DNA of 64,000 nucleotides from Promethearchaeota archaeon (GTDB lineage Archaea > Asgardarchaeota > Lokiarchaeia > Sigyniarchaeales > SOKP01): the NCBI GenBank assembly GCA_016840165.1, contig JAEOSU010000072.1, positions 1-64,000 on the forward strand, read 5' to 3'. Position 1 is the stretch's first letter; each line of letters begins with the position of its first letter. The notes under the pieces are model-generated. The model did no database searches. It saw only the letters and a program-made list of their open reading frames with translations, and was not told the origin of the DNA. A program made the position numbers and the translations under genes. Of the stretch, positions 1-64,000 are shown piece after piece.

Positions 1-575
1 AATTACCCTCAATAGAATTTCATCATACTTCACAGGAAGATAAGGAAGATTTTAAATGGGATAAGGTATGTAATCTAAATCTTGAAGAAATCATCCTTCT
101 ATTAAAAAATGAAAAATGTATTAGTTTATGTGCAAATTGCCATCAATTGATTCACTCGCCTAATTTCTCTAATTATATCGAAGAGATATTTACTCATTCT
201 AATGAATTAATAAATAAATTTCAAAAGGATTTTAAAAAATTAGTGAATAATATCAAAAATTTTAATTTTAAAAGTGTTAAAGAAGAATCTATTTTTAATT
301 CAGAAAATTGGTTAACTAAATCTAAGTTAAGTATTTTATTATTACTTGGAGATGGTAATAAATATACTATAAACGAGATTTGTCAAAAATTAAAATTTAC
401 AAGAACTTTCTGTTATGAAAGATTGAAAAATTTAAACGAAAGGCATTTTGTTAAGAAAACAGAGAAGCGTGAATATAGATTTTCTATAACAGAAGAGGGA
501 AAAAAAATATTAAAATTATATAAGGATTATGAAGATAAACTTTCATTTTTTAAATATTTTGATTTTGGGGTTTGA
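1..575 (+). CDS. HNH endonuclease-domain protein with C-terminal winged helix (5' end outside window)
   Basis: Frame is open from nt 3: LPSIEFHH...KCISLCANCHQLIH (HNH signature) lies upstream of the track's 147 start. C-terminus YTINEICQKLKFTRTFCYERLKNLNERHFVKK...YRFSITEEG is wHTH-like. Confidence 0.75.
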   Translation, partial: LPSIEFHHTSQEDKEDFKWDKVCNLNLEEIILLLKNEKCISLCANCHQLIHSPNFSNYIEEIFTHSNELINKFQKDFKKLVNNIKNFNFKSVKEESIFNSENWLTKSKLSILLLLGDGNKYTINEICQKLKFTRTFCYERLKNLNERHFVKKTEKREYRFSITEEGKKILKLYKDYEDKLSFFKYFDFGV

Positions 576-3439
576 TTTAAATATTTCTTTAAATATAAAG
601 CTGTATGTGATTTTTCACTATTAAGTATTGTTTCAGGGGTTCCTTCTATAACAATATAACCTCCTTCTTCACCTCCTTCTGGACCTAAATCAATAATATA
701 ATCAACAGATTTGATTATGTCCATATTATGCTCAATTATTACAACTGTGTTCCCCCTATCAACTAATTTTTGTAGAACAGCTAATAAATAATTAATATCA
801 TAAGCATGTAATCCTACCGTGGGTTCGTCAAGAATGTAGAGAGTATTTCCAGTGCTTAATTTTCTCAATTCTCTAGCAATTTTTAGTCTCTGGGATTCTC
901 CACCGCTTAATGTAGTAGAGGACTGACCTAACTCCAAATATCCTAGTCCTACATCTACAACTGTTTTCAATGTCTGTTTAAGCTTAGGAAAACTATCAAA
1001 AAACTCAAGTGCTTGGTGAAAAGTCATTTCTAAGACGTCTGAAATTGTTTTTCCTTTAAATTTGATTTGAAGTGTTTCTGAGTTGTATCTCTTTCCTTTA
1101 CATAAATCACATTTAATATAAACATCGGGCAAGAAATACATTTCCTTTAAGATATAGCCTGTACCCCTACATTTTTTACAATGTCCAGATTTGGTATTAA
1201 AACTAAATCTTCCCTTTTTATATCCACGTTCGCGAGCTTCTGGAAGTTGGGCAAAAATTTCCCGTATATAATCTAACGCTTTCGTATATGTTGATGGAAC
1301 AGATCGAGGAGTTCTTCCGATTGGTGATTGATCAATATTAATAATTTTATCTATTTCTTCGAACCCATTAATTTCATCAAAATCGCCTTGAAGAAGTCTT
1401 GTACTTCGAGTATTGACTTTATTATGAAGTCCTTTATACAAACAATCGATAATTAAACTAGTTTTTCCTGCTCCAGAAACGCCTGTTATACATGTAAAAA
1501 CACCTAATGGGATTTTAACCGTGATATCTTTTAGATTATTTTCTCGAGCACCTATAAGTTCAAGATATTTTCCATTCAATCTTCTTCGTTTCGTAGGTAA
1601 ATTAATTTTTTTCTTTCCTGAAAGATATTTTCCAGTAAGCGTTCTCGAATTCAATATCGTCTCAAGAGGTCCCTCTGCGACTATTTCTCCACCACTTTCT
1701 CCTGCTAGTGGGCCAAGATCAATGATATGATCCGCATTTCTCATTATCTCATCGTCGTGTTCCACCACGATAACAGTATTTCCCAAATCTCTAAGTTTTT
1801 TAAGCATCGCAATTAATCGAGAGATATCTCGTTGATGAAGCCCGACACTGGGTTCATCAAGCACATATAATACGCCAACCAAACTAGAACCTAACTGAGT
1901 TGCTAAATGAATTCTCTCCGCTTCCCCTACCGATAATGTATGCGACCTTCTGCTTAAAGATATATAATCTAAGCCAACATTATCTAAAAAGGATAATCTA
2001 TCTAAAATTTCCTTTAAAATGTCTTTCACTATTACTTTTTGGGTCTCATCTAATTCTAATTTCCGAAAGAACTTCAATGCATCCTTCACTGAAAGATCAG
2101 TCAATTCAGCGATATTAAGACCGTTAATAGTCACTGCAAGACTCTCAGGCTTTAAACGATAGCCATTACATTGAGGACAATTAGTTTGCTTCATTAAACT
2201 TTCGTAGACCCCTCGAGCCCATTCTGAGCGAGTCTCCATATATCTCCTATGGAGCATCGGGATTATTCCCTCAAATGGACGAGTTACTTCATAGGAAGCC
2301 TTGATCTCGCCGCGACTATTTTTATATCCATTATTATCACTTTCAAAATGAAAATCTATTGTTTCTTCCCCAGTTCCAAACAGTACTTTATGCAGTGAAT
2401 CAGGGTTTATATCTTTAATCGGAGTTTTATTTGTATTGAATCCATAATGTTTAGCTACTTGAACAATCGTCTGCCAAGAATACCCAGTATCAGAACCAAA
2501 ACCAGGAATATCTCTAATAGGAGTTTCTTGTAGAGGGATATCTAAATCATCTCCTAAAAGTAAGGAATAATCGAATTCCATTACGTTTCCTAATCCATTA
2601 CAGTATTTACAACTACCATGGGGAATATTAAAGGAAAACATTTTATGATCGATTGCGGGAAACGAGATTCCACAATCCACACACGCAAGATGTTCAGAAA
2701 AGATCTCTTCTCCCATGCCTATAACTTCGATAATTACGATTCCATCCGTTAATTCTAAAGCGGTCTCAATTGAATCAGCGAGTCTTGTTTTAATATCTTT
2801 CTTCATTATTAACCGGTCTATGATGACCCTAATATTATGTTTAATGTTCTTTTCCATGGAGATATCTTCATCAAGAGTATATTGGATATCATCAATTTCG
2901 ACTCTGAGGTAACCTTGCTTTTTCAAGTCCAAAAGAAGTTCTTTATATTCTCCTTTTCTATCTCTAACAACTGGGGCCTTAACTACAAATTTTTGTCCTT
3001 CTTTTAATGAACTTAATACTTGCTCAATAATTTGTTGAGGGGTTTGAGGTTTAATTTCCTTACCACAGTTAGGACAATGCGGAATCCCTATATTAGCAAA
3101 AAGCAATCTATAATAATCATATATTTCAGTTACTGTACCTACTGTACTTCTTGGATTTTTTGAAAGGGGTTTTTGTTCAATTGCAATGGCAGGAGATAAT
3201 CCTTCAATGGAATCAACGTCAGGTTTATCCATTTCTCCTAGAAATTGTCTTGCATAACTTGAAAGTGATTCTAAAAATCTTCTCTGGCCTTCAGCATAAA
3301 GTGTATCCATCGCAAGGCTTGATTTCCCACTACCGCTAATTCCTGTTACTACTACCAATTTATTTCTTGGAATTGTTACATCAATATTCTTAAGGTTATT
3401 TTGCCTCGCACCCTTGATAATTATAGAACTATCGCTCAT
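527..3439 (-). CDS. uvrA: Excinuclease ABC subunit A
   Basis: KGARQNNLKN, two Walker A motifs (GISGSGKSS, GVSGAGKTS), Zn fingers, LSGGE, LDEP motifs. Confidence 0.98.
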   Translation of the reverse strand: MSDSSIIIKGARQNNLKNIDVTIPRNKLVVVTGISGSGKSSLAMDTLYAEGQRRFLESLSSYARQFLGEMDKPDVDSIEGLSPAIAIEQKPLSKNPRSTVGTVTEIYDYYRLLFANIGIPHCPNCGKEIKPQTPQQIIEQVLSSLKEGQKFVVKAPVVRDRKGEYKELLLDLKKQGYLRVEIDDIQYTLDEDISMEKNIKHNIRVIIDRLIMKKDIKTRLADSIETALELTDGIVIIEVIGMGEEIFSEHLACVDCGISFPAIDHKMFSFNIPHGSCKYCNGLGNVMEFDYSLLLGDDLDIPLQETPIRDIPGFGSDTGYSWQTIVQVAKHYGFNTNKTPIKDINPDSLHKVLFGTGEETIDFHFESDNNGYKNSRGEIKASYEVTRPFEGIIPMLHRRYMETRSEWARGVYESLMKQTNCPQCNGYRLKPESLAVTINGLNIAELTDLSVKDALKFFRKLELDETQKVIVKDILKEILDRLSFLDNVGLDYISLSRRSHTLSVGEAERIHLATQLGSSLVGVLYVLDEPSVGLHQRDISRLIAMLKKLRDLGNTVIVVEHDDEIMRNADHIIDLGPLAGESGGEIVAEGPLETILNSRTLTGKYLSGKKKINLPTKRRRLNGKYLELIGARENNLKDITVKIPLGVFTCITGVSGAGKTSLIIDCLYKGLHNKVNTRSTRLLQGDFDEINGFEEIDKIINIDQSPIGRTPRSVPSTYTKALDYIREIFAQLPEARERGYKKGRFSFNTKSGHCKKCRGTGYILKEMYFLPDVYIKCDLCKGKRYNSETLQIKFKGKTISDVLEMTFHQALEFFDSFPKLKQTLKTVVDVGLGYLELGQSSTTLSGGESQRLKIARELRKLSTGNTLYILDEPTVGLHAYDINYLLAVLQKLVDRGNTVVIIEHNMDIIKSVDYIIDLGPEGGEEGGYIVIEGTPETILNSEKSHTALYLKKYLNQTPKSKYLKNESLSS

Positions 3440-3480
3440 TATTTTACCTAAAGAACTTAATTAATAATTCAACTAAAATT

Positions 3481-5487
3481 TCATGCTTTTATTTTATAAT
3501 CTTTCTTGAATTCTATTATTTTATCTCTTAGATATGCCGCATCCTCAAATCTAAGTTCTTTTGCGGCTAGAAACATTTTATTTTCAAGGTACTGAACAAT
3601 AATATCGATATCACCCTGTATTTCTAACTCTTTAATTTTGTCTTTAACATTTTGTTTTAACCGCTTCACTTCTTTTTCTCTAAATTCCTGTTCTTCGGAT
3701 AAGGATTCCAAGATATTCTTTTGAATTGTTTGGGGAGTAATGTTGTGTTCTTTATTATAAGCCGTTTGCTTTTTCCTTCTACGATTTGTCTCTTTGATAG
3801 CCTCATTCATGGCAGTTGAGACTCTATCGGCATATAAAATAGCCTTTCCATCCACATTTCTCGAAGCTCGTCCGATTGTTTGAATTAAAGAGCGAGTATC
3901 TCTTAAAAATCCAAGTTTATCAGCGTCTAATATTGCAACGAGCTGAACCTCCGGTAAATCTAACCCTTCTCTTAGAAGATTTATTCCAACCACTACATCA
4001 TAAGTTCCATCTCTTAATTTCCTTAATATCTCAAATCTTTCAACAGTGTCCACTTCACTATGGAGATATTCAATTTTTATACCAAGCTCTGAGTAATATT
4101 CGGCAATATCTTCTGACATACGTTTAGTTAAAGTAGTTATTAACACTCTTCCATTATTCGCAATGGTTTTCCGTAATTCGCCTAATAAATCATCAATTTG
4201 ATTGGTAGCGGGCCGGATTTCAATTTGGGGATCCACGAGACCAGTCGGACGAATGATTTGTTCGGCTGAAATACCTTCAGATTTCTTCAACTCGTAAGCT
4301 CCCGGTGTAGCACTCATAAAGATGAGATATTTAATTTTTGATTCCCATTCTTCAAATGTTAACGGCCGGTTGTCAAAAGCACTGGGTAAGCGCCAACCGT
4401 ATTGGACAAGATTTTCTTTACGAGAACGATCTCCTCCGATCATTCCATGAATCTGGGGTATTGTTATGTGTGATTCATCGACTACTATGAGAAAATCATC
4501 AGGAAAGTAATCAATCAAACACATAGGAGGTGTTCCAGGTGCACGACCATCAAGATGTCTAGAATAATTCTCTATTCCTTTGCAATATCCCATTTCTCGC
4601 ATCATTTCAAGGTCAAATTTAACTCTCTTTTCTAACCTTTGAGCTTCAGCGTACTTTTTTTCAGCTTTAAATTTCTGTAATTGGTCCTCTAATTCAAGTT
4701 CGATGGAATCTAACGCTTTAATCTTGTTTTCTTCTGGGATAATAAAATGCGTGGCGGGAAAAATTCGTATATGTGGATGTTGTCGAATAACTTCATTAGA
4801 GATGGGATGAATTTCATGGATACTTTCTATTTCATCACCAAATAAAGAAATTCTAATCGCTGTGTTTAAATATGCAGGATAAATATCTACGATATCGCCT
4901 TTCACTCGGACATCTCCTGGTTTGAACTCTATTTCTTTTCTCTCATAGTTCATTTTAATTAAGGCTTTAAGTATTTCGCTTCTTCTAATATTCTGACCGA
5001 CTTCTAAATTTAATGATACTGCTGTCCATGTTTCTGGGTCACCAATTCCATAAATGCATGAAACTGTTGCTACAATGATGACGTCATTCCTTGTTCTTAC
5101 CGCATGAGTTGCTGCTAAACGGAGGCGCTCAATCTCTTCATTTACACTGAAATCCTTTTCAATATATAGTCCTGTCACCGGTAAATAAGCCTCTGGTTGA
5201 TAGTAATCGTAATATGAGACAAAATAATGAACTGCATTATTAGGGAATAATTCCTTTAGTTCATTATAGAGTTGAGCAGCAAGAGTCTTATTGGGCGCCA
5301 TAACTAAAGTAGGCTTTTGAATTTCTTGTATAATATTAGCAACAGTAAATGTTTTACCAGTACCAGTTGCTCCTAATAAAGTCTGGAATCTTTTTCTGTT
5401 ATCTATTCCTTCTTTAAGCGCTGCAATCGCAACTGGTTGATCTCCACGAGGAGAAAATTCGGATTGTATCTTGAAACTAACACTCAT
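3481..5487 (-). CDS. uvrB: Excinuclease ABC subunit B
   Basis: GDQP, GATGTGKT, FVSYYDYYQPEAY beta-hairpin, VDESH, QTIGRASRN, C-terminal UVR motif. ATG at 5487 preferred over the track's 5499. Confidence 0.98.
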   Translation of the reverse strand: MSVSFKIQSEFSPRGDQPVAIAALKEGIDNRKRFQTLLGATGTGKTFTVANIIQEIQKPTLVMAPNKTLAAQLYNELKELFPNNAVHYFVSYYDYYQPEAYLPVTGLYIEKDFSVNEEIERLRLAATHAVRTRNDVIIVATVSCIYGIGDPETWTAVSLNLEVGQNIRRSEILKALIKMNYERKEIEFKPGDVRVKGDIVDIYPAYLNTAIRISLFGDEIESIHEIHPISNEVIRQHPHIRIFPATHFIIPEENKIKALDSIELELEDQLQKFKAEKKYAEAQRLEKRVKFDLEMMREMGYCKGIENYSRHLDGRAPGTPPMCLIDYFPDDFLIVVDESHITIPQIHGMIGGDRSRKENLVQYGWRLPSAFDNRPLTFEEWESKIKYLIFMSATPGAYELKKSEGISAEQIIRPTGLVDPQIEIRPATNQIDDLLGELRKTIANNGRVLITTLTKRMSEDIAEYYSELGIKIEYLHSEVDTVERFEILRKLRDGTYDVVVGINLLREGLDLPEVQLVAILDADKLGFLRDTRSLIQTIGRASRNVDGKAILYADRVSTAMNEAIKETNRRRKKQTAYNKEHNITPQTIQKNILESLSEEQEFREKEVKRLKQNVKDKIKELEIQGDIDIIVQYLENKMFLAAKELRFEDAAYLRDKIIEFKKDYKIKA

Positions 5488-5668
5488 ACTACTCAACACA
5501 TCTAAATGAACTATATGAATATAGAGTAAAATTGAATTTATAAGCCATAAGACTATAAATATTCTAATATAACATGATTTATGATTTTTACTCCAAAAAA
5601 ATAGAAGTGGATTTAAAATTTTAATTATAATATGAAAAAGGAAATTAACCCTTTGTTATATTGCTTTG

Positions 5669-8600
5669 TTAGGAAATAACTATTTCTAAATGTGTGTCTT
5701 CAGCACCTTCGACTGTGCGAACAAGAATTTCTAAGTCATCATTCACGTTTACTGGGCCTATATATGATTCTAAATTCGCCATACTAATCGTGAGCTCAAT
5801 AAAATCACCAACTCCAATCTCATAGATATCTTCGATGAACGCTCCTAGTGAAATATATGTACCATTAATGTAAATAGAATCTACTGTTACATTGAGCTCT
5901 CCGTTATTATTGATACGTATCTCCACATTAAATGAATCTCGCGCGATAGTCTCGGTGCTATCAATGTCAATGTTATAGTAATAGGAATCTACTATCGCTG
6001 AAAATTCATGATACGCCATTGCAGTGGTGTTTGTAGAGACATTAACGTTCATCTGATTGGTCACATTAATATTAAAACCTGATATATTAAATGAGATTAG
6101 CGCACATTCTTGTAAATCTAAGAAAGCATCACCAGAGAGAAATTTAACGTCAGTACTAATGTTTAATGTAGTAGTTGAATTAAGAAATATTTCTTCAAGT
6201 TTTAATGGAACGTCACCGGTGTTCTTAACTAAAAGCTGTCCTGTTTCGTTTGCTGCTATGAAAGAGAGCGTATCCCCTTCTACATATTCTATAATTTGAA
6301 GATCTGGATCTTCACTAATCGTATGAATATACCCAATATCGGATGCTTTAGTGGTCTCATTAAAATTTCCGGTTACTTTGACACCTATTTCATCGTTAAT
6401 ATCTATTCCATCTGGTCCAAGGATAGAGAAATATTGAATATCACCAGGAGCAAATATTAATGGAGGAATCGATTCCACTTCATCCCAACTGCCTGTTTGA
6501 GTCAAATATATCGAATCCAATCCTAAATATTTCTGTCCAGTATTCTGAAGTTTCAGAAAGATTCTTGTTGTCCCATTATTATAGGTATATGCATAAGTTC
6601 CATTTAATGATATAGGGATATGCTTCCTAAAATTACTGTTTTGGGCAATTTCTGCTTCAGGTGATATAATCCGATTTCTGGCAATAATCGATAATGCATA
6701 ATTTTCAAATTGTGAGGTGAGTAGAATCTCATCTTGTATCTCATTGGGAGTGATAACACCAATTTTATGTTCTGTTCGTACGGGCCAGAATGAAATGGAG
6801 TAGTTATATACCTTCACAGTTGCCTTTTCTCCAGGAGCTAATATAGGAGAACCGCTCAAATATTCATCTACTTGCAATTCATTAATTATCGAGTCAGCAT
6901 AGAATGTATCAAGAATTACGGTGGTTTCACCAGTGTTTTCTATTTCAAGATAGACATCGGCATTGAATTCATCAATTTGTAGTACGTAACTGTTTTCTTT
7001 ATTAATTTGAATATCTCCTTCTTTTGATTCTTTGACGAAGAAATTACTCGTATTATTGGTAAATACATAGGTTTGTTTATTCGCTGCTTCTGATTGAGCC
7101 TCAACTTCAATGCGAACTACATCATTTGGTTTATATTCTTTACCACTTGATTTAATATCCACCCATACATAATCATCCTCACCCGCTTCAAGTGTATTAG
7201 TATTGTATCCTTTGCCTAGATTAAAACTCTGGCTTACATTGTTCACTTTTACATCTGTAATAGTTAGATTCTTTATGCCAGTATTTTGTAATCTAAAGGT
7301 TCCATAGCCTGAATCAAATACTTTAGGTTCTTTTATCTCAAAACTGGAATCTAATGCCGTATAGTCAACTTTAAAAATTTTAACCAGACCTGCTGAAGAG
7401 AAATATACGGGAGAAAATACATTCGATTCATAATCACCACCTTCAGGAATATAAGTACTCCATGCGTTTCCATCATCTGCTAATCTGGCTCCGATTTGTT
7501 GTCGATAATATTCTTCAAAAGTTTGGGGACTAGTTCCAGTATAAACATCCGTTGATATGCCCCAGAACATCAGTTTAGACAATTGACTATTGAACCATGA
7601 CAATTCTACACGGCCAGAAGTAGCATTGACGTATTCATCTTCGTCAAATACCGCATTTCTTGCCCAATTATCTTCTTCTAATCCCCATTCCTTATATAAT
7701 GTATAATGATCATTTGGAATCCGTAACATCCATTGCCATTTTCCCTCATCTCCTCCTAACGGGTCAAAAAGGTAGCCGAAATAGACTAGTACATAATCCG
7801 CTTTCAATATTCGGAAGATCTTTGCACTATAGATCTCATTTGTCTGCATAAGGGCCATTCCCGTCATTCCAATCCTCGTAGAATTTACAGTTGCATTATC
7901 GTTAACACTCGTCATATTACCAATAGGAGTTATCCAGTAGCCATAATCCCACCAACTTACTACAACTGTATCACCTGGAAGATTTGTCTTCATCCATGTT
8001 AGGGAATTTTCCCAATCATGATAATAGCCTCCAGGAGAGATCTGACTTGAGCTTAAAGAGCCAGTAGCGATCTCAGAACCATGCATTATCTGAGCAAAAC
8101 ACATAAATCCAATGATAAAGTACACAGCAGCGATTTCTGATTTGCCAACCATTCGTTTTAACTGCCGTCTACGTTTTCTACTAACAGCAGAACGTTCTTG
8201 TTTATAAAAGCTACCAAAAATTTTCAAAATGCTTGAAAGCCCATAAGCTCCAACTAAACAGGCAGCGGGAGCAAAGAGTAAGATGATCCGAATCATACTT
8301 CCTGTGAAATAAAACAGTGTGAGTATGAATACTATTAACAACACATCAGCAGCATTACCTCTTCGAAACAAAAAGAACAGTCCAAGAGGGATTACAATTA
8401 GAGGGATTAATGTATTATAATAGAAAACACTCCACGCACTCGGGCTGTGTTCGGCAACAGAAGCAGTAAGACTCATTCCTTCTCGAATTAAGGGGCTCAG
8501 GATACTCTGTATTCTCCCTCCAAAACCAAATGGGATTATACTGGGATTTATCCATACGATAATAGCTATTACCAAAATAGCAGGAATAATCCCCCATTTA

Positions 8601-9529
8601 AGAAGATTTATTAACCCACCATAAAATTTTGGAAAAGTATCTCTCTTAGAATATATCAAATGATAAATTATTAATAAAACTAAGAAAATATACATACCCC
8701 CAATGTTGAGAGAACTAAAAAGTTCATAGAAATGAAAGTTATAATATAATGAAAAAATCAGCAGTGAAGTTCCCATTATGCCTACGTACGCGATAAAAAT
8801 ATTTGTATTATATTTTTTCATTAATATCAATATTCCAACTATTATCGGTAAAAGATAGAATACAAAATAATATCCCCCCCAGCTCAGGGTTAAATAACCG
8901 AGGAATAAACCTCCAAGAACAGAATCAGTAATTCTTCCAGTTCGAATAGTCCTTAAAAAGAAATAAAATGTCATTAAGGTAGCAAACACCCCAATGGTTT
9001 CGTTATCGAAAAATCCAGCTGTAGTTCTTTGCATAAACCCAGTATTGAATGCCATAAAAAAAGCGGCGATGAGCCCACACTTTCTATCTAAAGCCTCTTT
9101 TCCGAGAAGATACGCGGCAAATACAGTAACACCTCCCATAAAAGCGGGAAAATAGAAGCAAATATCATATAATGAGATTGGGATTCCAATAGAATTGAAT
9201 GCTTGGTATATTATTACTACTGTGAATGTTAAGCCAGGTCGTAAATTACCTCTATCAATACCCTCGGGAAACCAACTTTTAAAGTCGTGCCAATTAAAAT
9301 ATTCAAAAATTGAATGGCTTGAGAGATAATCAGCTTGATAATATTGAATCCAAGGATCAAATGCTTTAATTAAAAAATTATTAATAGCGAGGGGAGACAA
9401 CCGGATTAGAATAGCGACAAATATGACTAAAAATAAAGCCGTAAAGAAAAGTAAATTCCTAGATTTAATGGTTACACTTGCTCGTGTGCGATCTCTGAGA
9501 TTTTTTAATGAAGACCAAATTTTTGACAT
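5669..9529 (-). CDS. aglB: Oligosaccharyltransferase AglB/STT3 with extended C-terminal Ig-like repeats
   Basis: AFDPW, DNE, SVAEH, WWDYG and DEGKWQWMLRI (DK motif); multiple TM helices. Confidence 0.95.
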   Translation of the reverse strand: MSKIWSSLKNLRDRTRASVTIKSRNLLFFTALFLVIFVAILIRLSPLAINNFLIKAFDPWIQYYQADYLSSHSIFEYFNWHDFKSWFPEGIDRGNLRPGLTFTVVIIYQAFNSIGIPISLYDICFYFPAFMGGVTVFAAYLLGKEALDRKCGLIAAFFMAFNTGFMQRTTAGFFDNETIGVFATLMTFYFFLRTIRTGRITDSVLGGLFLGYLTLSWGGYYFVFYLLPIIVGILILMKKYNTNIFIAYVGIMGTSLLIFSLYYNFHFYELFSSLNIGGMYIFLVLLIIYHLIYSKRDTFPKFYGGLINLLKWGIIPAILVIAIIVWINPSIIPFGFGGRIQSILSPLIREGMSLTASVAEHSPSAWSVFYYNTLIPLIVIPLGLFFLFRRGNAADVLLIVFILTLFYFTGSMIRIILLFAPAACLVGAYGLSSILKIFGSFYKQERSAVSRKRRRQLKRMVGKSEIAAVYFIIGFMCFAQIMHGSEIATGSLSSSQISPGGYYHDWENSLTWMKTNLPGDTVVVSWWDYGYWITPIGNMTSVNDNATVNSTRIGMTGMALMQTNEIYSAKIFRILKADYVLVYFGYLFDPLGGDEGKWQWMLRIPNDHYTLYKEWGLEEDNWARNAVFDEDEYVNATSGRVELSWFNSQLSKLMFWGISTDVYTGTSPQTFEEYYRQQIGARLADDGNAWSTYIPEGGDYESNVFSPVYFSSAGLVKIFKVDYTALDSSFEIKEPKVFDSGYGTFRLQNTGIKNLTITDVKVNNVSQSFNLGKGYNTNTLEAGEDDYVWVDIKSSGKEYKPNDVVRIEVEAQSEAANKQTYVFTNNTSNFFVKESKEGDIQINKENSYVLQIDEFNADVYLEIENTGETTVILDTFYADSIINELQVDEYLSGSPILAPGEKATVKVYNYSISFWPVRTEHKIGVITPNEIQDEILLTSQFENYALSIIARNRIISPEAEIAQNSNFRKHIPISLNGTYAYTYNNGTTRIFLKLQNTGQKYLGLDSIYLTQTGSWDEVESIPPLIFAPGDIQYFSILGPDGIDINDEIGVKVTGNFNETTKASDIGYIHTISEDPDLQIIEYVEGDTLSFIAANETGQLLVKNTGDVPLKLEEIFLNSTTTLNISTDVKFLSGDAFLDLQECALISFNISGFNINVTNQMNVNVSTNTTAMAYHEFSAIVDSYYYNIDIDSTETIARDSFNVEIRINNNGELNVTVDSIYINGTYISLGAFIEDIYEIGVGDFIELTISMANLESYIGPVNVNDDLEILVRTVEGAEDTHLEIVIS

Positions 9530-9702
9530 TGTTTATTCAATAGTTTTTTAATAAAAAATAATCACAATTTTAAATAAAATTTAGATATTAAATTTAGCTT
9601 ATCATTAAAAGCTTTTTAGTCTTAAAAATAATTGGACTTAATATTTTAAAACAAATTTAGATTGTTTGAATATTCCAACAGAAAAATAGTTTAATTACCA
9701 TC

Positions 9703-10545
9703 ATGGAAAGAAGAAGATATCTGATTAAATTTTATTACATCGGTTCAGGAAGATATTTTGGATCTCAACGCCAAATTGAATATGAGACAATTGAGAATTA
9801 TTTAATTGGTAGTTTGCTTAAAAAAAAATATATTGAGGATATAAAAACATCGGGTTTTGAAGTAGCGAGTAGAACTGATAAGTTTGTATCAGCCAGAGGA
9901 GCATGCTTTTCTTTTCTTACCAACAAGGCTCTCACTTTAATGGAGATTAATTCTATGCTTCCCCGAGATATTGGTTTATGGGCTTTTTGTGAGGTCAAGG
10001 AGAATTTTTCATCCCGATTTAATGCGATATATCGATTTTATAAATATATATTTTTAGTTCCTGAAAAGAAGGAAGGATCATATCCATATAATCTTAAATT
10101 AATGAAAGAAGCATGTAAAATTCTTGAAGGGCATCATGATTTTCTTAATTTTTCTAAAAGAGAAAAGAAGAGTATAAAAACAACCAGAGATATGCTATTG
10201 TCGGATTTCGAAAAAGATGGCAAATTTTTAATTTTTAATTTTAAGAGTCAAGCGTTTTTAAGGCAGCAAATCAGGAGAATGGTTGCTAAATTATTAGAAG
10301 TAGGAAAGGAAGTAATTGATCTTGAAGATTTTATTCAACTTTTTGATACAAATGAATATATTTCATATCAACCTGCTGATCCCGAAGGATTAATTTTATG
10401 GGATATTTATTATGGAGAGAATGTTCATTTTACTATTGATGTCAAATCTTATGAGAGAATGCTCCAATATTTTTCAAAAAAGTTTTATACTTACAACCTA
10501 AAACAGAAATTATTCGAGATCCTTCAGCATGACGATATTAGCTAA
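9703..10545 (+). CDS. truA: tRNA pseudouridine(38-40) synthase TruA
   Basis: YFGSQRQ, ASRTDKFVSA (catalytic Asp), GHHDFLNFS, FLRQQIRRMV. Confidence 0.92.
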   Translation: MERRRYLIKFYYIGSGRYFGSQRQIEYETIENYLIGSLLKKKYIEDIKTSGFEVASRTDKFVSARGACFSFLTNKALTLMEINSMLPRDIGLWAFCEVKENFSSRFNAIYRFYKYIFLVPEKKEGSYPYNLKLMKEACKILEGHHDFLNFSKREKKSIKTTRDMLLSDFEKDGKFLIFNFKSQAFLRQQIRRMVAKLLEVGKEVIDLEDFIQLFDTNEYISYQPADPEGLILWDIYYGENVHFTIDVKSYERMLQYFSKKFYTYNLKQKLFEILQHDDIS

Positions 10546-11481
10546 TAAAGCTTTTAGCTGAATTTCCTCTGTTGCTCCTTGACTCAACCGATATTCATAT
10601 TCAGCTAAGAGTTTAGATATTTGAATTTTAGTATCTTCTGAAGTCTCTAAGTTATAAATTTCACGGTGTATATTTTTTATGATATTTATACCAGAAAGCC
10701 CATATTCACTAATAATATCATTAAGAATCTTAATTGATAGTTGAAGTTGTCCTTCTATTGCGTTGACAAGGATTTCTTTTATTTTTTCGGAGGGCACTTC
10801 TCCAGCAACTCTAAATACAATATCCTCATTAATTTTTTTAGATATTGTTCCACAAGATTGTAAATAATTGATTGCTCTCCTTGCATCTCCTCGTGATACA
10901 CTCACTAACGCATTAATACCACCGGTGCTAAGGCTTAATCCTTCTTTTTGAGCAATTGATTTGAGTCTAGCGCCGATATCTTCGTCATTTAATGATGAAA
11001 ATCGAAAGACCACACACCGTGATTGAATGGGAGGAATTATTTTATTAGAATAGTTACATATTAAAATCATCCGACAGTTTTTAGTATATCTTTCCATTGT
11101 TCTTCTAAGCGCTTGTTGAGCCGCAGAAGTCATATTATCCGCTTCATCCAAAATTAGGATTTTAAAAGGAATATCCATGGGCGGTTTCGCTTTTGCGAAA
11201 TCTTTTATGTAAGTACGGATTACATCGATACCTCGAGCATCACTAGCGTTTAATTCCAGATAAGTGGAATTTGGAGCCATTTTCCTCCCATATAATTCGC
11301 GAACCATTGCTAAGGCAGAAGTGGTTTTCCCTGTACCGGCAGGTCCAGCAAAAATCAGATGGGGCATTGAGACATCTTTAACAAATTGTTTCAGACGCTT
11401 GATAATTCCTTTTTGATTAACAATATCATCTAAAAAGTGTGGTCGGTATTTTTCAACCCAGGGGCGATTTTCAATGGACAT
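10510..11481 (-). CDS. rfcS: Replication factor C small subunit
   Basis: PWVEKYRP, GPAGTGKT, ELNASDARG, LDEAD, SRC. Confidence 0.97.
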   Translation of the reverse strand: MSIENRPWVEKYRPHFLDDIVNQKGIIKRLKQFVKDVSMPHLIFAGPAGTGKTTSALAMVRELYGRKMAPNSTYLELNASDARGIDVIRTYIKDFAKAKPPMDIPFKILILDEADNMTSAAQQALRRTMERYTKNCRMILICNYSNKIIPPIQSRCVVFRFSSLNDEDIGARLKSIAQKEGLSLSTGGINALVSVSRGDARRAINYLQSCGTISKKINEDIVFRVAGEVPSEKIKEILVNAIEGQLQLSIKILNDIISEYGLSGINIIKNIHREIYNLETSEDTKIQISKLLAEYEYRLSQGATEEIQLKALLANIVMLKDLE

Positions 11482-11597
11482 GATAACACTTTCTTTAGCT
11501 GATTTGTAATAATTTATTTAAACAAATATTAAGAATAAATATATCTTAATTCTTATTTAATTATTTAAAGCATAATAAATACTATGATAAGAAGTTT

Positions 11598-12905
11598 ATG
11601 ACTGATTTTAAAATAACTAAGATTAAATCTCGTTGGATATTGGATTCTAGGGGAAATCCAACAGTGGAAACGGATATATATTCTGGAGACCATTTTGCGC
11701 GAGCGGCGGTACCTTCAGGAGCCTCTACTGGCGCTTTAGAAGCTCTTGAATTACGAGATGGTGGAAAAGCGTTTCTTGGAAAGCATGTCTTGAAAGCAGT
11801 CTCAAATGTTAATACAATAATAAGTAAAAATCTAATAGGGTTTGATGTAAGAGATCAGAAAGTCTTAGATAGAGGAATGATAACTTTAGATGGTACAAAA
11901 AATAAGGGAAATTTAGGTGCAAATGCTATCTTGTCAGTTTCAATTGCGGTTGCCAAATTAGCAGCAAAGTTAACTAAAAAGAAATTGTTTGAATATATTT
12001 ATGAATTAGCATACAATACCTCACGCAAGGATTTTTTAATGCCTATTCCGTGTTGTAACATCATCAATGGAGGAGAACATGCAGGAAATGATTTAGCAGT
12101 TCAAGAATTTATGGTCTTACCTGTTAAAGCTATGAGTTTTTCAAAAGCAATACAAAATGTAGTAGAAGTATATCACACATTAAAAAGGATTTTATCCAGT
12201 AAATATGGAAAAACTGCTATTAATGTAGGAGATGAAGGAGGATTTGCTCCTAATATATCCACAACAAGGGAAGCATTAAATGTTATAGGGATGGCAATTG
12301 AAGAAGCAGGTTTTAGTCTAGGAAATGATTTTTATATTGGTATAGATGCCGCAGCGAGTGAATTTTACCGAGATGATTTTTATTATATAGATAATGCTAA
12401 ACATTCAGAGGGAGAATTAATAGATTATTATCTAGAACTCCTTAGTGAATATCCACATGTGAAATCAATCGAAGATCCTTTCAATCAAACCGCATTTCAA
12501 GGTTTTGCGGAATTGACCCGCAAAGTGGATAGTTCAGTTCAAATTGTAGATGATGACATAACTGTGACAAATATCGAAATACTTCAGAGAGCAATAAAAG
12601 AAAAAGCAGGAAATGCATTACTTTTAAAAGTTAATCAAATTGGTTCACTAATCGAGGCAATCGAGGCATGCAAAATGTCATTTCAAAATAACTTCAATGT
12701 TATGGTTTCGCATCGTTCAGGTGAAACAGAAGATCCCTTCATAGCAGATCTAGCAGTTGGATTATGTACAGGTCAGATTAAAAGTGGTGCTCCTTGTAGA
12801 AGTGATAGAAATGCAAAATATAACCAACTTCTAAGAATTGAGGAACATTTAGGAGAAAATGCCAAATATCCTACTACTTTTGATTCTTGGAAAAAATTTC
12901 AATGA
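11598..12905 (+). CDS. eno: Enolase
   Basis: DSRGNPTVE, VPSGASTG, GDEGGFAP, LLKVNQIG, SHRSGETED. Confidence 0.98.
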   Translation: MTDFKITKIKSRWILDSRGNPTVETDIYSGDHFARAAVPSGASTGALEALELRDGGKAFLGKHVLKAVSNVNTIISKNLIGFDVRDQKVLDRGMITLDGTKNKGNLGANAILSVSIAVAKLAAKLTKKKLFEYIYELAYNTSRKDFLMPIPCCNIINGGEHAGNDLAVQEFMVLPVKAMSFSKAIQNVVEVYHTLKRILSSKYGKTAINVGDEGGFAPNISTTREALNVIGMAIEEAGFSLGNDFYIGIDAAASEFYRDDFYYIDNAKHSEGELIDYYLELLSEYPHVKSIEDPFNQTAFQGFAELTRKVDSSVQIVDDDITVTNIEILQRAIKEKAGNALLLKVNQIGSLIEAIEACKMSFQNNFNVMVSHRSGETEDPFIADLAVGLCTGQIKSGAPCRSDRNAKYNQLLRIEEHLGENAKYPTTFDSWKKFQ

Positions 12906-12913
12906 GTAGTTTC

Positions 12914-13573
12914 TTATTTATTCTCTTCTTTATTTTTGATAAATCGATAAATAGTCACATCTATCTGTTTTCTTTTCTTTGTATGAAAATAGAAACTCTT
13001 CTCTAAAACCATATTAAAAGGCAAAGAATATTCTACTTTCCAGTTGAATTTTGAGGAGTAGGATAAGATAAAATTTTGTACTTTTTTATTGGTGATGTGA
13101 ATAGAGTATATCACGTCGGACAATTTAAAGGCTTTTTTCAGAAATAAACGATCTGCTTTACTTGTTTGTACTCCAAAAGGGGGATTCATAATTGTTGTAA
13201 TTTTTGATTTTTTGAAAAAACCTGAATCATAAATTTCAAATAAGCTGATGTCGCTACATATAGGAAATATCATATGTCCAAGTTCTAATTTTTGGATATT
13301 GTTTCTTAGAATTTGTAATGCTAATGGGTCAATATCTATACTAACGATAAATCTGGGTCGAAAAAATGCAGAAGCAATGGAAAGTCTGCCCGTACCCGCC
13401 CCAAAATCAAAAATTATATTATTATGTATATCATTAAATTCAAATCCAGCAAAATATATAATATCAGCCGCACTATTTGCATCTATACAATATTGTTCTA
13501 ATTCAACTTTTGGATCTAAAAATGATTCTGTATTTTGAATTATTGCTATTAGATCTCTTTTGTTAATTGCTAT
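12914..13573 (-). CDS. METTL5-family RNA adenine N6-methyltransferase (non-canonical start)
   Basis: Reading the frame upstream of the track's 13273 start gives PKVELEQY, DFGAGTGRL and IDID, then NPPFG. The frame is closed by TAA just upstream of 13573; only ATA (13573) or ATT (13567) are plausible starts. Confidence 0.85.
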   Translation of the reverse strand: MAINKRDLIAIIQNTESFLDPKVELEQYCIDANSAADIIYFAGFEFNDIHNNIIFDFGAGTGRLSIASAFFRPRFIVSIDIDPLALQILRNNIQKLELGHMIFPICSDISLFEIYDSGFFKKSKITTIMNPPFGVQTSKADRLFLKKAFKLSDVIYSIHITNKKVQNFILSYSSKFNWKVEYSLPFNMVLEKSFYFHTKKRKQIDVTIYRFIKNKEENK

Positions 13574-13673
13574 CGCCTTTTACTTTAACCCTATTCGAGG
13601 TCTTTTTTGAACTATTATCATTAAATTTATTTAATTTATTTAATATTAATTAAATAGAGAATTTAAAAGATTT

Positions 13674-14282
13674 ATGTTGAACTCAATGAAAGAATCAGTG
13701 AAAAATAAGGATATAGTTCTTACTGGACAATATTTAGGGGTAGTAGAAGAGTTTCTGCCTGATAAACAATCCACTTTTGTGAAAGATGGGAAAATTTTTG
13801 CAACAAAAACGGGAATCATTAACATTGATGAGAATAAACGAGAAATTGAAATCCAATCCCATCAAGAAGAGAATAGAAAAACTGTTAAAGTAGACGATAT
13901 TGTAATCGGTACTATATTATTTCTAAGAAAATACTCAGTGGGAATTAATTTTCATACAATAAACAATAAAATCCATTTTAACAGCTCTTATTTTGGAAAT
14001 ATCCATGTGTCACAAATATCCAATAAATATGTAGATAAAATTTCTGATGCGTTTCAAATAACGGATATTGTAAGAGCAAAAGTTATTGAAGAGAATGTGA
14101 ATGAATATAAACTAAGTACAGTTGGTAAGAATCTGGGAGTTATTCATGCCGATTGCTCGATTTGTGGAACTGCCCTCGATAAAATAGGGTTTAATAAATT
14201 GAGATGTGAAAGATGTGGTCATGTTGAAAACAGAAAGCTTGCTGCTGATTATCGGGATGTTACCGAAAATCTTAGATATTAA
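13674..14282 (+). CDS. csl4: Exosome RNA-binding subunit Csl4
   Basis: GQYLGVVEEF, S1 domain (IHVSQIS...DIVRAKV), C-terminal CSIC/CERC Zn ribbon, ENRK. Confidence 0.93.
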   Translation: MLNSMKESVKNKDIVLTGQYLGVVEEFLPDKQSTFVKDGKIFATKTGIINIDENKREIEIQSHQEENRKTVKVDDIVIGTILFLRKYSVGINFHTINNKIHFNSSYFGNIHVSQISNKYVDKISDAFQITDIVRAKVIEENVNEYKLSTVGKNLGVIHADCSICGTALDKIGFNKLRCERCGHVENRKLAADYRDVTENLRY

Positions 14283-14350
14283 ATCATTCATCTAATTTTT
14301 TTAATTATTAAAGAGAATAGTTATAATAAAGTAATAGAGAAGATGGTATT

Positions 14351-14572
14351 TTGAAAAAAAATAAAGGAAGAAAAGTACTACATTTTTATAATAATACCGG
14401 AGATATCAATAAAATTATTCTTTTTCTTGAAGATATACAAAAAAAGATTAATTACCTTAGTTTAAATGCTTCAGTTAATGGAAAAGATATAAAAATCACC
14501 TTATTTGGCCCTCGAGATCTTCAAACCTTAGCTAGTGAACGATTAAGAGAACTAGCAAATAAATATTTATGA
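14351..14572 (+). CDS. Small hypothetical protein (possibly DUF2067-like)
   Basis: 73-aa alpha/beta ORF between csl4 and rpoL, a position occupied by DUF2067 in some archaea. Family call is inference from synteny. Confidence 0.55.
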   Translation: MKKNKGRKVLHFYNNTGDINKIILFLEDIQKKINYLSLNASVNGKDIKITLFGPRDLQTLASERLRELANKYL

Positions 14573-14666
14573 ATTTTTCTCTTTCTTTTCGTATATTAAA
14601 CCATAAAAGATTTATTTTAATTTAAATTAGATTTATTAATTAATTCGAGACTTTGGTGTAATAGCG

Positions 14667-15179
14667 GTGGCAAAGAAAAAAGTTGTTCCAGAAGAGGATG
14701 AAGACGAATTAGATGATTTTGGTAAAGATTTATTTGATGACGAAGAAATCGAAGGTGAATATCCTAAAATAGGAAAAAATGAAAAGAAAAAGGTTAAGAA
14801 AGATGCTGAGAACATTACGGAATTAGATGAAGAGGACACAGAATTAAGTGAAGAAGAATTCGAATTTGAAGAACCAGAAGGTCCTGAAAAACCAACGTAT
14901 AAATATCTTGACCTTGCTATTAAGAAGGGAGAGGGACAATACGATTATAAGCTATTAATAGAAGGTCAATCTCATGGGTTTTGTAATATTCTTGTAAACC
15001 ACCTTTTACAGCTTGAGGAAGTTAAAGCAGCAGCATACCAAGTCACACATATTGAACCCCCTGTGATTTTTATACGTCTTAAAGAGGGAAAAAAAATTAA
15101 AAACGTTATTCATAAGGGCATTGAAGCTTTGAGAAATGAAGTCTCTGAAGTCGAAGAACTCTTTAATAAATCAATGTAA
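14667..15179 (+). CDS. rpoL: RNA polymerase subunit L (Rpo11) with acidic N-terminal extension
   Basis: IEGQSHGFCNIL...VKAAAYQVTH resembles the RpoL/RPB11 core; csl4-rpoL synteny. Confidence 0.85.
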   Translation: MAKKKVVPEEDEDELDDFGKDLFDDEEIEGEYPKIGKNEKKKVKKDAENITELDEEDTELSEEEFEFEEPEGPEKPTYKYLDLAIKKGEGQYDYKLLIEGQSHGFCNILVNHLLQLEEVKAAAYQVTHIEPPVIFIRLKEGKKIKNVIHKGIEALRNEVSEVEELFNKSM

Positions 15180-15241
15180 GGATTGAATCTTCTTTTCTAT
15201 ATATTAAAATTTTTTAAGATGATAAAATTCAAGCTAGTATT

Positions 15242-15700
15242 ATGGTTTATGATTATTTATTAAAAGAAATAAATAAACATCTTTCACAAAAAGTAATTGG
15301 TACCCATAAAGGTCTTGCTAAAATTGGCGATGAGCTTGTAAATTTTGTTTATTCGGTCGCCAAATCTATTTATTTAACAAAAAATAATACTCACAGGAGT
15401 ATTATATTAACTAGTAGAAAAGTAGGCAAAAAAATATTAGCATATGCACTCAAAGAGGCTAATATGAAACAATTTGCGAAGAATCGTGCTGATGCCCACG
15501 ATCTTGCTGATACCGTAGAAGCGATTATAGCTTATGTATGGTTGAGTAAAAAAATGCAAATAGAAGAGTTTATTGATTTTCTTGTGGATAATTTTGCTGG
15601 TAATTTGAGTGAACGTAATGAGGAGATTGTACAAGCGCAAGTTGCATTTGTAAAATTATTAAATCATGTTAAACCATTTCTACCGGAGAATGAATTATGA
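15242..15700 (+). CDS. Archaeal ribonuclease III-family protein (no dsRBD)
   Basis: LAKIGDELVNF and ADTVEAIIAY match the two RNase III catalytic motifs. Confidence 0.8.
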   Translation: MVYDYLLKEINKHLSQKVIGTHKGLAKIGDELVNFVYSVAKSIYLTKNNTHRSIILTSRKVGKKILAYALKEANMKQFAKNRADAHDLADTVEAIIAYVWLSKKMQIEEFIDFLVDNFAGNLSERNEEIVQAQVAFVKLLNHVKPFLPENEL

Positions 15701-16257
15701 AAAATTTCCCTATCACCATCGGATTTGATGATTCGAAATTCCAATTAAAATCAAATGTCAAAAAGACTCAACTTATAGGAGTAGTTTGCCAAGGAACAAG
15801 ACTGGTTAATGTTATTATCGATGAGATCGCAATAGATGGAGATGACGCGACGGATACGCTCATTAGGCTAACAAATCGTTATATAAAAGAGATCCAATAT
15901 ATCTTAACTGATACCATTACCTTTGGTGGATTCAATATTATAGATATGGAACATATCTACGCTTTAACGGAGAAACCTATTATTGCTATCACTGACTCGC
16001 AAGTTGACCTTAATTCCGTGGAAGCTGCGTTAAAAAAAAATTTTCCTGATAATTACAATTCAAAGATGCGGAAAATAATTAAAGCAGGAGATTTATATGA
16101 AACTGAAATATTAACCGCAGGAGGCCCCTCTAAAGTATACTACCACGTTAAGGGTGCCCCTCCAAAGGAAGTGAATGAACTATTAGAAAAAGTATGCATT
16201 GATTCTAAACTTCCTGAACCTATCCGAATTGCTCATTTAATAGGGAAAGCTTTATAA
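15697..16257 (+). CDS. DUF99 / endonuclease dU family protein
   Basis: IGFDD, IDGDDAT, ITFGGFNIID, LPEPIRIAHLI. Confidence 0.88.
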   Translation: MKNFPITIGFDDSKFQLKSNVKKTQLIGVVCQGTRLVNVIIDEIAIDGDDATDTLIRLTNRYIKEIQYILTDTITFGGFNIIDMEHIYALTEKPIIAITDSQVDLNSVEAALKKNFPDNYNSKMRKIIKAGDLYETEILTAGGPSKVYYHVKGAPPKEVNELLEKVCIDSKLPEPIRIAHLIGKAL

Positions 16258-16288
16258 AAGTTTAAATTGTTTATTTATACTTTCTCGA

Positions 16289-16762
16289 CTAATAAGTGGC
16301 AATTTCATATTCTAAAATTTCTTTCATTCTCTGTCTAAGTTCAGGACGAATTGCAGACATACCATAGGTTTTTAAACCGCCCAGCTTACTCTGTACGACT
16401 TGCGCTGGTAAGGCATTCGGTAGATCCTGTTTGTTTGCGATAGCAATTATTTTCATGCCAATTGAACGTTCAAATCTATCATAGAGTTCCTTCGTCTTAG
16501 TGACATTTTCTTCGGTGGAATCACAGATTATAACCGCTAAACCTGCACCCCGCAAAAAGTCTTTCCACATAAATTTAAACCTTTTTTGGCCCCCTAAATC
16601 CCAGATAGAACATTTTTTCCCATTGAGTATGGAATCCTCTACTTCTAAACCAACCGTTGGCACTCGTTCTTGTGGTACCTCTCTTCCTTGAAGCAGCGAT
16701 AAGAGCGAAGTTTTTCCAACTCCTCCCTCCCCAATTAAGCAAATTTTTTGCTTTGTATTTAT
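16289..16762 (-). CDS. Small Arf/Ras-like GTPase (start uncertain)
   Basis: Upstream extension gives KICLIGEGGVGKT (G1), then PTVG (G2), WDLGGQ (G3), NKQD (G4), SA (G5). Start is ATA 16762, or ATG 16780 with read-through of TGA. Confidence 0.88.
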   Translation of the reverse strand: MNTKQKICLIGEGGVGKTSLLSLLQGREVPQERVPTVGLEVEDSILNGKKCSIWDLGGQKRFKFMWKDFLRGAGLAVIICDSTEENVTKTKELYDRFERSIGMKIIAIANKQDLPNALPAQVVQSKLGGLKTYGMSAIRPELRQRMKEILEYEIATY

Positions 16763-17007
16763 GACCTTACATCAACCCATCCTAATTAAATCGATCTTAA
16801 TTAGAAAAGGCTAAAAAAAATTCAAAAATTCAAATAATATTCACATAACATGGAATTTAATATTGAAAAATGCTTATCAAGAGGAAAAAAATAAGAAGAA
16901 AACTCCAAACTAAATTGATAATATAGTATATCTGTTAATTGTAGATAAAAAATACTAAAAAGAAGATTAAATATAATTTGGGAAAAAATCAAAAAAAAAG
17001 AAAATCT

Positions 17008-18309
17008 TTAAGCTCCTGTTTCTAAATCCTTAATAATTCCAACAGCGACCGTTCTACCCATATCCCGAACCGCAAATCTTCCCATTTCTGGAATGTCTTG
17101 GTATTTTTCAGCGCAAAGCTTTTTAATTGGTTGTAATTTAACGATAGCTGATTCATTTCGCTTTAAAAACTTAGGATTATCTTCTATGACAGCTCCTGTT
17201 TTTTGGTCAAGTTTTTTGCTTAACTCGACGAATTTAGCAGCAACTTGAGCAGTATGGCTATGGACTACAGGAGTATAGCCTTGCGCAATAGCAGTTGGAT
17301 GCCAAATGACAATAATTTGTCCAGTCCAGTTACCATTAGGAGTAATTACTGTTGGAACACTACTGGGATGGCCCATACAGTCACCGCGACCAACATCCTT
17401 AAGTTCGATACCACGGATGCTAAAACCGATATTATCACCGGGTTCTGCTTGTGGAATCTCTTCATGATGCATTTCAATACTTCGAATCTCTCCTTGGAAA
17501 CCAGTTGGCATGATAACGATTTTATCCCCTTTCTTTAAGATTCCAGTTTCGACTCTTCCAACGGGAACTACGCCAGTACCCTTAATTCGATAAGCATCTT
17601 GAATTGGAATTCGTAAAGGTTTATCAGTGGGTTTCGGAGGAATTTCAAATTCATCGATCGCATCAATTAATGTAGGTCCATCATACCAAGGCATTTTATC
17701 GCTTTTTTCAGTTAAGTTTTCGCCTGTCATTCCACTAGTTGGAACAAATTTAATGTTCTTGACGGGATAACCTATTTGTTTAAGCAATGCTGAAACGGAT
17801 TCTTTGCATTCATTATATCGATCTTCAGAGTAATCATAGTTATCTGCTTTATTAATCGCAACAACTAATTGTTTTACTCCCAGTGTTTGAGCTAAGTAAG
17901 CATGTTCTCTTGTTTGACCATTGGCAGCAATTCCAACTTCCATTTCTCCTTTTTTTCCAGAAACCACCAAGATCGCAGCATCGGCTTGAGATGCACCAGT
18001 AATCATGTTCTTTACAAAATCAGCATGACCTGGAGCATCAATAATGGTGAAGTATTTTGATTTAGTTTCAAATTTTCGAAATGCTAAATCAATAGTAATT
18101 CCACGTTGTCGTTCTTCTTTAAGCTTATCAAAGACGTATGCGTATGACCATGAGGGTCTGTCATATTCTTTTGCGATTTTTTCTAATTCTCTGGCTTCTC
18201 GGTCACTCACAGCACCAGTTTTGATGAGTAAAGCGCCCATCATAGTGGATTTACCGTGGTCTATGTGCCCGATAATGACCAGATTAAGATGAGGTTTTTC
18301 AGTAGGCAT
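17008..18309 (-). CDS. tuf: Translation elongation factor EF-1alpha
   Basis: GHIDHGKST, RGITID, DAPGH, NKAD, GRFAVRDMG. Confidence 0.98.
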   Translation of the reverse strand: MPTEKPHLNLVIIGHIDHGKSTMMGALLIKTGAVSDREARELEKIAKEYDRPSWSYAYVFDKLKEERQRGITIDLAFRKFETKSKYFTIIDAPGHADFVKNMITGASQADAAILVVSGKKGEMEVGIAANGQTREHAYLAQTLGVKQLVVAINKADNYDYSEDRYNECKESVSALLKQIGYPVKNIKFVPTSGMTGENLTEKSDKMPWYDGPTLIDAIDEFEIPPKPTDKPLRIPIQDAYRIKGTGVVPVGRVETGILKKGDKIVIMPTGFQGEIRSIEMHHEEIPQAEPGDNIGFSIRGIELKDVGRGDCMGHPSSVPTVITPNGNWTGQIIVIWHPTAIAQGYTPVVHSHTAQVAAKFVELSKKLDQKTGAVIEDNPKFLKRNESAIVKLQPIKKLCAEKYQDIPEMGRFAVRDMGRTVAVGIIKDLETGA

Positions 18310-18475
18310 AATTCATCAATTTCCTCAATATTGTTTTATATTAATTAATTTTGAAATGTTTCTATATTTAGATTAAATGATAACTACTTTAATGATGTCC
18401 AATATATATTTTTTACTATAATTTTGAGTTATGGTCTATAAGAAATGACCATTATCTAAATTTTTAAAGGGATTA

Positions 18476-18958
18476 TCATGTAGTATTTTTCTTAGGAGTG
18501 GGGGATATGTAATCTCCTTCGAGATCTGCGAACAGTTGGTCTTTATGATTTCTAAATAATTTAAAAATAGATTGAATTTCTGATTGGAAATTGATTAGGT
18601 TTCCATTATCGAGATAAATTTCATCAATGACCTTTTCTTCTAAGAACTTCTCAAAAATGAGATCAAGGTTTTGTATATTATATCGGGTTTCTCTGAAATA
18701 ATCTAATAGATGGTGAATATAAAAAGCTTTAACATGTAAATTATCATCAATTCGTTTTAAATCTCTATCTTTTTTGTAAAAATACCGTAATTGCTTTACT
18801 ATGATTCGTTCATCTATATTATGGAGGTTGAGAGAGACAGTTTGAGACTCCTCAACCCACTGGGTAGCATAGTCGATATTTCTATCAACATAATTAGCAA
18901 TGAGCCTATCTATCCCCGCTTTATCTGTCCATCTATTATGAACAAGCCAATTTGGAAC
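18476..18958 (-). CDS. Unannotated 160-aa putative metal-dependent hydrolase (GTT start)
   Basis: Stop-free frame VPNWLVHNRW...VDRNID...YIHHLLDY...TT-TGA, with SD-like AGGGGA 6 nt before GTT. Absent from the ORF track. Confidence 0.7.
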   Translation of the reverse strand, partial: VPNWLVHNRWTDKAGIDRLIANYVDRNIDYATQWVEESQTVSLNLHNIDERIIVKQLRYFYKKDRDLKRIDDNLHVKAFYIHHLLDYFRETRYNIQNLDLIFEKFLEEKVIDEIYLDNGNLINFQSEIQSIFKLFRNHKDQLFADLEGDYISPTPKKNTT

Positions 18959-19110
18959 GTCTAATCCCCTTTTTACATTTAAATTGTAATATTATTTGAG
19001 TAAATTGAAAACTAAACTTAAGCGTTTCGAATCATAAAAATAAAAAAAAAAGGAACCTTAACTAATTATATATATTTATAAGTTAAAATTTTAAAAAAAG
19101 GAGATTAATT

Positions 19111-19935
19111 ATGGTAAAAAGTAGGACACCGTTTCCGAAAGAGGGAGAGTTTGTCATTGGTCGTGTGGTAGATATTCAACAACAATATATTTATGTCGAT
19201 TTATTGGACTATGAAGGGTTAACCTCAGAGGAATATGCTCGAGGGATGATTCATATTAGTGAAATTTCAAGCCGATGGATCAAAAACATACGTAATTTTG
19301 CACGAGTGGGGCAAAGGATTGTAGTACGGGTGTTAAGAGTCGATCAGTCAAAGGGGCATGTGGATTTATCCTTGCGAAGGGTTAATTCGGCACAAAAAGA
19401 CAATCGTATGAAGGAGTGGAAATATGCTGTAAAATATGAAAACCTCTTACAATTTTTTACCGAAGTGGAAGGAATTAATCTCAATTTAGATCAAGCGTAT
19501 AAACTCATAGGATGGCCTGTGTTAGATAAATTTGATTCTTATCAAGAAGGAATTGAGTCCTTAAAAGAATATGGAGATGAAATCCTCCAAAGTCTCGGAA
19601 ATTTAACTGAGGATCAAATTAAGGCTTTTATAAATGTTGTAAATGAGAATGTCGAAATTTCGACGGTAAGTATCATTGGAAAGCTAAAATTGATGAATAC
19701 AGACGGAGATGGTGTGGAAAAGATCAAAAATACTCTTAATGAAGCCAAACAAGTTGTCGAAAAGCCAAAAGAAACACGTAATATAAAGATTTCATATATT
19801 GGAGCGCCATTTTATCGTGTTGAAGTTGTTTCTAAAGATTATTTGGATGCAGAGAATATTCTCTCTGATTCACTAGAAATAATTGAATTAAGGTCAAAGG
19901 AGTATAATAGTACTTATGAATTTATTCGAGATTAA
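19111..19935 (+). CDS. eif2a: Translation initiation factor 2 alpha subunit
   Basis: FPKEGEFVIG, IHISEISSRWIKNIR, GHVDLSLRRV, YIGAPFYR. Confidence 0.96.
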   Translation: MVKSRTPFPKEGEFVIGRVVDIQQQYIYVDLLDYEGLTSEEYARGMIHISEISSRWIKNIRNFARVGQRIVVRVLRVDQSKGHVDLSLRRVNSAQKDNRMKEWKYAVKYENLLQFFTEVEGINLNLDQAYKLIGWPVLDKFDSYQEGIESLKEYGDEILQSLGNLTEDQIKAFINVVNENVEISTVSIIGKLKLMNTDGDGVEKIKNTLNEAKQVVEKPKETRNIKISYIGAPFYRVEVVSKDYLDAENILSDSLEIIELRSKEYNSTYEFIRD

Positions 19936-19961
19936 AATCAACTTACTAAATGAGATTTAAT

Positions 19962-20153
19962 ATGACAAAATATCTCCAGAAATGTAAGGAATGCGGTGAG
20001 TATGGTATAGCAAATCCGGATTCTAAATGCAAACATTGCGGGGGCCAGTTAATAAACCCAAAACCAGCTAAATTCTCACTTATAGATAAGTATGGAGATT
20101 ATCGGCTCATTTATTTCAAAGAGGAATTTAAGAAGAGATTTGAAAAGGATTAG
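19962..20153 (+). CDS. nop10: H/ACA RNP protein Nop10
   Basis: CxxC...CxxCGG Zn ribbon, PAKFSLIDKYGDYR; follows aIF2alpha. Confidence 0.9.
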   Translation: MTKYLQKCKECGEYGIANPDSKCKHCGGQLINPKPAKFSLIDKYGDYRLIYFKEEFKKRFEKD

Positions 20154-20851
20154 CTAAATTCTACTTTTTCTGCTAATTTTTCATTAATCAAGATAATTGC
20201 ATTTTTATAAGGGATATTTGCGAGATCATCTGCATTAAACGGACCATAATTTTTAAGATCAATTCCAACTAATGGGGGAGTATCTTTCAAGAATCTAATT
20301 ACAATATAATTATAATCCTCAACAATTTCTTCGATGCTTTGATCAATGCTTTTAAGATTCTCATCATCTTCAATCTCTTGTTTTGCACTTTTTATTTCGA
20401 GGTCATTCTCTGTTTCAATTTCAGTTTCTACTTCTTCAGGAATGTATGGTGATGATTCAGCCACCAAGTCATCACTTCGATAATCTTCAAGAATAGAAAG
20501 TCTCTTTAGCTTATCATACCCTTTAAGAGAACTTATTAGATTTTGATAGAAAATTTTTTCAGGTTCAACGATATGATCTAAATTTATCTCTTGTAAAGCC
20601 AATGCGGCATTCATTATTTTAATTTTTCTTATTTTTAAAAGATCTTCGAACAAATATTCGAAATGATCCTTATAGGATTTTAAGATCTCGTTTTTAATGG
20701 CATCGTTATCTTGGAAGTCAGTCGCTTTGATTTTATTAACGGAGTTCTTATAAGAATTGAAATCTTCTTGAAAAAATGGAGTTAATTCTGCTTGGTCAAA
20801 TTCGGCGAGCCAATGTCGATAGAGGTTATTATAATCCTTCTTTAAGTTCAT
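20150..20851 (-). CDS. GINS complex subunit (Gins15-like)
   Basis: Helical A domain (R..KI...E), C-terminal B domain IRFLKDTPPLVGIDLKNYGPF; downstream of priS. Confidence 0.88.
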   Translation of the reverse strand: MNLKKDYNNLYRHWLAEFDQAELTPFFQEDFNSYKNSVNKIKATDFQDNDAIKNEILKSYKDHFEYLFEDLLKIRKIKIMNAALALQEINLDHIVEPEKIFYQNLISSLKGYDKLKRLSILEDYRSDDLVAESSPYIPEEVETEIETENDLEIKSAKQEIEDDENLKSIDQSIEEIVEDYNYIVIRFLKDTPPLVGIDLKNYGPFNADDLANIPYKNAIILINEKLAEKVEFS

Positions 20852-20951
20852 AAAAAACTCAAGTAATTAATTAGTATTTATTAAACATGCACTTTCGAAA
20901 ATAAATCTTTTTCAATATAGCTTAATCCATATTAATAGATTAGTTTTGGAT

Positions 20952-22229
20952 TTAAAAAATCGTTAAGGGCTTCGCTACTTCCTTACATAATAAATATACC
21001 GCAATATGCTTCGGAACAGTGATATTATCTCCTTTATTATATGGTCCATATGTAAAACCTTTAATTTTCGAGGCAGGTACAAATTCTTCTACTATTTCTA
21101 AATTAATATCAATGTCTTGCTGGTCAAAGACAATCGGATCATGTGATTTGTCAGCAGCATCCAAAGGATTAAAATCCTCTAATTCTTGAAGAGAGAGTTC
21201 TTGGACTTTAAATCCTGTTTTCCCATGGAGAGTCCCTGGGTATCTTATGAGTCGATGAATGTCTATCGATACTGGTTCATCTATTTTTGCCCCGACTCTT
21301 TCAGATATACCTTTTAAAAAGATTTTCCACTTATTTATGTCAAAGCCCTCGATTGACCAATCATTCAATTCACTATTCGTGAATCTTTCTAAAAATATAT
21401 CCTTTTGATTCAAGAAGCTATTGATCTGATTCTTTTTTAATCCAATGTCCAAGAGAAAATGTTCTATATCGAGATCTGGTTGATTTAATAGATATTCAAT
21501 CTCTTTGTTCAACTTTTTTGCCCACCCTATACTATTCTGTGATAAACCATAGACAATCCCACTTCGTGTTTTTAATCCTAAGATTTCAAAATTTAAATTA
21601 TCCCCTGTTAAATAATCAACAATTTCCCTACGTGCATCACTACTCAATTCTCGGAAGATATCATCCTCAATTTTTAAATGATACCCTCGGTGTCCCGAAA
21701 ATGCAATCATTACAGAAGTTTCATCAATTCCAAAATCAGGAATCAAAGAATCATACAATATTTTAATAACTTCCTTTTTTGCTATATTTAAGCATTTTTC
21801 ACATATCCAGCTAATCCGTTTTAACTTGAGACTTCCACATTCTGGACAAGCAGGAGGCATCCCTTTTCCTCTCTTAAAGCAAGAATTACAGTACCATCCA
21901 TCATGATCATCCTTACAGGGAGTGTAAAAATGATCAACATCAATATCTATAATTAAATCACACCCTTCATACCCTTTCTTATCCATATCGGGAATTTCTG
22001 GGTGTGCATAAAGCGAACCACTTGAATAAACATGCTTTGGAGCACTATTGATTAAATAATCGTTCAATGTATCTATGTTTTCAAATCCCATATGGCGAAA
22101 CATAACGGATTTATCCCATAAAAGGAAGGCAAATTCGCGTTTAGGAAAATTACTAACTTTAGGTAAAACAGCTGCATTCTTTTTATAATAATCCTTAAAC
22201 GTCCGAATTAGAAATCTGGTTAGACTCAT
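20952..22229 (-). CDS. priS: DNA primase small subunit
   Basis: REFAF, IIDIDVD, FSGHRGYH, IDEPVSIDIHRLIRYPGTLHGKTG, Zn-ribbon insert. ATG 22229 preferred over 22358. Confidence 0.95.
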   Translation of the reverse strand: MSLTRFLIRTFKDYYKKNAAVLPKVSNFPKREFAFLLWDKSVMFRHMGFENIDTLNDYLINSAPKHVYSSGSLYAHPEIPDMDKKGYEGCDLIIDIDVDHFYTPCKDDHDGWYCNSCFKRGKGMPPACPECGSLKLKRISWICEKCLNIAKKEVIKILYDSLIPDFGIDETSVMIAFSGHRGYHLKIEDDIFRELSSDARREIVDYLTGDNLNFEILGLKTRSGIVYGLSQNSIGWAKKLNKEIEYLLNQPDLDIEHFLLDIGLKKNQINSFLNQKDIFLERFTNSELNDWSIEGFDINKWKIFLKGISERVGAKIDEPVSIDIHRLIRYPGTLHGKTGFKVQELSLQELEDFNPLDAADKSHDPIVFDQQDIDINLEIVEEFVPASKIKGFTYGPYNKGDNITVPKHIAVYLLCKEVAKPLTIF

Positions 22230-23406
22230 ATTCTTTTTCATTAGATAATTTTTGTTTTTTATTAATCCTTGATCTCTTAAATTGATGGTATTGTACATAA
22301 AAAAGAGGATGTTTGATTTTTCTCTGTTCATTATATTTTCTTGATAGATAACCCTCAAGACACAAGGGATCTTGATATTTTGAGGCCATACATAGGTTTA
22401 ATGATTTTAGTGTATTACAGGAATGAGGAGTATAGCCCTTTTTTTTTGCGAATTCCACTTGATATTCGGTTTTTTTCCTATCAAAATCAGGCAAACCCTT
22501 AAATATATCTATTATAATTTCGTTAGGAAAATTCAGCGCGTGTAAAAAAAATACAAGATATAAACGTTCAATATGGGTTAGATTCTGTCCCTCATCAGCT
22601 TTAGTCATAATCTCTTTAATACAGGGAGGAAATAGATCTTTAAACTCCTTTCCTTTTTCAAAGCGAATATCAACAGAATATTCAAATTCTTCTTTCTTTA
22701 GTTCCCATTCATTTAAAATATTGTTATAAATCGATTCAAATTCCTCATATTTAAAAAATTCTAGCTTTAATTTCTCTAATGCTTTTTCATCGACAACATC
22801 TTCAATTATAAACCTACGGCGTACAAATTCTTGGAGTAAACGTTTGATCTCTCTCATCTCAAGATACACATAACCATTATCTAAAGCTTTATGACACAAT
22901 TTTCTAAAATCATCTCGTAGATGAATAGAAAGATCTAAATAATCTTGAAATTGAATTGAAAATCTAGTTTCTAAAACTTGTTTCTGCCCTTTATCAAATA
23001 CTTCTTTAAACTTAACTGAATCACCGTAGCGAAATTTTAATTTCAAGTCTGTACATATATCATAGAGAGTAGCATCTTCATTATCTTCTATTAATTCTTT
23101 ATAGGATTGTTTAGAGTATAGATTCGCTATCCTATTCGCAATACGCTTATTATTTAGAATAGAAACTAAAATTCTTAAAAATGTATAAAGATAGACATTT
23201 AATTTATCAGGAATGAATTCATCAATCTCTTCCAAATTATCGAAAGCATTTCTGAATAAGTTAATAATTCGGGATTCATATTTATTAAACTCAAATTTCG
23301 AGTAGAAAGCTTTTAAAAATTTTACGGGATCATCTATATCAGAATAAAATTCTTCTTTAGAAGGTAACCATGGATAATGGAATAATAATTCGGGGGATAT
23401 TTTCAA
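22195..23406 (-). CDS. priL: DNA primase large subunit
   Basis: FPPCI, NLTHIER, PDFD, YTPHSC...C...C Fe-S ligands, IKHPL. Confidence 0.93.
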   Translation of the reverse strand: MKISPELLFHYPWLPSKEEFYSDIDDPVKFLKAFYSKFEFNKYESRIINLFRNAFDNLEEIDEFIPDKLNVYLYTFLRILVSILNNKRIANRIANLYSKQSYKELIEDNEDATLYDICTDLKLKFRYGDSVKFKEVFDKGQKQVLETRFSIQFQDYLDLSIHLRDDFRKLCHKALDNGYVYLEMREIKRLLQEFVRRRFIIEDVVDEKALEKLKLEFFKYEEFESIYNNILNEWELKKEEFEYSVDIRFEKGKEFKDLFPPCIKEIMTKADEGQNLTHIERLYLVFFLHALNFPNEIIIDIFKGLPDFDRKKTEYQVEFAKKKGYTPHSCNTLKSLNLCMASKYQDPLCLEGYLSRKYNEQRKIKHPLFYVQYHQFKRSRINKKQKLSNEKEYESNQISNSDV

Positions 23407-23506
23407 TTATTTAAATCTCCTAATGGGATATCTTTATATATTTGAATGAAAAATTTAGTATAAATATAGCTTAAGAGTAAAAAGATTTATTATTAATATA
23501 AAGGAG

Positions 23507-24310
23507 TTAGAATTCATCCATGTCATCTTCATCTTCGAATTCAGCTTCTTCGACCCGGGGTGCTAAGAAATAACTTAACTCTCCTCCTTCAAGAATGCCA
23601 AATATCATTTTGAGGGGATGATCTGTTTTTAGTGAAATCTCCAGTTTTTCGGTAATGGAAGAGATTTTTAAGATATCTTTTAAAAACTTTAAACTATATG
23701 CTCCTGTGTGAGTTCCAGAGAGATTACTTTCAATTAAGTCGTCAATTCCAAGATTATATTCCATTTCTCCTATTTGTCCGGTTGAGCTAAATACTAAACC
23801 TTCGCCTTCAGAACTTTTTATATTAAGAATCTCGGAATAGATATCTGCGTCTTTTATTGCTTCTACTAAGATTTCTGCATCGATTACCCATTGGGAAGGA
23901 TATTCTATCGCAAGTAAATTATCCATGGGAATCTCTTCAGTATCAATATCCAAGAGTGCCAATTTAAAAGTTCTTACTCTACTTGCACCTTCTCTCTGCA
24001 TCTTAATTTTAATTTGCTGCTCTTTTTCTTTAAATTCCAATTCAATTGAGTCGCTAGCGGAACTTCTTTTTAAGATCTTGTCTAAATCTTCTAAATTAAC
24101 CCCTATCTTTGATTCTTTTGAGCATTCATATTTATCGAAATCTTCCTTTTTAATAGCCAATTTCAGCAAGCAGATTCTACTCGAATCCATTGCAGTGACC
24201 ATAAACTGTTTTGGAGTCACTTTGATCTCAGTTTCATCAATGATTCCTGCTAGCGTTTCTACGATTCCTTTAAGAATCCGACTATTTTCTAAATATAAGG
24301 TAAATGTCAT
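23507..24310 (-). CDS. pcn: PCNA sliding clamp
   Basis: AMDSSRICL, YFLAPRVE, acidic tail. Confidence 0.96.
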   Translation of the reverse strand: MTFTLYLENSRILKGIVETLAGIIDETEIKVTPKQFMVTAMDSSRICLLKLAIKKEDFDKYECSKESKIGVNLEDLDKILKRSSASDSIELEFKEKEQQIKIKMQREGASRVRTFKLALLDIDTEEIPMDNLLAIEYPSQWVIDAEILVEAIKDADIYSEILNIKSSEGEGLVFSSTGQIGEMEYNLGIDDLIESNLSGTHTGAYSLKFLKDILKISSITEKLEISLKTDHPLKMIFGILEGGELSYFLAPRVEEAEFEDEDDMDEF

Positions 24311-24487
24311 AATTTATTTGTTCCTCAATTTATTTCTTAAAATAGTTTTATGATAATATTGTTTAATTGACAAGGTTTATAAAATTCCGTATTAGACCTT
24401 TAATAATACTATTTCACCATTTTAGAATTAATTATTTATAGTCACCTTAAATTTTTAAAACTATATAAACAAAAATTATTAAATATC

Positions 24488-24805
24488 ATGGAAATTCAAC
24501 CCGCAAAACAAAGAATGATTAAGGACCTTAAAGAGGAGGACCAAAGAGTACAAATCACAGGGTATGTAGTCGAAATTGAAGAAGAAGAATCTTTTTTATT
24601 AGAGGACGGAACAGGAAAAATTAAAGTTTTAAGAGAAGGGGTGGAATTATCTTGCTCTAAGGACGATTTAGTTAATGTTTTTGGAGAATTAAGCTATAAA
24701 GAGGATAAAGAACGGATATTGGAAGCAGATATTATTCAGGATATGAAGGGTCTAAACTTTGAATATTATAAGAAGTTATATGAGATTAAAAAGCAATATC
24801 TCTAA
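24488..24805 (+). CDS. Single OB-fold protein (RPA small subunit-like)
   Basis: RVQITGYV...LEDGTGKIKV...LVNVFG...ADIIQD OB-fold pattern. Confidence 0.75.
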   Translation: MEIQPAKQRMIKDLKEEDQRVQITGYVVEIEEEESFLLEDGTGKIKVLREGVELSCSKDDLVNVFGELSYKEDKERILEADIIQDMKGLNFEYYKKLYEIKKQYL

Positions 24806-24978
24806 TTTTTTCTCTTACTCAAGAAATCTCTGGACTTCAATGCTATATCAATTCGGATAAAAAAAAATTTATGATGAATTATGTTCCATTCACTTCGACA
24901 GCCACCTAAATCGAAAAGCTTTTTAGATATAATGTATTTGCTCTTATAACTAAAGACGTTTACAAAAAAGTCCTTAAT

Positions 24979-25317
24979 ATGGTTGATTTTTGTCCCGAAT
25001 GCTCCAATCTTCTTCGAAAACGTACTATGAATGGAGAGGCATATATCGTGTGTCGTTGTGGATACACTAGAAAAATCGAAGATAACGATGAAGATTTAGA
25101 AAAAGATGCTTTGAAAAAGAAAAAAGCTTTGGAAAAAAATTTAATTATCTTGTCAAAAGAAGATAAGATTCCTGTTAATCCAATTGTTGATAAATATTGC
25201 CCAAAATGTGGTCATAAGAAAGCGGAGGCGTGGCAAGAACAAACCAGAAGTGCAGACGAGTCTAGCACATCCTTTTTTCGTTGCTTAAAGTGTAAACATA
25301 CATGGCGTGAATATTAA
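24979..25317 (+). CDS. tfs: Transcription factor S / RpoM
   Basis: FCPECSNLL, CPKCGH, QTRSADE, FFRCLKCKHTWRE. Confidence 0.93.
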   Translation: MVDFCPECSNLLRKRTMNGEAYIVCRCGYTRKIEDNDEDLEKDALKKKKALEKNLIILSKEDKIPVNPIVDKYCPKCGHKKAEAWQEQTRSADESSTSFFRCLKCKHTWREY

Positions 25318-25379
25318 TTCTATTTTTATCATTAAATAATATCACGTAGGTAATATCTTCATATAACTAGAAGCTATTT

Positions 25380-25417
25380 AGATCATCGTGAAAGAGGGGT
25401 TTCACGAATTAAGATCT
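25380..25417. other. Stem-loop between convergent genes
   Basis: TCGTGAAA-gagggg-TTTCACGA (25386-25407) with an outer AGATC/GATCT pair. Confidence 0.55.
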
Positions 25418-25442
25418 GAAAGTGAGAAACCTTTAAATCGAT

Positions 25443-26189
25443 CTATAGATTTTTCAGTTGGGAAAGATCAAAATATCCTAAGATTGTTAAAATGAAACCT
25501 ATTATTGCTAAAACAAATGCGGTAATAGTCATTATTAAGTAAAAGAAAAGTCCAAGAATGAAATCGCTGAAAATAAGAGAAGAACCTTGTATCATTAATA
25601 TAAGCGCGGGAACGAAAACGACCAATAGAATTATACAGGCGAATTCCAGCGTACCACCTACTAACGTGAGAAAGTATCCTTTTTTAAGTCTATCTGTTCC
25701 TTCTATCGCCTTAGTTATGATATTTGGAGGAAATTGAACCAAATTTCTTTTAAAGAATTTATTTAACGCATTCCAAGAAGATAAATGCAATATAATTCTC
25801 ACGAGACCTAGTCCAAGTGCAAATATCAGAACAGAAATAAGGAACCCAAAAGTATTTACTAAAAGTGTTAAGGGATCGGTCGAAGGAAGGTAGAGAGTTG
25901 GAAGAACATTAATAATGTGGAATGTAATAATTCCTGTTAATATTAGAAAAATTATGAATCCGGCTAAATCAATAATTACAGCGCCAAATAGCCTAAAACG
26001 GAATTTCTTTAAATTTGAGTTATCTAATTTTTGATTTATAGATTTAATGTGCCTTAAAGCTTGTAGAAAAAGAATACAAACGACTATCTGCACGAGTCCA
26101 CCTGTAAATATAGTTAGAACAGTGAGTACTCCAATATAGTAAATCTTGTCACCGAAATTCTTTAAAAAATACGAAATATCTCTTTCCAA
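25443..26189 (-). CDS. Multi-pass membrane protein of unknown function
   Basis: About 5 hydrophobic helices; TTG start after GTGAT SD-like site. Confidence 0.75.
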   Translation of the reverse strand: MERDISYFLKNFGDKIYYIGVLTVLTIFTGGLVQIVVCILFLQALRHIKSINQKLDNSNLKKFRFRLFGAVIIDLAGFIIFLILTGIITFHIINVLPTLYLPSTDPLTLLVNTFGFLISVLIFALGLGLVRIILHLSSWNALNKFFKRNLVQFPPNIITKAIEGTDRLKKGYFLTLVGGTLEFACIILLVVFVPALILMIQGSSLIFSDFILGLFFYLIMTITAFVLAIIGFILTILGYFDLSQLKNL

Positions 26190-26335
26190 ATTGCATCACA
26201 TCTAATGTTATATTAAAAAGGGTATTTTAACATTATTATAAAAAAAATGCAATCAGTCTACTTTTTTCAATCCAGTAAAATTCTGGATTGCGTAATATGA
26301 GTAAAAGTGGAACTAAAAAGAGTAATTATGAGAAC

Positions 26336-26542
26336 CTACGACAATACTTCTAAAATTTTAGTTAAGATACGTGCTTTACCACCTGTGGATTGAAGCAATG
26401 TTTTTCCACACACTAAACATTCCACATCGGTCGCAGAACAACCAAAAATAATTTGTTGATTTCCACAATTTAAGCATTTTACTCTTAAAAAACGACTTTT
26501 TGGTTGAGGGATTAATTCTATAGTTTTCTTTTTATGTGTCAT
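26336..26542 (-). CDS. rps27e: Ribosomal protein eS27
   Basis: [20 protein letters not shown]...CLVCG...STGGKA. Confidence 0.97.
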
Positions 26543-26556
26543 TTAATAATCCTCAG

Positions 26557-26844
26557 TTAGACTTCTTGTATTTCAAATTTTTTAACACGATAAGATTTGG
26601 CATAATACTTTTTCTTACATTCACTACACTCTAAAACAGGAAGAGTTCTTTTATTTATCTTAGCATTTTTATGAAAGATCTCTTTTGGAAACGAACCATA
26701 GCCTTTTTTCTTTCTCTCAAGTCTTCTGCGGCCGTGATTCATTGCTCGCTCTTTCCCTTTTTTATATATAGAGACTGTATGCTTTGTATGTGTTCGACAA
26801 TTTGGACAGTATCTATTGACGGTTCGAGGATATTTCAATTTCAA
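26557..26844 (-). CDS. rpl44e: Ribosomal protein eL42 (L44e)
   Basis: YCPNCRTHTKHTV...KKGYG...LECSEC. Confidence 0.95.
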   Translation of the reverse strand: MKLKYPRTVNRYCPNCRTHTKHTVSIYKKGKERAMNHGRRRLERKKKGYGSFPKEIFHKNAKINKRTLPVLECSECKKKYYAKSYRVKKFEIQEV

Positions 26845-26998
26845 GACACCAAATTCTTATGGAATAGTTTGAGTAATTTTCCATAAATTTTAAATTTTAT
26901 TAGTCTGGAATCTACTTTTTCTATTTTGTATTGATTAATAAAAAATAATTTATATCTTACCAACATTTTTTTATTAAAACGAAAAAGACGAAATTAAA

Positions 26999-27919
26999 AT
27001 GTTTAAAGAGAAGTTTCAAGAAGGAATTATTTCTGCAAGAGATTTTACTCGGGAAGACATTGAATATATTTTAGAGAAAGCACGTAAGATGATGAATCAT
27101 GAGAGATATTCTGAGTTATTGAGAGGAAAAATACTCGCTACATTGTTCTTTGAACCCTCTACCAGAACTCGTTTAAGTTTTGAATCTGCTATGTATCGTT
27201 TAGGGGGAGATGTTATTGGTTTTTCATCTGGAGATGTTTCATCCATAAAGAAGGGAGAAAGTATTGCAGATACGATAAGAACAGTGGAAAATTACAGTGA
27301 TTGTATTGTCATGAGACATCCTTTAGAAGGTGCGGCAAAGATGGCTTCTCGATTCGCAAAGATCCCGATAATTAATGCCGGTTCGGGTAGTGGTGAACAT
27401 CCTACTCAAGCATTATTAGACTTGCTCACAATTACCGAAGAAGGATTAAAATTAGATGGTTTAAATATTGGAATTATGGGCGATTTAAAATATGGAAGAA
27501 CGGTTCATTCTCTAGCTGTTTTACTTTCAAATTATGATGTTAATCTCTATTTTATAAGTCCTAAGGATTTAATGCTCAGAAATAGAGATAAGGAATATTT
27601 ACGACAAAGTCAAATCAAATTTAAGGAGGCAATCCAATATCGAGATATTTTAGATATATTAGATGTCTTATATATCACTAGAATTCAACGAGAAAGGTTT
27701 GCCGATATTGAAGAATATGAGCGAGTAAAAAATTTCTATGTATTTAATGAAAAGGATTTAGCCCAAACAAAGGATGGATTCAAGATCATGCATCCTCTGC
27801 CTAGAGTAAATGAAATTTCTCCTGATATTGATAATTCTCACAAAGCCATATACTTTAAGCAAACATACTATGGGATTCCTATGAGAAAGGCACTGCTCGC
27901 AGAATTATTAGCAGATTAA
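26999..27919 (+). CDS. pyrB: Aspartate carbamoyltransferase catalytic subunit
   Basis: FFEPSTRTRLSFE, HPTQALLD, GDLKYGRTVHS, MHPLPR. Confidence 0.97.
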   Translation: MFKEKFQEGIISARDFTREDIEYILEKARKMMNHERYSELLRGKILATLFFEPSTRTRLSFESAMYRLGGDVIGFSSGDVSSIKKGESIADTIRTVENYSDCIVMRHPLEGAAKMASRFAKIPIINAGSGSGEHPTQALLDLLTITEEGLKLDGLNIGIMGDLKYGRTVHSLAVLLSNYDVNLYFISPKDLMLRNRDKEYLRQSQIKFKEAIQYRDILDILDVLYITRIQRERFADIEEYERVKNFYVFNEKDLAQTKDGFKIMHPLPRVNEISPDIDNSHKAIYFKQTYYGIPMRKALLAELLAD

Positions 27920-27920
27920 C

Positions 27921-29852
27921 TTAATCAAAACATATAGAAAAGGCAGGAACTTTCGAAGATATTAATTTTTCTATAGTTTCTGTTAATCTATCCTTATTAG
28001 ATTTATAATAATAATTATATAAGCTTCCCCCATCCAATATACTTTCAAATTTTTTAAATAATTCGAGCTGTTTTTTAATGTCTAATTTACTTTCTTTTCG
28101 TATTAAGTCCATCGAATAAGCGGGACCATTTTTATCTTGGAACGAGTGCGTTTTTATCCAGGTTTCGTATAAATATTTTCCTTCATGAGGTTGATTAATG
28201 AAATATGATTCATTTTCTTCTGAGTTCTTTTCATATATGATATCTTTAATCAGAGTTAAAACATCAAGAGCGAACTTTTCACTCTTTTCAATCCTATCTA
28301 TTTCAATTCCACAGTGTACCTTTATGGCTTTATTTAATCCAAAAAAGCTTATTGACTTGAGGCTAGTATCAATCCAATTTTTTTCTTTATGATTAAAAAA
28401 TGATGTGATTAACTGATTCCAAGATTTTGAACCATTAAGTTTTCTCTCAATTAATTTCTTTTTAACTAAATAGATTTGGAAAATCTCATTTATTCTCTCT
28501 TGAACTAAATCAAAAAAAAGATCATCATTTTGATGAGATTGTAATGCGATAGTATGAAGATTTATTAAAATTTTATCTAAAATGATTTTATTTGTTGTAG
28601 AAACGTAATCAGAAGGAACATTAACATAATTTAAAGTTGAATTCAATAATCTGGATTCAAATTTATCATAAAATCGTATACTATTTTGTAGTTTGGAATT
28701 AAGTAAGCTAATGAATCCAGTTTCCAGATCATCTTTAGTATCTGAGTACGATATCATTAGATTTGGAAATTTGTGGTATTCATTTTTCTCTAAAAACCTT
28801 AAGATCTCATGAAAAAATTCTTTATACTTAAACGAAAGATCCAGAGATAAATGAGATCTATCATCTAGATAAGTAGAATTAAATTTGAATAGTTCTGAAA
28901 TTAGCATTAGATAGGATTCTTTACTTACCTTGTGATTTTCATTGAAAATATCTAATAAGGAATTAAAATCACCTAAAAGCAAGTCTTCAGAAAAATATGG
29001 TTTGATCTCCCTCATTTTATTTGAAAGATGTAAGATTAATTTCATAAGGTTAGAATTGAGATCAATTATTTTATTATTGTATTCGAGCAAATCTGAAGTG
29101 CTAATATAGAGACTTAAAGGCCTTAAACTCCAATAATTAAGGTGAAGTAAATATATATCTCCTGATAAATATAAATCTGCCAACTTATTAGGAAGTAGAT
29201 TCAATAAAAGATATTGCTCCGAGATCTCTGTGCCTAAGATTTTAATAAAAGCTTCAGGATTTAAATTCGAATTAGTAAAATATTGTTTAACTTCAAAAGG
29301 AGGAGTACCTAATCGTGTAAGGTTATGTCTGAATTTCTCTAAACCATTCTCTAAGAGAATGCCATTGATGTATTCGCGCATTAATGGTGCTGTGAGATAC
29401 TCTATGCTGGTTTTTGACAATCTCTCTTCGACTTCTTGAGCAATTTGTCTTGCTTGATATTTTTCCATATTTCCTTCTTTAATTAAATACTCTTCAATTT
29501 TCCTGAGGTCAAAAGGTTCTTTTGAATACTTAGAGGTCCTAATCATTATCGATTTATTTTGAACATTGAGTATCTGTTCGATAGATAGAATATTCTTCAA
29601 AATCTGCCTTCCTAAGACGGTTAAAGTATAACCTTCTTCTAAATTTTCAATTAAATCGTTCTTCTTTAGTGTTTTTAGATGAAATGAAAAATTTGTAGAA
29701 TTAGAATTGTTTCCTAAAATCTCTTTCTGAAGCACCGAATATGTCAATGGAACTTGACTATTACTTAATTTCTTTAAAATATCCACTCTAACTTTCTTTC
29801 CTATTGCCTTTAATTGCTTTTCTAGGATATTTCTGTTTTTGTCGGAATCCAA
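27921..29852 (-). CDS. ArsR-type wHTH + ATP-cone + degenerate class III RNR (NrdD-like) protein
   Basis: RVDILKKL...FSFHLKTLKKNDLIE...YTLTVLGR (wHTH); IRTSKYSKEPFDLRKI...TAPLMREY (ATP cone); TRLG, LSGDIYL, SISFFGLN (NrdD remnants). No glycyl-radical or Zn-ribbon tail. Confidence 0.8.
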   Translation of the reverse strand: MDSDKNRNILEKQLKAIGKKVRVDILKKLSNSQVPLTYSVLQKEILGNNSNSTNFSFHLKTLKKNDLIENLEEGYTLTVLGRQILKNILSIEQILNVQNKSIMIRTSKYSKEPFDLRKIEEYLIKEGNMEKYQARQIAQEVEERLSKTSIEYLTAPLMREYINGILLENGLEKFRHNLTRLGTPPFEVKQYFTNSNLNPEAFIKILGTEISEQYLLLNLLPNKLADLYLSGDIYLLHLNYWSLRPLSLYISTSDLLEYNNKIIDLNSNLMKLILHLSNKMREIKPYFSEDLLLGDFNSLLDIFNENHKVSKESYLMLISELFKFNSTYLDDRSHLSLDLSFKYKEFFHEILRFLEKNEYHKFPNLMISYSDTKDDLETGFISLLNSKLQNSIRFYDKFESRLLNSTLNYVNVPSDYVSTTNKIILDKILINLHTIALQSHQNDDLFFDLVQERINEIFQIYLVKKKLIERKLNGSKSWNQLITSFFNHKEKNWIDTSLKSISFFGLNKAIKVHCGIEIDRIEKSEKFALDVLTLIKDIIYEKNSEENESYFINQPHEGKYLYETWIKTHSFQDKNGPAYSMDLIRKESKLDIKKQLELFKKFESILDGGSLYNYYYKSNKDRLTETIEKLISSKVPAFSICFD

Positions 29853-30008
29853 CTCGAAACCCTAATTTCACTCTTATAAATTAATATATAATTTATAGGA
29901 AAATCGATATTTAAAAATTTAGGAAAAATGGGTTCTAATACTCAATTTTGATAATATCAGCGTGATATATTAGAAATTATTGTAAAAAATTTTTCAAGAA
30001 AATATGAA

Positions 30009-30629
30009 TTATCTCGCAGAAACAGCGATTCTTTCAACTTCATCCTTCTTTTTAACTGCTCTTGACTCTTGAGCATTGTTAGCGGCAGCCATAATTTCCT
30101 GGGCTAAATTGACCTCAAAAGGATGTTCATTTGAATGGGAGCGAGAACCAATCGCTTGAACTAAATATTTAAGAGCTAAATCAACCCTTCTCTGAGGGGA
30201 AATATCAACGGCAGAAGCATAACTAATCCCTCCCATCGAAATCCTCGTAGTCTCTTCTCTAGGCGCGCAATTACAGATAGCATCAATTAACATTTGGATG
30301 GGATTATTCCCTGTATTCAATTCGATTAAAGTGAAAGCATCTTCTAGACTGCGCAATAATTTAGTCTTTTTCCCAGAATTATAGGAGCTTTTATGACCTT
30401 TAATTTTACTTCCAATAAACCCTGGTGCGAGTAAACGATTGATGAATCTCTCAATAATCGAAACCCTTGATGTTTTCCAGAATCTCCGATGTTCGTGGCG
30501 ACCATGGCTATGCGGAACGATAATAGGTCTTAGATTGATATACTTTTCTAAAGTCCAATCATTAACGACGATATCTTTAAAGGACCACTTATTAAAGAGT
30601 TTTACTTCATTCTCACTTTTACTACTCAT
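30009..30629 (-). CDS. rps7: Ribosomal protein uS7
   Basis: KLFNKWS, APREETTRI, VDISPQRRVD, ERIAVSAR. Confidence 0.97.
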   Translation of the reverse strand: MSSKSENEVKLFNKWSFKDIVVNDWTLEKYINLRPIIVPHSHGRHEHRRFWKTSRVSIIERFINRLLAPGFIGSKIKGHKSSYNSGKKTKLLRSLEDAFTLIELNTGNNPIQMLIDAICNCAPREETTRISMGGISYASAVDISPQRRVDLALKYLVQAIGSRSHSNEHPFEVNLAQEIMAAANNAQESRAVKKKDEVERIAVSAR

Positions 30630-30642
30630 AATTTTTACCTCA

Positions 30643-31077
30643 TTATCGTAATGGTTTCTCTTTCTTTCCTGCTAATAAAGCTTCTAAAGATACACCATTG
30701 ACTTTTACGACTTTCCATCGTACACCGGGAAGATCACCAACGGAACGGCCCTTTGCTCCTCCAATACCCTCTACTATCACTCGATCATGTTCCTCTATGA
30801 AATTGAGAGCTCCATCTCCCGGAAGGAAGGCTGTGACGCCTTTTCCGTTCTTTTTTAATTGAACACGGACGCATTTTCGGATTGCGGAGTTAGGTTGTTT
30901 ACTTTCTCTTCCTACCTTTTGGAGAACAATACCTAAGGCTTGGCAACTACCTCCTAATGGATCTACCTTTTTCTTTAATCCTAACTTTTTCCGTTTATAT
31001 TTCGTTTTCGACCAGCGGAACTTTTTTCTATTTTTCTTCAGCTGTCTGGCGGCATATAAACCTCTGGGCTTTCCCAT
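30643..31077 (-). CDS. rps12: Ribosomal protein uS12
   Basis: [25 protein letters not shown]. Confidence 0.98.
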
Positions 31078-31191
31078 GAATACACACTTGATAAATTAAT
31101 TAATAATTATGGTAAGCAATGATAATATTTCCTTAAACTTAAAATTTATGGATAAATAAAAATCAAATGGTTAAGATTTGATGATTATCAA

Positions 31192-31671
31192 TTATATATT
31201 ATTTTTAGTATTGATAATCACGTTATCTACTTCCCAGTGTCTTAAAACCAGATCCTTGATTTTACGAATCATGGAACCTTCTTTTCCAATTGCTTTTCCT
31301 CTATCTTGAGGACGAACGGATATAATAACTGTTTTTTTTTGATTTTTACTTTCTTTAATTTCTATATTTTGAACTTTTATAGAATTTTTTGACGTGTTTA
31401 AAACATATTGGATGAAAAGTTCAAGATTTTCAGACCAAGGAATAACGTCAATCTTCTTTTGTAGTTTTTCCATAAGATCTTTAACATGTTCACCAGCTTT
31501 TCCAATCGCTTTCCCAACATCTTCTTTCTTGACCAAAAAGATAATAATTTCCGATTGGTTTTCAGGGGATTCATATATAATGCAATCCTTAATAATTGCT
31601 CCCGAAATATTATTAAATAAGGAGATTAATTCCATTGAGTTTCTATCAAGCTTAATATTTTTCCGTAGCAT
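31192..31671 (-). CDS. nusA: Archaeal NusA (two KH domains)
   Basis: Two GKAIGK KH motifs; rpoA''-eL30-nusA-uS12 synteny. Confidence 0.93.
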   Translation of the reverse strand: MLRKNIKLDRNSMELISLFNNISGAIIKDCIIYESPENQSEIIIFLVKKEDVGKAIGKAGEHVKDLMEKLQKKIDVIPWSENLELFIQYVLNTSKNSIKVQNIEIKESKNQKKTVIISVRPQDRGKAIGKEGSMIRKIKDLVLRHWEVDNVIINTKNNI

Positions 31672-31692
31672 GATTTAACAGTTCACTTTATT

Positions 31693-32067
31693 TTAATTCC
31701 TCTTAGTTCTTAATGTGCTTAAATCAGAGTCTCCGAAATCATTAATGCCAATAACAGAAATCATGTATGGTTTTCCCATTGCCAGCCCTAAATCCCAAGA
31801 AGACCCTTTATATTTATGGATAAAAATACTTTCCTTCATTAAAGTATTTAAGTACTCTAACTGTGATTCTAACTCAGCAGGACAATTATTGCTTAAAATG
31901 AGCATTTTAAAGGGGTCCTGTCTAAGTTGTCGAAGGACTTGATCTGCTCCATAAACTACTTTACCAGTCTTATAGGCGACTTTAATATTTGTATCAATAT
32001 CAAATTCTTTAGTTTTTTTACGAGTAAGGTCAATTGAATCACTAATTTGTTTCTTTTTTCGTGCCAT
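31693..32067 (-). CDS. rpl30e: Ribosomal protein eL30
   Basis: KTGKVVYG, SNNCP, GSSWDLGLAMGKPY, GDSD. Confidence 0.93.
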   Translation of the reverse strand: MARKKKQISDSIDLTRKKTKEFDIDTNIKVAYKTGKVVYGADQVLRQLRQDPFKMLILSNNCPAELESQLEYLNTLMKESIFIHKYKGSSWDLGLAMGKPYMISVIGINDFGDSDLSTLRTKRN

Positions 32068-32155
32068 TATTGTTTACCGCAAGTTATCTTTTTAATATCA
32101 ATAATAAAGTAATAAAATAAATTCACAATAATTTAAAATTTTAACGCTAAATATC

Positions 32156-33349
32156 CTATTTCTTACTTTTCAAGATTTCTAGATTCGCATCGAGATCAAA
32201 CATTACTGAGACTCTCCCAGTCCCTATAGGAGTGACTTGTCCAATAATAACATTTTCGGGAATTCCCAATAAACGTTCTTCTTCACCATATAATCCCGCA
32301 TCCAAGAGCTGATTAACAGTCACCTCAAAAGCGGCTCTAGCAAATACACTTGATTTAGAACCAGAAATACCATGCCTTCCAATCGATTGGATTGAACCAT
32401 CGACACACATCAAATCTGATAAAATAAGCAGATGACGTAAATCAACATCTAAACCTTGTTGTTCTAGTACTTTTTGTGATTCTTTAATTATCATATTACG
32501 AGCAGCCTCAATCCCGTATAGTTTTTCGATTTCATGAATGTGATTCGATACGGTTCTAGTGGTATCCACCCCTTCAATTTGCACTACACCTTGCATATTA
32601 GTACCTTCTGTTTTAATAACCCATTCTTTACCGTCATCAGAAGGAGTTAATAAACCTCTTTTTACTCCCCGTATTCCCTTTACAACCTTTTTTAAGATCT
32701 TTTCTCTTAATTTTTGCAGACTCTGAAGATCTTCGATTCCAGGATTAATAATAATTGAATTACCTTCGTGCTTAATTGTCCCTTTTTTCTTATAACGCTT
32801 TAAAACTTCAGGGATCTCATCAATTTCTATACCTTTCTTTTCACAGATTTCAGGGATTAAATTAATTGACAATTGCCAATTAATAAAATCTAGATCAATA
32901 TCATGAGTAATTTGCTCGATTCTAATCTGTTCAATACGATTGTGTACTTTAATTGCTGTATCTTCATTTTCTCGGTATCCCTCTTCCAAATAAATTTCCA
33001 TCTGAGGAGTGCTGGGAAATCTTCTGGCGTCTACTATTTCTATCAAGCGTGGGAGACCTTGAGTCACACTAAACTCTTCAACTCCCGCGTAGTGAAACGT
33101 TCTAAGAGTCATCTGTGTTCCTGGCTCACCTATCGATTGAGCAGCTACTGTGCCCACAGGCTCTGAAGTTTCAACAATAGCATTATTAAAATTAATATAG
33201 ATTTTATTGAGAAGATATTCCAATTGCTCTAATTCTAGTTTTTCATCTTTAATTCGTTCTTTGATTTTGTCAATTAAATCTTCAGGAATACCATCTTTAG
33301 ATAATTGTTCTAATTTTTCTTCTAATATTTTATTAGATACTTCAACCAT
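32156..33349 (-). CDS. rpoA2: RNA polymerase subunit A'' (Rpo1C)
   Basis: [34 protein letters not shown]. Confidence 0.98.
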
Positions 33350-33373
33350 TTACCATAACCTTATTTTTTATAA

Positions 33374-36313
33374 TTAATTTAACCTCTCTTCTTTCCATTC
33401 TATAAATGCTTTTGTCATTTTACCACGCCAAATTGCGTTTTTACCCGTTTCATCTTCGAAGATTTTCATTAATTCCTCTTCGGTAAGAGCTTTTGATTTA
33501 TCAATTTTTTTCTTTGTTTCTTTAACTTCTTTTTCCTTTTCTTCTTTTTCCTTTTCTTCTTTTTTCTCTTGCTTTTTTGGAGTTTTCTTTTTTGGTCTTT
33601 TTGCTGCTTCTTTTCTTACCTCTTCAATATCCAAAGATTTTGCTTTAAGTAAGAGTACATCAAGATTAACCGCATCAGAATGATCTGTGTGCATGGGATC
33701 GATTCCATCGTCGCCATAACTAAACTGGATAATGTTTTTATCGCTATTTCTAACCGTTCCATCGTTTTCAATTACCATATCCTGTAAAGCATTTACTAAT
33801 CTCCGTTGCATATATCCACTAGTTGAGGTTCGAACTGCTGTATCAACTAATCCTTCTCTGCCTCCCATTGCATGAAAAAAGAACTCTACAGGTTTTAAAC
33901 CATTTCTATAAGATGATTCGACAAATCCACGAGATTTTGGGGTGAGATCATTAATTTTAAAGTGAGGCAAGGTTCTCAAACTATATCCTCTATTTATCCT
34001 CTCTCCTCTAATTGCTTGTTGTCCTACTACTGCAGACATTTGTCCGAGATTTAAAATATTACCTCTCGCCCCTGATTTAGTCATAATCACAGAATGAGCC
34101 TCATCACCTATAAAATCAGCAGCAGATTCTTCTGCCTGTTTTCGTGCTTCAGCAAGAAGTTGCCGGATCCTCAATTCAAGTGTTTCCCGCATGGAGCGTC
34201 CAGGAGCTCTTTTTAAGACCTTTGTATCATTTTCGTTAAAAGCTTTGATCAATTTAGAAGATTCCTCATCTGCATCCTCGAGGATCTTTTTTATTTTTTC
34301 ATATGCCTTTCCATAGACATAAACCTCATCTAATCCCATAGTCATACCATTTTGACGGATAACATAAAGGAGCATTTTGGTGGCATTATCTAAAAATTGA
34401 CGTCCCCGAGCATTACCGTGATCCTTAATAATTCTCTGAAGGATACTATTTGATTGCATTGCACCGAATGAATTCTCATCGATAGTTCCTGTAATCAATA
34501 TTCCGTTCTTAATTAATACATAAGCATCGTATTCACAATCCTCTTCCGTGCATACTTCACATTTTTTACAGAATTTTGATTTCACTCGAATATTTAGATC
34601 ATCGGGAAATAATGTGCTAAAAATTTCTTTTCCAGAATACATTGGTTCAGGATCAGTCACCACTGGTGTGAGCTTGTCTAAAGTAAAATCAGGATTCATA
34701 TCAAAGACTCCTCCCATAAATAGAAGATTAAGAGTGTCTTTGATATTATATAAAGATTCTTTACTAGTAAATTGAAATACTGAGGAAATAAAATCTTGAA
34801 TTCCACCTAAAATAGGGCCACCAAATCGAGGAGATAAAATATGTTCTTGTACCTTTAGAAGTAATTCCGCTTCCGTACGTGCCTCCTCACTTTGAGGGAC
34901 ATGAAGATTCATCTCATCTCCGTCAAAATCAGCATTATAGGGAGGACATACAGTTAAATTCAAGCGAAATGTTCTTCCATCCATAATTTTTACCTCATGA
35001 GCCATTATAGACATACGATGAAGGGAGGGTTGTCGATTAAATAATACCAAATCTCCATTACTTAGATGTCGTTCCACAGTAAATCCTGGAGCTAGCATTT
35101 CCGCAATCATTTTTCTATTTTTTACATAACGAAGGTCAATTCGCCTACGATCATTTCGAATAATATAGTTGGCTCCAGGATGATGATTAGGCCCATTTAA
35201 TACCATTTGTTTCATTTCTTCAATATTCCAGTCATTAACATTTGTAGGTATTGTAAGTATTTTAGCGATTTCGATAGGAACACCTACTTCATTAATACTG
35301 ATATAAGGATTAGGTGAAATAACGCTTCGAGCGGAAAAATCAACTCGTTTTCCACTTAAATTGCTTCGAAATCGTCCTTCTTTACCCTTTAACCTTTGAG
35401 TAAGGGTACGCAAGGCTCTTCCAGAGCGATGTCTCGCTGGAGGGATTCCAGAAACTTGATTATCAAAATAGGTGGTAATATGATACTGTAATAACTCCCA
35501 TAAATCCTCAACTATTAAGTGAGGCGCTCCAGCATCAATATTTTCTCTTAGTCGCTGGTTAATACGGATAACATCCACTAATTTATGAGTTAGATCATCT
35601 TCTGAGCGGATACCACTGTCTAATGTGATTGAAGGTCGGGCGCACACCGGAGGAATTGGCAAGACAGTAAAAATAACCCATTCAAGTCGAGCATTTTCAG
35701 GGGAAATCCCTAAAATACGTAAATCATTATCGTTCATTTTCTTTAACCGTTCGAGAATTTCGATTGGTGTAATTCTCCGGGATCCTTTATTTTCTTCTTC
35801 TTCATAAAAGGTAGTAGGTTTTTCTATAATGATTTTTTTCTTTTTCGCTCCACAATAGGGACACACTTTACTCTTTCGCGCTCTCTTAAAAACAAGTTTG
35901 GAGGCATCCTCATCACCCTCAAAAAAGAGTTTTCGATGCTTAACTTGTTCTTTTCTAAACTTTTCTTTCTCTTCTTCAGTAAGCATCAAGTGAGAACATT
36001 CAGGACAGATTGATCGCAATACTTTTAAAACTTTCTTAGCATATCCTACGTGAATGACGGGTCTAGCTAGTTCAATATGCCCAAAATGACCCATACAATT
36101 ACTCACGAGATTACCACATGTCTGACATCTCTGCCCTGGTTCAATTGTACCCAAGCGTTGATCCATCAATCCTGAAGGAATTGGCAAACCATCCTCATCA
36201 TAGGTGTCAGCAGTTATGATACGGGCAGCACTCATCTTCCGAATCTCGTCAGGAGATAATAAGCCAAACTTGATCTTTTCAATCATCTTAGTACGACTGA
36301 ACGTATAACTCAT
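33374..36313 (-). CDS. rpoA1: RNA polymerase subunit A' (Rpo1N) with charged C-terminal extension
   Basis: NADFDGDEMN active site, GHFGHIEL, GGREGLVDTAVRT. GGAGG SD (minus strand) at 36324-36328. Confidence 0.98.
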   Translation of the reverse strand: MSYTFSRTKMIEKIKFGLLSPDEIRKMSAARIITADTYDEDGLPIPSGLMDQRLGTIEPGQRCQTCGNLVSNCMGHFGHIELARPVIHVGYAKKVLKVLRSICPECSHLMLTEEEKEKFRKEQVKHRKLFFEGDEDASKLVFKRARKSKVCPYCGAKKKKIIIEKPTTFYEEEENKGSRRITPIEILERLKKMNDNDLRILGISPENARLEWVIFTVLPIPPVCARPSITLDSGIRSEDDLTHKLVDVIRINQRLRENIDAGAPHLIVEDLWELLQYHITTYFDNQVSGIPPARHRSGRALRTLTQRLKGKEGRFRSNLSGKRVDFSARSVISPNPYISINEVGVPIEIAKILTIPTNVNDWNIEEMKQMVLNGPNHHPGANYIIRNDRRRIDLRYVKNRKMIAEMLAPGFTVERHLSNGDLVLFNRQPSLHRMSIMAHEVKIMDGRTFRLNLTVCPPYNADFDGDEMNLHVPQSEEARTEAELLLKVQEHILSPRFGGPILGGIQDFISSVFQFTSKESLYNIKDTLNLLFMGGVFDMNPDFTLDKLTPVVTDPEPMYSGKEIFSTLFPDDLNIRVKSKFCKKCEVCTEEDCEYDAYVLIKNGILITGTIDENSFGAMQSNSILQRIIKDHGNARGRQFLDNATKMLLYVIRQNGMTMGLDEVYVYGKAYEKIKKILEDADEESSKLIKAFNENDTKVLKRAPGRSMRETLELRIRQLLAEARKQAEESAADFIGDEAHSVIMTKSGARGNILNLGQMSAVVGQQAIRGERINRGYSLRTLPHFKINDLTPKSRGFVESSYRNGLKPVEFFFHAMGGREGLVDTAVRTSTSGYMQRRLVNALQDMVIENDGTVRNSDKNIIQFSYGDDGIDPMHTDHSDAVNLDVLLLKAKSLDIEEVRKEAAKRPKKKTPKKQEKKEEKEKEEKEKEVKETKKKIDKSKALTEEELMKIFEDETGKNAIWRGKMTKAFIEWKEERLN

Positions 36314-36567
36314 AATGTCATTTCCTCCGTTTTAATACAAACAAGAATTAATATTATATTAGAATTATTAGAGTTCATAAAACTAAAACATCCTTTGTTT
36401 TGAGTTTAAAATTAGGTAACCATAAAGAAATAGTTAATCGGTTAAACACTGTAAGTTATTAAAGTATGCAAATATTAAAAATTTTACGGAATAGCCCTTA
36501 TTTTTGACATATCTTATTAGTTTATATTTAAAAGAATTTTTTACATTATGAAATTTATAATTATATA

Positions 36568-37161
36568 ATGAGAATTCTTAAAATATTTAGAAGTAGGATT
36601 GTTCTTTTTATAATTCAATTCGCTATTTTGAGCTTATTTCTAATTATTTTCGAATATTCTTTCACTATTTTATTTGATAGTTCTGTATCAGAAGAGAGGA
36701 AAGTAATAATCCAAATCCTCGCAAATTATATTATGTTTGAAGGTGCTAATGATACAATTTTTATATATTGTTTGTGGTTAATAGTAGCAACAATCCCGAT
36801 CATCCTTTATCGAAAAGCAAAAAAAGTGTACTCAATGAATTTACTTTCATTCATTCTCCCTAATTTCTTTTTCTATGTTTTTCTTTCCAGATACTCTCCG
36901 CTTTATTTCAATGAGAATTTTGGGCAATTATCTATCAAAACAGTCATATTAGGTGCTATTCTTATTGTTTATTCCATTGGGTCTTCTTTAATCATAAATC
37001 ATGTTTGGAAAATAATCAAAAAGGAAAAACCTACCCAACTATTAGATATTAATAAAAAAGTAGTCTCTGAGTGTCCACAATGTGGGACAAAGTTTGACTC
37101 AAAGCCTTTATATTGTTATAATTGTAATGCTAAACTAATAGATGAGAAGCATGATAAATGA
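36568..37161 (+). CDS. Four-TM membrane protein with C-terminal Zn ribbon
   Basis: Hydrophobic helices followed by CPQCG...CYNC. Confidence 0.75.
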   Translation: MRILKIFRSRIVLFIIQFAILSLFLIIFEYSFTILFDSSVSEERKVIIQILANYIMFEGANDTIFIYCLWLIVATIPIILYRKAKKVYSMNLLSFILPNFFFYVFLSRYSPLYFNENFGQLSIKTVILGAILIVYSIGSSLIINHVWKIIKKEKPTQLLDINKKVVSECPQCGTKFDSKPLYCYNCNAKLIDEKHDK

Positions 37162-38138
37162 TAGGAGAACTAATTGCCATTTTTGCGGTGTTGACCTTTG
37201 TTGTATCAAATGTATTATTTCGAAAAACAGAACATGAGGCAAGCCCAATCTTTATCAACTTTTTCCGAACGACTATTGGCACAATCACCTTTATTATTTT
37301 TGCATTTTTACTTAACGTTCTGGACAAAATTTTTTTACTCCCATTCGATCTATGGATAATATTATTCATCAGTTTTCTCTTCGGACAAGTATTTGGAGAC
37401 ACTGCATACTTTAACGCACAAAAAGATATGGGTACAACTTTGGCCCTAGGAGTATCAATGACCTTTCCCTTATTTACATTTATTTTATCGATAATTTTCC
37501 TCAATAAAGAATTTGAAATTTCCTTATTATTTTCATTAATTTTCATTAGTATTGGAGTAATTGTAATCGGAAAAAGTAAATCCACCATTAAAATCACTGT
37601 AAATCCGAGTTTCGAACCAATTGAGCAGGTGAAACCGAACACATTTAAAGAAAAATTCCAATTCAGATCCTTCCGAGCTCTTATTTTTGGGTTGATTGCT
37701 TCATTAAGTTGGGCAATTGGATTAATCATTATTGAATATGCAACACACCAAATTGATTTATTTTTACCCTTACAAGAAGGTTTAAGTTCGATTTTAGGAA
37801 ATGTCATTCGATTCCCATTTGCTACGGCGATTCTCACTATTATGGTTGGAAAAGAGAATTATTCAATGAAGAAAAACGCTGATAAATCTCCCTTCAGAAA
37901 ATCAGTAACAACCTGGGGTTATTTAATTATCGCTGCTTTAATTGGAACATCATTAGGCGCTTATGTGTATACTGAGGCCGCTCGTGTTGCTGGGTCTACA
38001 GTAATGTCTCTTATTGCTAGTGCCAGTCCTTTATTTTCTCTTCCTTTAACCTATCTAATTAATAAAGAAAAAATTACCAAAATAGGATTTATCGGGGTAA
38101 TATTGACAATTATTGGAGTAATAATTATCCTTATCTGA
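37158..38138 (+). CDS. DMT/EamA family transporter
   Basis: Two ~5-TM EamA repeats (INFFR...GDTAYF...TFPLF; NVIRF...ASPLF...KEKI). Confidence 0.85.
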   Translation: MIGELIAIFAVLTFVVSNVLFRKTEHEASPIFINFFRTTIGTITFIIFAFLLNVLDKIFLLPFDLWIILFISFLFGQVFGDTAYFNAQKDMGTTLALGVSMTFPLFTFILSIIFLNKEFEISLLFSLIFISIGVIVIGKSKSTIKITVNPSFEPIEQVKPNTFKEKFQFRSFRALIFGLIASLSWAIGLIIIEYATHQIDLFLPLQEGLSSILGNVIRFPFATAILTIMVGKENYSMKKNADKSPFRKSVTTWGYLIIAALIGTSLGAYVYTEAARVAGSTVMSLIASASPLFSLPLTYLINKEKITKIGFIGVILTIIGVIIILI

Positions 38139-38165
38139 GTTTTTCTTTTCATTTAAAGTCTAAAA

Positions 38166-38762
38166 TTAGAGAAGTTTATCGTAATCGAAATTATTTTCAT
38201 CAAGGATTGTTTTCGTTAGGTCTAAGAAGATTTCACGAATATTATAATTCTCTTTGGATGAAGTCTTGTAATAAGGAATTGTTCCTTGCTTTTTTCGGAA
38301 ATTCTCAACGACTAACTCGTTTAATTTTTTTTCTTTCTCTTTTACAAGATCGTATTTGCAGCCCACTAAAATCCTTGGTGTTGAATCATGTTTAAGTTTT
38401 TGAAGGTGCTCATTCCACCAATCCAATCCAAGTAAAGTATTATTGAGATTGTATAGACTAAAAACGAGGAAAATTCCATTAGCACCATTAATATAATAGC
38501 TAAACATTTTTTTAAATTGTTCTTGGCCCCCAAAATCCCAGATACTAAGGCGCAAGAATGATTCTTCCCCTTTTATAATGATAGGGACATCATAAGTATA
38601 GAAATCTATTCCAATAGTTAATCTCGTATTTGCATCGAAAGTATCAAAACACAATCTTCGAGCAATACAGGTTTTACCTACACCACCATTACCAATTAAA
38701 CAAATTTTAAAGATATAGGCTGGTTTTTTCTCTTGCTCAAGATTTTGGTCATCGATAGTCAT
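38166..38762 (-). CDS. Rab-like small GTPase
   Basis: FKICLIGNGGVGKT, TIGIDF, WDFGGQEQF, GCKYD, TSSK. Confidence 0.92.
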   Translation of the reverse strand: MTIDDQNLEQEKKPAYIFKICLIGNGGVGKTCIARRLCFDTFDANTRLTIGIDFYTYDVPIIIKGEESFLRLSIWDFGGQEQFKKMFSYYINGANGIFLVFSLYNLNNTLLGLDWWNEHLQKLKHDSTPRILVGCKYDLVKEKEKKLNELVVENFRKKQGTIPYYKTSSKENYNIREIFLDLTKTILDENNFDYDKLL

Positions 38763-39193
38763 TGTATTTTAACAACTCAACTGATTAATAAAATTAGCAT
38801 TTTCTTTCATTTTAATTTTTTGTGTCTTATAAAATTGAGTTTACCGATCTATTAATCGTATTATTTTACATATTAAATCTATCATTTAAATTCTTAGAAT
38901 TTTATGGAATCATTGAAATATCAACTTAACACTCTTAGATAATCATAAGGCCTCATGTTTTTTCAGAAAAGTTTATTATTTCTTTGTAAAGTAACTCACA
39001 ATTGGGAATCTTTTTGTAAGCATACCTGTTTATCATATAACGTTAAGAATACTTACCAAATATCTTCATATTAACTAGATTCTAAAGGTAAACATTGTTA
39101 TCTGGGTTCACTTATTGAATATTTTCATGGGTTAGATTTCAGAAGTAATAAAAAAAAAAATTTTCTACTTGAATTTTTTTTGTCGACTTGATT

Positions 39194-39243
39194 TGGATAA
39201 TTTTATCCATCCGATACCCATCATCAACCAACACATTTATATA
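39194..39243 (+). promoter_or_regulatory. Putative histone promoter: palindrome plus TATA box
   Basis: TGGATAA-tt-TTATCCA (39194-39209) and TTTATATA (39236-39243); GGAGG SD at 39326-39330. Confidence 0.45.
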
Positions 39244-39337
39244 GAAGTAATACTAATTAAAAAGTAAATACATCAAAATTTTTAACTAAAAATTTAAGGT
39301 ATTTAATAACTAATAAAAAAATTGTGGAGGAATAAAA

Positions 39338-39544
39338 ATGGCAGCATTTGCATGGAGTCCTTTACGGGCTTTAATGAAAAAAGCCGGAGCTGAAATAGTA
39401 AGTCGAGCCGCAGTCGACAAATTAATGGATTATTTAGAAGAATATGCAAAAGAGTTGACTGGCGCCGCTTTAGATATTGCTAAACACTCAGGCAGAAAGA
39501 AAGTTACTCAACAAGATATGAAAATCGCTATTAATATGATTTAA
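39338..39544 (+). CDS. Archaeal histone (tailless, HMf-like)
   Basis: PLRALMKKAGAEIVS...AKHSGRKKVTQQD histone fold. Confidence 0.95.
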   Translation: MAAFAWSPLRALMKKAGAEIVSRAAVDKLMDYLEEYAKELTGAALDIAKHSGRKKVTQQDMKIAINMI

Positions 39545-39574
39545 AATAGCAGTTTCGATTAAATAGTTTAAACC

Positions 39575-39594
39575 TTTTCTTTTTTTTTTATTTT
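39575..39594 (+). terminator. Oligo-T terminator after histone gene
   Basis: TTTTCTTTTTTTTTTATTTT about 30 nt after the stop. Confidence 0.55.
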
Positions 39595-39632
39595 ACTTGT
39601 TAATAAACATGAATAATTTGGAGTTTGTCAGA

Positions 39633-40454
39633 TCATTTTTTTGTTCTTCGTTTATTTGACTGATAGAAAAATAAAATTGCGAGCAGATTAGTTGTTAAAT
39701 GTAATATCCAAGGATATAATAACCCTAGCTGAATTAAAGCTAAAGAATAAATTATCGAGGAGAAAAAGGTGGAGAGAAAATGAAGCCAGTTTTTTGAGGA
39801 TGTATAGTGGCTGAATCCAAATATAAATGAAATAAAGAAAATAACCAAAATGATATTCCAATTAACAAAAAGAGTAATCAATAAACTTCTAAATACGAAC
39901 TCTTCAATGAAAGCTCCTAAAGATAGTAAAAGAATTAACAGTATCCACTTCTTAGCACTAGAATTGTGTAGAAAGTATTCAAAATATTCATCAATTTCCT
40001 TATTTTTAAACCTACTGATAATTCTTTCATTAAAGAGTTTTATGGGTAAAACCTTTAGAATTGTTAGAACTAAGTAAATTAGAAATAAAAATAAATTATG
40101 ATTATGAGTTATTCCAATCAAGCTATGATAAGAAATGAAAACAGGAGGATTATAGGGTTCATAGAAAAAGAGAATCTCTATTAGAAAAAAAAATGGAATA
40201 AGCATTAAAAGAATATGAAACAATTTGATTGAAAGCTTATTTGTTATTTTAATATTAAAAATGAATGAAAAGAGGATTAAAAGAGCAATAAAGCAGCTCA
40301 TTAATATTAAAATGGGTGAATTATCATATGTAGAATAAAAGAACCATAATAGGATTATGAAAAAAAAGATTGAATTATAAATTATACTTTTAATGATTTT
40401 ATTTTCTATTCTATTTTTACTAATCATCATAGGAATATAATATGAATTATTCAT
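39633..40454 (-). CDS. CPBP (CAAX protease/Abi) intramembrane metalloprotease
   Basis: IEEFVFR, FGFSH and HLTTN motifs intact. Confidence 0.88.
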   Translation of the reverse strand: MNNSYYIPMMISKNRIENKIIKSIIYNSIFFFIILLWFFYSTYDNSPILILMSCFIALLILFSFIFNIKITNKLSIKLFHILLMLIPFFFLIEILFFYEPYNPPVFISYHSLIGITHNHNLFLFLIYLVLTILKVLPIKLFNERIISRFKNKEIDEYFEYFLHNSSAKKWILLILLLSLGAFIEEFVFRSLLITLFVNWNIILVIFFISFIFGFSHYTSSKNWLHFLSTFFSSIIYSLALIQLGLLYPWILHLTTNLLAILFFYQSNKRRTKK

Positions 40455-40695
40455 GTATCTTTAGATATTTTTTGGTTAAAAGATGTGTTTTCAATATCAT
40501 ATTGAATTTTAAATATATAGAAATATGGAATTATATAAGATGCGAGTAAAAAGAAGTGAAAATGATTTGGAGGAGCTCAATAGACGCTTGAAAGAATGAG
40601 TTGAGTTATTTATTGTAATTTTCCTTCTTTTATTTTTTACTTCCAATTTTTAACAATGGAAATTTCCATAAATAAAAAATCAATAATTAATTTTA

Positions 40696-42639
40696 GTGGT
40701 TATGAAACAAGAAAAGAGACCCTTTAATAAGCTTATACCAATTCCTTTTCAACAAGTAATTATTAATGATTTATTTTGGTCAAATTGGCAAGATATAAAC
40801 CGAAGGGTGGCGATCCTTCACCAATATGAGCAATTAGAAAAGGCTCATCATATCAATAATTTCCGCATAGCTGCAAAGCTTAAAAAAGGACGACATAAGG
40901 GGGAGTTCTATTATGATTCCGATATATATAAATGGTTAGAAGCTGCCTTTTATATCCTTCAACAGAATAAGGATGATGAGCTAAAATCAAAAGTAGATGA
41001 AGTTGTAACACTTATTCTTAAATCGCAACTTAACGATGGTTATATTAACACGTTTTACTCAACCAATTTTATTGAGAGAAGATTTACAAATACTACATTT
41101 ATGCATGAACTCTATTGTGCGGGATATTTGATTGAAGCAGCAATTGCACATTATAATGCAACAGGTTCAAAAAAACTTTTAGATGCTGCTGAAAAGTTTA
41201 TGAATTTAATTTATACCATATTTATGGGCGAAAAAAAAGTTAATCCTCCAGGACATCAAGAAATAGAATTAGCTCTGATGTCATTATACCGTCTTACAAA
41301 TAATAAAAAGTATTTTTTACTAGCTGAAGATTTTATTAATCGAAGGGGGAAAGATGCTAATTCAAAACGATATATTCTTAGTCAATTTCTCAATCTTAAT
41401 TCAACACAAAAGCAAGCAAAAGAAATGGCGTTAAAGGATGGAGAGAGCAATGAAATTGAAGATTTTTATGCCAATCTTTCATTTAATGAGCGAATTAAAT
41501 TCTATTATGCTATCCTTAATGGAACTTGTTATCAACTTAATATTCCTGTTCGGAAGATCAGAGATCCTACAGGACATGCGGTTAGAGCTATGTATATGTT
41601 TTGCGGTATGGCAGATCTTTATGCTGATAATGGGGATGAGGATCTCTTAGATGCATTGATCAGATCTTGGTCTAAAATAACAGAAGGAAAAATGTATATC
41701 ACTGCTGGCATCGGTTCGGTAAATGGTATCGAAGGATTTGAAAAAGATTTTAAATTAAGGATAAAGAATTCATATTCTGAGACTTGTGCTGCAGTTGGGT
41801 TTCTGATGTGGAATTGGAGAATGCTTCAAATAACAGCACAAGCCAAATATGCTGATTTAATTGAAAAAATCTTATATAATTCCCTGTTGGTTGGCCAATC
41901 ACTTGATGGAAAAAAATATTCATATACAAATCCTCTAATTTCTAATGGAGACTATGATAGGCAAGAATGGTATTTATGTCCTTGCTGTCCACCTAACCTT
42001 GCTCGAACCATTGCGTCTCTTGGTCAGTATATTTATAGTAAATCAGAGAATGCATTGTTCATTCACCAATATATTGGAAGTACGCTTAATTTTGAAATTA
42101 ATGAAGTTCCTATTGAAATACATCAACAAAGCGAATTTCCATGGCAAGGGAAAGTGAAATTAAAAATATTTCTTGGTAATAACCTCACATTTAAGATTTT
42201 CCTCAGAATTCCAAGATGGTCGAAAAAAACCCGTATTGAAATTAATGGAGAATTATTAAAGGATGATCTGATCCCTAATAGATATATAGAAATCAACCGA
42301 AACTGGAAGGATAAGGATGAAGTTACTATGATATTTGAAATGATACCGAATATACTAGATGGGGATCCCCGAGTTAAAGATATTAAGCACATGGTTTCTA
42401 TAAGCAATGGACCATTAATTTATTGTTTAGAACAAAACGATAATAAAAATTTTGACATAACTCATATACAAATTCAAGAGAATATTCCTCTTACTGTTAT
42501 CTATAAAGACAATTTGTTGGGAGGAATAAATGTTATTGAAGGAAAAATAGTCTCAGGAGAAAAATTCGTTGCTATACCATATTATACATGGAATAATCGA
42601 GGAACTGACAAAATGTTGATTTGGTCTCAGAAAGCTTAA
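40696..42639 (+). CDS. GH127 beta-L-arabinofuranosidase-family glycoside hydrolase
   Basis: DSDIYKWLEA, HELYCAG, GHQEIELAL, GHAVRAMY, YSETC, CPCCPPN, IPYYTWNNRG. Confidence 0.93.
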   Translation: MVMKQEKRPFNKLIPIPFQQVIINDLFWSNWQDINRRVAILHQYEQLEKAHHINNFRIAAKLKKGRHKGEFYYDSDIYKWLEAAFYILQQNKDDELKSKVDEVVTLILKSQLNDGYINTFYSTNFIERRFTNTTFMHELYCAGYLIEAAIAHYNATGSKKLLDAAEKFMNLIYTIFMGEKKVNPPGHQEIELALMSLYRLTNNKKYFLLAEDFINRRGKDANSKRYILSQFLNLNSTQKQAKEMALKDGESNEIEDFYANLSFNERIKFYYAILNGTCYQLNIPVRKIRDPTGHAVRAMYMFCGMADLYADNGDEDLLDALIRSWSKITEGKMYITAGIGSVNGIEGFEKDFKLRIKNSYSETCAAVGFLMWNWRMLQITAQAKYADLIEKILYNSLLVGQSLDGKKYSYTNPLISNGDYDRQEWYLCPCCPPNLARTIASLGQYIYSKSENALFIHQYIGSTLNFEINEVPIEIHQQSEFPWQGKVKLKIFLGNNLTFKIFLRIPRWSKKTRIEINGELLKDDLIPNRYIEINRNWKDKDEVTMIFEMIPNILDGDPRVKDIKHMVSISNGPLIYCLEQNDNKNFDITHIQIQENIPLTVIYKDNLLGGINVIEGKIVSGEKFVAIPYYTWNNRGTDKMLIWSQKA

Positions 42640-42673
42640 CGGAAAGCTCTATTTTCTTAATAAAAAAATCTAA

Positions 42674-43207
42674 TCATATTGGTTTCTTCGAATATTTTTC
42701 AAAGAGTGATTCCGTCATCAGATTAAATGCATCCTCAACATTTTGACCTGTTTTTGAAGAGAGCTCAACAAACGAGGTTAAATTATATTTTTTTGCCGCT
42801 AGTATCCCCTCATTTCTGGGGACAGCTCTAAATTCTTCTAGGTCAAGTTTGGAACCTACGAGCATAATTGGAATATCTCCAGCATGCTCTCTTATGATCT
42901 GGGTCCAATCGGGCAAATGATCGATTGTAATGGAATTTGTAATATCATATAAGAAAAAGGCTGCATTAGCTCCTTTACAATATTGAGATAATAGGAATCT
43001 GAAGCGCTCTTCACCTCCAAAATCCCAAATCTGTAATTTTACTTTTTTTCCTTTAAAATTCGTGGTTTTAGAATAAAAATCTACTCCGATAGTAAGTTTC
43101 AAATCTTCAAGAAAGAATCCAGAGATGTATCTAATTGTAAGTGAGGTTTTGCCTACACTTGCATCTCCTAACATCATAATCTTGAATGTAAAGTCATAGT
43201 CAGTCAT
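42674..43207 (-). CDS. Rab-like small GTPase
   Basis: YDFTFKIMMLGDASVGKT, TIGVDF, VKLQIWDFGGEERF, SKLD, SSKTGQNV. Confidence 0.93.
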   Translation of the reverse strand: MTDYDFTFKIMMLGDASVGKTSLTIRYISGFFLEDLKLTIGVDFYSKTTNFKGKKVKLQIWDFGGEERFRFLLSQYCKGANAAFFLYDITNSITIDHLPDWTQIIREHAGDIPIMLVGSKLDLEEFRAVPRNEGILAAKKYNLTSFVELSSKTGQNVEDAFNLMTESLFEKYSKKPI

Positions 43208-43381
43208 AATAATTAATAGATCAGCAGTTTAGGCTGTCCTGTTATACCTTTTTGATAAATACATTAATAAGAACTGCCTTTTTTTCTTAAATTTATACCC
43301 ATACAATTCTTTATTATTAACATTTATTATTATTAGTATTTAATATTTCTTTCTAAAAATCTTTCCTATCGAAAATGAAGA

Positions 43382-44089
43382 TTATAATATTAGAATCAAA
43401 AAATTAAATACGGAGTGAGCCATTGAAGTAGGGATTAAAGAAAAATTTGAATAAATATAAACTAAAGCTAATATAAATCCAATAGTAAAATAATATCCAA
43501 AAAAACTAATAATTGTAGACAGGGGAACAAGGAAAGGAGGTATGTGATATATAGTAAAGACTAAAGAAGATATAATGAGTGAATAGATTAAGCGTATTTT
43601 ATTCTTTAATTTTATAATAATAAAACCACGAAAGAAACTCTCTTCACAAGGTCCGATAATAAAAAATTGGATTAAAATAAAAATATATAGTTGTAGGGGG
43701 GTTGGATTAAGAATTTGGGAATTAATGGCATTTTCTTTACCTTGAACAACAAACTCTTCACTAAAGAGATTCGCAGTGATAAAATCTTGGAAAAAGACCA
43801 AAATGAAATTGCTCATTACTACTAAACTTATTCCAATAAATATTCCTAAAGTTGCTTTTTTTATTTTAAGAGAAAAATTTGAAAGATTAATGTTGATTCC
43901 AATTTCGTGTAATTCATGCTTAATAGAAGTTCTTGATAAACGAGATGATATTAGAATGGGAATTACAATCAAAAATATCTCGAGTGAAGATAAAAGGATT
44001 AATATCCATGGATTTTCTCCTAGTTGAATCATTGATCTAAATAATTTTAACCTAATTTTAAATATATCTTGGAAATCATTAAATCTCAT
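43382..44089 (-). CDS. CPBP (CAAX protease/Abi) intramembrane metalloprotease
   Basis: PCEESFFRG, FTIYH and HSVFN motifs intact. Confidence 0.88.
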   Translation of the reverse strand: MRFNDFQDIFKIRLKLFRSMIQLGENPWILILLSSLEIFLIVIPILISSRLSRTSIKHELHEIGININLSNFSLKIKKATLGIFIGISLVVMSNFILVFFQDFITANLFSEEFVVQGKENAINSQILNPTPLQLYIFILIQFFIIGPCEESFFRGFIIIKLKNKIRLIYSLIISSLVFTIYHIPPFLVPLSTIISFFGYYFTIGFILALVYIYSNFSLIPTSMAHSVFNFLILIL

Positions 44090-44126
44090 ATCTCGATGAT
44101 TTTATTAAATATAGATTTATCTTATA

Positions 44127-45401
44127 TTGTTAATGACCACACAGGATCAAAATCTAAAACTCAATGGCTTAAAAACAAATAAAGAGCCATTATCTGATGA
44201 GATGGGCTTAACTAAAGAGCAAATTTTACTTCAAAACATCCATAATATTGCAGAGGAATATCAAGAAGTTGAATTGTTAAAAAAAAAGTTTGTTGAGGCA
44301 GTTAATCATAATTTAGATAAATTAGATTTCTCTAAATTCATTAAATTTCCCAATTTTGATATTAAAGAAAACTTAATCAAAAAAAAAATTGCACACTCGA
44401 ATATTAGCGGTTTATATGTGGTATCTGTTGATGGAAGCTCCGTTATCAAGAAGTTTATGAATGTTGACTTCTCATTTTTAAAAGCTATTGCGGTAAAATA
44501 TTATTTTTATAAAAATCACTCCTCTAAGATTGAATACTATCCGGATCTCAGTGGATTTAACAATTATATTGTTCAAGGTGATTACTTTAATAGGGAGGAG
44601 CATGCTGTAGACGCAAAAATATCAATCGATATGACATTTATGGAAATTAATTTATTAAATAAACTAATTGAGAAAAAACCGAATATTGATTTGATCATAA
44701 TTGATGGCTCAATAGTTATTATGCCAATCAATTTATTATTTACTCAGGATATCGAAATCGCAAAGAAATATGATAGGCTTTTAAGAGAATATCAGAAACT
44801 ATATAGATCCTGCAAGGAGAATGGTATAATATTAATCGGTTCAATAAAAGATACGAGGACTTCTGCTCTTACGAATATTCTAGGGAATTCCATCCTCATG
44901 TCCAAACCCAATTATACTCATTTATCCGAGTTTGTAGAAATAAATTATCGCCAAGTGATTCAATACTTTTCGGATATGGATCTTTTCCATAGAATACTCC
45001 AAAAGGCTGAAAGAAGTTGTATCTTTACTTGCAAAAAAGATATCGACAAAATAAGGGATACAGGAATAAAAAAAGAAATTCCATATTACTTTCCATTAAA
45101 TTTTTATGCATTTTATCTGAAAACAACCCATTACGATACTCCATGTCGTATTGAATTTTTTATGGATGAACAACAATCATTTAAGGATGCAATAGAAAGA
45201 GCAGATTTAATTTCTTCGATTTTATTACCCATATCGAGTCTAAATGAATATTATGGACTTCCAATCCCTCAGATAGAAGCCCATAAAAGAGCAGTATTCA
45301 AACCCTCAGAAATTGATCTTTTGTTTAATAATCTTTCGAGAAAAATCAGTGGATTTGGTATAAATTTATTAGAAAAACGTAGAGCGCGAAGACCATTTTA
45401 A
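44127..45401 (+). CDS. NurA-family nuclease
   Basis: VSVDGS, IIIDGSI, IGSIKD, YGLPIPQIEAH. Confidence 0.85.
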   Translation: MLMTTQDQNLKLNGLKTNKEPLSDEMGLTKEQILLQNIHNIAEEYQEVELLKKKFVEAVNHNLDKLDFSKFIKFPNFDIKENLIKKKIAHSNISGLYVVSVDGSSVIKKFMNVDFSFLKAIAVKYYFYKNHSSKIEYYPDLSGFNNYIVQGDYFNREEHAVDAKISIDMTFMEINLLNKLIEKKPNIDLIIIDGSIVIMPINLLFTQDIEIAKKYDRLLREYQKLYRSCKENGIILIGSIKDTRTSALTNILGNSILMSKPNYTHLSEFVEINYRQVIQYFSDMDLFHRILQKAERSCIFTCKKDIDKIRDTGIKKEIPYYFPLNFYAFYLKTTHYDTPCRIEFFMDEQQSFKDAIERADLISSILLPISSLNEYYGLPIPQIEAHKRAVFKPSEIDLLFNNLSRKISGFGINLLEKRRARRPF

Positions 45402-46090
45402 TAAGAGATTCGAACTGCTCTATTTAATATTATGTCTTCAAAAAAAATATGTTTCTTTGCTATTATATTTGTTTCAAATCCTAATTTGAGTAAAATCTCG
45501 CTAATATTATCTCTAAGAACTCTACTAGAGGTAATAAAGTAAAGCAAACAAACAGCATTATGATCTGGATTAAGAAAAGGAACAACCTGATTAAAAAATT
45601 CTAGAAGTGTTTCATAACCTTCTTCCCCACCATTCCAGCTATAATCTATGTCGGTGGAAGGTTTATCGGTTTTTATTTCCAAAGCGGGTAAATAAGGAGG
45701 ATTAAAGATAATAACATTAAATTTATATGTTAATTTTTTAGGAAAGGATTTAAATAGATCAGAGTGAATAAAACGTATTTCTCCTTTGAAGTTATTAATT
45801 TTCTCATTATTTTTAGCGCAAATTATTGCTTCTTTCATAATATCAGAAGCATATATTTTCGGATTGAGACTTGAAAGTTGACTGGAAAGCATTTGAAGAA
45901 AAATAGCAATAATACCTGTTCCAGTTCCCATATCTAAAATATATTTTACCTTTTTTATATTATAACCATCAAAGGAAGAGCTTGTGACTGCTTTTCTGAA
46001 ATAATCAACTATCAGAAACGTGTCATCGGATGGAGAATAAACCTTTTCATTCTTATATTGGATAATCGGATCTTTACTGTAGTTTATCAT
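45398..46090 (-). CDS. HemK2/PrmC-family methyltransferase
   Basis: VYSPSDDTFL, LDMGTGTG, FNPPYLP, WNGGEEG. ATG 46090 preferred. Confidence 0.9.
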   Translation of the reverse strand: MINYSKDPIIQYKNEKVYSPSDDTFLIVDYFRKAVTSSSFDGYNIKKVKYILDMGTGTGIIAIFLQMLSSQLSSLNPKIYASDIMKEAIICAKNNEKINNFKGEIRFIHSDLFKSFPKKLTYKFNVIIFNPPYLPALEIKTDKPSTDIDYSWNGGEEGYETLLEFFNQVVPFLNPDHNAVCLLYFITSSRVLRDNISEILLKLGFETNIIAKKHIFFEDIILNRAVRISY

Positions 46091-46100
46091 AAATTCTAAC

Positions 46101-46955
46101 TTATTTGAAATTTTTAAATATTTTATGAAACGCTTCACTTAAAACAATGAAATCATCATAGTTATAACTAGAAAGTTTCATATCATCAAAATTTATTGAA
46201 TCTAAGTATTCTTTTATATCTTTTTTTGACAAATGACTTGCTTTTCTGCTATTCAAATAGGATAAAATCGCATTTGATAGGTTTTTATTTTTGTAGGGCA
46301 TGATGCCACAGACAAAATTCAAAAAAAAAGTTCTTCCCTCTTCTGATCTCAAAAAAGGATTAAGATATTCTCTCGGGTATACAGTAATCATAGAAAGCTC
46401 GATCTTTGGTGATGGGTAGAATGAATTAGGTGATATTGAGAATTTACGTGAAGGTTTCATAAATGCATTAAAACTAACTGTGATTCGTGAAAAATTTTTA
46501 TAATTAGTCCCAATAAATATTCTGTTCGCAAGGCTTTTTTCAATGATCAATATCCCAGAGGGAGGAGAGCTATTATAAAAAACTTTTTCAAGAATAGGTC
46601 CGGTTATAGAATATGGAATGTTAGAAACGACTTTATTATGAGCCGGGATTTGCACTTTCAAAATATCTTGATTAAATAATTCTAAATTTGAAGAAGATGA
46701 AAATTTATTTTTAAGGAATCGATAAAGAGTTTTATCAATTTCATAAGAATATACTTTTTCTACTCTCTTTATCAATTCGGAGGTTAATGCTCCTAAACCC
46801 GCTCCAATTTCTAATATAATATCATTCTTTTTGAGTTCAGAAGCAGAAATTAATTTATCTAAAACGTTCTTATCAATTAAGAAATTTTGTCCCAATTTTT
46901 TATTTGGTGAATGTTTTAATTCTTTAAGGATGGAGAGAGTCTCATTTCGATTCAT
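46101..46955 (-). CDS. rsmA: 16S rRNA adenine dimethyltransferase KsgA/RsmA
   Basis: LGQNFL, LEIGAGLGALT, YEID, VSNIPYSI, FYPSPK. Confidence 0.95.
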   Translation of the reverse strand: MNRNETLSILKELKHSPNKKLGQNFLIDKNVLDKLISASELKKNDIILEIGAGLGALTSELIKRVEKVYSYEIDKTLYRFLKNKFSSSSNLELFNQDILKVQIPAHNKVVSNIPYSITGPILEKVFYNSSPPSGILIIEKSLANRIFIGTNYKNFSRITVSFNAFMKPSRKFSISPNSFYPSPKIELSMITVYPREYLNPFLRSEEGRTFFLNFVCGIMPYKNKNLSNAILSYLNSRKASHLSKKDIKEYLDSINFDDMKLSSYNYDDFIVLSEAFHKIFKNFK

Positions 46956-46958
46956 TTT

Positions 46959-47618
46959 TTATTCATACTTCTGAGTCTTGGAAAATAGGTAGTATTTGAC
47001 CCCTTCTCGTTCTAATTCTTTAATGATTCTTTGAGCAACAAGCTTTGCGGGATTAGAAATGCTTGTTCTATCTATAATGTCTTGAAAGTTAGTAAATTTT
47101 TGGCGCTCTCGAGCGTTCAATATATCCCACATGTGTTTTTGACCTACCCCGGGAAGCAATTTTAGAGCATGCATACGCGGAGTTATCGATGTAGAATTAT
47201 TAAAAAAATTTATAAACTCTTCTTCGTAATCTAAAACCTCTTTTTCGAGTATTGGCTCTAAAAGAGCTTTAGAGGTATTAGTTAATTCATCATAATCAAT
47301 CTTTTTAAGAACATCCCTTAATTTATCTTGATTTGTGAATTCTTCATAAGTATTTTTTTCTTGAACTTTAATATCTGCATCTCTATTAATTTTTACTTCA
47401 TAAAGAACAAAATCAGGCAACGTAATAACTTGTGCAATTGGTGTTTTTGACCAACTTGGTTTATCTTCTTCAGGGTGACCTCGGAGTAATATGTCTAAAA
47501 TTATTACCTCTCGGAACTTCTTGATAAATTGTTTCTTTTTTCTCGGACCTCTCCTTTGAAAATTTGACTTTTTCGGAGCTCTTCTGTATCGATCCCGAGG
47601 TCTTTCCATAAACACCAA
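46959..47618 (-). CDS. DUF655 putative RNA-binding protein
   Basis: ITPRMHALKLLPGVGQKHMWDIL HhH motif; rpoF-DUF655-ksgA synteny. Confidence 0.9.
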   Translation of the reverse strand: MVFMERPRDRYRRAPKKSNFQRRGPRKKKQFIKKFREVIILDILLRGHPEEDKPSWSKTPIAQVITLPDFVLYEVKINRDADIKVQEKNTYEEFTNQDKLRDVLKKIDYDELTNTSKALLEPILEKEVLDYEEEFINFFNNSTSITPRMHALKLLPGVGQKHMWDILNARERQKFTNFQDIIDRTSISNPAKLVAQRIIKELEREGVKYYLFSKTQKYE

Positions 47619-47765
47619 CTTTCTTGATAATTTCTTTTTTGATATCCATAATAAATATGGTTTTTTGAATATCTTATTTTAAAAGAGTTATACATTAAAA
47701 TCTATAACCATAAAAATTTATAAATTCTTTGATGTGAAATTAGATCTAATCTTTTTTCATCAGAT

Positions 47766-48125
47766 TTATTTTAGTTCTTCTATTTGATATAAAAGATCCT
47801 GTAATTGATCATCATTTAATGTTTTTCCTATAAAACTTTTTTCTAAAATCATTCTTAATTCCGGAACAGTTTTAGGATTAATATTTACAATATTAATCGC
47901 ATAAACATCTTCAATTTCATATTTTTCAGTGAGAAACTTTATAATTTTATGAGCGGTTTTTTCATCGACTTTTGCAAATTTATTAACGTAATTGTAGGTT
48001 ATTTCTTGAAAATGGGATAATCCTTCCTCTGAATCAATCTCTTCAATTTTATCTTTAACTTTTTCCATTATTTTTTTTACTTCTGGAATAGAAACCGATT
48101 TTTCATTTACTTTTCTTCCAGACAT
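47766..48125 (-). CDS. rpoF: RNA polymerase subunit F (Rpo4)
   Basis: SIPEVK...YVNKFAK...INIVNINPKTVPELRMIL; follows rpl21e. Confidence 0.9.
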   Translation of the reverse strand: MSGRKVNEKSVSIPEVKKIMEKVKDKIEEIDSEEGLSHFQEITYNYVNKFAKVDEKTAHKIIKFLTEKYEIEDVYAINIVNINPKTVPELRMILEKSFIGKTLNDDQLQDLLYQIEELK

Positions 48126-48158
48126 AGTTTTTCTACCTTTTAACTTATGAATTTAAAC

Positions 48159-48458
48159 TTAGTCTCCTTTGTTTAATCTCAGATGTTCTTTTCCAATAAT
48201 TAATGTCTTATTAGAATTACCTAATTTCACTTCAACTTCATAACAACGGCCTCTTACACCACATATTGTTCCTGTGAGTCCATGATATCGTCTATGTGGC
48301 ATACCCCTCTTTTGCTGTGAAGGATCAGTTATAATGTCAACTTTATGTCCCATCTCATATTCCATTAAATATTTATCGATGGATCGTAGTCCTTTTTCTC
48401 TTGCTTTCTTTCGATGCCGTTTTCTGGTCTTATTTCTATAGCCTTTATGAAGGGTCAT
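48159..48458 (-). CDS. rpl21e: Ribosomal protein eL21
   Basis: KGYRNKTR, GMPHRRYHGLTG, EHLR. Confidence 0.96.
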   Translation of the reverse strand: MTLHKGYRNKTRKRHRKKAREKGLRSIDKYLMEYEMGHKVDIITDPSQQKRGMPHRRYHGLTGTICGVRGRCYEVEVKLGNSNKTLIIGKEHLRLNKGD

Positions 48459-48559
48459 CTTCTTCACTAAATAATAAATCAATGCAATATAAATTAGAGT
48501 AAGTTATTTTATACGGGATAATTTATTTATTTTTTGCTTTTATTACCTTATGAAGTCTA

Positions 48560-49921
48560 TTAATCAATTTTCAAAACATCTAATTCCTTGCATAGAAGTG
48601 GACAATTAAATATTTCTGAAAAGGAGGGTGTTGTCCTCCCATCATCTCCATTAATAAGCTCTTTAATATATACTCCACCTTGCGTTTCAATTAAAAACTC
48701 AAACAACGTTGGTTTTTGATATTTTCCTTCAATCTTATAGATAGATTTTTCTCGTACCTTATCTGAACGTCGATGGGACACTCGAACGGGTGTTCGTTGT
48801 TTTATTTTATTATTCACGAATACTTCTCTGAGTTTAGTTAAATTAGTTATAAAAATTTCCTTGCTAACTTTTTGTTCTGATAAAACCTTTGCAAGATAAG
48901 TTTTTCTAGTGCTTTCTGCGCTTTTTTTCAAAGATTTTACTTCTGCTTTAGAACTATTTCTTAATTTAGAAATTTTGATCTTTTTTCTATTTTTTTTATT
49001 CACTGATTTTTGGATTTGATGGAGATTTAATGTTCTTTTCTTAGGATTTCTTAACTCAATTATGAAGGGACGTCCCTCACCAAGCATGCGAACATCAATA
49101 TCTTCTCGACCTCCACCATGAAACTTTGAATCTGTAGCGTTTGTCTCAGATAAAAAGATTGGAGAGATTAACTCTTCCACACTGGTCATATATTGTTTAC
49201 CAGTAAAATCACATAGTTTACATCCTTTTCCCATACAATTTCTACAATTCCAATGCGTTTGCGGTATATCACGTAAATATTTATTATATCTTCCATAAAT
49301 AAAGACTGATCTTATTAAAAGATCGATAGAATGCGATATTGGAGATAAATTAAAGATAATAGTTATATCTGGGGTTAAAAATTCTGGAGATTTATGCAAA
49401 GAGCTCGAGAGAACTTTTCCTAATTCACGATTAAAATGACTTTTAATAGATTCAGATTCAAGTAAGTTGAATTCGGCTTTAAATATGTCTTCTCTGTTAA
49501 TCATTTGAGAAGATGGGGCTGAACCAACCAAAAAATTATTGAATTCGATATCTCTAATTTTATTTATAGCATCTTGAGCATATATCTCTAAATTTGAAAA
49601 AATATCGTTGCATAAATAGCATTTCTCGGACGATAGTATTGGAGCGAGTTTTATTCCTTGCTTCATTAAAACTTGGCGCGCAGGAATAAAGTGCGCTTTC
49701 TCGGCTATTATTCTTAAATTCTTGGTATAAATTTCGTGATTCACATCTGAGGATAGTGATTTTTGGTGATTCTCCATCGTGAGTGTTAATAATAACGAAT
49801 AACCACGCTCAAAATTTGTGGTATTGGTTGCTAATAACGAGAACATCCTTCCTAAACAATGAATACATACATGATACTTCTGATAGATCTCTAAAACTTT
49901 CTCAAAGATAGACATGCTCAA
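48560..49921 (-). CDS. pus10: tRNA pseudouridine(54/55) synthase Pus10
   Basis: CIHCLGR, GRYNKY, GREDIDVRMLG, QRTPVRV, GGVYIKEL. Confidence 0.95.
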   Translation of the reverse strand: MSMSIFEKVLEIYQKYHVCIHCLGRMFSLLATNTTNFERGYSLLLTLTMENHQKSLSSDVNHEIYTKNLRIIAEKAHFIPARQVLMKQGIKLAPILSSEKCYLCNDIFSNLEIYAQDAINKIRDIEFNNFLVGSAPSSQMINREDIFKAEFNLLESESIKSHFNRELGKVLSSSLHKSPEFLTPDITIIFNLSPISHSIDLLIRSVFIYGRYNKYLRDIPQTHWNCRNCMGKGCKLCDFTGKQYMTSVEELISPIFLSETNATDSKFHGGGREDIDVRMLGEGRPFIIELRNPKKRTLNLHQIQKSVNKKNRKKIKISKLRNSSKAEVKSLKKSAESTRKTYLAKVLSEQKVSKEIFITNLTKLREVFVNNKIKQRTPVRVSHRRSDKVREKSIYKIEGKYQKPTLFEFLIETQGGVYIKELINGDDGRTTPSFSEIFNCPLLCKELDVLKID

Positions 49922-50061
49922 GAATAATAATAAGAGATCATATTAGTGTTTATTGATTAGGCTCTAACAGAGAAGAGAGGATTAAAAAAATTTTAAAAGA
50001 AAATTTTATTTTTCTATCTAATTTTGTTTTTATTTTTATTAAAGGAGTTAGTGCTTATATT

Positions 50062-50295
50062 ATGAGTAAAAAAAAAACTGGTTTTGTCAAGTGGTTCGAT
50101 TATAAGAAAGGTTTTGGGTTTATTACCACTGATAGCGAAGAAGATGTGTTCGTACATTTTTCAAATATCTTAATGGACGGCTTTAAAAAATTAGATATAG
50201 GAGATCAAGTCGAATTCGAATTGAAAGAATCGGAAGATGGAAAAGGACCAGAAGCACTTAATGTAAAAGTAATTACGAAAGATAGACGATATTAA
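50062..50295 (+). CDS. Cold-shock domain protein
   Basis: GFVKWF, KGFGFI, DVFVHFS. Confidence 0.95.
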
Positions 50296-50327
50296 TAAAA
50301 AAGAAAAAAAAAGTTAAATTATTCTAT

Positions 50328-51749
50328 CTATTTTTTCTCCCATTCAAAATCAAGTTTTACATATTTCCTTGTATAGAAATATGAAATCAACAAAATTACC
50401 GAGCAGATAGGTCCAAATAGAATTAAACCAAGTGCTACATCTCCCCCAGTTAAGCTTATAAGGGGAAGACTTTCAATTGCTATACCTAGCACAAAAACTC
50501 CAAACGCTTGAAAGAGGTTTAAGATTATACTATTAAAACCCGCATAAATTCCTGCTTTTAATTGACCTGTTTTTTGTTCATCATCTTGAGCGATATCGGC
50601 ATAGAGAATATAAGGAAATAAATACCAACCACCTAAAGCACCAGTAGCTATAATTACAAACAAAATTCCAATAAGTATTCTTGGAATAGCTTCAATTAAA
50701 GCTAATAATGAAATCGGTAAAAAGATTACAGCATATAAGAATATAATAAGGAGGGCTTTCTTTTTTCCACGTTTCTCTAATATTCTTCTCCAAATATATA
50801 GGAATGTAAAGATTCCTATTAGCAAGACTACAGCAATAATATAAAAATCTGTCCCAGTTAAAAATAGTGCAGCTTGATTATATGCTAGTATCGAATCAAC
50901 TAAAATAGACCATCCTAAGCTTGAAATGCCAATCATTAATACAACTAATAGATAATTATGGTTTTTTATTACAATCTTCAGATTTTCTTTTAAACTAGTT
51001 TTAATCTCAAATCTAGGTTCTTTGGGCATTAATATTCCAACTAAAATAAAAGCAACTACGGCAATAAGTCCAAAAAGTAGCACAAACATCAAAAAGTCAA
51101 TAGGTATGGGAGCGTTGGGATTTTTTGGGAGAGCTAGTTCAGGAGGGGGTGATAGGATATTGACATAATTAGTAAGCACTAGTATAGAAACTAAAGACAT
51201 TGCTCCATTACCAATCCAATTAAAATAATTTTGAAATTGAGACACTTTTGGGCGTTCAGGGTTAATGAATTGCTCTGCCATCCATGATTGATACACAGTT
51301 GTCATAGAATAACTAATTTTGAATAAAATATCCCATATTAAAAACCAAAAAAATAGCATTGCTTCACTATTAGGAGAAAGTTCATCAGAGGGTAATAATA
51401 CTAGATCTGGTAAAAATAAAGTGGGCAAAAATAGAAATATAAACGATATACCTAGTAATGGAGCAAAAGCTACAATATAAGGTTTTCTTCTCCCCCATTT
51501 TGTGTATTTGCCATCACTTAGCCATCCCATAGAAAATTGTCCAAAACCTATTACTACATATCCAATAGCTTGAGCAAGAGTTACCAATAAAGCAGATACG
51601 CCATATCCTGCATAGTACAAATTGAAAAGAGCGAATCCCTCCATACCAAGTACAAGTGAACTGCCTACTCTTGGAAAAGCAAATAACACTTTCTTTCCAG
51701 TGCCTGATTTTCCTATGAGTGATTCAGAAGATTCAGTCATATTTTTCAC
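50328..51749 (-). CDS. MFS transporter (GPH/MelB-like)
   Basis: GWLSD...TKWGRRKPY, YADIAQDDE...AGIY, about 12 TM helices. Confidence 0.88.
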   Translation of the reverse strand: MKNMTESSESLIGKSGTGKKVLFAFPRVGSSLVLGMEGFALFNLYYAGYGVSALLVTLAQAIGYVVIGFGQFSMGWLSDGKYTKWGRRKPYIVAFAPLLGISFIFLFLPTLFLPDLVLLPSDELSPNSEAMLFFWFLIWDILFKISYSMTTVYQSWMAEQFINPERPKVSQFQNYFNWIGNGAMSLVSILVLTNYVNILSPPPELALPKNPNAPIPIDFLMFVLLFGLIAVVAFILVGILMPKEPRFEIKTSLKENLKIVIKNHNYLLVVLMIGISSLGWSILVDSILAYNQAALFLTGTDFYIIAVVLLIGIFTFLYIWRRILEKRGKKKALLIIFLYAVIFLPISLLALIEAIPRILIGILFVIIATGALGGWYLFPYILYADIAQDDEQKTGQLKAGIYAGFNSIILNLFQAFGVFVLGIAIESLPLISLTGGDVALGLILFGPICSVILLISYFYTRKYVKLDFEWEKK

Positions 51750-51874
51750 ATTTTTTATTATTTTTTATACAAAATTGAGTTACTTCTAGCTTTGTAAGAT
51801 TTTTATTTAAGCCTTTTTATAAATTATATTGCTTAGAATATGGTTTTAATATAAAAGTAGGTTAAGTAAAATTT

Positions 51875-52870
51875 TTAATCTTCTTCCTCATCCCATCCTA
51901 AATCCTTGAGGACAGATTCAAAAGTTTTAGATTCCTTATCCAACACAAATTCAGTTTCATATTCTGTCGCGGTATCGGTAAATTGAGTTTCGAAATCGGG
52001 AGGTTTGAGTTCTTCAAAGGAAGGTAATTCTTCAGTAGATCTAGGTTCAATATTAGGTTCTATTTCTTGAATAGTCGGTTGTTCTTGTACAATTTGAGGC
52101 TCTTGGATGGTAGTATCTTCTTCAATTTCCATCGGAGTATAATCATCTAATGGTACAGGAGGAATCTCATCCTCATAAACCTTGAATTGTTCCTCAACCT
52201 TCTCAGAAACAACCTGTTCAGTTGGGGAGGGCTCCTTTGCTGTCTTATATTCAATTCCTAATGTTTTTGGAATAGAGACGATGTTATTTTCGGGAAAGGG
52301 TTTAGTTTCCTCACTTTCTCCTCCCTCTTTTTCCCAATCGTCAAGAAAACCAAGTAAGCCATCTAAAGCTTCTTTATCTTGTTCAACGGTGGGCATAACA
52401 ATTGGTTTATCCTCATCAATATCAATAGGGACGTTAAGCTTGGCTTTTTCAGAAGCCTCTAATGAGAGAGTCATTTCAGTAACCTCATCTCCAGATATTA
52501 GTCTATTCAGTTTTTTAGTCAATTCTCGAAGATAACCTAAATAATAGCCAATTCGATAGACATTTTTTAAACCAGCAAAGACAATATATTCATCGTTGAT
52601 TGCTAATAAGATACTATATCCCGAGGAATTATGAAGAATAATTTCAGTGAGAGCTCCATGAGCAGTTGCTTCACTTAATCTTAACCCTAAATCTATAAGG
52701 GCAGTACTCGACGCAGAAGTAGCGTCTGCATCTAATTCTGATGATCTGGCAGAGGCAACTTTCATACCAACCCTTGATAAAACCGCCAGATTTTCTAAGT
52801 CTGTATTATCTTCTTCATTCTTCAGAATATGAAGCATGTTATCACGAATATTTTGAGGGAGAGACGACAT
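51875..52870 (-). CDS. Roadblock/LC7-domain protein with long acidic disordered tail
   Basis: LAVLSRVGMKVAS...DATSASSTALIDLG...GALTEIIL...GYSILL roadblock fold in the first ~125 aa. Confidence 0.82.
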   Translation of the reverse strand: MSSLPQNIRDNMLHILKNEEDNTDLENLAVLSRVGMKVASARSSELDADATSASSTALIDLGLRLSEATAHGALTEIILHNSSGYSILLAINDEYIVFAGLKNVYRIGYYLGYLRELTKKLNRLISGDEVTEMTLSLEASEKAKLNVPIDIDEDKPIVMPTVEQDKEALDGLLGFLDDWEKEGGESEETKPFPENNIVSIPKTLGIEYKTAKEPSPTEQVVSEKVEEQFKVYEDEIPPVPLDDYTPMEIEEDTTIQEPQIVQEQPTIQEIEPNIEPRSTEELPSFEELKPPDFETQFTDTATEYETEFVLDKESKTFESVLKDLGWDEEED

Positions 52871-52942
52871 TTTTTATCAATAATTTTTTCTCTATCTTAA
52901 GTATAATCATAGATTATATCCTAATATATTTTTTTCTGTCCA

Positions 52943-53662
52943 TTATTTTAAAAATTTAATTAAATTCATCTGAGTAGAAGGAGACTCGATTTCTTTGTTA
53001 AAAGAATACCCGGTTAATTCAGTAACTAATTCCATGATTTTTTCTAAAACCTGATCTTCATTCAAACCCTCAGTATTTATAACAAAAACATGATCTTGTT
53101 GATTTTTTGATAATAAGAATTGGTTATAGTAGGAAAGAATTTCTAACAGGTAATCTTTTTCAAATTCATTCCACTTTTCTCGCCTTTTATCTATCGCACC
53201 TCTTTGAATAATTCTTTTTAAAATCGTATTTGGTTCTGCCACCAAGTAAATTACGTAATGTTCTTTCCAATCTACAGAATTATACGTATCTTCGATAAGC
53301 TTGTAATCCTTTTCTTTTAAATGTAAGCTTTTAGAATAAATTAATATGCATAGAGGGGTTCTATCCAAGATAATAAGCCTACCATTATACTTTCTATCAT
53401 AATTGATAACATTTCTATTCCTTCGAATAAATTGCTGTAAGAAATGAATTTCACTTCGAAATGCAGTTTGTTTGTCAGTAGAACCAAAAGGAAAAGGTGG
53501 TATTTTGCGATATCTCTCGGGAAAAAATTTAAATTTTCTATTATCAGCCATCTTTTTCCTAAATAGATGGAATATAGTTGTTTTACCTACCCCATGAGCA
53601 CCAGCAAGAGAAATGATGATATTATCCTTACTTCCTTTGTTTCTATAAATTGTTCTCCCCAA
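52943..53662 (-). CDS. Deoxynucleoside/thymidylate kinase-family P-loop protein
   Basis: GAHGVGKTT, LDRT, IYL...ILKRIIQRG. Confidence 0.78.
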   Translation of the reverse strand: MGRTIYRNKGSKDNIIISLAGAHGVGKTTIFHLFRKKMADNRKFKFFPERYRKIPPFPFGSTDKQTAFRSEIHFLQQFIRRNRNVINYDRKYNGRLIILDRTPLCILIYSKSLHLKEKDYKLIEDTYNSVDWKEHYVIYLVAEPNTILKRIIQRGAIDKRREKWNEFEKDYLLEILSYYNQFLLSKNQQDHVFVINTEGLNEDQVLEKIMELVTELTGYSFNKEIESPSTQMNLIKFLK

Positions 53663-53795
53663 TCTTTCTTTCTCCGAATAGTTTACATACTCACATATTA
53701 AAATGAATAATATTGATTAATAATACCACTAGAGTTATTTGATTTTTCTTATTTTTAAATTTATATATTAAAGGATGATGATTTTAAATACTATA

Positions 53796-54929
53796 TTAAG
53801 GGAAAATGACTATAATCATTAACACCGAATTAAAGATGATGCTAGCGATAATTGGATTGTATATATTTTTGTTTACTTCGTACAAAACCCCAAGAATCAA
53901 AAATATGAAAAATTCAATTAAAAAGAAATAGAGTCCTAGGGGTAATGAAAATACTAAATAGAGTAATGAATAAATCAGTGCAACAAGCACAATAGTACTA
54001 AATTTCCCAAAAAGATCATTTCCAAAATGAGATTTTAGTGTATTATGAAGAACGCCTCGATATACTATTTCTGTAGAAAATACACTCAAATTTAGTAAAA
54101 ATATAAGCAACACCATCCAATATGGCTCCGCTTCTCGAACTATTTGATTTTCTAATGCGATCTGAGAAAAAATATCATCAAAGTTGATCCCTAATTGCAT
54201 CATTAGCTCAATTATCGAATTCGAAAAACTATTAATAAGAATCAATAATAACCCCCCAATTATACCAATAACAATAGTAACCAAGAAGCTTTTAGGAGTG
54301 TACCAAAATCCGAGTTTTTTCATATTATGTTTTTTAGAATAAATATACCACAAAGGATATATTCCAAAGATAAGATCAGGAAGTTGGGATAAGATTATCG
54401 TCGTGATATTAATTGTTCCTGTGGTTCCATCTATAGGGAGTTGAAAGATAACTATAGATGTTATTAGGATTCTAATTATTATATATACCATAATAGAATT
54501 TCCAAATACATTTAATCCTTCTCTGAGATTCCATGTTGCTTTATTTAATACAAATCGTTGTTCCGGGACCAATTTTTTATCGGTAAAAATGAACCCTGGT
54601 CTTCTTTCACTTTTTTGGATCCCAATTTGATCCTTTGGTAGCTCGACTTTCTCTAATTTAGCATTACAGATCGGACATTGTTCAAGAATAGCAGAGCTTA
54701 TAATAGAACCACATCCGGGACATTTTCTTGAGATTTTATGCTTTTGATCATCACGAATTGGAATAAGCTCCTCTTTTACTTGATTCGTATTCTCTGTGGT
54801 CTTTCTTGCTACCTTTACCTTTACAACTAGTTTTCCGCACTTCGGACAATATATTTGTCCTTCATTTACTTTAGCGCCACAGTAGACACAATATTTAATA
54901 TTGGCTTTCTTATCTTTCTCATTTGACAT
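53796..54929 (-). CDS. Double Zn-ribbon + degenerate CPBP membrane domain
   Basis: CVYCG..CPKCG and CPGCG..CPIC; CPBP motifs eroded (TEIVYRG, YSLLY, SIIFN). Confidence 0.78.
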   Translation of the reverse strand: MSNEKDKKANIKYCVYCGAKVNEGQIYCPKCGKLVVKVKVARKTTENTNQVKEELIPIRDDQKHKISRKCPGCGSIISSAILEQCPICNAKLEKVELPKDQIGIQKSERRPGFIFTDKKLVPEQRFVLNKATWNLREGLNVFGNSIMVYIIIRILITSIVIFQLPIDGTTGTINITTIILSQLPDLIFGIYPLWYIYSKKHNMKKLGFWYTPKSFLVTIVIGIIGGLLLILINSFSNSIIELMMQLGINFDDIFSQIALENQIVREAEPYWMVLLIFLLNLSVFSTEIVYRGVLHNTLKSHFGNDLFGKFSTIVLVALIYSLLYLVFSLPLGLYFFLIEFFIFLILGVLYEVNKNIYNPIIASIIFNSVLMIIVIFP

Positions 54930-55053
54930 AATGCATAAACCAGTGGTTAAATTCTTTACTTATTATGAATAATTGTTATTCTACATCTATTTTCTTAGAT
55001 TAATATATAAAAATGAAATTATATAGTTTATGGTTATTTTAATAAACTGTTAT

Positions 55054-56322
55054 CTAATCATTCTTCTTTAACTTTTTTATCGATTTTTCATATAAGTTCT
55101 GTGAAATTGCATTTAATTGCATTAATAAAAATCCATGGTAAGAAGTTATTGAATTGTAATAACTCTCTCCCAGTGTATGTTTACCAGCATAAGTAAGTGC
55201 TAATTGAGCATTAAGTGCGGTTTCCATTATAAGTTCGATTCCTTTGTAAATTAAGTTCGGACTCCAAATCCCTCTATCAGGATTAGCCCACCAAGTCGTA
55301 TCCGAGCAAACACATCGATCATAAAACCATCTTGCAGTTTCAATGTAGGTTCTAATAATGGGTTCTTCTAAATGAGACAATTCAGAAGCATATTTCATAA
55401 GATGTTCTGTTGCAGTCATCATCTTCCAGTAAGATTGATGGATACTATTATCGGGATGATCCCAGAGAGGATAGGCAATATGATCCTCTAAATCTTCTTC
55501 TGTAGTGCTCCAGCTAGAATCTCGTGGAATGATTGGATTATTATGTGCAGGGAAAAGTTTATCCAATTCAGATATTAGAATTAGTTGTATCTCCTCCTCT
55601 TCATTTATTAATTCAAGTACTTTGCTGAGAAATTTTCTTTCATAATTCCTATGATGGTGCCCGAAAGTTTCAGAATCCATAGCAGTTATTATATAGTTAT
55701 CAACATTTTTTATTTCGTTATTATTGTTAAACATTTCTCTTAGATGGTTAACAAATTCTTTTGCGTTAATGCTATTAAATGAAATTTTATTACTTAGTAT
55801 ATCGTCCCTAAAAAATAAGTGTAGTCCCTGAGAAGAATGATAGATTTGATGAGAGGACCAATTTACGGGACATCCTATCCCACTCGATAAAATCCATTTA
55901 TACCCTAATTCCTGAACAACTTTAATGGTGTTAGAATTAATGGATAATTCTGGGGGAAAAAATCCATTTCGTTCCCATTTGTTAAAAATATTTTTATGAG
56001 TTTCTTCATTGAGAAGAATTTGGTGTTTCGCTTCTTTTTGCGGTATGAGAGGGAGTATTGGATGAAATTTTGCTGTGCCAACCAACTCAATCTTTCCTTC
56101 CGACCGTAAATAGTTAATAATTTCTAACGTTTCGGTTAAATTAAATTCCTGAAGCATATCAATTAGATTCGCGTTTAAATTCAGAGAGAATGCGGAGTTT
56201 TCATGCTCTTGAAGCATAGAAAATAATGGTTTATAACATTCTCTATTAATTCTTCTTAGCATCTCTGGATCTTGGAATGTTGGTTGGTATGTATGTAATA
56301 AAGGAGCCCAAAAAGTCGTCAA
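55054..56322 (-). CDS. Glycoside hydrolase family 57 protein
   Basis: HTYQP, HPILPLIP, FPPEL, AMDSETFGHH, SSWS. Confidence 0.88.
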   Translation of the reverse strand: MTTFWAPLLHTYQPTFQDPEMLRRINRECYKPLFSMLQEHENSAFSLNLNANLIDMLQEFNLTETLEIINYLRSEGKIELVGTAKFHPILPLIPQKEAKHQILLNEETHKNIFNKWERNGFFPPELSINSNTIKVVQELGYKWILSSGIGCPVNWSSHQIYHSSQGLHLFFRDDILSNKISFNSINAKEFVNHLREMFNNNNEIKNVDNYIITAMDSETFGHHHRNYERKFLSKVLELINEEEEIQLILISELDKLFPAHNNPIIPRDSSWSTTEEDLEDHIAYPLWDHPDNSIHQSYWKMMTATEHLMKYASELSHLEEPIIRTYIETARWFYDRCVCSDTTWWANPDRGIWSPNLIYKGIELIMETALNAQLALTYAGKHTLGESYYNSITSYHGFLLMQLNAISQNLYEKSIKKLKKND

Positions 56323-56416
56323 AAATATCTCAACCCCTACAAGAAATAAATACCTTAAAAACTTTAGAGAGTTAAATGAATCTAAATTAATGAATTCTAC
56401 TATTTTTTAAAATATC

Positions 56417-57964
56417 TCACTTCTGATTTTCCAATGCTTTTTTACGATTCATGCAAGGCACACATCGCCCACAAGGAATTTCATAATCCCCATAACAACT
56501 CCATGTCTGGTCAATTGGAACTTCAAGTTCCTGAGCAATTTTTATAACTTCTGCTTTAGATTTTGTCGAAAATGGAAAGAGAAATTCAATTTTTGATTGA
56601 TCTTTTGAATGCTTTGAAATATCAATTAACTTTTCTAATCCCTCAAAAAAAAGAGAACTTGTATCATTAAATTTTTCAATGTCATCCTTTAAATGTCCTC
56701 CAATTACAAATTGACATCCATAAATGGCAGCATGATATGCAGCAATAGAATAAAAAACAAGATTTCTTAAAGGTATATAGCCTTGTGGAGCATGAGTAGC
56801 AGAAGGAACGGGGTAACCATCCATTCGTAAATCTACGGCATCTTGAATATAGGTTGCCGAGACTTCTATTAAAGGAATATCTAAAAGTTTTGCCATAGTT
56901 TTTGTTGCAAGAATCTCTTTTTTTGGCCTCCACTTATAGTTTATTGTTAAACCAATTACTTTATAATCATTCTTTATTGCCCAATAGAGTGTCGTAGTAG
57001 AATCAATACCTCCCGAAAGTAGAACAATCGCTTTTTTACTAGATTTTTTATTATTATGGGCCAATATATCTTTAACTGCGGCTTCAATTGCCATATTTAG
57101 TGGTGATAAAGTATAATGCAGAAGTTCAGCAGTCTTTTCTCCATTTTCTATAATATCACATCGCATCACATCAATCATATCCTTGCATATTTCGAACCGT
57201 TCAGGAGCTTGTTCATATGGCACATATTCTATCGCAGGTTCAGGTATATTGAGTCCTAAATTTTTGATAGTTTTGAGCACAAATCTAACCAATTCATTCA
57301 TTGTAACTTTTTCAGGGCCTACTAAATTATAGATTTTATTCGTTTCTCCAACACCTCCAGCTGCTTGTAGGAAAGCGGTTATAGCATCCTCAACAAATAT
57401 TGGTTGCATAGGAATATCACCTCTACCAGCGATTAATACTTTTCCATCAATTATTTGTTCAATTGTCTCTGGGATGAGCTCATCTCCAGGTCCTAAAATA
57501 TATGAAGGACGAAATATTCTGTAGTCTAAATTTGAGCCAATAAGTAGTTTTTCTGCTTCTCGTTTTGACCAGAAGTAGTCATTTTTTGCCCAATCTCTCT
57601 CGCCGTATTTATCAACTCCTAAACCCGATGGATATATAATTCTTTTAACTTCTGCTTCTTTTGCGGCGTTGATTATTTGTTTTAATCCCTCAATATTCAC
57701 CTTTTGAAATGCTTCCTTACTTCCACAAACAATATTCGCAAAATGAATAACTGCAATACAACCATTAAAAGCCTCTTGGTATTTTTTATTATCAAACTGT
57801 GGTATGAGATATGGTTTTGCCCCTAATTCTTTAACTTCATTAACAACCTCTTTTCTACGGATAATTGCATGTACGCTCCATCCCTTTATCATAGCTAATT
57901 TTATTGTATTTTTTCCTAAGTATCCATTGGCTCCTGTAATGGTCACTCTTTTTGAATTCGACAT
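56417..57964 (-). CDS. queC: NAD(P)-dependent SDR fused to 7-cyano-7-deazaguanine synthase QueC
   Basis: N-terminal ITGANGYLG, YFWSK, RPSYILG; C-terminal LLSGGIDS, YIPLRNLVF, TWSCY...CGRCVPC. GGTGA SD favours ATG 57964. Confidence 0.88.
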   Translation of the reverse strand: MSNSKRVTITGANGYLGKNTIKLAMIKGWSVHAIIRRKEVVNEVKELGAKPYLIPQFDNKKYQEAFNGCIAVIHFANIVCGSKEAFQKVNIEGLKQIINAAKEAEVKRIIYPSGLGVDKYGERDWAKNDYFWSKREAEKLLIGSNLDYRIFRPSYILGPGDELIPETIEQIIDGKVLIAGRGDIPMQPIFVEDAITAFLQAAGGVGETNKIYNLVGPEKVTMNELVRFVLKTIKNLGLNIPEPAIEYVPYEQAPERFEICKDMIDVMRCDIIENGEKTAELLHYTLSPLNMAIEAAVKDILAHNNKKSSKKAIVLLSGGIDSTTTLYWAIKNDYKVIGLTINYKWRPKKEILATKTMAKLLDIPLIEVSATYIQDAVDLRMDGYPVPSATHAPQGYIPLRNLVFYSIAAYHAAIYGCQFVIGGHLKDDIEKFNDTSSLFFEGLEKLIDISKHSKDQSKIEFLFPFSTKSKAEVIKIAQELEVPIDQTWSCYGDYEIPCGRCVPCMNRKKALENQK

Positions 57965-58005
57965 AGAATCACCTAACAAAAAAGATCATTAAAAATGATT
58001 TAAAT

Positions 58006-58042
58006 TTAATTTCAATAAACTAAAAATTCTGATTGAAATTAA
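58006..58042. promoter_or_regulatory. 11-bp inverted repeat in divergent queC/queD promoter region
   Basis: TTAATTTCAAT-N15-ATTGAAATTAA. Confidence 0.4.
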
Positions 58043-58138
58043 TGAAATTTAAGGCAAAAATATAAAAATTATTAAAAGAAATTCAAAACAGATTACATAT
58101 TTTGATTGATTGATTTATTACCAAGAGAATGAATATGG

Positions 58139-58600
58139 ATGGGTTTTAAAGTCATCGTTAATAATGCTGACACCAAATTTAGCGCATGTCACTTTTTAAA
58201 AGAGCCATTGAAGTGTTCACGAATTCATGGTCATAATTACTATGTTTCAGTAGAAGTAGAATCGGATATTGATGAGAATCATTTTGTGGTCGATTTCATT
58301 GAATTAAAGCAAATTGTTAAATCAGTGGTGGAACCATTAGATCACTATGTTTTGGTGCCAGAGTTATCTCATAATCTAAAAATAACCAAAATGGATGAAA
58401 GTATTGAAGTTATTACTAGTGATAATAAAAAGTATATCTTTCCAAAATGTGACGTTAAATTTTTACCCTTGGAAGCTACAACCAGCGAAATGCTTGCTAA
58501 ATATATTCATTCCCAAATGAAAAAAGTATTTCCAGATAAAATTATTACCGTAAAGGTCGAAGAAAGTAAAAGTACAATCGCTGTATTTAGTGATAGTTAA
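58139..58600 (+). CDS. queD: 6-carboxytetrahydropterin synthase QueD / PTPS family
   Basis: FSACHFL, CSRIHGHNY, VVDF, LDH, TTSEMLA. Confidence 0.88.
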   Translation: MGFKVIVNNADTKFSACHFLKEPLKCSRIHGHNYYVSVEVESDIDENHFVVDFIELKQIVKSVVEPLDHYVLVPELSHNLKITKMDESIEVITSDNKKYIFPKCDVKFLPLEATTSEMLAKYIHSQMKKVFPDKIITVKVEESKSTIAVFSDS

Positions 58601-58614
58601 ACATCGTATGAATC

Positions 58615-59730
58615 TTATTTTTCAATAATTCGTTCTTTTATTATGGTCCCAAAATGTGTGGCTCCAGGACCAATGTGGACTAAAAATTCATCCCCTTTAT
58701 TCACGTTGACTACGGATTTTGCTTTTCCGTAAGTATCCACTAAACTTATTGTTTCAGCGTTTTGACAAATACAACTAATTTCAATTTTTTCCGAAGATTT
58801 GCCTGCTTCTAACAAAAATCTCAACATAGGGCGGGTTTCTATCTTAACTCTTCCAACTGTGACGACTCTCGCATTACCCATATAGTCTATGGCAAAAACC
58901 TTATCTCCCCCCTTAATTTCGCTTAAGTATCTTGTTTTATAGATTCGTTCTGAATCTTCACCTGGAACAAGGATATAAGCAGATACATCACCTGCATTAA
59001 CTCGAAATGGTCGTGAAGATATAAATTGAGTCTCAAATACTTCCGCATGGATTAATACAAATCCCATAGCTGTACTCCCTACTAACATACCCTCACCAAT
59101 ATTAAGGAGTGAGGTAGTGTCAACGCATACTCTTTCACTCTCTGAGATCGATTGTATATCTATCACCTTAGCTGCTTCTAATTCTATCATATAATCTGAT
59201 CTTATTATTTTTTTCATTTCTATTAGATCATCAGCACTCTTAGGTTCAAATAATATACCATCTACTCCCGATTCTAATGTTTTAAACATTAGCTCGGCTT
59301 CACTAATATTTTTTACATGGGCGATTAACTGGGTCTCACTATTAGCAGTTTCTGCTATAAGGTTTTCAAAAGGAATTACTTTCCAGTTTTTTGCCCTTAT
59401 GATTATAATATCAATGGTATTTGAGTTGCAAAGTTCTATTGCAGCTTCTAGATCTCCTTTATTATTTACATTCATAGATAAGCCAAGCTTTGGAATATGA
59501 GATCTTCCTTCTTCTATGATATTGTCTAAGTCTTCACGATTTTCACAAATATATACTTCCGTTTTCAGTTCAGGATCAAAAGCATATTTAGTTACCTGTT
59601 TTATAGTATTAAATTGGGAAAATGTTTTCTTTGAAACTAGAATGTCAAAAAAATTCATATTGAAAGCTTCTTGAGCTAATTCCTTCATATTATTTGATAT
59701 AACTCTAAAATCTAAGATTACTTTCTTCAT
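58615..59730 (-). CDS. 3-dehydroquinate synthase II (archaeal type)
   Basis: WKVIPFENLIA, LESGVDG, RVCVDT, RPFRVNAG, GRVKIETRP, QNAETI, HFG. Confidence 0.93.
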   Translation of the reverse strand: MKKVILDFRVISNNMKELAQEAFNMNFFDILVSKKTFSQFNTIKQVTKYAFDPELKTEVYICENREDLDNIIEEGRSHIPKLGLSMNVNNKGDLEAAIELCNSNTIDIIIIRAKNWKVIPFENLIAETANSETQLIAHVKNISEAELMFKTLESGVDGILFEPKSADDLIEMKKIIRSDYMIELEAAKVIDIQSISESERVCVDTTSLLNIGEGMLVGSTAMGFVLIHAEVFETQFISSRPFRVNAGDVSAYILVPGEDSERIYKTRYLSEIKGGDKVFAIDYMGNARVVTVGRVKIETRPMLRFLLEAGKSSEKIEISCICQNAETISLVDTYGKAKSVVNVNKGDEFLVHIGPGATHFGTIIKERIIEK

Positions 59731-59892
59731 TTTCTTCTATTGTTCAATATTCTCAATAATTGGACTATGAAAGTTTTTTTGCTAAAAACAATTTATGTTT
59801 ATTATATTCTAATAAATATTTAAGGTAAAAAAATCATATTAATTATAAAAGAAATGCATTATAATTATCTTCCAAATGGAGATGAAGCATAA

Positions 59893-60540
59893 ATGGGTTT
59901 AAAGAAGAAGTTGTTTCCCAGGAAAGGCAAGGAAAAAGATGAGCTTATCATTAAAGCTAAAAGCCATATTAGAAAAATTTCACTTGCCAATAAAACATAT
60001 AGCAAACGCTCGGAAATTGCCCGTAAAAACGCAAAAATCGCTCTTAAAAGAGGAGAAAAAGAACGCGCAAAAAATTATTTAATCCAATATAAACAATATC
60101 AACAGAAAGTGGATCGTGCCAATAATATTCGGGCAAAAATCGAACGACAAATAGAGGCCATTGAAGAAGGACAAATGATCTCTACAACCGGAGATTTAAT
60201 GGGTGGCATTCGAGATGAATTAGAATCTATTGCCATAAAAGCCGCACCCACTAAGATTGCTGAGATTGCTGAGGATTCTGAGGCATACGTTGCTGAAATA
60301 GAGGAGTCTGCTGACATTTTAGCTGGTGATCCTGAAATTGATCTTGCTATTGATGTTTCTGATGAACTCAATAAATTAGAAACGGAAATGCTATTAGAAC
60401 AAGGAGGCCAAATGCCAGATGTACCATTGGATGATCTTCAATATATCAGTGAATTAGATATAGAAGAAGAACCTGAGGTTAAAACAAAAGCTAAATTAGA
60501 AGACGAGATTGAGAAATTAAGAAAAGAACTAGAGAGCTAA
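59893..60540 (+). CDS. ESCRT-III / Snf7-family protein (Vps20/32/60-like)
   Basis: Basic helical N-terminus (AKIALKRGEKERAKNYL), acidic C-half, DVSDELNKLE, MPDVP. Confidence 0.82.
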   Translation: MGLKKKLFPRKGKEKDELIIKAKSHIRKISLANKTYSKRSEIARKNAKIALKRGEKERAKNYLIQYKQYQQKVDRANNIRAKIERQIEAIEEGQMISTTGDLMGGIRDELESIAIKAAPTKIAEIAEDSEAYVAEIEESADILAGDPEIDLAIDVSDELNKLETEMLLEQGGQMPDVPLDDLQYISELDIEEEPEVKTKAKLEDEIEKLRKELES

Positions 60541-60576
60541 TATTTGGAGATTTTTATTCTTTTGAATTCATATTTT

Positions 60577-62721
60577 TTATGAAAAATATCGTCTCCTATC
60601 CAATTCTCGATGAGACGATCTTATTGATTGAGTTTCTCTGATTTCTTTCTCTAAATTTTCAATTTTCTTATCTATAAGGTATAAATCCTTTTGTAAGTTT
60701 TTATAGGTTCGAAAGTAGTCAATTTCAGAGATAATTCCATCATTAAATTTCGTGTCCAGTGTATTTAGAGTTTGATCTATGCTATATCTTTCCTTTTCCA
60801 ATTCTAGCATTCTTTTCTTTTTCAATTTATCATTTTTGACACGATTTCTTCTTGTAGAGTTAGATAATGAGTAGTCAGAGTTAAAAAGATCAGAAAGATG
60901 ATTTTTTATGTATCCCTGATAACCTGGTTGGTTCTCATTTGTAATATTAGGATTTCTATCATAATGGGATTCATATAGAAGTTCATCAAGAGGATCCATA
61001 TTTATTTGACGATGATCCGGAGGTGAACCATTACCATATTTCTGCATTTGTTCTAATTTACGCATTAAAATATTTTTTTCCTCTACATCTGAAATTAGAT
61101 CATTGAACGGATTTGTGCCTCTTTGGGGCTGATAATTTTGAATTCTATGGGGATTATTAAAGTTCTGAAGAAAAAATTGATTTTCATTGTAATTAGGGGG
61201 TAGTAAAGTTCTAAGATCATCACTATAATATCTCAAATCTTGTGGAGTATGTATATATTGAGGGATTCCATTAGTTCTTACATAACTATTTTGATAAAGT
61301 GGTGGAAGAATGAAACTATTCTGGTTCGTGGGATAAGTTTGATATCTCTGATTTGGATTAAAAGGATTATTTATTATTTGAGAATAAGTGGAATTAGGAT
61401 AAGATTGCTGAATGGGGGCACTCATTCCTGCTGGAGGTATGTTCTGGAGATTAGAGTTATTAATACCATATCCCTGAGTACTTTCAATGGGTTGTTTCAA
61501 ATTACTATATTGACATCGTATACTAAAGAAGGAATTAATGGCTTCTTCAACAAAATTAATGACCTCGGAAGTATCAATTTCTATTTCATATAGTTTATTT
61601 GCCATATCCTCATCAAAAATGACCGTTTCGTCAAAATTTCTAGCAATTATAATATAATCTAGTACCTTATTGAGACTATTAGCAGGGAGTGTGAATTCAT
61701 ATCTTCCATAGGGGAATTCGATATATAATCTTTTAAACAGTTTGCCTTTTATGTTGAGTCTTGTGAGATCTTCCACTGGTGCTTTAAAGATATTCTTGCG
61801 TTTTTTCCTAAATTTACCATATAAGTGAATAAAGGAGAGGTCAAAATTTGTTACGAATAATATCCCTCTATTTTTTTTGTATTTATCTTGTGAATTTAAA
61901 CCGTTGGCTAATTTTGCATGGATGGCATACACAGGTTTTTCTTCTTCCGCTAAATTAAGATACTTTTTGTACATTTCAAAGTAATTTCTCACTTTCTCAA
62001 TGAAATGAAGATTGTTTTGTAAAGGAATCAATCCTTTGTTGATAGTTTCACTATTAGATTCTATAAATTCGGTGATAGAAACATAACTTCGATTTAGATT
62101 TTCAAAAATACCCTCTATTATTATTACATTTGAATTAGGTTGGTTATAAATATCGAAGAAATATTCTTTATTTAAAGAGAGATGATGAAATAAGACGTTG
62201 AGTTTCTCTAATAGGTTATCCTTTGCATAAATAAATAACTTTATGAGGGAATAAAGTTCAGATTCCATGCTCGGGTAATGATGACATCGAATAGGAGGAG
62301 CTCTCGCGTTTTCAATTTTTTGGCGAAAGACAATTAAAGAATTTGCTGCTTCTTTGAAAGGTTCGATGATTAACCGAGCATTTTTTATAAGTTTTAAAAA
62401 ATTCTTTTCTAATTCTTCTTTTTTTTCATAGATATTAATAATTTGATGAGAATGACACCTTGGACAGGATTTTAAGATTTGGTTCAGCCGTGAAACATTC
62501 TCACTTCCACATTCTTCACATATGAGTTTTTTCCCTTTGGAAGTATCAATTTTTTGAGAATTACATTCTTGGCATGTTAAGGTCTCAATTTTTTCTTCAT
62601 TTAAACAGTCAGAACAACAACTGGTACCACAGTCTTCACAATAATAAGCTAGTTTAATTGTCCTTTGACAAAAATGACATATCTGCATTTGGTGATCTGA
62701 CATTTTAAATTGAAAAAACAA
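60577..62721 (-). CDS. Zn-finger / coiled-coil / PH-like / low-complexity / steadiness-box-like protein
   Basis: Six CxxC pairs at the N-terminus, PH-like GILFVTNFDLSF segment, Q/N/P/Y-rich linker, C-terminal helical hairpin YSIDQTL...GIISEIDYFR. Confidence 0.7.
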   Translation of the reverse strand: MFFQFKMSDHQMQICHFCQRTIKLAYYCEDCGTSCCSDCLNEEKIETLTCQECNSQKIDTSKGKKLICEECGSENVSRLNQILKSCPRCHSHQIINIYEKKEELEKNFLKLIKNARLIIEPFKEAANSLIVFRQKIENARAPPIRCHHYPSMESELYSLIKLFIYAKDNLLEKLNVLFHHLSLNKEYFFDIYNQPNSNVIIIEGIFENLNRSYVSITEFIESNSETINKGLIPLQNNLHFIEKVRNYFEMYKKYLNLAEEEKPVYAIHAKLANGLNSQDKYKKNRGILFVTNFDLSFIHLYGKFRKKRKNIFKAPVEDLTRLNIKGKLFKRLYIEFPYGRYEFTLPANSLNKVLDYIIIARNFDETVIFDEDMANKLYEIEIDTSEVINFVEEAINSFFSIRCQYSNLKQPIESTQGYGINNSNLQNIPPAGMSAPIQQSYPNSTYSQIINNPFNPNQRYQTYPTNQNSFILPPLYQNSYVRTNGIPQYIHTPQDLRYYSDDLRTLLPPNYNENQFFLQNFNNPHRIQNYQPQRGTNPFNDLISDVEEKNILMRKLEQMQKYGNGSPPDHRQINMDPLDELLYESHYDRNPNITNENQPGYQGYIKNHLSDLFNSDYSLSNSTRRNRVKNDKLKKKRMLELEKERYSIDQTLNTLDTKFNDGIISEIDYFRTYKNLQKDLYLIDKKIENLEKEIRETQSIRSSHRELDRRRYFS

Positions 62722-62919
62722 CCTAATATAAATAATTTAACTCGCTTTATCATAGATTTAGAAGGGTTTTCAAAATATCAATAGGTATATTATTTGAGTA
62801 ATATCTCTGAAATGCTTAAAAAAAGGCAATAAGGGGAGAGTGTGATTAATATAAAAGATTAAAGAGCATAAAGAGATTTAATAGAAGAAATAGATTAATG
62901 TAAAGAGATTTAAGACCAA

Positions 62920-63213
62920 TTAATTAATGATTCTTACTTTTGTACCAAGTGCTTGCCCTGGGACTCCGGCTTTTTTAAAATGAGCTCGTACTGCGCCATT
63001 ATTTCCGTGAGACCGAGTAATAGTTCCCTTTAATTGCTTTCCTGTAGAACTCGTCCAAACTACTGTTCTTCCAATCAACTTATTCGCATCTTTTGCAGTT
63101 TTAATACTAGGAAAAACTAAAATACAATGTTTTGGATGAACTGTGTGGCGTCCACGTTTGTAATTTGAAATAACACCTTCCATACCTAGAATTTCAAGTT
63201 TATTGCTCGACAT
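62920..63213 (-). CDS. rpl35ae: Ribosomal protein eL33 (L35Ae)
   Basis: GVISNYKRG, GTITRSHGNNGAVRAHF, PGQALG. Confidence 0.95.
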   Translation of the reverse strand: MSSNKLEILGMEGVISNYKRGRHTVHPKHCILVFPSIKTAKDANKLIGRTVVWTSSTGKQLKGTITRSHGNNGAVRAHFKKAGVPGQALGTKVRIIN

Positions 63214-63344
63214 GTATATCATCGCTAAATTTAATAATATATGAAAATATATTCCAAAAAATAAAAATTTTCCTAATAAATCAACAATTACCCCTAATTC
63301 CTAAAAAGAAAGATTTTTGAACTCATACGTAATTTAATAAACGT

Positions 63345-64000
63345 ATGCAAGTTGCATTTAGTAAAATTTCCATTACACCGAAAGAGTATACCGGAAAGGC
63401 TTTAGCAGGTTATACGCGAAAGGAACCATGCTCAGGAAAATTAGATGACCTTTATGCTTATAGTACTTTAATTCAGTGTTCTCATTCTAATTCAGAAAAA
63501 CGTTTCTTAGTATTAATTGCAGTTGATCTTTTAAAAATTCCAATATCTATATCCAATTATATTAAGGAAAAAATTATTGAAATGCACGCTTTTTTAAAAA
63601 AAGAACAGATTTTGATACATGCCACCCATACTCATGCAGGATTTGATTTAACAGGAGAATTTTTTTGGCCAGGTGGTTTTTTAAGTGTGTTAAGGGGAAT
63701 TATGTTTGGTGCTAATCGAAATGATAAGTATATCGTATGGTTTAGCAATAAAATTGCTATGATGGTTAATGAATTATTTAAACACTTAATTCCATGTAAA
63801 GTCTCATGGACTAAGAAGCTATTTAATCCAAACATGGTTTTTAATAGAAGGCATCCTTCTGAGCAAGTGAATCCTTATTTAAGCGTTATCGCTTTTAAGA
63901 GCTTAGAATCAGATTCTCTTATTGGTATTATTATAAATTATTCCTGCCATCCAACTACTTTATCCTTTCAAAATAGCAAATTATCAGCAGATTTTATAGG
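63345..64000 (+). CDS. Neutral/alkaline ceramidase N-terminal-domain family hydrolase (3' truncated)
   Basis: Own translation: MQVAFSKISITP...LAGY...DDLYA...VDLL...HATHTHAG...NRR...NYSCHPT. Runs off the window, so not in the ORF track. Confidence 0.82.
   Translation, partial: MQVAFSKISITPKEYTGKALAGYTRKEPCSGKLDDLYAYSTLIQCSHSNSEKRFLVLIAVDLLKIPISISNYIKEKIIEMHAFLKKEQILIHATHTHAGFDLTGEFFWPGGFLSVLRGIMFGANRNDKYIVWFSNKIAMMVNELFKHLIPCKVSWTKKLFNPNMVFNRRHPSEQVNPYLSVIAFKSLESDSLIGIIINYSCHPTTLSFQNSKLSADFI

Follow-up and report, generated by a model that had tools for sequence, protein, structure and literature searches.

To our knowledge, the biosynthesis of every 7-deazapurine described so far, including queuosine, archaeosine, the DNA bases dPreQ0 and dG+ and the toyocamycin-type antibiotics, runs via one radical-SAM step, that of QueE. 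Canonical QueC converts CDG into preQ0 with consumption of 2 ATP and NH3. Elsewhere, among extended SDR enzymes, UDP-sugar 4-epimerases and decarboxylases employ a bound NAD(P) for transient oxidation of their substrates, and UDP-apiose/xylose synthase contracts a sugar ring; for the NDUFA9-type subunits, we know of no demonstrated catalytic activity. Mutation of Y35, R99, the aromatic residue at position 131 or Y189 inactivates E. coli QueC (PMC13329287). A precedent for an extended QueC is Gat-QueC, a glutamine amidotransferase fused to QueC that makes archaeosine-type bases (PMC6884629).

The window analysed here is a stretch of 64,000 nucleotides from a Promethearchaeota archaeon (contig JAEOSU010000072.1). 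It carries an uninterrupted open reading frame at 56417–57979 on the reverse strand, 520 aa when read from TTG 57979, in which an SDR domain (SDR') is joined to a QueC domain (QueC'), as had been claimed in a preliminary description made from the sequence alone. As homologues start at an internal MSNSK, the real start is probably ATG 57964, giving a coding sequence of 515 aa at 56417–57964 (−). The N-terminal SDR' domain (57065–57958 (−), ORF residues about 8–305, PF13460/PF01370) matches the Pfam models Epimerase and NAD_binding_10 over ORF residues 12–219 with E values of 1e-18 to 1e-19. Following a linker of 8–10 residues, the QueC' domain (56426–57040 (−), ORF residues 314–518) passes the Pfam domain cut-off for QueC, PF06508, over residues 316–518 (147.5 bits, E 5e-43). 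The AlphaFold2 model of the fusion reached a pLDDT of 93.4 and a pTM of 0.79. Head-to-head with the fusion gene, likewise as first described, lies queD (58139–58600 (+)), of the 6-carboxytetrahydropterin synthase type (PF01242, E 1.7e-24). Its product carries CSRIHGH, a CxxxHGH motif, scores 78 bits against TIGR03367, under the cut-off of 89.25, and is the sole PTPS match in the genome. The two genes are separated by an AT-rich divergent intergenic region (57965–58138) with the presumed promoters, the fusion–queD spacing being about 160–175 bp; no Rfam family, riboswitch or other RNA was matched in this region.

The fusion architecture is common to more than 120 protein clusters, and it is therefore no assembly artefact; a stop codon lost in this assembly only is ruled out. 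Nor is the SDR unlinked in relatives: SDR' is fused to QueC', or has QueC' as its neighbour, in 20 of the 21 assessable metagenome loci, and four genomes of Bathyarchaeia encode the two as adjacent separate genes. Thus, SDR' is functionally tied to QueC' by an obligate linkage, fused in Asgards and adjacent in Bathyarchaeia. In a protein atlas, a stored homologue showed only two Promethearchaeota fusion clusters, and neither the query nor standalone QueC' was found there; 25 standalone QueC' proteins proved too divergent in their alignment to serve for searching metagenomes. QueD was not adjacent to the fusion in the loci L051, L088/L091 and L098. Candidates for a third gene conserved beside the cassette (GH57, DHQS-II, dNK-like, Snf7) reflect ordinary synteny only. 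Like the preliminary description, which knew of no described SDR–QueC fusion, our search of the accessible literature found none.

The reductase part is an extended SDR with R41-R42 after strand 2, as in NADP-type enzymes. Direct reading of the sequence bears out the earlier statement that GxxGxxG and YxxxK are intact (TGANGYLG, Y135 and K139), and N95 and S118 complete the N-S-Y-K tetrad. Tetrad and glycine motif are invariant in 83 fusions, which argues for SDR' being a catalytic domain. In the split SDR' genes S, Y and K are likewise invariant and Asn is nearly so, whereas C85, invariant in the fusions, is missing. By sequence, its closest PDB entry is the NDUFA9-type subunit 9g83_P. In Foldseek searches with the AlphaFold2 model, which displays the two-lobed epimerase/dehydratase fold, NDUFA9-type subunits and UDP-sugar 4-epimerases rank at the top (E 1e-17, target TM 0.64–0.77), with 17–24% identity in the fold alignments. 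Weak matches of the fusion to thioester-reductase and NAD_binding_4 models were obtained as well. A radical-SAM Cys cluster, Fe–S or SAM motifs and the N-terminal EIFxSxQGEG were looked for by reading the fusion sequence directly, and none was seen.

The QueC part had been described as complete, which holds for the PP-loop and the Cys cluster but not for the YxQxHxxE and YPDC motifs. The SGGIDS loop (residues 322–327) and all four Cys of the Zn cluster C495-Y-x6-C503-x2-C506-x2-C509 are invariant in the 83 fusions, albeit with a spacing of 7 after the first Cys compared to 8 in canonical QueC. IPLRN corresponds to the VPxRN motif, and IGGH and K475 are further motifs. At the YxQxHxxE site, YKWRPKKE (clade consensus YxxRPxxE) keeps Y and E but replaces Q by W and H by P. 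At the YPDC site, FNDT (clade FPDA) keeps the aromatic residue and Asp; Cys is lost, as is Pro in the fusion examined. The score against TIGR00364, 125.1 bits, is under the cut-off of 150.3, and in the tree QueC' forms a clade of its own (SH-aLRT 88). Equivalents of E. coli Y35, R99, aromatic 131 and Y189 are retained and other pocket motifs are changed, a residue pattern that would suit a substrate similar to, but not identical with, that of canonical QueC.

The fusion is the only true QueC in this genome, which is 99.7% complete. MptA, QueD, QueT, arcTGT (TgtA over cut-off) and an ArcS-like protein are present, and RaSEA, also over cut-off, adjoins ArcS. The gene inventory envisaged in the preliminary description thus contains arcTGT and ArcS, and neither queE nor queF was found. 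For QueE, TIGR03365 and TIGR04322 matched nothing in this genome, phylum scans with TIGR04349 and TIGR03963 gave no match here at E<=1e-15, and a divergent Asgard-type QueE profile together with phmmer against all six-frame ORFs of the genome revealed no QueE. The QueF domain PF14489 was matched neither in the fusion nor anywhere else in the genome. Radical-SAM candidates for a hidden QueE were rejected. The closest look-alikes are an NrdG2-like protein on C8, which passes the NrdG2 cut-off and has an NrdD-type partner with Zn-ribbon and RxxGY glycyl-radical C-terminus, and glycyl-radical activases on C30 and C36, which are ruled out on sequence. The gene near the fusion in L091 reads as MoaA by its motif and its Mo-cofactor/ABC-transporter-like neighbours, and those beside MptA in this genome read as CofG/CofH-like.

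Gene co-occurrence was evaluated across the GTDB family of this archaeon (61 genomes) and in a phylum sample of 151 Asgards. Three states are distinguished in the family. About 17 genomes hold QueE, QueD and standalone QueC; 19 genomes from 5 genera hold QueD and the fusion, with Asgard-type QueE not found; and about 22 hold none of these genes. Accordingly, Asgard-type QueE occurs in 15 of the 17 genomes with standalone QueC and in 0/19 with the fusion (6 of these 19 were checked by the Asgard-type QueE profile only), and the fusion occurs in no genome carrying Asgard-type QueE. Fusion and QueE + QueC are mutually exclusive among these relatives. QueD accompanies the fusion in all 19 genomes. 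Where QueC is missing (24 genomes), QueD is missing too, except for one genome with QueE + QueD and another with broken QueD pieces; intact QueD is restricted to genomes in which QueC, QueC' or QueE was also found. Both cassette types, canonical and fusion, exist within one genus (g6), and the fusion is missing from three genomes of the genus to which the present one belongs. Because the QueD and fusion genes are neighbours, their co-loss could be a single deletion. Independent displacement events are few (at least 2), as the fusion-bearing genera are related. It should be noted that TIGR QueE models match only 5–7 of the 151 Asgards and that standard QueE models give the divergent Asgard-type QueE only 28–45 bits, far less than their cut-offs require; a call of 'QueE absent' in an Asgard genome is thus unsafe without a lineage-specific profile.

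A comparison with a same-family relative carrying a canonical queE–queD–queC cluster is informative. The QueD proteins share 60% identity and the same motifs, whereas QueC' is just 28% identical to the QueC of that relative. From these identities QueD looks vertically inherited and QueC looks displaced.

Taken together, the archaeosine precursor in this Asgard is probably made or recycled by an undescribed route. Our main reading, to which we assign a probability of roughly 40%, is that the cassette of QueD and the fusion displaces QueE + QueC and supplies preQ0 for archaeosine. The route would run from GTP via MptA and QueD to 6-carboxytetrahydropterin (CPH4), from there via SDR'–QueC' to preQ0, and further via TgtA and ArcS/RaSEA, with CPH4 or a close derivative as the presumed substrate of the fusion and preQ0 as its presumed product. 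QueC' would contribute an ATP-dependent carboxylate-to-nitrile step, and SDR' would provide or enable the ring contraction otherwise accomplished by the radical chemistry of QueE, perhaps with a bound NADP(H) that undergoes transient oxidation and re-reduction. UDP-apiose/xylose synthase offers an analogy for such a ring contraction, to be taken as a lead only. In its strongest form, the proposal is that SDR' with QueC' acts on the QueD product in a radical-SAM-independent, Fe–S-free formation of the 7-deazaguanine ring. SDR' would then stand in for QueE without being homologous to it, by transient oxidation and re-reduction with a bound nicotinamide cofactor, and QueD and the fusion alone would lead from dihydroneopterin-type precursors to preQ0. 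We regard this form as somewhat doubtful, and we know of no non-radical contraction of a pterin to a deazapurine ring. The genome may also encode a QueE analogue from a family not yet recognised. The fusion loci without an adjacent QueD, the possible co-loss by one deletion and the small number of independent displacements likewise weigh against the main reading.

Several observations point instead to salvage, in which SDR' and QueC' would make preQ0 out of a compound of the 7-deazaguanine or pterin type that QueT or some other transporter brings into the cell. Redox chemistry by SDR' would prepare the substrate for nitrile formation by QueC', and QueD would lie next to the Asgard fusions either by inheritance of the gene order or in a secondary role. 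The split module resides in Bathyarchaeia that have arcTGT but neither QueE nor QueD/PTPS, the latter missing also from a complete 1.98-Mb chromosome (CP070659.1); the module is thus not always QueD-dependent. The metagenome locus L087 reads SDR'–QueC'–orf–QueT–QueC–MFS on one strand, with a YGQ-type second QueC, and this layout looks like salvage. QueT–QueC pairs at 11/11 Bathyarchaeial QueC loci examined suggest that precursor salvage is common in that group. Within Asgards, arcTGT is found in 144 of 151 genomes and QueC in only 53, and salvage is therefore widespread in the phylum; the present genome encodes QueT, and the three same-genus genomes manage without the fusion. However, salvage leaves the exclusion between the fusion and QueE + QueC unexplained, and it fits poorly with a QueD that is kept in every fusion genome, is found intact only alongside QueC, QueC' or QueE, and so closely resembles its canonical-pathway counterpart. 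Moreover, we know of no natural precursor whose conversion to preQ0 takes an NADP(H) reaction as well as a QueC reaction. On balance, we consider salvage rather doubtful as the role of the cassette.

A more conservative explanation, in our view unlikely, retains QueC' as an ordinary preQ0 synthase acting on CDG, with SDR' in a structural or NADP(H)-sensing role (NmrA/NDUFA9-like) and CDG made by neighbouring organisms or by a QueE analogue not yet recognised. The NDUFA9-type subunits at the top of both sequence and fold matches are in line with this, as are the PP-loop and Zn site of QueC' and its agreement with E. coli QueC at the four positions where mutation inactivates the latter. Still, full conservation of the tetrad and of GxxGxxG among the 83 fusions, together with their retention in the split SDR' genes, is unusual for purely regulatory SDRs, and throughout its clade QueC' departs from canonical QueC in the pocket motifs. 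QueC' also coexists with a normal QueC in L087 and in one genome (G153), indicating that the two are not redundant, and a spare QueE-like gene was not found in the present genome.

The preliminary description tentatively placed the SDR downstream, in a QueF-like reduction of preQ0 or in sugar tailoring that yields an unusual base. The fusion itself and the tie between SDR and QueC' stood up, but the complete set of arcTGT, ArcS and RaSEA needs plain preQ0, and a tailoring role fits less well as the gap lies upstream, at QueE, and tailoring does not explain the exclusion with QueE + QueC. Any such different product, be it a reduced C7 substituent (an aldehyde or amine from the acid adenylated by QueC' or from the nitrile) or a modified 6-substituted pterin from the QueD product, is very unlikely: an adenylating domain beside an NAD(P)H reductase does bring carboxylic-acid reductases to mind, with the weak thioester-reductase and NAD_binding_4 matches, the changed substrate motifs of QueC' and the lack of QueF in the genome pointing the same way, but ArcS–RaSEA requires preQ0-tRNA, no carrier domain is present, C85 is not kept in the split genes and no consumer is evident.

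A conserved pair, fused in Asgards and split in Bathyarchaeia, thus sits where QueE + QueC would be expected, and would represent either a second route to the deazapurine ring or a salvage chemistry not known so far. Either outcome would alter the prediction of archaeosine capacity from genomes. For such predictions, the lesson is that Asgards demand a lineage-specific profile before QueE is called missing.

Compared to known systems, QueC' is closest to canonical QueC (PF06508 cluster 1; B. subtilis 3BL5, Pectobacterium 2PG3 and E. coli), with which it shares SGGxDS, the C-terminal four-Cys Zn site, a VPxRN-type motif, a conserved Lys and the linkage to queD. It differs by an identity of only ~28–30%, by YxxRPxxE instead of YxQxHxxE, by GGH, by FPDA/FNDT instead of YPDC and by Cx7C where canonical QueC has Cx8C; wherever its context is known, it has an SDR as fusion partner or as the adjacent gene, and it is present without QueE. 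SDR' has the fold, GxxGxxG and N-S-Y-K in common with extended SDRs in which a bound NAD(P) serves for transient oxidation, such as UDP-sugar 4-epimerases and decarboxylases, and with NDUFA9-type proteins, but the fusion lacks a sugar-nucleotide context and the identity stays at the low level of the fold alignments. Carboxylic-acid reductases also combine adenylating and reductase domains, which in the fusion adjoin each other, the reductase at the N-terminus, without a phosphopantetheine carrier domain. QueF and QueF-like proteins (T-fold preQ0 reductase and amidinotransferase) belong to the same pathway and are NADPH-linked, albeit of unrelated fold, and with QueE, the radical-SAM 7-carboxy-7-deazaguanine synthase, the fusion shares no homology but, judged by gene content, the position in the pathway. 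The nearest architectural parallel is the archaeal Gat-QueC of Crenarchaeota, found also in phage 9g, where again an N-terminal partner on a QueC-type domain changes or extends the pathway; here, however, the partner is an NADP-type SDR rather than a glutaminase, and the amidine step is already covered by ArcS–RaSEA.

The fusion is encoded in the AT-rich window (G+C ~31%) by a single uninterrupted ORF at 56417-57979(-), 520 aa when read from TTG. As homologues begin at an internal MSNSK, the likely start is the ATG at 57964, giving 515 aa. Residues 12-219 match the extended-SDR families PF13460 and PF01370 (SDR′), and residues 316-518 match PF06508 with E 5e-43 (QueC′). The PTPS-family gene queD (58139-58600(+), CxxxHGH) is divergent and lies head-to-head with the fusion, hence the preliminary description of an SDR–QueC ORF opposite queD was correct. 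With 83 homologues as input, AlphaFold2 gives a confident model (pLDDT 93.4, pTM 0.79) of two Rossmann-type domains connected by a short linker. Beside the locus, a Snf7/ESCRT-III protein (PF03357, 59893-60540(+)) adjoins a 714-aa protein without Pfam match (60577-62721(-)), which comprises N-terminal Cys-rich zinc-ribbon-like repeats, a Q/N/P-rich middle and a coiled-coil C-terminus; the synteny of this pair is kept in six related loci. A deoxynucleoside-kinase-like P-loop protein (52943-53662(-)), a zinc-ribbon plus Rce1-like membrane protease (53796-54929(-)), a GH57 protein (55054-56322(-)) and a type II 3-dehydroquinate synthase (DHQS-II, 58615-59730(-)) keep synteny with the cassette only among close relatives, and nothing points to a functional link. 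In one locus (L051, 3843-6546, CAYUTF010000106.1) the DHQS-II gene directly abuts the fusion gene, queD being absent from its usual position between them.

Among 5.8 billion proteins searched, 218 relatives were identified, and close homologues come from Promethearchaeota (Asgard) MAGs. The best 120 of these 218 share 49-91% identity, and nearly all are 507-570 aa long with both domain families, which rules out a fusion unique to one assembly. Further fusions at 50%, 39% and 33% identity were found among cluster representatives. The fusion is a conserved gene. Invariant in 83 aligned fusions are GxxGxxG, an Arg-Arg pair after strand 2 and the tetrad N95/S118/Y135/K139 on the SDR side, and the PP-loop and four Zn-binding cysteines on the QueC side; the Arg-Arg pair suggests a preference for NADP, being its usual mark. 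No description of an SDR–QueC fusion was found in the searchable literature, nor does one figure in a 2026 survey of PF06508; automatic database labels read "7-cyano-7-deazaguanine synthase" or "epimerase".

An inventory of the host genome (99.7% complete) revealed one real QueC, the fusion, together with one PTPS/QueD, an MptA-type GTP cyclohydrolase, a QueT transporter, arcTGT above its curated cut-off, and an ArcS-like gene followed immediately by RaSEA, the latter above its cut-off. QueF was not found. For QueE, TIGR03365 and TIGR04322 gave weak matches only, and scans of the phylum, host included, with TIGR04349 and TIGR03963 gave nothing for the host at E<=1e-15. The best look-alike in the genome is an NrdG2: it scores above the cut-off of the NrdG2 model, and an NrdD-type gene is present as its partner.

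By standard models alone, "no QueE" would be meaningless in Asgards, because these models match 5-7 of 151 sampled genomes despite QueC in 53. A divergent Asgard-type QueE (274-290 aa, EIFSSxQGEG N-terminus, Cx11CxxC cluster) was traced from weak matches adjoining queD and queC in relatives, for example at L037 1075-1938(-) (G030:C11 52821-53681) and L031 1363-2187(-) (G026:C1). It scores only 28-45 bits against TIGR03365, so that most Asgards possessing QueE would be recorded as lacking it by standard annotation. With a profile built from three such proteins, 32 of the 151 genomes give a match above 180 bits, and almost every one of them also has standalone QueC; the 14 fusion genomes of the same sample give none. 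A phmmer search of every six-frame ORF of the host genome with Asgard-type QueEs returned only activases, at <30 bits. The gene often clusters with queD, queC or mptA. Its matches in families f19 and f8 (G038, G047, G064, G070, G088, G006, G082) contain 1-4 in-frame stops, mostly TAG, which could reflect pseudogenes, insertions or stop-codon recoding.

Within the host's family (61 genomes), three gene-content states are observed. Standalone canonical QueC (227-247 Pfam bits) occurs in 17 genomes, 15 of them with Asgard-type QueE and QueD; completeness is 68% and 89% in the other two. The fusion occurs in 19 genomes of five genera, all with QueD and none with a detectable Asgard-type QueE, six having been screened with the Asgard-type profile only. 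QueC is lacking in 24 genomes, of which 22 also lack QueD, one has QueE and QueD, and one has broken QueD pieces. Throughout, an absence means that the profiles used did not detect the gene in MAGs. Fusion and Asgard-type QueE coincide in none of the 61, and both cassette types are present within one genus (g6). The pattern is that of a non-orthologous displacement, [QueE + QueC] versus [SDR′–QueC′], with QueD common to both. The fusion-side QueD is 60% identical to that of a same-family canonical cluster, with the same motifs, and QueC′ is 28% identical to the QueC of that genome. As the fusion-bearing genera are related, the independent events are few (at least two). In three genomes of the host's own genus fusion and QueD are missing together; since the genes are neighbours, this may be one deletion. 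With arcTGT nearly universal (144/151 Asgard genomes), genomes without QueC, QueD, QueE and fusion presumably salvage preQ0. A fusion genome of the host's genus (G104) has an extra cluster of divergent queD-like, canonical-type queE and QueC-like genes elsewhere (L030, G104:C7 ~63.0-66.0 kb), possibly a 7-deazaguanine (DNA-modification) island of mobile or viral nature.

Our leading interpretation, at a probability of roughly 0.4, is that fusion and QueD supply preQ0 without QueE. QueC′ would presumably keep ATP-dependent carboxylate-to-nitrile chemistry, and SDR′ would provide or enable the step normally done by QueE. SDR′ could conceivably act by transient oxidation and re-reduction through a bound nicotinamide cofactor. 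Extended SDRs employ such cycles for epimerisation and decarboxylation, and for sugar ring contraction in UDP-apiose/xylose synthase. The narrower claim, that SDR′ itself replaces the radical chemistry of QueE, is doubtful.

The main competitor, a role of the module in salvage, appears rather unlikely and draws on Bathyarchaeia. Here, a GTDB scan revealed SDR′ and QueC′ encoded by two genes that abut at 0-3 nt, among others on the complete chromosome CP070659.1; in a sample of 151 Bathyarchaeial genomes, four have this split module. Neither PTPS/QueD nor QueE was found in these four, and arcTGT is present in all three checked (G151-G153). An SDR′ profile hit 26 metagenome loci; among the 21 with enough sequence after SDR′, it is fused to QueC′ in 15 and directly followed by it in five (20/21). 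The pairing of SDR′ with QueC′ is obligate. QueD is rare in Bathyarchaeia (13/151 genomes), and a YGQ-type QueC, present in ~31, directly adjoins the QueT gene (PF06177) at 11/11 loci examined (L067-L076, L078, L087; in L076, 4951-5442(-) adjoining 4291-4947(-)). This pair looks like a two-gene module salvaging a QueC substrate; the genomes checked mostly lack QueD and QueE. One metagenome locus carries SDR′, QueC′, an unknown ORF, QueT, YGQ-type QueC and an MFS transporter on a single strand. Together with the QueD-less genomes, it indicates that the module can work without QueD, has salvage genes around it in at least one case, and is not redundant with ordinary QueC; all this favours salvage. 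Salvage leaves unexplained both the exclusivity with QueE and QueC in Asgards and the strict retention of QueD. In three Bathyarchaeial SDR′ genes (L047 about 440-460, L085, L077), the codons for GxxGxxG lie upstream of the annotated Met and in its frame. Ahead of them stands an in-frame TGA at exactly the codon that is TGG (Trp) in a relative (L087), and the stretch between contains no ATG, GTG or TTG. Translation may begin at a non-canonical codon (CTG?) or involve read-through, and the 279-aa database models of split SDR′ look N-terminally truncated.

Another unlikely reading takes the fusion for an ordinary QueC whose SDR domain is regulatory and NDUFA9/NmrA-like. This would agree with the best solved relatives of SDR′, namely NDUFA9-type complex-I subunits and UDP-sugar 4-epimerases, but is hard to square with a catalytic tetrad that is invariant and a QueC′ pocket that is altered. 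That the product is a different one, as in the downstream QueF-like or tailoring activity initially proposed for the SDR, is improbable: no consumer is evident, and the host ArcS–RaSEA needs plain preQ0.

Judged by sequence, QueC′ is a distinct QueC subfamily, scoring below the TIGR00364 cut-off. A tree of 83 QueC domains places every fused or SDR-adjacent QueC′ in one well-supported group (SH-aLRT 99), nested in a broader QueC′ clade that shares its motifs; this clade stands apart from canonical and YGQ-type archaeal QueC, the deeper split being moderately supported (SH-aLRT 88). A further, undescribed-looking architecture joins an N-terminal 2-phosphosulfolactate phosphatase (ComB-like, PF04029) to a fully canonical QueC (~240 bits, YGQxHxxE and YPDC intact) in five representative proteins of 458-730 aa (P0190, P0223, P0237, P0255, P0277). 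Compared with canonical QueC's catalytic signature (PMC13329287), QueC′ keeps SGGxDS, VPxRN (IPLRN in the fusion), the conserved Lys and the Zn site, as well as all four positions whose mutation inactivates the E. coli enzyme (Y35, R99, the aromatic at 131 and Y189; PMC13329287). In contrast, canonical YxQxHxxE reads YKWRPKKE in the fusion, YPDC reads FNDT (clade consensus FPDA), and G-x-N is replaced by a GGH motif.
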